A stretch of DNA of 64,000 nucleotides. Source: Candidatus Poribacteria bacterium (lineage in GTDB: Bacteria > Poribacteria > WGA-4E > WGA-3G). The translations under genes and the position numbers were made by a program. The notes beneath the pieces are model-generated. The model saw only the letters and a program-made list of their open reading frames with translations, had not been told where the DNA came from and did no database searches. Positions 1 through 64,000 of the stretch are shown piece by piece. The stretch's first letter is position 1. Each line of letters opens with the position of its first letter. The stretch spans positions 259,060 to 323,059 of the forward strand of contig CBDBFU010000013.1 of NCBI GenBank assembly GCA_965205025.1, in the 5' to 3' direction.

Positions 1-23193: not shown

Positions 23194-23398
23194 GTAGCGT
23201 AAACTTCCAGTTTGCGCATCCGTTATCTGTGTAGCGTAAACTTCCAGTTTGCATATGTGAGTCGTGTAGCGTAAACTTCCAGTGCCATTAATTCCCAATT
23301 TGTGTTATAAGACCACACAATCTGGAAGATTGTGATACAGATACAATATAAGACCACACAATCTGGAAGATTGTGATACAAAAGACTGATTGTGATAC
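23194..23398. repeat. REP cluster upstream of RAYT
   Basis: GTAGCGTAAACTTCCAG at 23194, 23231, 23266; inverted CACAATCTGGAAGATTGTGATAC at 23316 and 23357, partial at 23388. Confidence 0.85.
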
Positions 23399-23406
23399 GA
23401 CCTGGA

Positions 23407-26400
23407 CTAATGTCTAATGACCAACCATGTGACTAACTCAAATTCAGTATCTTCTGTAATCTGACTCTCAGCAGTTGGCAGGAGTGCATCAGGACTTGAG
23501 TCAAGTTGGTCGTTGACCTTCTGAATATACTCCGCACGGATGGATTCTAACGCGGTGTCAAGTAGCATCTGATAGATCGTCATGTCATTACCATTGTCGG
23601 TATCTTTGTTGAACTTTGCATATAGTGTTATTTGTTCGTCAGTCTTTGTTGAAGACTTTCCAACACAGAGTGCACTGAACCGTTCTAATATGCGTTTCGG
23701 ATTGGTGAATCCAATAGAAACAACTTCATCCTCAGTGACATAGACAAGATAGTAGGGATGTCGTGGGTTTAGTTTCTTACTTTCCTCATTGTCTTCTGCT
23801 TCAATGACCTGTTTTAAACAGAAAATAACCCCAGGTTTTATATCTACAGGTGCACCACCATGCGTAAAAGGCGATGTGACAGCATATAAACCCAAATCTG
23901 CTAATCTCAGATCATCCTCTCTGGTATTTAAATAATTGAGAAGTTGGGCGCGGAAATCGTCCAGTGTGAATTGATTCAAATTCAGTTGTTCGTCTAAATC
24001 ATCAAAGTCAAGGATATCGGTTTGCATACGGCGGAGTTGTTCATCTCGGTGTGACCATACCCTTTCCAAGTTTTCATCACTATTTTCAGGTGTGAGTGGG
24101 TTGTCATAACCTGTAGCCGTCAGATTGACGAGAGCCATGCGGGACTCAACCCGAACTTTCAGGTTGATATACTCGTCAAGTTCAGGTGTAGGCCAAAAAT
24201 TTACCATACGTATTAAATCGTTCTTACTCCCGATCCGGTCAATACGTCCGAAACGTTGGATAATCCGCACAGGATTCCAATGTATATCGTAATTGATAAG
24301 ATAATCACAATCCTGCAAGTTCTGCCCTTCAGATATACAATCCGTCCCGATGAGTAGGTCAATTTCTGGGATTTCTGCCTCCGTGTCATCTGTTGTTCGT
24401 TCCTTGGAGATAGGAGAGAAATTGGTCAAAATCTCATTAAAATCTGTATTACCGTAAGTCGTTTTATTTGCGGAACCGGTTACGACAGCACACTCAATTT
24501 CAAGTGTTTCTTTTACCCATTCATACATATTTTCATATAAATAATTGGCAGTATCAGCAAAAGCGGTAAATACAAGAACTTTACGGTTCTTTTTACCATC
24601 ATTATTAGTGGAAGGTTCATTTACTTTCTCATATATAAGCGTCTTGAGTTCTGCTAATTTGTTATCTCTGTCAGGAGTAATGTTGGCTGCTGCGCGTTGT
24701 ATTCCTGTTAGTTGTTCTCTATCGTTCTCAAGATCTTCCAACCATGCTTCAAGGTCAAGGTGTTCATACTGGTATTGATCATCTTCTGCATCTTCAATGC
24801 CATTGAGTAGATCTTCATCTTCTCCATATTCTGCTTCTGCTTCTGCGAATGCAGAGTAATCGGTGTCCCTATCTGCCTCATCATGCAAGTAATCTTGTAT
24901 GTCAATGGAAAGTGCATTTATTTTTTCAATCGTCCGTTTTAACGTTGAATCGAAAGAGTGGACACTGCTCTCAAGCCGTTTGAGAAAGTTCACCTTCATC
25001 ATCCCGATAAGGTTACTCTCACGATGCTGCAGAACTCTATCATCATAGTGGTGCAGACAATCCGGTTTGATATAAAATGATGGGTTGAAAAGGGAGAGTT
25101 TATAACCATCAATCTGTGTGCTAATGTTTTGGAAACTGGGGAATATACCTTCCGTATCAATATCAGGATAGACAGGTATCGGATCTGCCCGATCTGGGAA
25201 CTTGATTTCTAAACCATCAGTATCCTTATAGAATTTAGTTATATGTTTTCTGGATCGTGCGATGGTGAGTCTATCTAACAGATTGAAAAAATCAGTATTC
25301 AGGCTTTCAGCCAGACTATCCTGTCTTTGCGCTTGATTAGATAGATCACCGTTTTGATCTGTCCATTTTTCAAACCGATTTTGCGCGTTTCTCAATGTTT
25401 CTCTAACACTATTTATACCTGTATTTTGAAAAGCATTATCATTATCCTCAGTGATGAGTCGTATCTGGTTTACAAGATCGGTCAGTTTGTTGTTTACAGG
25501 TGTTGCAGATAGCATAAGGACTTGGGTTTGACATCCACTCTTGATAATCTCCTCCAATAGTTTGTTATATCGACTTCTCCGTAATAGTAGACCTTCCTCA
25601 TATCTATCAGGGGGTCTGTTTCGAAAATTGTGTGATTCATCAATTACGACAAGGTCGAAATTCTCCCAATCAAAATCTGATGGTTTTCCTCTATCTGTCA
25701 AGTCTGAGTGTGCCTTGACGGTGTAGTGAAAGTTATCTTTTCTAAATGGATTATTTTTTCTTTGATAGTTTAATGAATAGAGAGTCCAGTTCTCTTCCAA
25801 CTTTTTTGGGCACAACACCAACACATTTGCACCCCGTATTTCAAAGTATTTTATGATGGCGAGTGCCTCAAAGGTTTTACCTAACCCGACACTGTCTGCA
25901 ATGATACACCCATTATATTCCCTCAGTTTTTTTATACATGCCTGAACACCGTGTTTCTGAAAATCGTATAGTTTTCTCCAGATTTCTGAATGCTGAAACT
26001 TCGGACTTTCTTGTGCGAAATCCGCATCTGTTGCACCATCCAAGAAGTCTTCAAAGATATGGTACAACGTTTTAAAGTAGATGAATTCTGGATCTTGGTC
26101 TGTGTATATGTTTTCAAGGTATGTTTTAACCGCTTCTTTTACATCCTGCACCTGATCCGATTCCCATAGGTTATCAAACCACTTTTTTAGGTCGGCACAG
26201 TCGCTTTTGCTATCCACTTCAAGGTTGAGTTCAATATTTCTTGCTTTTTCATTCAATCCCAAACCGCGCACGGTAAAGTTGGAACTGCCGAGGATGGCAT
26301 CTTCACTCCCGTCTTTTTCAATATAATACATCTTGCCGTGTAAGAAATTGGATTTAGCGACCGATTTGATTTCTACTTTGTCCTCAATCCAATCGTGACA

Positions 26401-26697
26401 TGCTTTAGCAATTGCGTTTTGAGGTAGGTAGTTACCAAGTTCTAATCCTTTTTCAGTAAGACGAAATGCTTTGCTTTCTGTTTTGCTGGGATCCATACCT
26501 TGGATAAAACTCGGTTCACCGAACAGAAATCGGAGTTCTTTTATGTGTGTGAGTTCGTCTTTGAGTTGGTGGAATGCGTAGATGGTGAAATAGGCGGATA
26601 CGAAAGAGAGGGACGACCCGTCTTGAATTTTATCTCGTAGAAAATCGGCGACGGTGCCGTACATATTGTTGTCTCTGATGTGAGTGTTTTCTGACAT
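23407..26697 (-). CDS. PLD-nuclease domain + SNF2-family helicase
   Basis: LHGKMY...GSSNFT (PLD), ADSVGLGKT, IDESHNFRN, SATP, SEGQNLQ, QRFGRIDRIG. Confidence 0.9.
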   Translation of the reverse strand: MSENTHIRDNNMYGTVADFLRDKIQDGSSLSFVSAYFTIYAFHQLKDELTHIKELRFLFGEPSFIQGMDPSKTESKAFRLTEKGLELGNYLPQNAIAKACHDWIEDKVEIKSVAKSNFLHGKMYYIEKDGSEDAILGSSNFTVRGLGLNEKARNIELNLEVDSKSDCADLKKWFDNLWESDQVQDVKEAVKTYLENIYTDQDPEFIYFKTLYHIFEDFLDGATDADFAQESPKFQHSEIWRKLYDFQKHGVQACIKKLREYNGCIIADSVGLGKTFEALAIIKYFEIRGANVLVLCPKKLEENWTLYSLNYQRKNNPFRKDNFHYTVKAHSDLTDRGKPSDFDWENFDLVVIDESHNFRNRPPDRYEEGLLLRRSRYNKLLEEIIKSGCQTQVLMLSATPVNNKLTDLVNQIRLITEDNDNAFQNTGINSVRETLRNAQNRFEKWTDQNGDLSNQAQRQDSLAESLNTDFFNLLDRLTIARSRKHITKFYKDTDGLEIKFPDRADPIPVYPDIDTEGIFPSFQNISTQIDGYKLSLFNPSFYIKPDCLHHYDDRVLQHRESNLIGMMKVNFLKRLESSVHSFDSTLKRTIEKINALSIDIQDYLHDEADRDTDYSAFAEAEAEYGEDEDLLNGIEDAEDDQYQYEHLDLEAWLEDLENDREQLTGIQRAAANITPDRDNKLAELKTLIYEKVNEPSTNNDGKKNRKVLVFTAFADTANYLYENMYEWVKETLEIECAVVTGSANKTTYGNTDFNEILTNFSPISKERTTDDTEAEIPEIDLLIGTDCISEGQNLQDCDYLINYDIHWNPVRIIQRFGRIDRIGSKNDLIRMVNFWPTPELDEYINLKVRVESRMALVNLTATGYDNPLTPENSDENLERVWSHRDEQLRRMQTDILDFDDLDEQLNLNQFTLDDFRAQLLNYLNTREDDLRLADLGLYAVTSPFTHGGAPVDIKPGVIFCLKQVIEAEDNEESKKLNPRHPYYLVYVTEDEVVSIGFTNPKRILERFSALCVGKSSTKTDEQITLYAKFNKDTDNGNDMTIYQMLLDTALESIRAEYIQKVNDQLDSSPDALLPTAESQITEDTEFELVTWLVIRH

Positions 26698-26831
26698 AGT
26701 GTTATTTTAATTTGAACAAATACTTTTGCTAAGGATAATATCTAAATTATAGTAATGTTTCATATAAATTCTACAGATAAGCTGTGAATTTTTCAAGTGT
26801 AAAATTTACCCACCATTGAGTGTTTAATGTA

Positions 26832-27479
26832 ATACCATTTCTGATAATTAAAATCTCTTTAATGTAGCATAAACTTCCAGTTTGTGTCCTAACTCTTTTT
26901 GTAGCACAAACTTCCAGTTTGTGCTTAGTCTACATAGTTTGGACAGTTTTAAACGATACACATTTTGCCCCTCGAATCAAGGAATCAATGGTATGAATGT
27001 TATTTAGACATTCCCCCAAATCTACGCCGAATGCGCGTATGGCATTCGGCGGGTATGAACGCCATTAGGCGTTCCCGGGGCTTAGACCTTGGTTAGGTAT
27101 GACGTTTCTACAAACCTTTCGCCCCTCTGGGGCTTCTAATACCAAATTTTACTTAATTAGTTTACATTAATAGGAGATCGGAAAAGCAATTTAGTTTTAA
27201 AGGTATTCTATAGACATTCCGTCCCTACCAAATCAACGGTATGAATGCCATTTAGGCATTCCCCGGGACTCTATTATGGGAATATATACTTTTGCTATAG
27301 ACATTCCGTCCCTATGGGACTCAAGGAATCAATGGTATGAATGCTATATAGCATTCCCGCCTACTGGGTCTGGGGAATTAGAATTACCGATTTAAAAAAT
27401 TAATCTTCATCCAGTTTGTGCGGTATTTCAAGACATATATAACAACTGTTTATGGGATAAACATTTATAGAAATGGTAT
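26832..27479. mobile_element. MITE-C copy containing REPs and a MITE-B end
   Basis: ATACCATTTC...GAAATGGTAT ends; REP hairpins at 26864 and 26901; MITE-B right end at 27410 followed by CCAGTTTGTG. Confidence 0.6.
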
Positions 27480-28090
27480 CAGATGAAAACCAAAGATGCA
27501 TCTCGTTCACACTTAAGTTATATAAATATTAACATATATGATTCACGGAGAATTGGTATAATTAAAATTATAGACCTTTATAGAATAAGGGCTCGTAAAA
27601 TTGCTCCGTGAAGGTTTCCGTGAAAGTGCAATCATCTCAATTCGCAAAAAATTAACACACTTTTCCTATCAAACTATCAACACATACAAGATTATCATAT
27701 AAGGACTTATGCACTACCAAGGTATGTATGTTCGATCCACGAATCGAACCCCTTTATAGTCGGGAATCGGAGTTCCCTCCTACAGAAGAATATAATGCTT
27801 AAATTGATGTCTATGGGAACAGGTATTCTGATACCCAAACCTCTTATCCGCGTAATCCATGAAATCTGCGTAATCCGCGATTCAGACAAATGTAGCGTTG
27901 ATTCAAATGAGAATTATGAAACTTAATAACCTTGTACCTATTCTTAGTGTAAACCCTATCAAATTCTAATTTTACACATTTCTTAAAAATAAAATGAAGA
28001 AAGCACACATCTCTAACATCAAACACATTAATAATATTAACCCAAGTTGTCACGCGTTTACTTACATAGCACTCCGCTGGAGTGCAGGAT

Positions 28091-28229
28091 GTTGATATGT
28101 CTTTTTCTATAGACATATCACCCCGCTGGGGTGAGGGAAAGTGTCTGAAAAACTGTGCTGAGTTGATATGTCTTTTTCTATAGACTTATCACCCGCTGGG
28201 GTGAGGAAAGTGTCTGAAAACTGTGCTGA
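28091..28229. repeat. Tandem ~69-bp duplication containing a CACCCCGCTGGGGTG hairpin
   Basis: GTTGATATGTCTTTTTCTATAGAC...AAACTGTGCTGA present twice. Confidence 0.75.
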
Positions 28230-28821
28230 AAGGATCAAATCCGTTAGTAGCAACTTGAGTTAATATTAGTCAAAATGAAAATAAAATCAGGTGTTAGAAC
28301 ACGAACTAAAATCAAAAATAAAAAGTATAGGCTACATATTCAGAGGAAAAATAAATGATGAATATCCATAAAAACGATCCTAATTACGAACTTTCATTTA
28401 CGTCAAAAAATGCACCTATTTTGACGGTAGAAAATGTCAAAATCAGAAAAGACAACAAAAACACAAAATCACACATTTTTGAATTTCTTAAAAAACCAAT
28501 TCAAAGTGGAGTAAAGCCAGTCTATAACAGGGTTTACAGAGGTAATTCACACTAATTTCAATGTCACACCGTGTGACAAAAAGTGTAACTTTTTTCGTTT
28601 TTTCGACGCACAGAGAATAGCAACGACAACACGATCTACTGTCTGTATATTAGGATTAAATGGATGTTTTTAGACATTATTATTTGTCTGTATATTAGGA
28701 TTAAATGGATGTTTTTTATATCTTTTTAACAATCACGGAATTTCTTAAAGATTGTATTTTCGTACGAGTAGTGATATAATGTGTTTATATGAAATCTGTC
28801 AAGGTATTTAAGGAGAGAAAC

Positions 28822-29967
28822 ATGAAAGATTTCGCATTTACAGGGGGAAGACCCGACCCCTATACATTCCCAACAGAAGAACTTATAAAGGCAAGTGAGA
28901 AGGCATTACGAAAATTGGGTGGAGATTTAGTCAACTATCCAGGAGAATCCGGCTATAAAGGTTTACGTGAACTCGCGTCTATGCGGTTTGAACGCAGAGA
29001 AGGTGTGCCATTACCTGTAGACAATACCTCAATTACATCAGGTTCAATGCAGGCTTTGGAATTGGTATTAGGCACATTCATTAAACCGGGGGATACCGTA
29101 TTAACTGAGGAATTTACGTATAGCGGCACACTCGGTATTATGCGTCATCTACAAGCCGATATTGTCGGTGTGCCAATGGACTATATAGATGGGATGGATA
29201 TGGATGCCTTAGAGGAAAAACTCAAGGATCTTAAGCGACAAAATGTCACACCTTCCATGATTTATACCACCTCCAACCATCAAAATCCTACAGGAGCAAT
29301 TCTATCACTTGAACGTAGACAACGGATGTTGGAATTAGCAGAAGAATACGACACGATTATTGTTGAAGATGATTGCTATGGTGATATAGATTTTGTACCA
29401 AATCCAACGCCTGATTCATTGTTTAAATTGGATACATCAAACAGGGTTATCTTTATTGCAACATTCTCAAAGATATTGGGAGCTGGCGTCAGACAAGGAT
29501 ATTTTGTAGCAGAACAACCTTATTACGGTATGATCCATCATAATCGATGGGATGGTGGTACAAGTGCGCTCGCAAGTGCTATTGTTGCTGAATTTTTCAT
29601 GGAACATCTTGACAAACATCTTGAAATAACAAATGCTGCTGTCGGTGCTAAGTGTCAAGCGGTTGTTGATACACTTGAAGAACACGTAAGCGACCTATGT
29701 ACGTGGACAAGACCTCGTGGCGGTCTTTTCTTGTGGATAGATCTACCTGAGACGACAGATATGAGTAAGTTGAATGCGTTAGCTTCTGCGAAGGGTGTAG
29801 GGTATAGTAGTGGTAGTGCATTTCACTATGCAGGTGATCCTGTCAAAGCAATACGATTGGCGTATGCATATTGTCATGTAGACGACGTTCCAGAAGGCAT
29901 TACCTATCTTGCTGAAGCAATTCAAGCATCTCAGAGTGAAGCAGTGGGTGAGGTTGCTGCTGATTAA
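28822..29967 (+). CDS. PLP-dependent aminotransferase class I/II (LysN/MocR-core type)
   Basis: HQNPTG, VEDDCYGD, TFSKILGAGVRQG, GGLFLW; ATG at 28822 follows AAGGAG. Confidence 0.88.
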   Translation: MKDFAFTGGRPDPYTFPTEELIKASEKALRKLGGDLVNYPGESGYKGLRELASMRFERREGVPLPVDNTSITSGSMQALELVLGTFIKPGDTVLTEEFTYSGTLGIMRHLQADIVGVPMDYIDGMDMDALEEKLKDLKRQNVTPSMIYTTSNHQNPTGAILSLERRQRMLELAEEYDTIIVEDDCYGDIDFVPNPTPDSLFKLDTSNRVIFIATFSKILGAGVRQGYFVAEQPYYGMIHHNRWDGGTSALASAIVAEFFMEHLDKHLEITNAAVGAKCQAVVDTLEEHVSDLCTWTRPRGGLFLWIDLPETTDMSKLNALASAKGVGYSSGSAFHYAGDPVKAIRLAYAYCHVDDVPEGITYLAEAIQASQSEAVGEVAAD

Positions 29968-30012
29968 TGCCAGAGTTGTATAATAAATCTACGGTAGTAA
30001 TGGAGGTTATCA

Positions 30013-31383
30013 TTGCGTAATATCATCCTTTTTTCATTAGATACGTTGCGTGCGTCAAGTATGAGTTGTTATGGACACAAAAACTTAACAACACCCCATC
30101 TCGATGTCTTAGCATCAAATGGCACACTGTTTGAAAGTTGTATCAGTCCACATATACCTACGCATCCTGCACATACGACGATGTTTACTGGAAAAGATGT
30201 GCTAACCCATCAGATTATTACGCAAGGTGGACAATTAAATCTCTCAGAGAATATCAGGACACTTCCCGAACTACTGAATGAAGCGGGTTATTTTACTGTA
30301 GCAGCAGATAATTTAGGGAGATGGTTTCAACGCGGCTTCCCAGAAGAACACTACCGAGGTTCGCAGTGGGAGACACGTTACCAAGGTGCACGAAAAGCTG
30401 AAGCTGTGAATAATACCGCAATAGATCTTCTGGATTTGGCACAATCCCAAGATAAACCGTGGTTCGCATTTCTACATTATTGGGATCCGCATACACCTTA
30501 TCTCCCACCCGCTCCTTTTGAACGGATGTTCTATAGTGGGGATGAATGTGATCCAGACAATCGAAGTATGGATGCAGTTTACGCATGTGAACCGTTCACT
30601 GATTATTTCCGACAGTGGATGTGTAAACCAGATCCAGATGATCCTGACAATTTAGCAAAAAAACAACTCTGGACTGATCGTGAATATGTCAACGCACAAT
30701 ACGACGCTTCCATCGCATATATGGATGCATCATTGGCTCAACTATTCCACTATTTGCAGGAAAGTGATCTGATGAAAGACACTCTCTTGATAATCACTGC
30801 GGACCACGGTGAAGAACTTGATGAACACCAACTTTGGTATGACCATCATGGGTTGTATCAAACAAATTGCCATATACCATTGATTATACATTGTCCTGCA
30901 GTCATTCGGAAAGGACAACGTCTGGGTGGATTAGTCACACTAAAGGATATTGCCCCTACTATTTTAGATTATGCTGGACAGACTGCATTGGGTAAACGCG
31001 AAAAAATGGAAGGTATAAGTCTACGCACATTAATTGACAATGGTATTGATGATGGTTCGTGTGATACAGTATATCTAACAGAATGTGGTTGGATGAAAAA
31101 GCGTGGATGGCAAACACGGAAATGGAAACTGATTTTAGAAACCGGTGGGACACCTTCCGTTTACAATACACCCGATATTGAACTTTATGATCTTGAGGAA
31201 GATCCTGATGAGATTTACAATTTAGCTGAGGAAGCGGAGGACATTGTAGGACAACTTAAGAGTGAATTGAATGCATTTCTGAATCGAAGATTGTCTGAAA
31301 CTGGTCAACCAGATCCAACAGATGAACAAGAAATTACAATGCGTAAAATTGGAGATAAGACAAAGGCAGTCCCATTACCTTAA
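30013..31383 (+). CDS. Sulfatase/alkaline-phosphatase superfamily hydrolase (non-canonical motif)
   Basis: SLDTLRA, PTHPAHTTMFTG, HYWDPHTPY, TADHGEE, ELYDLEEDPDE. Confidence 0.85.
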   Translation: MRNIILFSLDTLRASSMSCYGHKNLTTPHLDVLASNGTLFESCISPHIPTHPAHTTMFTGKDVLTHQIITQGGQLNLSENIRTLPELLNEAGYFTVAADNLGRWFQRGFPEEHYRGSQWETRYQGARKAEAVNNTAIDLLDLAQSQDKPWFAFLHYWDPHTPYLPPAPFERMFYSGDECDPDNRSMDAVYACEPFTDYFRQWMCKPDPDDPDNLAKKQLWTDREYVNAQYDASIAYMDASLAQLFHYLQESDLMKDTLLIITADHGEELDEHQLWYDHHGLYQTNCHIPLIIHCPAVIRKGQRLGGLVTLKDIAPTILDYAGQTALGKREKMEGISLRTLIDNGIDDGSCDTVYLTECGWMKKRGWQTRKWKLILETGGTPSVYNTPDIELYDLEEDPDEIYNLAEEAEDIVGQLKSELNAFLNRRLSETGQPDPTDEQEITMRKIGDKTKAVPLP

Positions 31384-31389
31384 ATTGAA

Positions 31390-32425
31390 TATGAGACACA
31401 AATCACAATTGACAAATATACATAGATTACCGATACAAATTATTATAGCTTTTCTATTCGTAGCGTTTGTATTGAACGGTTGTACCGTCTTACAAGAGGC
31501 GCAAAAACGGAAAGAACAACGTCTTCTCGCAAAACGGAATGTTAACCGTCTCATGTTATCACCGTCAGATGCAACGATTGATGTTGATCCCAATCCATCT
31601 GAAGGAAACCCTCACGGAATAAGTGACCACTATACATTAACTTTCATGGAAGACATATTGGCTACCGATGCGTTTGATGAAGCTCCTGAACGTGAAACCT
31701 TTGCTTTAAGTGCACTTGGGTATATGGAGAGTCTTTATGATGCTTTATATGACATTTTTGGGTTCAAGCCAGAACATAAGATACATGTAAAACTTCATGA
31801 TATTTACCAAGGCACAAGATTAGCTGCGACAACAACAACGATAACTGGTAGAAGATTCTATCGTGGAGGGTATATTAAGACGATAAGAGGTATAGAAATG
31901 GATTTTCCAAAAGCTATGTACGATTCACCTGGAACCCGGGTTCATGAGTTAACACATGCATTTACGAATATCTATTACTTACCCACATGGTTTTCTGAAG
32001 GCATCGCAGTATTGATGCAGTCAGAGTATGCCAGGGGTGGGGCACATCCAAAATTTGATAACCTTGAACGTCATCTAAAGCTTGACTTGGATGGTATAAA
32101 TCTGTTAGAGAGTTGGGGTGGACATACCGATTTGCAGTCAACACCCTTATCATCTTGGAGATATAGTTACGCGTATACAGTCGTTTCTGAATTAAGAAAG
32201 AGATTTGGGAACGATTTCTATATCAAGGTATTTGAATTAATTGAAGAAGATCAACTACACATAAAACTTGAAGGGGATATGCCAACGAGTATGGTTGTTT
32301 ATTACCTTAGCAAAGCTGCCGGAGAAGATCTTGTCCCCTTCTTCAGAGATTTACAGTTTAGGGTAAGTAAATTGAACAAGACAGATATTCTTCAATTTAT
32401 AGAACAATCAAAATCTTCAAACTAA
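31390..32425 (+). CDS. Putative lipoprotein, HExxH metallopeptidase-like
   Basis: LNGC lipobox; VHELTH...WFSEGIA gluzincin-like motif; start uncertain. Confidence 0.6.
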
Positions 32426-32436
32426 AGGAGGAATTA

Positions 32437-33114
32437 ATGCGTAGTCTTCAAACTATTACGTATACAAATAATAAATCTCTATATACTAAATATATTAATA
32501 GTACGTTTAATATTAAAAGATTAAGAAGTGCAACTATTATAATCTCCCTAATATGTCTCCTCCTAACATCCGGTTGTATAATTAGTCAGCAGCAAAGCGA
32601 AAACTATGCTCTGATGAAAGGTGTTACTGCAAATGATCCTGTTATCATTGATGGAGATCTCAATACTGTAGGAGAATCGCAGACTAAGAAGAGTTCAGGC
32701 AGTTTAGCTATTGATGCTAAGATTACATCGGAATCTATTGTTTATTTACCAGAGAAGAAGAAGATATTTCAGGTGAAGATTCATTCTCCAAATATTCAGG
32801 ACTTTCAATTAATGGCTCTCAATACGTTGGGTGAATGGGATCAGATACATGAACAACGCAGCACGGATAGTAAGATTATTGATATACGATTAAAACGACC
32901 TGTTACAACGAGCGGTATAAAAGTAGTTGTCAGGAAAACATCCGATGATGCAGCCAGAAAACGACAGAATCTTCGTGTTGATCGAGAGAATGAGGAAACA
33001 CCTGATGGTAGAATACGTAGAGGAAGATTTGTCTATAAAGTTTCTGGTCCGCTAACTGCCCCCGGTAAAATTGCAGAAATTGAATTGTTCGGTTATGCTG
33101 ATAAAACTCCCTAA
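32437..33114 (+). CDS. Putative lipoprotein with discoidin/F5-8-like beta domain
   Basis: TSGC lipobox; IIDGD...IAEIELFG pattern. Confidence 0.5.
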   Translation: MRSLQTITYTNNKSLYTKYINSTFNIKRLRSATIIISLICLLLTSGCIISQQQSENYALMKGVTANDPVIIDGDLNTVGESQTKKSSGSLAIDAKITSESIVYLPEKKKIFQVKIHSPNIQDFQLMALNTLGEWDQIHEQRSTDSKIIDIRLKRPVTTSGIKVVVRKTSDDAARKRQNLRVDRENEETPDGRIRRGRFVYKVSGPLTAPGKIAEIELFGYADKTP

Positions 33115-33122
33115 TGTAATGA

Positions 33123-34295
33123 ATGCAGTCTAATCGATTCCATAAATTCCTTGATAGATATGTCGGTATTCCGATTGGAATTATTTTATTCATAATTAGT
33201 AGTTGTTGTAATTTCTTAGCCAAATGCTTCAAGTTAAAAACGCGACGATCCGGATATAAAGAACAACCCACCCCACCGAAACGAATCCTATTTATTCAAC
33301 TTTCCGCATTAGGGGATACAATCTTAGCAATCCCTACTGTCCGTGCCTTCCGGCAGATTTTCCCAGACACAGAAATATCCTTTTTAGCATCACCAACAAA
33401 TCTATCCTATTTAGAACATTGTCCCTATATTGATAATCGTATTCTATTCACCAAACCTTCATTCAAATTAATTCATAGTCTTCGACAGGATAGATTTGAT
33501 TATATCATTGATCTTGAACATTGGTCGCGTTTTAGTATGCTTCTTGCTTTCTTAATCGGTGCTCCTCGTATTATTGGATTCAGTGCTGCAGATCAATACC
33601 GACATTATCTGTTTACAGATACCATTCCCCATGTTCCTGGGCGACATGAAGTGCTTAACTTTCTGAGTATAACCCATGAATATGGTTATGATATAAAGGA
33701 TACGAACCTTGAGGTATGGATTGGGGATTCAGAGCTGGACTGGCGCCGAAATGTGTTCAAACAAGAATTAGAACAAGATAAGCCTATCGTTGTATTACAT
33801 CCAGAAGCAGGTCGTCGGGGTGAACCGAGAAGACGTTGGATACAAAGCAACTACATTGAATTAGCAGATACTTTGACAGAAAAATATGGTATACAGGTCG
33901 TTCTAACAGGTGCTCCAGATGAGGTGCAGCTATCACAGACGATAGCAAAACAAACAACATGTAAGACGATTAACCTTGCCGGGAAAACTGAAGTGAATCA
34001 ACTGGCAGCGTTATTTGCTAAAGCAGATTTGGTTATCAGTGGGAATTGTGGACCAATGCATCTTGCTGCGGCGACGGGGACACCTGTGATAGCTATTCAT
34101 GGACCAACAAATTCACAACAGTGGGGACCTTGGGGAGAGAATACACTCTGCATTGAAGCCACGTTACCCTGTAGTCCTTGTCTGAACTTAGGATTTGAGT
34201 ATGCATGTCAGGCATTACCTGATGGTACATCACCTTGTATGCATACGATAGGTGTTGATGAAGTTTTACAGGCATGTGAAGCATATTTGGGTTAA
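33123..34295 (+). CDS. Glycosyltransferase family 9 (heptosyltransferase-like)
   Basis: SALGDTIL, LAGKT, GPMHLAAATGTPVIAIHGPT, CSPC. Confidence 0.88.
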   Translation: MQSNRFHKFLDRYVGIPIGIILFIISSCCNFLAKCFKLKTRRSGYKEQPTPPKRILFIQLSALGDTILAIPTVRAFRQIFPDTEISFLASPTNLSYLEHCPYIDNRILFTKPSFKLIHSLRQDRFDYIIDLEHWSRFSMLLAFLIGAPRIIGFSAADQYRHYLFTDTIPHVPGRHEVLNFLSITHEYGYDIKDTNLEVWIGDSELDWRRNVFKQELEQDKPIVVLHPEAGRRGEPRRRWIQSNYIELADTLTEKYGIQVVLTGAPDEVQLSQTIAKQTTCKTINLAGKTEVNQLAALFAKADLVISGNCGPMHLAAATGTPVIAIHGPTNSQQWGPWGENTLCIEATLPCSPCLNLGFEYACQALPDGTSPCMHTIGVDEVLQACEAYLG

Positions 34296-34420
34296 ACATT
34301 ATAGTAAAACCTGAAATTATCATTACATCACGGTAGGTTCGGTTTCCCAACCGAAGCTGTAAAATAGTGCGGTTAGGAAACCGCACCTACCAAATAGTGT
34401 AAACATACTTATTGAATCAA

Positions 34421-34535
34421 ATACCATTTCTATAAATTATTGTCTCATTAGGCGGTTATTATGGTAGTCATTTTTCAGGTCACAAACTGAAAGTTTGTGG
34501 TACAAAAAAGAGACATTTTCAATTAGAAATGGTAT
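34421..34535. mobile_element. MITE-C, 115 bp, with internal REP hairpin
   Basis: ATACCATTTCTA...TAGAAATGGTAT ends; REP at 34481-34503. Confidence 0.65.
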
Positions 34536-34572
34536 AATATAAAATCTGGTGGTATTACTAAGAACTTAAAAG

Positions 34573-34605
34573 AAATAGGGTGGTTCATAAGTCCACCCTA
34601 TTTTA
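34573..34605 (-). terminator. Intrinsic terminator after groEL
   Basis: AAATAGGGTGG-loop-CCACCCTATTTT hairpin. Confidence 0.7.
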
Positions 34606-34644
34606 CTTATAACCTGTATATAGGTTGTTTGAAGTTTTCTCAGA

Positions 34645-36282
<1,638 letters not shown>

Positions 36283-36290
36283 TTACTATT

Positions 36291-36581
36291 TTAATTAACC
36301 TTGGCTAAGATATCATCTTCGCGCAAGATGAGAAATTCAATATTATCGTATGTAACTTCGGTACCGCCATATTTTGCGAACAGGACTTTATCACCGACTT
36401 CAACATCAACTGATTGTCGTTCGCCATTGTCAAGTATACGGCCTTTGCCGACCGCTACGACTTCACCCTCTTGAGGTTTTTCTTTGGCGGTGTCAGGAAT
36501 GATAATCCCGCCACTGGTTTTCTGCTCGTCCTCTTCGGACCGTTTGACGAGTATTCGATCGCCAAGGGGTACAAGTGCCAT
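36291..36581 (-). CDS. groS: Co-chaperonin GroES
   Basis: [32 protein letters not shown]. Confidence 0.98.
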
Positions 36582-36674
36582 ATTTATAGTTTCCTCCTGA
36601 ATAATTTTTAAACATAAAACGGGTTTATTATTTTATATTAACCCGATAGCTTAACTTTATATAGAGTTAAGTAT

Positions 36675-36691
36675 AGCAATATACATGCCAA
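36675..36691 (-). promoter_or_regulatory. Sigma54 (-24/-12) promoter for groES-groEL
   Basis: Minus strand reads TTGGCATGTATATTGCT with correct GG/GC spacing; dyads TGACA-N3-TGTCA (36756-36768) and TGTCA-N3-TGGCA (36796-36808) lie upstream. Confidence 0.65.
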
Positions 36692-36838
36692 TTCTGCAAA
36701 TCTTATTATATACGCATTTATCAGAATTATATACTATCTTACCAAGAAAAAACCGTGACATTTTGTCATTATTTTATTGGATATAGTAAATAGCGTGTCA
36801 ATTTGGCATACCCTATATTAATATTCTTTTGTCTACTA

Positions 36839-37816
36839 TCAGCAGGATACAATCTGACCTGTCTTAGCAGATTGATATGCAGCAGCTAAGATGGTATTTG
36901 TCCTTAACCCATCATCACCACTTGCTATGGGCGAAATCCCTGTGGCAACACATTCTGCAAAATGCTCAAATTGGTGTTGATAGAGATCTTCATACTCAGA
37001 TGAAATAACCTGTTTCTCACCATCAAAATAAGTGTGGATTTTCCATCCATTATCGTTGACAACTGTTACTGTACCTTCTGTACCATAGATTTCAAAAACG
37101 GTATCACATTGGACAACGGAAAAACTCAGATCCGTAATACCTTGTGCTCCATTATGAAATCGCATCAGAATCGCACCGGTTTCTTCCACTTCGTAATTAT
37201 GTATTGAACTATCGCAAAATGCCGTAACCTCTTTGACTTCACCGATGATGTGCCGTAGTAAATCAACGCTGTGTGCTCCCAAATCCATCAGACATCCACC
37301 ACCGCCTTTATCCGGTTGTGCCCGCCATTCGTCATCTTTTAGTAGGTATTGTTTAAGGAAAGGCATCCTTGCGTGAACAATTTGACCTAATCGATTCTCA
37401 TCAACCCATGCTTTAATTTGTTGAAAACAAGAGTGAAACCTAAAAAGAAAGCAAACCTGTAGATGAATACTGTTCTCATTACATGCCTTAATCATTAATT
37501 CACATTCTTGTGGGATAAGTGCCATCGGTTTGTCACAGAGTACATGTAGACCACGTTCTGCTGCAGCAATGACCTGTTCACAGTGTAAATTGACAGGGGT
37601 AGACACATATATAGCATCAAGAGATGCATCGTTGAGTAAGTCATCAACGTTGTGATAGGAAGTAGTAGCATTGTGTTCGGAGGCAAGTTGTTTGGCACGT
37701 GCTGCATCCCTTGAGAAGAGTGCATGGAGTTCCGCACCAGTTGCCTTTTGTATCGCGGGCATCGCTCGACGTTGTGCTACGCTACCAGCCCCGAGGACAC
37801 CCCATTTTAATGTCAT
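36839..37816 (-). CDS. Gfo/Idh/MocA oxidoreductase
   Basis: WGVLGAG, HVLCDKP, GGGCLMDLGAH. Confidence 0.9.
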   Translation of the reverse strand: MTLKWGVLGAGSVAQRRAMPAIQKATGAELHALFSRDAARAKQLASEHNATTSYHNVDDLLNDASLDAIYVSTPVNLHCEQVIAAAERGLHVLCDKPMALIPQECELMIKACNENSIHLQVCFLFRFHSCFQQIKAWVDENRLGQIVHARMPFLKQYLLKDDEWRAQPDKGGGGCLMDLGAHSVDLLRHIIGEVKEVTAFCDSSIHNYEVEETGAILMRFHNGAQGITDLSFSVVQCDTVFEIYGTEGTVTVVNDNGWKIHTYFDGEKQVISSEYEDLYQHQFEHFAECVATGISPIASGDDGLRTNTILAAAYQSAKTGQIVSC

Positions 37817-37899
37817 TTTTTCTCCAATCTTGTTTACAGTTAACTGTTTCTGGATATAGAATATCCGTTAATCAGTGGTAAGAATTATTTCATAATAAA

Positions 37900-38655
37900 T
37901 TAGACCAACAATAGATATATCCCTGTAACAAACAGGACGATAAGCACAATTCTGGAAAAGATGTGTTCGGAAAAACGGTTGTTTAGATATACACCAACTT
38001 GTACACCAAGTGCGACAAATGGAAGGAGTAATGCTGTTTCGATAAAGAGTTCAAAGGTGAATAAACCGAGTTGGAAATAGACCGGAATCTTCGTTAAATT
38101 AATGAAAAAATATAGGATAGTCGTTGTTGCTACAAATGTGCGATTACCTAACTTCTGAGGTAGAAGATACATAATGATAATCGGACCAGCCATATGTGCA
38201 AGAGTGGAAAAAACACCAGCAACAATACCAGCAATCACACCATGCCATACTTTAAACTGAATTATTGTGTCTGGGTCTGCCGTATCTGGACCTAACCACT
38301 GCAGTATTCGTACCCGAAAGAATTCTATTACTGCAAAAAGACAAACGATTCCTCCTATGACTTTCTTTAGATGATAATTTGATATGTCTTTTAAGATAAA
38401 ACTGGCAAGTATAATACCTATGATGGCTCCAGGAATAAGTCTCCAAATACTGGTACGATGCCACTGTTTCCAATAATGTCCTAATGAGATAATATCGGTG
38501 GAGAATAGTAAGGGTAGCATAAGAGCAATGACATTTCGCGGGGATCGAAATTGTGTGAATAGTGGTACAACAAACATACCAATTCCACCACCGAATCCTG
38601 CCTTGCTTACACCTGTGAGACAAGTTCCAAAACATAAGATGATTATTTCAAAGAT
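37900..38655 (-). CDS. TauE/SafE-family permease
   Basis: GVSKAGFGGG motif in frame upstream of the annotated ATG; STLAHMAGP; multiple TM segments. Confidence 0.85.
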   Translation of the reverse strand: MFEIIILCFGTCLTGVSKAGFGGGIGMFVVPLFTQFRSPRNVIALMLPLLFSTDIISLGHYWKQWHRTSIWRLIPGAIIGIILASFILKDISNYHLKKVIGGIVCLFAVIEFFRVRILQWLGPDTADPDTIIQFKVWHGVIAGIVAGVFSTLAHMAGPIIIMYLLPQKLGNRTFVATTTILYFFINLTKIPVYFQLGLFTFELFIETALLLPFVALGVQVGVYLNNRFSEHIFSRIVLIVLFVTGIYLLLV

Positions 38656-38790
38656 GTGGTTTCTCCTGAAGATCCTTCATTATGTTAATGGAGTTTATGA
38701 TAATGAATATGATAGGTTTTGTCAAGGTAGTAGCGTATTTTACCAGGTATTTACGTCGTGTGAATATCTATTATTACCAAACATATAAAG

Positions 38791-38819
38791 TTGACATCCA
38801 GCATTAATTATGATATAAT
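38791..38819 (+). promoter_or_regulatory. Sigma70 promoter of rpsU
   Basis: TTGACA-17bp-TATAAT perfect consensus. Confidence 0.8.
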
Positions 38820-38853
38820 TTTACCAGTTATTTGCTATAGGAGGTTCATTAAA

Positions 38854-39078
38854 ATGGTTCAAGTAGAAGTAACAGTCGATTCTGGTGAATCGTTTGATAG
38901 GGCACTCGCTCGTTTCAAAAAAATGTGTGGCAAAGCCGGTGTTGTCACTGAAATTAAGAAACGTAGTTTTTATGAGAAACCGAGTGAGAAGCGTCGCCGA
39001 ATCGAGTTGAAACGACAGCGGAAAGTAAGACCGCGTACAACAGAATACCGTCCACGCTACGATAACAACAGTAGATAA
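38854..39078 (+). CDS. rpsU: 30S ribosomal protein S21
   Basis: ESFDRALARFKK, FYEKPSEKRR; RBS AGGAGG. Confidence 0.95.
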   Translation: MVQVEVTVDSGESFDRALARFKKMCGKAGVVTEIKKRSFYEKPSEKRRRIELKRQRKVRPRTTEYRPRYDNNSR

Positions 39079-39098
39079 GCGGTTGCAGGAGATAATAT

Positions 39099-39626
39099 AT
39101 GCCCGATCGGGATATTGCCGAATCAAATGGGAATTATAAAGGACTGTTAATTCAATATTGTCAGGAACGCGGTATGAACCACCCACGGTTCACAGAAACG
39201 CAACATGGCACACCAGAAGCCCCAATGTGGAAGGTGACAGTACAGTATGGGGATAGGGTTCATGAGACGATGTATCCGATACCAGGGGCAAAGAAAGAGG
39301 CACATCAGTTCGCTGCGAAAGAGATACTCGATGAAATTTACGAAAACCGTGAACGCTTATTATCGGGTGAAGAAAATACAGATGAAAATTCAATGTCTGA
39401 ACTTCTTGAAGTGGAACTACTTGATGAATCTAAAGAAGTTCCATTATCGCTTGTTACCAGTGCATTGACGGTGGCTAATGAACGTCTTGGTTCATCACAA
39501 CCTTCAAGATATCGAAGTATAACCGATGTTGAATACTCTCAGAAATTAGCACAGTTAACAATACAGATTGTTACAGATTTAGTAAAGGCAGCGGATAAAT
39601 CCAATATAGAGTTTCCTGATGCATAA
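39099..39626 (+). CDS. Stand-alone dsRNA-binding-motif protein with acidic/helical C-terminus
   Basis: NYKGLLIQYCQ...P.F...GTPEAPMWKVTV...KKEAHQFAAKEIL matches the dsRBD pattern; no RNase III catalytic signature. Confidence 0.7.
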   Translation: MPDRDIAESNGNYKGLLIQYCQERGMNHPRFTETQHGTPEAPMWKVTVQYGDRVHETMYPIPGAKKEAHQFAAKEILDEIYENRERLLSGEENTDENSMSELLEVELLDESKEVPLSLVTSALTVANERLGSSQPSRYRSITDVEYSQKLAQLTIQIVTDLVKAADKSNIEFPDA

Positions 39627-39633
39627 GTCCGTG

Positions 39634-39668
39634 AAACGGGGTCAGTCGTCTGACCCCGTTTTTATTTT
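39634..39668 (+). terminator. Intrinsic terminator of the rpsU operon
   Basis: AAACGGGGTCAG-TCGT-CTGACCCCGTTT followed by T-rich run. Confidence 0.85.
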
Positions 39669-39772
39669 CAACATCTGATAAACATAATCATAGATAACTA
39701 TCCTCTTGACTATCACACATACATTATAATATAATTAAAACAATACTTAAACTTGACTCTAAGGTAGATACG

Positions 39773-40465
39773 ATGCAGGAAAAGATACAGTCCGTTCCGA
39801 CAATTGTATATCCGACATCGGATGGTAAACCTATGGCAGAAACCGATATACATCGCGATCTGATGATGGATTTTATCTGGATGCTAAAGCAACATTTTCG
39901 ACATCAAAACGATGTTTACGTATCAGGAAATCTGTTGATTTATTATGAAAAAGGGGAGCCAAGGAAATCCATTTCGCCAGATGTATTTGTGGTTTTTGGT
40001 ATAGAAAAAAAGGAACGACTAAACTATTTGACTTGGGAAGAGGGACATACACCTGATTTTGTCTTGGAAATAGCAAGTAGAAGGACTTATCGGAAGGATA
40101 TCGGACCTAAAAAGGAGCTTTATGCATCTGTTCTTGGTGTGAAGGAATATTTCATTTACGATCCTCTTGGACAAATTGTACCAAGTTTTATTGGATTTAG
40201 CCTTATTGAAGGTATATATAGAGAGATAGAATTTGCCAGTGGTAGGCTCCCATCAGAAATATTAGATTTAGAACTGGGTGAACAGGATGGTAGATTAGGA
40301 TTATATAACCCTAACACAGCACAATGGTTAAAACCACCTACTGAACAGATTGAGAAGGCTGACGAACGTGTCCGACAGGAGATGACAGCACGGAAAGAAG
40401 CAGAAGCAGAACTTGCTGAAGCCTTGGTAGAAATTGAACGCTTACGTGCAAATAGAGATAATTAA
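39773..40465 (+). CDS. Uma2 family putative restriction endonuclease
   Basis: DGKPMAET..H, SPDVFV, PDFVLEIAS, EYFIYDP. Confidence 0.9.
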   Translation: MQEKIQSVPTIVYPTSDGKPMAETDIHRDLMMDFIWMLKQHFRHQNDVYVSGNLLIYYEKGEPRKSISPDVFVVFGIEKKERLNYLTWEEGHTPDFVLEIASRRTYRKDIGPKKELYASVLGVKEYFIYDPLGQIVPSFIGFSLIEGIYREIEFASGRLPSEILDLELGEQDGRLGLYNPNTAQWLKPPTEQIEKADERVRQEMTARKEAEAELAEALVEIERLRANRDN

Positions 40466-40629
40466 ATTACACAGTTGATCTTCTATATGCAGTTATCTAT
40501 ACCATATATCTTCCTTCCTATTCTTATCACTTTTCAATAACTTCAATTGTGTTGCCAGTATGTACCTCCATTAAAGATTAAAACAGGCAACAATTTTTAA
40601 TACCCTACTAGTAATATCCAATCAAATAT

Positions 40630-41313
40630 ATGGTCAATCATATTAAAAACCGGTTACGTCAAAACCGCTTTTTAGCACCTTTAATGGGATGTCCATATCC
40701 TGCTCCACGATGGAATCGATCCGTAAAACGTGTGATTCGTGAACTCGGAACAGATACCTGTATATTGGATTTAGGTTCGGGTATACATCGTCGTGCAGAA
40801 AATGTCATTAATCTTGAAATATCAGTAACGCCTATGGTGGATGTGGTAGGGGATGGACACGTTCTACCGTTTGCAGACAACGTTTTTGATGCTGTAATAT
40901 CAGAAGCAGTGTTAGAACACGTACATGATCCACAGATGGTAGTTGCTGAGATGTATCGTGTGTTGAAACCGGGTGGATATATATGTGCTGCTGTGCCATT
41001 TTTACAAGGATATCATGCATCCCCTCACGATTACCAACGGTGGACAACAACTGGATTTGTTACTTTATTTTCTGATTTTATAGAAGTTGAAAGTGGTGCA
41101 TGTGCAGGTCCAACGACAGCATTACATTGGGTTTTTCGCGAATATATTGGCTTGATTTTCTCTTTTGGTAGTTTGTTGATTGCTAAAGCAGTATCACTAT
41201 TGGTCGGATGGTTAACATTTCCGTTAGTATGGTTAGATACATTGTTAATGTTACATCCACATTCACATATATTAGCATCTGCAGTATATTTTATAGGTAA
41301 AAAAGAGGGATAG
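40630..41313 (+). CDS. Class I SAM-dependent methyltransferase
   Basis: ILDLGSG, LPFADNVFD, VLEHV, RVLKPGG. Confidence 0.88.
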   Translation: MVNHIKNRLRQNRFLAPLMGCPYPAPRWNRSVKRVIRELGTDTCILDLGSGIHRRAENVINLEISVTPMVDVVGDGHVLPFADNVFDAVISEAVLEHVHDPQMVVAEMYRVLKPGGYICAAVPFLQGYHASPHDYQRWTTTGFVTLFSDFIEVESGACAGPTTALHWVFREYIGLIFSFGSLLIAKAVSLLVGWLTFPLVWLDTLLMLHPHSHILASAVYFIGKKEG

Positions 41314-41446
41314 GGTTAGATTTCAAATTTGCAGTTGAGATAAGAGTATTCTAATGGAGATGAACCTGCAAAAGATTAGGCGTACTTGAATAGCACGCCT
41401 AACCTTCTAAAAGTCTGTAAAGTTCTTAACAAGATCTGCAGAAATA

Positions 41447-42694
41447 CTACTGTTCTTTTGGTTGAAATTGGTTAGCTTCAACAAAATACAGAAAACCGAT
41501 ACACATTTCATCTGTGGTCTTATCACCCCATCCAACAGGTACGGGTGGATCGTGTGGATTAGCAGGATTCTCAGCAGAATTGTCAAAATGTGCAATGAGA
41601 GATATATGTGTTCCTGCAGGTAAAAAGATCGGTTTACGGTAATGATAGATGTCCTGCCAATTGAAGTCCCAGTCCTTTATCCAAATTAGGTTGATAGGAT
41701 CACTTGTTGGCGGTTTTGCTACAATCTGTATATCCCGTCCGAGAAGATGCATGTGCGGCATTGTTGCCAATAAATAACTATCTTTTTCCACCTTTTCATT
41801 AGCATGAACTGCATATTTTGCATCCCCAGCGGGAATCATAAATTTATCATTAATAGCAGCACCAATGTGTAATGGGGCAGTTTTCTCTGTTTTGGAGAAG
41901 TAGAGTCCGACCCGTGATTGGTCGTGTTCGATATGTCCTGTTCGGTAATAATGGACTTGTAGAACAATATCTGCTCCTTTAGGTAATAAATAACCGACAC
42001 CTTCTGGCAAAACGGAAGGCGTTAAACCTGGTGCCCATCCACCGAGTGTTCCTACAGCATCAATACCTGGTCCAGTGCCTTCTGTTACATATCCGGGTTT
42101 AGGATCTTGTGCATCAAGTTGCCGCGCCTGTCCTTTCGTATCCAAATATACAATTACATGGTGAACAGTCTTTCGATTCCCGGGTTGTACATCAACGGAT
42201 TGGACATACATATCTGTGTCGAAATTGGTAGGGATAATAAAATGCCGATATTCGTCTTCACCTTCTGGTTCAATTTCATATTCCACAGGCATTTCAACAA
42301 TATGATCAGGTTCACCGAGTACCCATCCTTCAGTGAATTTAGGGTTTGGTGGTACAGCAGACAAATCACCAGCGGGGGCATCGGATGCAGCCCAATCGGA
42401 TATCATCTGAATCTCTTTGTCTGTGAGACGTCTTTCATTCTTAAATTCACCAAATCCAGACGCTGGTTTCCAAGGAGGCATTAAACGTTCTTCAGTATAT
42501 GCTGCTATTTCAGTTGCCCAAGCTTTGGCATCACCATAGTCTGTGAGAGAGAAAGGAGCGACTTCACCTTGTCGATGGCAACTTTGACATTCTCTTTGTA
42601 AAATCGGAGCGATATGTTCGCTATATGTTACTTCCGCATAGATGTTTGGAATAAATAGAGCGGTTGTAAGGAGTACTATTAGGATATATTTCAT
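41447..42694 (-). CDS. Secreted cytochrome c + copper type II (ascorbate-dependent) monooxygenase-like protein
   Basis: Signal peptide, CQSCH, VHH, QVHY, PHMH, DEMC. Confidence 0.8.
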   Translation of the reverse strand: MKYILIVLLTTALFIPNIYAEVTYSEHIAPILQRECQSCHRQGEVAPFSLTDYGDAKAWATEIAAYTEERLMPPWKPASGFGEFKNERRLTDKEIQMISDWAASDAPAGDLSAVPPNPKFTEGWVLGEPDHIVEMPVEYEIEPEGEDEYRHFIIPTNFDTDMYVQSVDVQPGNRKTVHHVIVYLDTKGQARQLDAQDPKPGYVTEGTGPGIDAVGTLGGWAPGLTPSVLPEGVGYLLPKGADIVLQVHYYRTGHIEHDQSRVGLYFSKTEKTAPLHIGAAINDKFMIPAGDAKYAVHANEKVEKDSYLLATMPHMHLLGRDIQIVAKPPTSDPINLIWIKDWDFNWQDIYHYRKPIFLPAGTHISLIAHFDNSAENPANPHDPPVPVGWGDKTTDEMCIGFLYFVEANQFQPKEQ

Positions 42695-42897
42695 TGATAT
42701 AGAACTGTCCTTAAAAGTAGGTTAGTATGTATTATATTATATTTTAATAGGTGGTAAATGTCAAGTGTGAATACTCATGATTATATCTGGAAGTTAACAT
42801 TTTCGATACAGTATTAAACTGTAGTTAACTATCCTGTCAGGATTTGTTTCCCATCCAAATACAGCTTTATACTTGAAATCGGTAGACTACTTAGAAA

Positions 42898-44031
42898 TCA
42901 ATTACCTATTGAAAGTAGACGGGCAGCTTGTTCTGCAGTATCGGCTATTAAATGTACTGCATCAGATACGGCATCTTCAAGCGTCATAGGTGTTTGAGCA
43001 ATTCCTAACATAGCATCAATACCTTTAGCATATACATCTTTTGCTCCTTCACCGATACTACCAGCAATTGCTATAACTGGAATGTTATAGGTTTTAGCTA
43101 CTTTTGCTACACCGACAGGTGTTTTGCCAAAGGCAGTCTGAAAATCTAATTGTCCTTCACCCGTAATGACAAGAGATGCGCCTTTCATTCGTTCTCTTAG
43201 ATTGACAGCATCAATCATAATATCAATACCGAGTTTTAATTCAGCATTGAGAAAAGCCATTAATCCCGCTCCTAATCCTCCAGCGGCACCAGCACCAGGC
43301 GTATTATTAAAGGATTTACCGAGTGTCCGTGTTAGAATCGCGTCATAGTGTGCAAGATTGGCATCAAGGGTATCCACCATTTCAGGAGTTGCACCTTTTT
43401 GCGGTCCATAGACCTGAGATGCACCGTCTGGACCAGTCAAGGGATTGTTAACATCACATGCGACAATTGTTTCCGTCTCCAAAATTGCCGGATGTAAGTC
43501 TGTAATATCTATTGACTCTAATTCCGCTATACCGTCTCCACCCCGTTCAATCAAGGTACAGTCCCCTTTTAGGAACTTTACACCAAGTGCTTCAGCCATG
43601 CCAGCCCCACCATCATTTGTAGCACTTCCACCAATACCGATGATGAGTCGTCTACATCCTAAATCTAAGGCTGCATGAATCAGTTGTCCTGTACCAAAAG
43701 TTGTAGTTCTTAAAGGATTCCTCTTATCGGGTGGAACGAGGGTAAGACCAGACGCAGATGCCATTTCAATAACTGCAGTTTTTCCATCTGATAATATACC
43801 AAATTCAGCTTCAACTTCATTGCCGTGTGGACTGAGTACGCGTTCTGTTCTAATATGTCCACCGGTTGCATCGACAAGGGATTGCACTGTTCCTTCACCA
43901 CCATCTGCCATAGGGATTTTCTCAATTATAGCTTCTGGAAACACACGATGGAGACCTTGCTCAATTGCATTCGCTGCTTCTAATGCTGTAACACTACCTT
44001 TGAATGAATCCGGTGCAATTACGATTTTCAT
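42898..44031 (-). CDS. glxK: Glycerate kinase (GlxK family)
   Basis: IAPDSFKGS, ADGGEGT, GGSATNDGG, GAAGGLG. Confidence 0.93.
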   Translation of the reverse strand: MKIVIAPDSFKGSVTALEAANAIEQGLHRVFPEAIIEKIPMADGGEGTVQSLVDATGGHIRTERVLSPHGNEVEAEFGILSDGKTAVIEMASASGLTLVPPDKRNPLRTTTFGTGQLIHAALDLGCRRLIIGIGGSATNDGGAGMAEALGVKFLKGDCTLIERGGDGIAELESIDITDLHPAILETETIVACDVNNPLTGPDGASQVYGPQKGATPEMVDTLDANLAHYDAILTRTLGKSFNNTPGAGAAGGLGAGLMAFLNAELKLGIDIMIDAVNLRERMKGASLVITGEGQLDFQTAFGKTPVGVAKVAKTYNIPVIAIAGSIGEGAKDVYAKGIDAMLGIAQTPMTLEDAVSDAVHLIADTAEQAARLLSIGN

Positions 44032-44326
44032 AACGGTAAGTCTACTATACGAAGCATAGGTTGTCAAGCAGTGAAAGAGTCGAAATCAGACTTAGTGTAA
44101 GGGTCTCTTGGTTGTCCTAATTCGGGTGTGTAAGTTTTTAGTGATAAAAAGCAGAATAGAGGATATCCTTTCGTAAATTATTATTATTTTAATCAGGACT
44201 TATGCAAAATAAATCCCTTATCAGGGACTACTATGAGTGCTCGAAATGTGAATTATTTAAAAAAAGTTGAAGAAATCTCTATCATTATACAACTCATAGG
44301 TATAAACAAAATACCGAGAGAAAAAT

Positions 44327-44437
44327 ATGTTACGTGAAATACTCACAAGTAGAGTTCTACAGATAGGTTTCGTTTTGTGTGCCGTAATAATCAGCAGCTT
44401 ACAATTGTATAGTTGGCACATCCGAATGCATACTTAG
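44327..44437 (+). CDS. 36-aa hydrophobic ORF, possibly a truncated N-terminus of a secreted protein family
   Basis: MLREILTSRVLQIGFVLCAVIISSLQLYSWHIRMHT* translated manually. Confidence 0.35.
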   Translation: MLREILTSRVLQIGFVLCAVIISSLQLYSWHIRMHT

Positions 44438-44476
44438 ATTTACAACCGCAATAGACGTTTGAATTAGGAGATTTTC

Positions 44477-45766
44477 ATGTCTACCAAATACAAAAATAAA
44501 CTTATATACAAAATTCTATTATTTTTAATTCTTTTACTAAGTATCTTTATGTTGTTGCCATATATGTCAGAGAAAACACCACAGATATCAACAAGAACCA
44601 AGACTTCTACTTTCCCGCATCAGATTATATCAATCCCCAACCTGTCTGAAACCCCTCAATTTATGAAGACAGACACAATTCCACCTTTGTCTATTCAGCA
44701 AACACAACTATTAGAAGAATTAATTACAGAAGCCAAAGAATACACCGACAAAATCATAAACGGTGAGATTGAATTTTCAGTGACACTATATATGAAGAGT
44801 CCTTCTGAACCAGAAAACTTCTTCAAAGCAGTTTGGGAATCGGTAGGTAACCGTCTGACCGCTCAGCATGAAAAGCAAAAAAACAGTGAGCAGACCTATG
44901 ACTCAGAGGGAAAATGGGATATAACATACCGGTTTGATAAAGATTTCGAATTCTTTGATATAAAAGCTGTCAAGAATCGTGAAATGGATCGTTGGCTTAT
45001 AACTATTCTTTCTCCGAATGGACAGATTACTAAAGCAGACAGATATAGAACACACGATCAATTCCTGAGACATAAAAAACAGACTCTTTATATACGAGTT
45101 GGAGCACAGTGGAAACCTTATTCTCAATGGCTTCTGTCCCAACCAGCAACAACAGACGTACCAGATTTTTATGAAAGGTACAATCCCTTTTGGTGGCAGT
45201 TTGGATATCCCACTAACTTTGACACATTTATTCAAAAACATAACCCCACAGTTGTAAAAATGGTTAATATGAATGGAATCCCGCAAGTTTACCTCCAAGT
45301 TTATCAAACAGGACAGGTCCAATCAACTTCTCGGGCAAGGACTATAGAACTCTTAATGCATCCCAATACTGGTATTCATCCTAAACGTATATTGATAGGT
45401 TATCGGAGAGCATCAATGGAGCCGGAAGTTGAAGAAAATTGGTTTGCAACACCAACCCCGATACCAGGTAAATTCACCTACGCAGAATCAGTCGGATATT
45501 CTCGCATTACTTCAGAACTTGCACAATATGAACCAGGAATCTGGTTTCCAAAAACTGTTACTGAAGAAAAATTATCTGGGGCATGTCTTTCCAAATTGTT
45601 TCCTGAACTCCCTCGCTCCGAATATCCTGTAATTATGAAAGAAGAACTTTTACCCGATTGGTTCATCGAGGAGCTGCAAGGCAACCCTTATTGGAAAAGG
45701 GTCATGACAGTCCACCGAGCAGCTTTTAATATCCCGAATTTACATATCACCAATTTTAATCCGTAA
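44477..45766 (+). CDS. Hypothetical membrane-anchored protein
   Basis: 429-aa ORF, RBS AGGAG, N-terminal TM segment. Confidence 0.7.
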   Translation: MSTKYKNKLIYKILLFLILLLSIFMLLPYMSEKTPQISTRTKTSTFPHQIISIPNLSETPQFMKTDTIPPLSIQQTQLLEELITEAKEYTDKIINGEIEFSVTLYMKSPSEPENFFKAVWESVGNRLTAQHEKQKNSEQTYDSEGKWDITYRFDKDFEFFDIKAVKNREMDRWLITILSPNGQITKADRYRTHDQFLRHKKQTLYIRVGAQWKPYSQWLLSQPATTDVPDFYERYNPFWWQFGYPTNFDTFIQKHNPTVVKMVNMNGIPQVYLQVYQTGQVQSTSRARTIELLMHPNTGIHPKRILIGYRRASMEPEVEENWFATPTPIPGKFTYAESVGYSRITSELAQYEPGIWFPKTVTEEKLSGACLSKLFPELPRSEYPVIMKEELLPDWFIEELQGNPYWKRVMTVHRAAFNIPNLHITNFNP

Positions 45767-45956
45767 AGATAGTTAACACTATTTTTCAACGATATTTTGA
45801 CAGTTTAAGGGATTAGAAAAAATAATTTGACTGATATTTATCAAAATCCATCAGAATTCAATTTTTATCAGTGTTCACCTTCCTAAGTGATATGTTATAC
45901 TTGGAAATAGAGAGAGTATATGGTATTATCATAGTATTCTATAAAACAGGTGATTT

Positions 45957-46721
45957 ATGAGTTGGCAATTGGAAACAACAGTCTCTAACGAACAAGTTAG
46001 TTTTTATAATGATAACGGTTATCTATCTTTCGGTCGTATTTTCACAGAACCGGAACTGGATGAATTACGGGAATATGTGGACGATATGATTGAGAATCTA
46101 CCAGAAGGTAAACGTCCAGAACAGATGGATGTTCCACATTTTGAGCATCCATATCTCTTTAAATACCTAACGCATCCTAATGTGTTAAAGGTAGTAGAAC
46201 GATTTATCGGTCCAGATATAGTGCTTTGGTCCAGTCATTTTATTAGTAAACGGGAGAATGACGGTATGGAGGTGCCATGGCACCAGGACGGTGTTTATTG
46301 GGGTAAAATGTTAGAACCGATGCATGTTATAACTATGTGGCTGGCAGTTGATGAATCTAAGGTAGAAAACGGTTGTATGCGTGTTATTCCTGGAAGTCAC
46401 AACCATCGAGATCGTCGATATGAGGCAGTCGATCGTGATAATAATCTCTTTGGAAGTGAAGTTGTGGAAGATGATTTGGACGCATCCATAGCTGTTAACC
46501 TTGAATTAGAGGTGGGTGAGTGTCATTTTCACGATGCGTGGACAATCCATAACTCCAGTCCAAATGTATCCAACAAACGGAGATGTGGGTATACAATGCG
46601 TTACATGCCTGCAAATGTGCTTTATCACGGAGCGAATTGGCGACGGGCACACCACATCTACTTGCTTCAAGGTGAAGATCGGACAGATGGTTATAATACC
46701 TATGCTCCAATACCTACCTAA
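45957..46721 (+). CDS. Phytanoyl-CoA dioxygenase (PhyH) family protein
   Basis: PWHQD, NGCMRVIPGSH, H-NS-PN...RR. Confidence 0.92.
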   Translation: MSWQLETTVSNEQVSFYNDNGYLSFGRIFTEPELDELREYVDDMIENLPEGKRPEQMDVPHFEHPYLFKYLTHPNVLKVVERFIGPDIVLWSSHFISKRENDGMEVPWHQDGVYWGKMLEPMHVITMWLAVDESKVENGCMRVIPGSHNHRDRRYEAVDRDNNLFGSEVVEDDLDASIAVNLELEVGECHFHDAWTIHNSSPNVSNKRRCGYTMRYMPANVLYHGANWRRAHHIYLLQGEDRTDGYNTYAPIPT

Positions 46722-46742
46722 GCTATCCTAAGAGGAGAATTT

Positions 46743-47603
46743 ATGCTACCCTATATTGACGTACATTGCCATATTGGCATGACCGTTTCGCGGGCACCAG
46801 TTGTTGGACAAAGTGTTGGAAGATGTTTAGCTCGAATGGCTTCTGCGGATGTTATCGGGGCAATTCCATGTCCCACAGCAGGGGGTCCACAAGCACGCGG
46901 AGTTTTAGATTCACGAGCACAGAACGAGGTTATTGCGAATGCATGTAAAAAGTATCCAGAACGTTTCCCTATTGGACTTGGAATAGCGGAAGTACGACAT
47001 GAACAAGCAGGGGCAGATGAACTTGACAGAGCAATGCAAGATGATGGGTTAGTTGGATTTGTGTGTCATCCTGGATTATCAGGTCATTCCCTTGGTGGAG
47101 AATTGTATGCTTTTCTTGAAGTAGTTGCAATGCATAACGGGTTGTGTCTACTACATCAAGCAGGTTCAACGGCAAATATCGCTGCTTATGCACGACGATT
47201 TCCATCTATAACATTCATCATCGGGCATGTTTCAATGAATAAATCTGGACATCTTGATGCCATAAATCAGTGTGCTAAACAGGAAAATATCTGGTATGAT
47301 GTGGCTCAAAAACCGGAAGGAGCAGACGAGAGTTGGGATTTAGTACACCTTGTTAATAACCTTAACAAAGATAGAATTATGTTTGGGAGTGATTTGCCGT
47401 ATTACGATTTTCGTCTTGTTCAGAGACAAATTGAATCCGCAAAGATTGATGATACTACTAAGGAAAACATAGCATATCAAAACGCCGTCCGATTAATTCA
47501 ACAATTTTGTCCTAACTGGACACCAACCCTTACACCATTAACACCTCCACAGATATATTCTGAACACGAGATGTGGGATGCCAATGGGGCAAGACTAAAA
47601 TAA
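46743..47603 (+). CDS. Amidohydrolase_2 family protein
   Basis: IDVHCH, IIGH, RIMFGSDLP. Confidence 0.85.
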   Translation: MLPYIDVHCHIGMTVSRAPVVGQSVGRCLARMASADVIGAIPCPTAGGPQARGVLDSRAQNEVIANACKKYPERFPIGLGIAEVRHEQAGADELDRAMQDDGLVGFVCHPGLSGHSLGGELYAFLEVVAMHNGLCLLHQAGSTANIAAYARRFPSITFIIGHVSMNKSGHLDAINQCAKQENIWYDVAQKPEGADESWDLVHLVNNLNKDRIMFGSDLPYYDFRLVQRQIESAKIDDTTKENIAYQNAVRLIQQFCPNWTPTLTPLTPPQIYSEHEMWDANGARLK

Positions 47604-47609
47604 CAAAAC

Positions 47610-48473
47610 CTATTTGACTATCTCTACTGCCCGGATTCTCTGGCGTAGAATGAAAATGCAAAATGATGATAATCCCAACAATATGATGATTGTCCAAAAC
47701 CAATGTATATCGTAGCCACTTTCCATGCCGAATAGTGCCATACCAAGCCGATCAAGGTTTGCCCATATTGAGACTAAAGCTACTTTACTACTCGATAGAA
47801 TCTCAGAAAGGATAGCATGGATCACAGGTAATCCAAACCAAACAGAACAGAAACCTATTATCGCATACCTGGAATTCTTGGTTAAAGAAGAAAACAGCAG
47901 CATCAGTAAACTTGTAGTTACGATGATAATCGCTGAATAGAGAATAATGGAGAACGGCACCCAGAAATTTTCCTTAAGAAATGGGGTATCGGTGAGTAAG
48001 GCTTGTTCAAGAAACAAAAGTAGACCTGGAACTAATGTCATGCAAACAAGTAATATACCAATAACGATAAATTTTCCTATCAGATAATCTTTCCACGATA
48101 TTGGTTTTGAAAGGTATAAAGAAAGTGCATTATGTTTCAGGTCATTAGAGATTAAACCTGAACCACCAAAAATAACAACTAACGCTATCAAAAATGCAGT
48201 GGGAAACGGAGTAATACTAAAGAGAAATTTCTGAAAGAAATCGCTATCTATTTCAATAAATGTGGTTAGATGTTCGGGTAAAATGTTGTCGATATATATT
48301 AAGATTCCATAGGTTAAGACATAAATAATAGGGGGGATAGCAACAATTAACCTGACAATTTTTCGTTGTGTCAGTAGTTTTAGTTCTGCTTTTGCAATTA
48401 CCCACCATCGTCTGTAATTACGACGTATGAATGTGCCTTCCCAATGTCGGTAATCCTGTGTGTGAATAGGCAT
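47610..48473 (-). CDS. ABC-2 type transporter permease subunit
   Basis: LISNDLKHNALSLYLSKPIS..DYLIGK; six TM segments. Confidence 0.8.
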   Translation of the reverse strand: MPIHTQDYRHWEGTFIRRNYRRWWVIAKAELKLLTQRKIVRLIVAIPPIIYVLTYGILIYIDNILPEHLTTFIEIDSDFFQKFLFSITPFPTAFLIALVVIFGGSGLISNDLKHNALSLYLSKPISWKDYLIGKFIVIGILLVCMTLVPGLLLFLEQALLTDTPFLKENFWVPFSIILYSAIIIVTTSLLMLLFSSLTKNSRYAIIGFCSVWFGLPVIHAILSEILSSSKVALVSIWANLDRLGMALFGMESGYDIHWFWTIIILLGLSSFCIFILRQRIRAVEIVK

Positions 48474-48979
48474 TATTGTTTTCTATATATTGCAGTTCGT
48501 TCTTCGGAGTCTGTAAACGGTCCCTGTTTCTCAGTTTTCACTTCAACAACAACCATTCCTAAATATGTATCGCGTTCAGGATCGTCTTCAATTAACCTAC
48601 GGGGGATTTCTGCTGTTAGTAGTCTTTCAAGACTATTCGGTTCTTGATACCAACGAACGTCATACAGTCTACCATCATAGACTTTTTTATGTGCCTTTTC
48701 CTCACGCATGGAGTAAACTGTTGCATGGGTTGTAAAATCTGCTTCTGAGATTGTACTTACACCTACATTCGGACTTAGGATACTCTGATTCCAAATAAGG
48801 GGTATTCCGTTTCTATCCACCAGATAAATTCTGATATCTAAACGATCAGTCCGTAGATCCGATAGAATCTGAATACCTTCGAAATTTTGGATCTCTCCAG
48901 TTCCGCATGCAAGTAGAGCAAGCATACTGATACATAGGATTAAACACGAAGATTGCGATTTAAACCGATACACAAACAT
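48473..48979 (-). CDS. Hypothetical lipoprotein
   Basis: LLAC lipobox; stop overlaps the permease start. Confidence 0.65.
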   Translation of the reverse strand: MFVYRFKSQSSCLILCISMLALLACGTGEIQNFEGIQILSDLRTDRLDIRIYLVDRNGIPLIWNQSILSPNVGVSTISEADFTTHATVYSMREEKAHKKVYDGRLYDVRWYQEPNSLERLLTAEIPRRLIEDDPERDTYLGMVVVEVKTEKQGPFTDSEERTAIYRKQ

Positions 48980-49114
48980 CCTCCATAATTAGGTTTATCT
49001 TCTTTTCATTATAAACCCTATGGGATAGAGGTGTCAATCTAAATTGGACTAAATACCAACGCGATTCAGTATCTAATTTTAACTTATCGCGAATGAACCA
49101 AAGGAGAATTTCTG

Positions 49115-49768
49115 TTGAAAACAGTTTCATCCGATTTTGCAGGTGCAACATTTCCACCAGGAACGAAAGTCACCTTTTATGATAAAACAAGAAACAAACT
49201 TCACGGTACAGTACAGAGATTGCTTCTTCAATATGCTCAGGTAGCATCAACAGACGGAACTTTGTGGAATGTACCATACGGAGGAATGGAAATAACTGAA
49301 ACATGTGCCAACCCCGCAATGACACTTCCTGATATTGAAGCCATTGGGAAACGGTTAATACAAGAACATGAAGCTAAGAACGGACTCGAAACAGGTTGGA
49401 ATTTTGGTTTTGACCTTGCTCCAGCACGGGCAGGAATTTGTCGATATAAAGAAAAGCAGATATCCCTTTCTGTAACATACTGTTTAAAGGCTACAAAAGC
49501 AGAAATACGGAATACCATTCTCCACGAAATAGCACACGCGATCGTAGGAGCAAAACATGGCCACGATGGGGTATGGAAGGCTGTAGCCGGAAAGATTGGA
49601 TGTACAGCGGAACGGTGCCACCGTGTAGAACATACAACACCACGCTGGTTGGGACAGTGTGGATGTGGAAAACAGTGGACACGGCAACGCCTCACTCAAC
49701 GCGCAAGATATGGAATATGTCCTTCATGTGGAGATAATATACAATGGAATAGAACAGGTGTTGAATAA
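49115..49768 (+). CDS. SprT-like zinc metalloprotease with C-terminal zinc ribbon
   Basis: RAGIC, ILHEIAH, HGH..VWK, CGC...CPSC. Confidence 0.85.
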   Translation: MKTVSSDFAGATFPPGTKVTFYDKTRNKLHGTVQRLLLQYAQVASTDGTLWNVPYGGMEITETCANPAMTLPDIEAIGKRLIQEHEAKNGLETGWNFGFDLAPARAGICRYKEKQISLSVTYCLKATKAEIRNTILHEIAHAIVGAKHGHDGVWKAVAGKIGCTAERCHRVEHTTPRWLGQCGCGKQWTRQRLTQRARYGICPSCGDNIQWNRTGVE

Positions 49769-49830
49769 CTTAAGAATAAAATCTAATTCAATCTTGGATA
49801 AAATATAACAATTTACATTAAGGAGAAATT

Positions 49831-49983
49831 ATGAGTACATTCATGAAAATTGCAGTCCTAATAATAATGATCGTTAGTCTTGTTGGTGTTTTTACTGAGT
49901 ATATAACTTTTATGGAATTCATAGTTGCTATCTATGGCGGAATCTTTCTGTTTCTATATACAAGATACTTGGAGAAGTCATGA
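49831..49983 (+). CDS. 50-aa two-helix small membrane protein
   Basis: RBS AAGGAG; MSTFMKIAVLIIMIVSLVGVFTEYITFMEFIVAIYGGIFLFLYTRYLEKS*. Confidence 0.55.
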   Translation: MSTFMKIAVLIIMIVSLVGVFTEYITFMEFIVAIYGGIFLFLYTRYLEKS

Positions 49984-50151
49984 CTCTCATAAAAGGGTAG
50001 GGTTGAATGATTCTGTTGTAATAGCCACCACCTTATTAGCAGAGTTTATTACAACCAGTGTCAAGTTAACCATACAATCTGAAATTTAACTCAGACTGGA
50101 CTCCATACTTTAGATATTTCAAATACGCACTTCTTAATATGATCATATATA

Positions 50152-50943
50152 CTATTTTATGATGTTTTCCATCCGTTCTTGAACCAGTTCTTTCAGTTCA
50201 GGATGTGTGAAAATATAGAATGTACCAGTCTGAATAGCCTTGTAGACATGATCAGCAACTTCTTCAGGTGACATCCCCGCTTCCATCTCCAAACGAACGT
50301 TTCGTACTCCACTAATTGATTCCACACTGGAATTTCGTGGTTTGTCTGGACGGTTTCGATCAGATTCCAATATTCCCGTCCGTACCCAACCTGGACACAA
50401 GACATGCACCTGAATTTCTGAACCCTTCTGCGCTAATTCATCTGCAAGGGTTTCTGATAACACCACAACACCATGTTTGGTTATCTTGTAAATCCCTTCA
50501 CCCGGACCTCTCACCATGCCTAAAATAGAGGCGGTGTTAACAATATGACACTTCGTCTCTTGAGTAAGCATACGTGGAACAAATGAACGGATTCCATGTA
50601 TGACACCCCATAAGTTTACTCCTAACACCCATTCCCAATCTTCAATTGTATGTTCCCAGATAGGACGACTGGTAACAACACCAGCATTATTGCAAAGTAT
50701 AGTCACCTGTCCAAAAGTATTGTATGCTTGTTCCGCAAGGTTTTCTAACTCTTCAGGTTTAGAAACATCCGTTCTTATACTCAGGACGGTCGCCCCCCTA
50801 TGTTTTAGGTCAATTTCAAGTTCTGCTAAAGGCTCTTCTTCAATATCAGCAAGGACTACTGCCATCCCTTCCGCAGCAAAACGTTCCGCCATGCCACGTC
50901 CGATACCACTTGCAGCACCGGTAATCACAGCAACACGCTTCAT
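50152..50943 (-). CDS. SDR family oxidoreductase
   Basis: TGAASGIG, NNAG, NTAS, YKITK. Confidence 0.92.
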   Translation of the reverse strand: MKRVAVITGAASGIGRGMAERFAAEGMAVVLADIEEEPLAELEIDLKHRGATVLSIRTDVSKPEELENLAEQAYNTFGQVTILCNNAGVVTSRPIWEHTIEDWEWVLGVNLWGVIHGIRSFVPRMLTQETKCHIVNTASILGMVRGPGEGIYKITKHGVVVLSETLADELAQKGSEIQVHVLCPGWVRTGILESDRNRPDKPRNSSVESISGVRNVRLEMEAGMSPEEVADHVYKAIQTGTFYIFTHPELKELVQERMENIIK

Positions 50944-51630
50944 TCAAATTTCCTCTTGACGTTGCTGATGGTATTTTTCTAATTCACTGTTTGCATTGAT
51001 GATTGTCTCTAACTTCTCAATGATAGTGGCAATATGTTTACCAGGGAAGGCAAAGTAGAAATCATCATCAGAAAGTCCAGTATAAACCCTGTTACCTATA
51101 CACCCTAAACTGCTTGCGGTTTGTCCCGAATCCAGGACAGCAGGTATGACAGCACATGTAGGTCTCCCCATGACACTGTTATCTGTTCCAATACCGGCAG
51201 CGGTTGCTGCTTCTGTTAATAACATCATCTGTTTAGGTGTACCTGATACAAGAACAACATCAGGTATATTAGCAACATCTTCTAATGGAGAATACACTGC
51301 ATTCTGGAATGCCTCGTCCCGCTTAGGTATCCCAGGAACTTCATCCATTGAAATATAACCAAGTTCTCCCATGAGTCCAAGAGTATTTTCCAATTCCTTC
51401 ATCTGTTCATCTGGTAATTCCACATTATGCGTATAACATCCAATTGGACAGTTATAGTGGTCAGATGCCTCCGTATAGAAGGTCTTACCCTCCGATGCAC
51501 GTTTCCAATATGTGCACCCTGAGGCTTCCACTCTATGCACGCGAGAGACATCATTTGGTTGTGATTCATGAAATGTTACTGCGATGGGTGCGGTATCCAA
51601 TTCGAGTAATTCCTGTAATTGTTCTGACAT
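50944..51630 (-). CDS. DUF169 family protein (Cys-rich)
   Basis: PIAV, GCTYW, NCPIG, PDVVLV..TPKQMM, PTCA, LGCIGNR. Confidence 0.75.
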   Translation of the reverse strand: MSEQLQELLELDTAPIAVTFHESQPNDVSRVHRVEASGCTYWKRASEGKTFYTEASDHYNCPIGCYTHNVELPDEQMKELENTLGLMGELGYISMDEVPGIPKRDEAFQNAVYSPLEDVANIPDVVLVSGTPKQMMLLTEAATAAGIGTDNSVMGRPTCAVIPAVLDSGQTASSLGCIGNRVYTGLSDDDFYFAFPGKHIATIIEKLETIINANSELEKYHQQRQEEI

Positions 51631-51712
51631 ATATTCTCCTTTCCAATTCTTATGTAAGTAGTAATGTTATTGTGCTGCTACAAACCTGAAATACTGTTGG
51701 ATATAAGAGTAA

Positions 51713-53116
51713 TTAAATCTGTATTGGGGCAAACTGCCCATCAGTTGGTTCCGCTCAGCAGAACCACGCTTCTGTAATTCGGGGTGCGGATAAATGGGTC
51801 TTTTTCTTTATCTTAGGTGGAGATTTTCCACTTAATTCTATTGCTACTTTCCATATACGATAGAAAGTATTCAAGGAATCAACACCTGTTAGGGTATCAT
51901 CTTCCACTAAGCTATTAACTGTTTTATGTAGTTCATCCATCCGGATGTCAGGATGTTCCCAAATATAACTAAAGGCTGATTCATCAAGTGTTAGGGATAG
52001 TGCTTTTAACTCAGGACGATTAAGTAAGTATGATCCGGGTGGAATTAACAAACGAACAGCAAACTGAACTGGATCAACATGGTAGACAAGACGATGGGTA
52101 TCAACGAATTCAAATATTTCAAGATAGTCGTCTAAGGTTGTCCACGGTGTAAACGGAACCCAGGTAGGTCGTAATGCAATTCCAGCACTATGAACAATCT
52201 CAATTGCGTCTTCAACATCAGAACGAGTATGATGTTTTTCTAAAATCGTCAACACATTATCACTTAGTGATTCCACAGCAGAGATAACAAAACGACAACC
52301 GAGTTCTGCGAATTCTGGAAAGTGTTTGCTGTGTTTTAGAATATGCTCAACTTTAGTGGTGAAATCAAAGGTAAGATTAGGATAGGTGTCGTGCATTTCC
52401 CGTAGGATACGGAGACCATGCAGTGGACCATTCAGAAAATCCGGATCACCGAATGTAATATGTGTAGCACCTTCCGCAACCTGTTTGTGTATTTCTCTCA
52501 GTACTGTATCTTGAGGTATGGGATAGAATTTTCCGTTATACACTGGAGGAATGGGACAATGTGTACAAAGATGTTTACACCCATGCGTTGTTTCTGTATA
52601 ACCAACGTGTCGTACCTCGCCGTTATCCTCAAATTGCGCATACTTCTCTAAGGAGGGTAGATTATCAACTGGCACGTCTGATAAGGGTAATTCCTGCTCT
52701 TCATTTTTTGAAAGAGACTGTACCAAGTCCACAAGTTGTTCAGAAACATCACCCTTACCTATACAGTAATCAACACCGATTGAAAGTAGATAATCTGCAT
52801 TAAGTTCCGCATAGAGTCCATACATGCATATTACAACATCTGGATTGAGATCACGAATACGGTGTTGTAAGTGAACACCAAGCCGAAGTGCAGTATGCAT
52901 TGGGACAGAGATACCGATAAACTTTGCCTGTTTGACCTTCTCAGTATCCAGTGGTTCAACGGCAATATCTATTGTATTAGGTAAGAATCCTGCATCTTCA
53001 AGTACATCAAGTGGACGCGTCAACCCTATAGGACGGTGTCCGAGTTCGTAACAGGATATTAGTAGGACAGCCCCAGAAGAGTGCATCAATGAGAGTATAG
53101 GAGTTTTTTCATTCAT
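51713..53116 (-). CDS. CUAEP-tail radical SAM selenoprotein (Sec at UGA 51755-51757)
   Basis: CKHLCTHC radical SAM motif; reading through TGA gives ...EAWFC-U-AEPTDGQFAPIQI* ending at TAA 51713-51715. Confidence 0.82.
51727..51739 (-). promoter_or_regulatory. Putative bacterial SECIS hairpin
   Basis: mRNA GGGCA-GUU-UGCCC starting 15 nt after the UGA, with G as the first loop base. Confidence 0.6.
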
Positions 53117-53280
53117 ACTAAATAGGGTATCATACCATCACCGAATAAGACAATAGTATCTAAACCATCTCCCAGTCTGACTCAACAAATGTGTCATGTT
53201 GGTGGTTGAGCCAGAGTGAAGATCGGGATATATTCGTAGACGTTATAATCCATCTATATCCTGAACATAGATTAGGAATA

Positions 53281-54729
53281 TTACAAATGAGGATAGGTGG
53301 TATTCGGATCATAATCTGGCAATAAAGCCTTATGTGGCTGACCTGCGATGAGTTGTTCCCCATCTGTGAATCCTTCAGGACGCTCCTTTAGAAACTCAAT
53401 CAGTCGATTCCGCCAAGGTGTTAATTGCGTATCGGCATCATCTTGTCTGGCTAAATCACGCGTTTCATGCGGATCATTCACCAAATCAAATAGATGTTCT
53501 TGACCGGTCTGGGAATACCAGATATATTTATACTCTCCATCAACCAAATAGTGGTTTCCATGTCTATTTTCATAGCAACCCGAATGCTCACCGTGTAGAC
53601 AATCACGAACACTTTCAGACTCTCCATTCATAATAGGGAGTAAACTCTTACCAGTACAGGTTTCTGGTATGTCAATATTCGCTGCATCCAGAATGGTTGG
53701 CATTATATCTTGTAAACCCACAGGACTGTTACATACTGTTTCTTGCGGATAACCCCATCGTCTTGGTGCTCGCATCAGGAAAGGCACACGTGCAGATGCT
53801 TCATAAGGAAAGGTCTTTCGGAACATGTTGTGATCCCCTAACATCTCACCGTGATCAGAAGTGAAAATGACGAGACAGTCATTCAAATCACCGACATTCT
53901 GTAGCAATCGACCGACCTGATCGTCAATAAAATTAATCATCCCGTAATAGGCAGCACGCGCACAGTTCATATCATGACTATCCAGACAAATCTCCCATGC
54001 ATTTGGGTTCAATCCTTTCTGAGCACCATCAAATTCTGGTGCCCAATCACCAACCACTGGGGGAGGTAGATCACGTTGAATATAACGGTCATAATAATGC
54101 CCAGGTGGGGTCAATGGTGGATGTGGATCTATAAAGGAGATATTCAGAAAATACGGTACTGAACGATCACGTTTTTGTATGAATTTTAGAGCACGGTCTA
54201 CACACCAAAAGGTGTGCATCTGTTCCTCCGGTAAATGATGCGGACGTCCAACCCAACCATTCGCAGCGACACCGTGTGCCATACCGGGATCAAAGTCATC
54301 CCTACGATGGTATTGCTGCAACCATTCAACATAATCATTATTCGCAACGCCATGTGTAGCATCGGATAATTGGATATGGTCAAAACCGTAACGTTTACGT
54401 GGTGGACTCAGGTGTAGCTTCCCAACCATTTCTGTCTGATAACCCGCTGCTGACAATTCACCAGCAAGTGTATGGGGTGGATTCCAATCCGCACCTGTAT
54501 ATCCTACCATACCGTTGGCAGCAGGTGCTGTACCTGTCATTATACCGCGTCGGGCGGGGATACAACTCGGACATTCAGCATACCCACGGTGGAAGTGTGT
54601 TCCGCTTCGACCAATCCAATCTAAGTTGGGTGTCTGTAAACATGCAGGAGCATTTGGATCTATCCCTAAACAGTCTCCACGTTGTTGGTCGGTTGTGATT
54701 AGCACGATATTCGGACGGTCATCAGACAT
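53281..54729 (-). CDS. Arylsulfatase / sulfatase
   Basis: TTDQQR, CIPARR, GKLH, PHPP, SDHGEMLG. Confidence 0.92.
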   Translation of the reverse strand: MSDDRPNIVLITTDQQRGDCLGIDPNAPACLQTPNLDWIGRSGTHFHRGYAECPSCIPARRGIMTGTAPAANGMVGYTGADWNPPHTLAGELSAAGYQTEMVGKLHLSPPRKRYGFDHIQLSDATHGVANNDYVEWLQQYHRRDDFDPGMAHGVAANGWVGRPHHLPEEQMHTFWCVDRALKFIQKRDRSVPYFLNISFIDPHPPLTPPGHYYDRYIQRDLPPPVVGDWAPEFDGAQKGLNPNAWEICLDSHDMNCARAAYYGMINFIDDQVGRLLQNVGDLNDCLVIFTSDHGEMLGDHNMFRKTFPYEASARVPFLMRAPRRWGYPQETVCNSPVGLQDIMPTILDAANIDIPETCTGKSLLPIMNGESESVRDCLHGEHSGCYENRHGNHYLVDGEYKYIWYSQTGQEHLFDLVNDPHETRDLARQDDADTQLTPWRNRLIEFLKERPEGFTDGEQLIAGQPHKALLPDYDPNTTYPHL

Positions 54730-54986
54730 AAAAATCTCCCATATTTGAGTTGAATTCTAATTTAAGTCACGGCAGGTAGGACTACCAAAATGCTATAAAC
54801 AAATCTTTCGTTGAATCCCACAGGAGTCTTAATTTCACATGCGAGTTTGATAATAGCCAAATAGGCTTCATTCTTCCAAAAATACCACTCCCATAGACCG
54901 GTAGGTTCAGTTTCCTAACCCCACCATTAGCGTCAATTTTGAGAAATATGTATCCCAGGCCGGTAGGTGTGGTTTCCCAACCGCAC

Positions 54987-56441
54987 TATAGGCGTCAATT
55001 TAAGAAAAAGGATGTCTGATTTTTCAATAATAATTATTGTTAAGTGAAAACACCTCCTATATAATGTATAAAAATATTACCTTTTACTTTATACAAGAGG
55101 TATTTCCAATGAATACATTATCACAGGTTCCTGAAAAAATGCAACAGATTCTAACAACCATTGCTGATGAAGCAGCCCTTGAAACAGGATTTTGCAAAAG
55201 AAATCGAAAACTTGCGGGGAGTCATTTTGCTCAGACACTTATTTATAGTTGGTTAGAAAATCCTGATGCCACCTATACTCAACTTACACATACTGCTGCT
55301 TCTCTCGGTACTCCAATCTCACGACAAGCGATTGAACAACGATTTACTGCTGAAGCTACACAAACCCTCAAAGCAATCCTTGACGCGGCTGCGTCCGAAA
55401 TGATTTCCGCGGATCCACAAGTTCTTCCACTCCTTGAACAGTTCAACGGTATCTATATACAAGACAGTTCTTGGATAATACTCCCTGATACGCTTCACGA
55501 TATTTGGGAAGGCGCCGGTAAAAAGGATTATCCGAACAAATCCGAAGTGAAACTCCATCTACGCTTCGATGTTGCTACAGGTACCTTTGAACACTTTCAA
55601 CTCACCAACGGTATCACTGCTGATAGCACTGTAGAAAAACAGATTGACCGGCTCCCCCAAGGGAGTTTACGCCTTGCGGATCTCGGTTATTTTTCACTAC
55701 AAACCCTACAAGAACTTACGGATGAAGGCGTGTTTTGGATTTCACGGTATAAAGTTAGGTGTTCCCTTTTTGACAATACAGAAAAGCCTCTTTGTTTACA
55801 TAAATGGCTCAAGTTTCAGACCGAAAACATTATCGAAACAGATATTTTCATAGGTACAAAAAAGCGGATGAAAGTAAGATTAGTAGCTCAGAGACTCTCC
55901 GAAGAAGAAACCGAAAAACGACGACGAGATATCAACTATCGTGCCAAACGAAAGCATACACAAGCATCACAGGCACGGCTCCAACTCGCAGGTTGGAATA
56001 TCTACATTACAAATATTGGAACGGATCAACTCACTGCTGAACAGATATGTGTCATTGCGCGGATTCGATGGCAGATCGAATTGATATTTAAGTGCTTTAA
56101 AAGTCTAGGAAAAGTAGACACATCTCGAAGTAAAAAACCGTATCGTATTCTATGTGAAATGTATGCTAAACTGATTGTCGCAATCATTCGGCATTGGGTG
56201 ATGTTGGTCATAGGATGGCGATGTTTACGGCATAGTCTATCGAAAACAGTAGATCTTATTACATCCTACACACGCACAATCACAACAAACTTTCGCAAGT
56301 CTAAGAAGCATCTTAGGCAGACATTTGATGAAATAAAACAAGTATTCGAAACAGGATGCTATATTGAGAGACGAGCTAATAGAAAAACAACATTGGAATA
56401 TCTTGAAAATGCTACAAAAAAACACTAAATTGACGCCTATG
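54987..56441 (+). mobile_element. IS4-family insertion sequence
   Basis: TIRs TATAGGCGTCAATTTA (54987) and TAAATTGACGCCTATG (ends 56441) bracket the transposase. Confidence 0.85.
55109..56428 (+). CDS. IS4 family DDE transposase
   Basis: IQDSS, LADLGYF, RIRWQIELIFKCFKS; ATG after GAGG at 55109. Confidence 0.9.
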   Translation: MNTLSQVPEKMQQILTTIADEAALETGFCKRNRKLAGSHFAQTLIYSWLENPDATYTQLTHTAASLGTPISRQAIEQRFTAEATQTLKAILDAAASEMISADPQVLPLLEQFNGIYIQDSSWIILPDTLHDIWEGAGKKDYPNKSEVKLHLRFDVATGTFEHFQLTNGITADSTVEKQIDRLPQGSLRLADLGYFSLQTLQELTDEGVFWISRYKVRCSLFDNTEKPLCLHKWLKFQTENIIETDIFIGTKKRMKVRLVAQRLSEEETEKRRRDINYRAKRKHTQASQARLQLAGWNIYITNIGTDQLTAEQICVIARIRWQIELIFKCFKSLGKVDTSRSKKPYRILCEMYAKLIVAIIRHWVMLVIGWRCLRHSLSKTVDLITSYTRTITTNFRKSKKHLRQTFDEIKQVFETGCYIERRANRKTTLEYLENATKKH

Positions 56442-56750
56442 GTGCGGTTTCCTAACCGCACCGGATTCTACAAGAAACTGGAAATTACCCGAATAAATTC
56501 TTTAACTTCATTAGGGACGGAATGTTTATAGAAATCGTTATCACAAATACCATAAGCCCCAGAGGGGCGAAATGTTTGTAGAAAACGGTTGAAACCCACA
56601 AAACAAGCCCCAGCGGGGCGAAAGGTGTATCCATAAATTGACACCTATTGGACATTAAACGTCAAAACCAAAGGCTTATGTTCAATTTCTTCAGCAATAA
56701 CAACAAACGCAATTAGTCGTTTTGGACTTGGTAGATTTCATTTTTTCAAA

Positions 56751-58094
56751 TTAACGATTCAAAAGTGGCTTCTCCGCTTTTAATCCATCTTTCTCAATAA
56801 TCGCAGTACGTATTCTTCGCCACGAAGGATGTCCTCTTCCAACCGCGTCCCATTTACCATCCATATATGAGATGATAGCATAATTCTTTTCGCTATCCTC
56901 AAGGTCGTTGTTGTGTAATTCTTCATCAATCCAATTTGTATAGGTAAGCGGTTCACCTGTATCCCATTTCCATTCACCCTCTGTCTCAATGTCAGTAAGT
57001 CCTATCCAACTCTGACCATGTTTAAAAATAGCTTCAAGCCAAATCTGTTCACTTTCGCTATTAATAGTGACAAGATGTGCATCTTCATTGGCAGCTTGTG
57101 TATGTGCATCATCCCAGCTCTTGCATGATATCTTTTTGTATACATGCTGATTTTCAGGATTGATGACCCATACATTTAGCACACCAGAATACATCGGGAC
57201 GGGATCTAACATATCAGATACTGTTGGTATCTGTTCCTGTGTAATGTCATCAAACGACAAAACCACAGGTTGATGTTCACCCTCTTCAGCAATATTAACA
57301 AATCCTGACACAGTATTATGTCCAAGATATCTTGCATATAATGAATATACACCAGATTGATTAATGTAATAGACGAAATTCCCATCTATATCAGTAACAA
57401 CAGAACCCATTAATCGATCATGTCTTGTGCCATCCAATTGACAATACCTCAAATTAAGTTGGAATCTATTGTTAGGAAATGGTGTACCATCTTTAAAAAC
57501 AATTTTCCCTTCTAATCGCTTAAGAAATTTCACTGTAATATTTATGTCATTAATATTAGTTTCAGGTTTGATACCAAAGACAAAATTCTCTTCTGATCGT
57601 GATGTCATTTGAGGGAATATCTGTGCTTCTCCAATTTGTATCATATATATTTGCACATCAGTGTTCCTGAAAAACATCTCTTGTGTTGGTATTTTCTCTT
57701 TACCGATCTCAATCTGATACAATCCCTGATAAACTTTGCTTAGGTTAAATTGTCCATCTGCATCGGTTTTTGCTATAGGTGTATCTGAAAGCCGTTTTTG
57801 GATCTCATTAAAATCCGGTTGTTCTTCATCATCTAAATCCTGCGGTTTCGGTTGAAAAGATGGATAGTGTAATCCAGGCGTGAATTGTAATGGAACAACA
57901 CGACCATCTCTAAAGGTTACTGAGAAGAGGACAATTGAAGCACCTTCAACCGGTTCTCCATTAATATCAATTACACGGCCATTTATTTTTGATAATTCAT
58001 CAGCAACACACAGACTCATACAAGAAATAAACATATAAATTATGAGGATTACATAAATTACCGTTGCGTTCTTGATTGAATATGGGGCAAACAT
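56751..58094 (-). CDS. Secreted protein: carboxypeptidase-regulatory-like domains + C-type lectin domain
   Basis: GRVIDINGEPVEGA; SWDDA...AHLVTINSESEQ...WIGLTD..EG.W.W..GE...YTNW. Confidence 0.82.
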   Translation of the reverse strand: MFAPYSIKNATVIYVILIIYMFISCMSLCVADELSKINGRVIDINGEPVEGASIVLFSVTFRDGRVVPLQFTPGLHYPSFQPKPQDLDDEEQPDFNEIQKRLSDTPIAKTDADGQFNLSKVYQGLYQIEIGKEKIPTQEMFFRNTDVQIYMIQIGEAQIFPQMTSRSEENFVFGIKPETNINDINITVKFLKRLEGKIVFKDGTPFPNNRFQLNLRYCQLDGTRHDRLMGSVVTDIDGNFVYYINQSGVYSLYARYLGHNTVSGFVNIAEEGEHQPVVLSFDDITQEQIPTVSDMLDPVPMYSGVLNVWVINPENQHVYKKISCKSWDDAHTQAANEDAHLVTINSESEQIWLEAIFKHGQSWIGLTDIETEGEWKWDTGEPLTYTNWIDEELHNNDLEDSEKNYAIISYMDGKWDAVGRGHPSWRRIRTAIIEKDGLKAEKPLLNR

Positions 58095-58191
58095 ATTAAA
58101 ATCTCCTACTGTTAGAAATTGATTTAGAATTCTTTCAAGGTATAGATATTTGATAAGATTTCAGTTAGGTATCTCTATTTAAACCCTACAT

Positions 58192-59406
58192 CTAATCGGA
58201 ATTAACTTGGACTTCATCTTTTTCTATAATTGCATGCTGGACAAGATGTTGGAACGGACTACCTTTGATAAGACCAATCCATTTCTTAGTCGAAGCATCT
58301 AAAGTAACATGCATATTCTCAGTAATAGATGTCAGATCACCTGTGTTTTGAGCGAAGTTAGAATATGGAATCTGTTCTTTATTATGCCACTTCTCACCTT
58401 TTCTTGTAAGTCGTAATCCTATCCAATAAAAATTACTCTGAGAAAACAAACTTTCTATCCATTTTTGTTCCTCAACGTCGTTAATTGATACAAGATATGC
58501 GTCTTCGGATTCAGCTGTTCTTTTTGCTTGCCACCAACTTTTACAGCGAATTGTCTTGTATGCATGACCATTAGATGGGTTAACTGCCCATACTTCCTGC
58601 AATGCTCTCCATCGAGCCATTTCTTTATCTTCAGTATCGGATTCTGATATATTCGATTTATCAGGATCATTCAAAGTCTCCTCACTGAGTTTCAACACCA
58701 ATGTATCATATTGATCTCCATCTTTGAGGATAATTGGTTCTGATTTTGCAGATAGATTAAAATACTTTACAGACACCGTATAGGTTGCAGCTTCACGAAC
58801 GAACTCTGTAAAGAATCCTTCTTTATCAGTTATGGTTCCATCCATTCTACTTCTAAGATTATCCCATAAATGAGACGGTTGTAGGTCTAATTTAATTGTT
58901 CTATTACGAAATGGCGTACCATCATTGAAGACTATTTGACCGCTTATTTTCATACGGGGAACCAAAGTGAAGACCATGTTTTTGAGATGCTGACCTTTAG
59001 TAATTCCGATTGGTATCCTCCTAAAACCGAAAAATTCATGTGAATATAGGGTTAAACCACCTACTTCAATTGTCTTAATCTTATAATTAGCTGTACCTTC
59101 AGGTAGTAGCTTAAATTCAACTGGAACGGATGAAATACCTGAGATTGAAAAATTACCATGACTATCAGTTCTTGATCTCATTGTAATTTCCCCTAATCTG
59201 GAAGGGTACCGATCTAACCCTGTTATATCAATTGGTTGGATACCAATCTCTATTCCTTGCATTGGATTTTTCTGAATATCAACAACTTGACCAGATACTG
59301 TCGTCACCGTTTGCTGCGCTTCACTCTGCCAAGTAAGAGTAAGGAAAAAGACTGCAAACATGATGAATAAAGTTAGTATAAAAATTCGAATGTGTAATTT
59401 ACGCAT
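58192..59406 (-). CDS. Paralog: carboxypeptidase-regulatory-like domains + C-type lectin domain
   Basis: SGQVVD..P; NPSNGHAYK, AYLVSIND..EQ.W, YWIGL. Confidence 0.8.
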   Translation of the reverse strand: MRKLHIRIFILTLFIMFAVFFLTLTWQSEAQQTVTTVSGQVVDIQKNPMQGIEIGIQPIDITGLDRYPSRLGEITMRSRTDSHGNFSISGISSVPVEFKLLPEGTANYKIKTIEVGGLTLYSHEFFGFRRIPIGITKGQHLKNMVFTLVPRMKISGQIVFNDGTPFRNRTIKLDLQPSHLWDNLRSRMDGTITDKEGFFTEFVREAATYTVSVKYFNLSAKSEPIILKDGDQYDTLVLKLSEETLNDPDKSNISESDTEDKEMARWRALQEVWAVNPSNGHAYKTIRCKSWWQAKRTAESEDAYLVSINDVEEQKWIESLFSQSNFYWIGLRLTRKGEKWHNKEQIPYSNFAQNTGDLTSITENMHVTLDASTKKWIGLIKGSPFQHLVQHAIIEKDEVQVNSD

Positions 59407-59932
59407 TGCAAGATCTCCTTATGATCTATCATTATAATTGCTTCTGACTCTGTTATAGGTTGATATATAATACCATAGATTACAATAAACCAGTTACCAA
59501 ATACCATCCCTAAGGGTGTGTAAGTTTTTTGTCACTTTACTAAAGTATATTTCATAAATACTAAACGTTCACACCGATATAATTCCTCTTCGTAGTGGTG
59601 GGTTTCCCTGCCCCAACAGACAAAAACTCTTATCCCTGTAATCCACAATTCTGAAAAACACTTCTTTGTACCACAAACTTTTAGTTTGTGATTTTACTCC
59701 TTAACCTTTCCAAACACTCCTATCCATGTAATCCGTGATTCAGACATCCTTCCTTGAATTAACACATAAAAAAATACAACTAAAAATATAATAACCAAAA
59801 ATTAATGAAAAAATATTGAAGAAATCCAAACTATAACACAACTAAAGATATAATATTGTAGAGATACCCATAACAAATTACTAATATTAGCAAATATAAT
59901 AAAATAATAAATCACAATAAACAATTTTTATC

Positions 59933-59961
59933 TTGACACATACATTTTATTATGTTACTAT
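59933..59961 (+). promoter_or_regulatory. Sigma70-like promoter without an adjacent ORF
   Basis: TTGACA-17bp-TACTAT with TG extension. Confidence 0.4.
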
Positions 59962-60008
59962 ATATCACATTGTATGGAATATTAATAGCATATCTGAATG
60001 TAGTTATA

Positions 60009-60150
60009 ACGCCAGTTTGATAATAAATAATGTCAGTTCGATAAACAGAATTTTGTACTGAAGATAGTCTTTGTAGCACAAACTTTCCAGTTTGTGCACT
60101 CTGGTGTTAGCTAAAAGTTCGGGTTACAATGTGTCTTATCAAACTCACGT
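60009..60150. mobile_element. MITE-A, second (inverted) copy
   Basis: 142 bp, reverse complement of 10760-10901; 8-bp duplication TAGTTATA. Confidence 0.8.
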
Positions 60151-60662
60151 TAGTTATAAAAGTCTTACAACTGTTGTAAAACTTTTACAACAGTTGTAAA
60201 AAGAAAATCATAATCGTAGATCCATACAAACCTATACCAGAACAGGGTTTAGAACACTTCAAACAAAAACGGAGTAGAGAATTATTAAAAAAATAAAAAA
60301 ATTTGCATTTTTTTAAGTATTTTCAAGAAAACCCTTTCTGGGACTAACTTTAGAGCAGTTTAAAACATTGCTGTTTAAAAATTGTGTTGTAAAAAATTGT
60401 CCGATAAAAAGTAAGGTAATATATACATCAGTGTATCTCAAAATTGCGAATTCTTCATTCTAATGCAGTCACTCTTCGTAGGAACGAGGTCTCCCCATAC
60501 GTTACTATATTTTGTAGGTCCGGTTGAGTTTACGAAACTCGATAAACGTCAATTTTACGATATGATGCTCTTGGTTTTGGTAAATTCAGACCCAATGCAA
60601 GTTTCCTTTTGTTTAAAACAAGAAGTACATGGTTGTAGATTTCTCTTTGTACCGCAAACTTT

Positions 60663-60806
60663 ATGAGGATTAAGTTTTAAATTCGGTAATTCCCATTTTC
60701 CCAAACTTGGTAGGTTCGGTTTCCTAACCACGGGGAATGCTAAATAGCATTCATACCGTTGATTCGAATTTCTAACACATTACCGAATTATTATTTTAAT
60801 CTTCAT
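60663..60806. mobile_element. MITE-B inserted in the loop of a REP hairpin
   Basis: ATGAGGATTAA...TTAATCTTCAT ends; flanks GTACCGCAAACTTT and TTAGTTTGCG rebuild a REP. Confidence 0.75.
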
Positions 60807-61149
60807 TTAGTTTGCGTCTCCATAGTGGTTAGAAACACCCAGAAAATGACACAAAAATGAAAATTTCCAAATTTCAAGAAAATTGTCATAAACCCAATCT
60901 ATTACAGGGGTTAGAGCAATTTTACAATGTTACACCATGTAACGAAAAGTGTAACTTTTTCATTTTATTACAATGTATCTCATTATTAGGAATCGTTCTT
61001 ATTGGTATAATTCCTCTTCATAGAAACGGCATCTCCCGGTTGGTTAAAAATATGGCAAATGTCAAGATCAAACTATCCTCAAAATCTATGATTTATTGGA
61101 TTTATTCTAATATCATGTCAAAATGGATGGTTAAGATATTTCGCATACA

Positions 61150-61365
61150 AAAAAATCCAAATCAATGGTTTGGAAGAAAAATAAAAGACACAAAATTGAT
61201 TATTTTTGCAAATTCTTGTTACCTTAAAAAAGTAGCTCTAAACCCACTGTAGTACTGACGGGAAAGAGGTTTTACCAATGTCACACAATGTGACAAAAAG
61301 TGTAACTATATTAAACATAAAAATAATAAATACATTACTATTGTGAATAATTAAAAGACAGAAAA
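61150..61365 (+). repeat. Copy of the ~220-bp TGTCACA-N3-TGTGACA element
   Basis: Aligns to the reverse complement of 14740-14955. Confidence 0.75.
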
Positions 61366-61460
61366 TGTTGATTTAATTCAACATTACGGTTAATATCATA
61401 GAAGGATAATTCCAAGACTTTCATCTATAACCAACACTATTATGAAATACGGATATTGGT

Positions 61461-62647
61461 ATGTGCCATAGGTTAATCATAATCTTCATTCTCTATTGTT
61501 GTCTCCAAAACAATATATGCATTGCAGATAATGCTCAACATAATCAATATGTACAGCATGTTGAACAAGCATTCCAAATGTTATTTCAAGGAAACAACAA
61601 AGGGGCAATTAAAGAATTTGAGAATGCACTAAAGATAGAACCCGAACACTTTGAAATTCTGCACTACTTAGGAATGGCGTATGCTAATCAAGAATCTCTA
61701 AATATGGCAATAGAAGCATATAAACGTTCATTAACCTTAAATCCAGAAAATATCGAGGCATTATATTCATTAGGTGTAGCATATTTCAAAATTGAACCAA
61801 TGGGACAATTCCACAGAACCATTACAAAAAGTCATTAATCTTGATCCGGAACACGGTCGCGGTTTTGAACTCCTTGGAAAGGTGTTCGTGAAACTACGCA
61901 AATATAAGGAAGCAGTTCCCACACTGACACAAGCGATTAAGCTAAAACCCTTCTCAGCAGGTATATATAATGAACTGGGGACAGCATTTCTCAATCAAAA
62001 AGAATACCAAAAAGCAATTGATAATTTCAATAATGCTATCCAATACGGTCCACCAAACTATGCTGACCCACATCACGGTCTTGGAACCACATACCTTCGA
62101 TTAGGAGATAGAGAAAAAAGTCGTAAAGAAATGCAGATATTTCAGCAAATGCAAAAGCAATATGCTGAATATGAACGATATACACGATTAACACGAAATG
62201 AACCAGAAACCTTGATGGATGGACACGATTGGCACAAGTGTTAATGTCTCAGAGACAATATAATGAGGTGATACCCGTACTACAGAAATGTATTCAACTG
62301 GCAACACAACAGCAAAAACCTGCAAAGGCAGTATCAGGTTATCACCACGGTATTAGTCAAGCATTCATCCAATTAAATTATCCACGAATCGCACAAGAAT
62401 ATGTACAGAAAGCAATTAAACTTCAACCGAATATACCTGTTTACTATAACACCCTCGGCAGTACATTCGCTATGCAAGGTAATGTACCAAATGCCATAGG
62501 AGCATTTCGTAAAGCCATTGAGTTGGATTCAGATCAACCCCTATTCCATCTAAATATCTCAAAGTTATATCAGAGCATTGGACAGCAAAACTCGCACAGG
62601 AACATTACAAGACCTATGAATATCATCTGGAAAAGCAAAAAAAATAA
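61461..62647 (+). CDS. Tetratricopeptide repeat protein (several frameshifts)
   Basis: Consecutive TPR fragments 61461-61838, 61792-62244, 62229-~62590; probable true stop TAA 62645-62647. Confidence 0.72.
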
Positions 62648-62654
62648 TACATCC

Positions 62655-63540
62655 ATGGAATTACAATTCAACAGACTTACAAACATTATACAAAACCGCT
62701 CTCATGTTTTAGTGATGCTTGTTATTTTCTGTCTTATCACAACACCTATAGAGATGTATGGAGAATTAGAGGATGAAAGCCTAATCTTAATCCCTGCAGG
62801 TACATTTAAGATGGGAAGTGATAACCGTGCCGCTGATGAAAGACCAATTCATAAGGTATTCCTTGAGGCATACTATATTGGAAAGTATGAAGTCACTAAT
62901 GCAGAATATTACGAATTCTGGAATAGCATACAAACTAATAAGACTAATACTGATAACACCCAACATCATACGCCTGAAGACTTTATCCACATACCGCATA
63001 TTGGAAAATGGCAAGATAGAGCAAAAGAATATCCAAACCATCCAGTCGTAGGTGTCTCTTGGCATGATGCGAATGCCTATGCAAAATGGAAAGGGATGAG
63101 ACTACCGACTGAGGCTGAATGGGAAAAAGCTGCACGCGGATATACTGATAGAACATGGCCCTGGGGAAATGCTTTAGAAGAATATGCAAATACAGTCTCA
63201 AATAAGATGGGTATCCGAATCGAATTGCACCTGTCGGTAGTTTCAAACAAGGAAAAGCTATTATGGTGCAATGGATATGGCAGGGAACGTATGGGAATGG
63301 ACTTCGGATTGGTATAGCGATGTCTATTACTACAATAGTCCAAAGCAAAATCCTACTGGACCCAAAAACGGTAGTTGGCGCGTTATTCGTGGCGGTTCAT
63401 GGATAGATGCCATTCCCCGTTGTAGTACCACATTCCGATTTCATCAATATCCAAATCTTAAAACCTCATTTATCGGATTCCGAGTAGCAAAACAGCTGAC
63501 AAAAAAGAATAATAATCCTTCCTACGAGGGTATCAAGTAA
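62655..63540 (+). CDS. FGE/SUMF1-family domain protein (frameshifted)
   Basis: [65 protein letters not shown]. Confidence 0.85.
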
Positions 63541-63559
63541 ATAATAGTAGCTGATTATG

Positions 63560-64000
63560 AGTATCACCGATATTTAAGATGTCAAACACATCACTATTAG
63601 CACGGAAACGGGTGAACAAGGCAATCGTCAAATCAACCATCTCTTTGCTTTTTGATAGACTTGCGTTTGAAATGACCAAACCAATGCCGCATCAAACCAT
63701 TGTTCCGTTCTATTTGTTGTGTCTCAGTTTTTGTTTGTTCTAACATATACGAAGGTAATACAGATTCATTCACGAGCCATTTGTCTGTATAATATTTCTG
63801 TATATTCAAGTGGGATAGTCGGGAGATGAGTTTCTCAAGTGTGCCTTATCTCTACCACCATATTCCCACTCAATCAGGTGTCCGGTGTTTTTATCAAAGG
63901 CTTCCAAACTTAGAGTTTATTTTTCTTATTCCTATATAATGCCACATCTTATCAAGTTCAATAGCAACACGCTGTTCTCTATCAACTTTCGGTTCTGGTG
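63560..64000 (-). pseudogene. Degenerate IS1-family transposase (InsB part), truncated by window edge
   Basis: Fragments VAIELDKMWHYIG, WKAFDKNTGHLIEWEYGGRD, YYTDKW, QIERNNGLMRHWFGHFKRK with stops and frameshifts. Confidence 0.75.

Follow-up and report, generated by a model that had tools for sequence, protein, structure and literature searches.

A predicted radical SAM selenoprotein with a Cys-Sec tail shares its pattern of presence and absence with an ATP-grasp ligase in Poribacteria

A radical SAM gene that continues past an in-frame TGA

The gene described here lies on the minus strand of the window (the whole stretch of 64,000 nucleotides that was analysed), where an ORF from 53116 to 51755 encodes 453 amino acids, ends with the residues WFC and is followed directly by a TGA. 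With the TGA read as U, the frame runs on as AEPTDGQFAPIQI until a TAA at 51715-51713, giving a product of 467 aa with the predicted features listed in Table 1. A scan of the locus for promoters and terminators gave results at chance level. The window also holds a 463-aa ORF on the plus strand (55037-56428), which we take to resemble an IS4-type transposase.

Table 1. Positions of the gene, its predicted features, the DUF169 neighbour and the TGA codons of the partner ligase (window coordinates unless a locus is named)
Feature	Position	Strand	Remark
CUAEP-tail radical SAM gene, predicted selenoprotein, full gene	51713..53116	-	467 aa; start M1 or M11
Predicted domain order: N-terminal Rossmann (B12-binding-like), radical SAM barrel, helical hairpin, Cys-Sec tail	51713..53116	-	
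CxxxCxxC motif (C180, C184, C187; CKHLCTHC), predicted radical SAM [4Fe-4S] ligands	52556..52579	-	invariant in homologs
Cys453-Sec454 (TGC TGA), predicted vicinal CU pair	51755..51760	-	homologs: Cys or TGA only
Read-through tail AEPTDGQFAPIQI	51716..51754	-	overlooked by table-11 annotation
Putative SECIS upper stem-loop GGGCA-GUU-UGCCC (alternative GGGC-AGUUU-GCCC)	51727..51739	-	begins 15 nt after UGA
DUF169 (COG2043) protein	50944..51630	-	82 nt downstream of enzyme, same strand
TGA codon in partner ligase	L265:2392, L266:2404, L267:2404, L269:2404	gene strand	genomes G087, G152, G148, G067

A hidden selenoprotein had been proposed at this site by a sequence-only reading of the window, and the comparison of homologs bears it out. 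Among 150 family representatives, the protein carries W-x-C-C in 48, ends exactly at W-x-C in 38 and shows another residue at the site in none, the remaining 64 without a tail being fragments or ArsL. At the DNA level, TGA followed by AEPT was found in 34/34 Poribacteria loci examined (a few of them duplicates), and 80 metagenome loci divided into 65 with TGA, eight with TGC or TGT and seven without the tail. AEP is retained in the alignment, and homologs ending at WFC without it were not the pattern found. All four genes of the selenocysteine machinery that were looked for (selA, selB, selC and selD) are present in the 95.5% complete genome, with tRNA-Sec adjoining selB on contig C20, selA on C11 and selD on C4. 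The selD gene (G000:C4:104148-105074, locus L003) appears to encode a selenoprotein too, with an in-frame TGA in CAG-U-ASK.

The putative SECIS stem starts exactly 15 nt past the UGA (51739-51727), where the sequence-only reading had placed it. Taken by itself, the hairpin of the window does not fold better than chance (z = -0.37, with 68 of 200 shuffles folding equally well), and a stem in the same register follows 15 of the 640 TGA-ended ORFs of at least 200 aa in this genome. Across the family, a stem of at least 4 bp occupies the fixed position in 85 of 89 distinct TGA genes vs none of eight TGC/TGT genes (97 distinct 40-mers, scored in one of two fixed registers), and 1000 rounds of synonymous-codon resampling gave 17.5 stems on average and never more than 30, against the 85 observed in TGA genes. 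The stem also covaries: in 70 TGA sequences 96.3% of cells are paired and 77 cells are compensatory, a level reached in 0 of 500 shuffles, with 22–57% pairing in slid controls, although these figures are not to be read as probabilities because the set was picked for its register (5-nt loop; 70 of 71 such sequences), which favours the result, and its sequences are related. A second register, with a 4-nt loop (C-AGUU-G) and five fully paired positions, occurs in 18 metagenome loci, e.g. L053, L059 and L063. With a G near the start of its loop, some 20 nt from the UGA, the hairpin of the window has the layout expected of a bacterial SECIS, for which the numbers are reportedly those of Zhang and Gladyshev from 2005. 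The part of PMC9312934 available to us confirms the general requirement for a SECIS in bacteria, and the general requirement only. What had been suggested as a bacterial SECIS element is a conserved, TGA-specific hairpin with compensatory changes, even though the single copy in the window would pass for chance.

We regard the TGA after WFC as very likely a selenocysteine codon, a call for which the comparative evidence (only Cys or TGA at the site, and a hairpin confined to TGA genes) is decisive and the lone hairpin is not. That translation really stops at the TGA, leaving WFC as the C-terminus, has a negligible probability in our judgement: the unremarkable folding of the window's own hairpin would suit it, but the AEP tail conserved behind the TGA in the Poribacteria and metagenome loci counted above, the covariation of a hairpin confined to TGA genes and the complete Sec machinery all argue against it.

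Family membership and predicted fold

The sequence-only reading had assigned the protein to a CUAEP/CCAEP-tail radical SAM family, and it passes the cut-off of the corresponding model, NF040546, with 590.7 bits against 500 over the whole model length, the C-terminal C-U/C-A-E-P motif of that family being present as WFCUAEPT on read-through. The ArsL model NF040542 comes second with 319.7 bits, under its cut-off of 450, and any other NCBIfam model scores at most 44 bits. In the portion of 10.1101/2022.07.06.499078 open to us, NF040546 is named as an uncharacterised family and CU motifs are tied to heavy-metal chemistry; the string CUAEP is absent from the accessible part of the 2026 review PMC13188914. 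The gene is, then, a further member of a named family, shortened by standard annotation. That family is common, with the enzyme in 105 of 151 Poribacteria genomes and hundreds of metagenome matches; a contig search with the single protein as query returned six Poribacteria loci at 74–85% identity. One cultured carrier is Thermomicrobium roseum, where a CDS bearing the family name on plasmid NC_011961.1 (L040:9941-11377) stops at the TGA, and AEP and the hairpin lie beyond. Protein P0097 is intermediate in character, combining an ArsL-like N-terminus (STYESGFQ, PMFH) with CxxxCxHCP and an NFCCAEP tail, and five proteins (P0009, P0276-P0279), probably of one clade, fuse a CCAEP radical SAM enzyme to a MerB-like (alkylmercury lyase) domain.

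Predicted structures reached a pLDDT of 93.9 without the tail and 93.7 with it, and the tail itself was modelled as ordered (pLDDT 89 and 87 in the final two blocks), with a helix at 459-466. The top structural matches of the model are OxsB, TsrM, AprD4 and MiaB at 11–17% identity, and a PDB sequence search with the enzyme returned 0 matches. A B12-binding-like Rossmann fold is present in the model, and the Pfam B12-binding score of 25.4 stays under the cut-off of 32.1. The CxxxCxxC motif is invariant across sets of 64 and 65 aligned homologs and is also present in ArsL.

An unlinked ATP-grasp ligase is kept or lost with the enzyme

Among the 151 Poribacteria genomes, the enzyme is found in 105, an ATP-grasp ligase in 108, selA in 144 and recA in 145, and the ligase is present in 105/105 enzyme-bearing genomes vs 3/46 enzyme-less ones. 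Assembly gaps seem to account for the three genomes with the ligase alone: DUF169 of G071 begins at base 58 of its contig; G146, at 81% completeness, is also without DUF169 and the SDR; and in G002 the sulfatase is missing as well. Within the source's family (100 genomes, counted as both / enzyme only / partner only / neither), the ligase gives 69/0/3/28, DUF169 69/0/2/29 and the adjacent sulfatase 62/7/19/12. On a selA tree of 95 of these genomes (the five without selA being excluded), those lacking enzyme, ligase and DUF169 form 12 groups, some weakly separated, on a single gene tree that cannot tell loss from gain. Independent pairs for enzyme and ligase changed the same way in eight cases and the opposite way in none, with no difference in two (p = 0.008). 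Loss of the enzyme through loss of the Sec machinery was rejected, given selA in 144 of 151 genomes, and three candidate partners were discarded: the upstream sulfatase, kept in 19 of 31 enzyme-less family genomes and not significant in independent pairs, and the downstream SDR and NfuA, each kept in 97 of 99 family genomes.

With the flanking genes and NfuA removed, the system comes to two core genes and one accessory. In the source genome the enzyme is followed by DUF169, whereas the ligase sits on a different contig, unlinked to it (G000:C7:211196-212473); the locus adds evidence from an unlinked enzyme–ligase arrangement. We treat DUF169 as an accessory partner because it was matched in just 2 of 36 genomes of two other Poribacteria families (E 1e-30). 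A PDB sequence search with DUF169 returned 0 matches, an Atlas search returned DUF169 clusters only, and no function was found in the literature; in sources available to us in part, DUF169 turns up close to hgcAB-like genes in Nitrospina, and a STRING list for a selenium gene includes it.

The 80 metagenome loci, many of them short, carry Nfu in 29, an ATP-grasp protein of the L-amino-acid-ligase type in 17, DUF169 in eight, YggX in eight, Mrp in four and HesB in four, and 37 carry none of these. AtuA, enoyl-CoA hydratase, subtilase and TolC/RND neighbours recur in about 15–20 metagenome loci and are taken as the synteny of one lineage. Among loci from other Poribacteria families (L245, L247, L248, L250-L252), the enzyme adjoins NfuA, a SufR-like regulator, or IscU and HesB, and in the source's own family a DMF-amidase beta-subunit-like protein (PF20254) is repeatedly encoded upstream of it, e.g. 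at L009:3374-4858. Fusions of enzyme and ligase comprise one clean case, P0115, and two doubtful ones that look frameshifted.

The partner ligase has the domains ATP-grasp_4 and LAL_C2, and its nearest solved relative is the L-amino acid ligase BL00235 (PDB 3VOT; profile E 6e-62), with BacD at 1e-31; no NCBIfam model reaches its cut-off against it. BL00235 is listed as producing Met-Gly and Met-Met in the part of PMC6920838 available to us. The position after IGGx in 41 ligase loci is Cys in 37, TGA in four and nothing else. The TGA, found in 4 of 108 genomes and in all four at the invariant IGGL-C cysteine, is followed by 116–117 intact aa, with synonymous changes outnumbering non-synonymous ones in 6/6 pairs; the four genomes belong to one clade, which includes a fifth genome with Cys. 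A hairpin follows the site in 4/4 TGA genes and also in 12/37 Cys genes and so is not TGA-specific. None of the selenoprotein reviews searched contains the term 'ATP-grasp'. Judged by its coding pattern, the TGA-bearing ligase is a candidate for an uncatalogued selenoprotein. In G151, G081, G145, G121, G070 and G100, the ligase match starts only at residue 139-196, in open frames of 377–512 aa.

ArsL genes are located in ars clusters according to PMC8552651, as far as that source was available, and the two ArsL clusters examined here both have an ars setting and both contain an ATP-grasp ligase. A comparison of ArsL-cluster proteins with 105 CUAEP loci (1.16 Mb) returned, besides ligases, one weak ArsR-like and two weak methyltransferase matches, and no ars cluster, exporter or self-resistance context adjoins the enzyme in the loci examined. 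The 95%-complete source genome has no ArsM above cut-off, no Acr3 and no YggX; a class I SAM methyltransferase on the plus strand of the window (40630-41313) was rejected as ArsM (E 2e-6 over 48 aa, 31 bits vs a cut-off of 263). The suggestion that As(III) is the substrate is left unsupported by these searches, and by a tail one Cys short of that of ArsL.

A possible route from SAM to a dipeptide

Because enzyme and ligase are kept or lost together, they likely make an unknown small molecule. We tentatively favour, with slightly less than even confidence, a route in which the enzyme would transfer the ACP (aminocarboxypropyl) group of SAM, in the manner of ArsL, to a soft atom bound by the Cys-Sec pair; the ligase would then couple the product to an amine, giving a dipeptide. 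SAM would be cleaved in the ArsL manner to MTA and ACP, not to 5'-deoxyadenosine, a step proposed from overall similarity to ArsL. A two-point Cys-Sec grip on the soft atom would replace the three thiolates of ArsL (by analogy, it is plausible that the pair holds a soft metalloid), and the transfer would yield a methionine-like amino acid. The ligase would make the amide bond, its invariant Cys (predicted Sec in four genomes) touching the same soft atom, and neighbours such as Nfu, YggX or Mrp may keep the cluster loaded as general helpers.

This ACP-transfer and ligation route is proposed because ArsL is the nearest characterised family, because the ligase is lost with, adjacent to or fused to the enzyme, and because BL00235 gives Met products. 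The ATP-grasp ligases in both ArsL clusters, the MerB fusions and the Cys or TGA in 41/41 ligase loci also count for it, and the ligase's distance from ArsL-cluster ligases (24–28% identity), the probable single-clade origin of the MerB fusions, the doubtful ligase fusions and the retention of NfuA count against it, as does the fact that homocysteine- or methionine-type products are cheaper via ordinary routes. As for the acceptor, a substituted trivalent metalloid such as methylarsenite is possible, although we would not expect it: a substituted trivalent arsenical would suit the two-point grip, and both the kinship with ArsL and the fusions to MerB-like domains favour one, but the lack of ars genes does not fit, and the source genome has no ArsM to supply methylarsenite. 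A sulfur or selenium species supplied by the Fe-S machinery, which we hold to be rather doubtful, fits the Fe-S neighbourhood, yet would be metabolically odd.

Several other readings of the same data deserve consideration. In animal thioredoxin reductase a C-terminal Cys-Sec pair serves as a redox relay, and CC/CU interchange is typical of redox pairs. The tail could likewise be a two-electron relay, with radical chemistry, canonical or ACP-type, acting on an organic substrate that the ligase either makes or uses, a reading that we consider unlikely if worth taking seriously. Fe-S and redox genes do neighbour the enzyme in 39 of 80 metagenome loci, and the fold is like that of OxsB, TsrM, AprD4 and MiaB, which all act on organic substrates; those folds, however, are 11–17% identical to the enzyme vs 36–38% for ArsL, the tail is docked in the predicted model and is not a free arm, no reductase partner co-occurs among the neighbourhoods examined, and a thiophilic substrate explains the ligase's own Cys/Sec more easily.

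In diphthamide synthesis, ACP transfer is followed by ATP-dependent amidation, and a comparable modification of a protein or cofactor, with ACP put on a target residue and its carboxyl amidated by the ligase, would suit a single-copy gene of mostly vertical inheritance without transporters. Despite the precedent of the ACP-transfer step (10.1101/2024.02.01.577332), such a modification seems to us very unlikely, since no conserved target gene was found in 80 metagenome and 18 Poribacteria neighbourhoods, the ligase groups with small-molecule L-amino-acid ligases and the CU tail would be left without a role. Nor do we expect the enzyme to have the function of ArsL itself, its tail binding inorganic As(III) on the way to hydroxyarsinothricin, be it to detoxify arsenic or to produce an antibiotic. 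ArsL binds As(III) through three cysteines and this tail offers two ligands, no ars cluster was found in 105 loci and the 95%-complete genome has neither ArsM nor Acr3; this makes the idea quite improbable even with ArsL as the closest characterised family, ATP-grasp ligases in both ArsL clusters and CU motifs tied to heavy-metal chemistry (10.1101/2022.07.06.499078, in the part available).

Many uncultured soil and marine bacteria may run an undescribed two-enzyme pathway that would be the housekeeping sister of arsinothricin synthesis, with a selenoenzyme making a carbon–metalloid or carbon–chalcogen bond from SAM and a Cys/Sec ligase converting the product into a dipeptide, a picture that we offer as a real possibility with the balance somewhat against it. 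The ligase would in that case also be an uncatalogued selenoprotein family, and, were the ACP chemistry true, the enzyme would be a second ACP-forming family of canonical radical SAM enzymes, probably with a new natural product. The question matters because the family is widespread and uncharacterised, while its close relative ArsL stands out among radical SAM enzymes in that it releases the ACP group.

Comparison with ArsL and other known systems

ArsL splits SAM into MTA and an ACP radical, requires its RCCLKC tail to make AST-OH and was active without added cobalamin in assays (10.1101/2024.02.01.577332). In the part of 10.64898/2026.04.29.721666 available to us, As is bound by all three ArsL tail cysteines, and replacement of a single Cys by Ala reportedly abolishes activity; the review PMC13598754, likewise available in part, describes an ArsL 'MCCA' mutant as most active on methylarsenate, which we take to mean the third ArsL Cys changed to Ala. 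The kinship with ArsL suspected from the sequence is apparent both in NF040542 as second-best model and in an alignment of 67 CUAEP/CCAEP and six ArsL-type proteins, in which 47 of 68 well-conserved positions are common and 21 differ, the latter including H186, H296, M73, E449 and W451. Both enzymes have the same two-domain layout, at 36–38% identity, and a vicinal Cys pair at the C-terminus. The predicted Cys-Sec tail, however, offers two ligands and no third Cys, in contrast to the three cysteines of RCCLKC, and lies about 45 residues further on, so that the two CC pairs may not be equivalent. The radical SAM motif is CxxxCxHCP in the enzyme and CxxxCxYCS in ArsL, and ArsL resides in an ars cluster with ArsM, ArsR and an exporter, none of which is found at the enzyme locus.

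Similar differences extend to the partner, which is only 24–28% identical to the ArsL-cluster ligases and whose IGGx is followed by an invariant Cys (or TGA), a site at which BL00235 (3VOT) and BacD carry a residue other than Cys in the alignment. The cobalamin-dependent OxsB and TsrM and the cobalamin-free AprD4 have an N-terminal Rossmann domain in common with the enzyme, at only 14–17% identity. From NF040546 itself there is no sequence difference; to this family without an assigned substrate our analysis adds a test of the SECIS hairpin and a search for partner genes.
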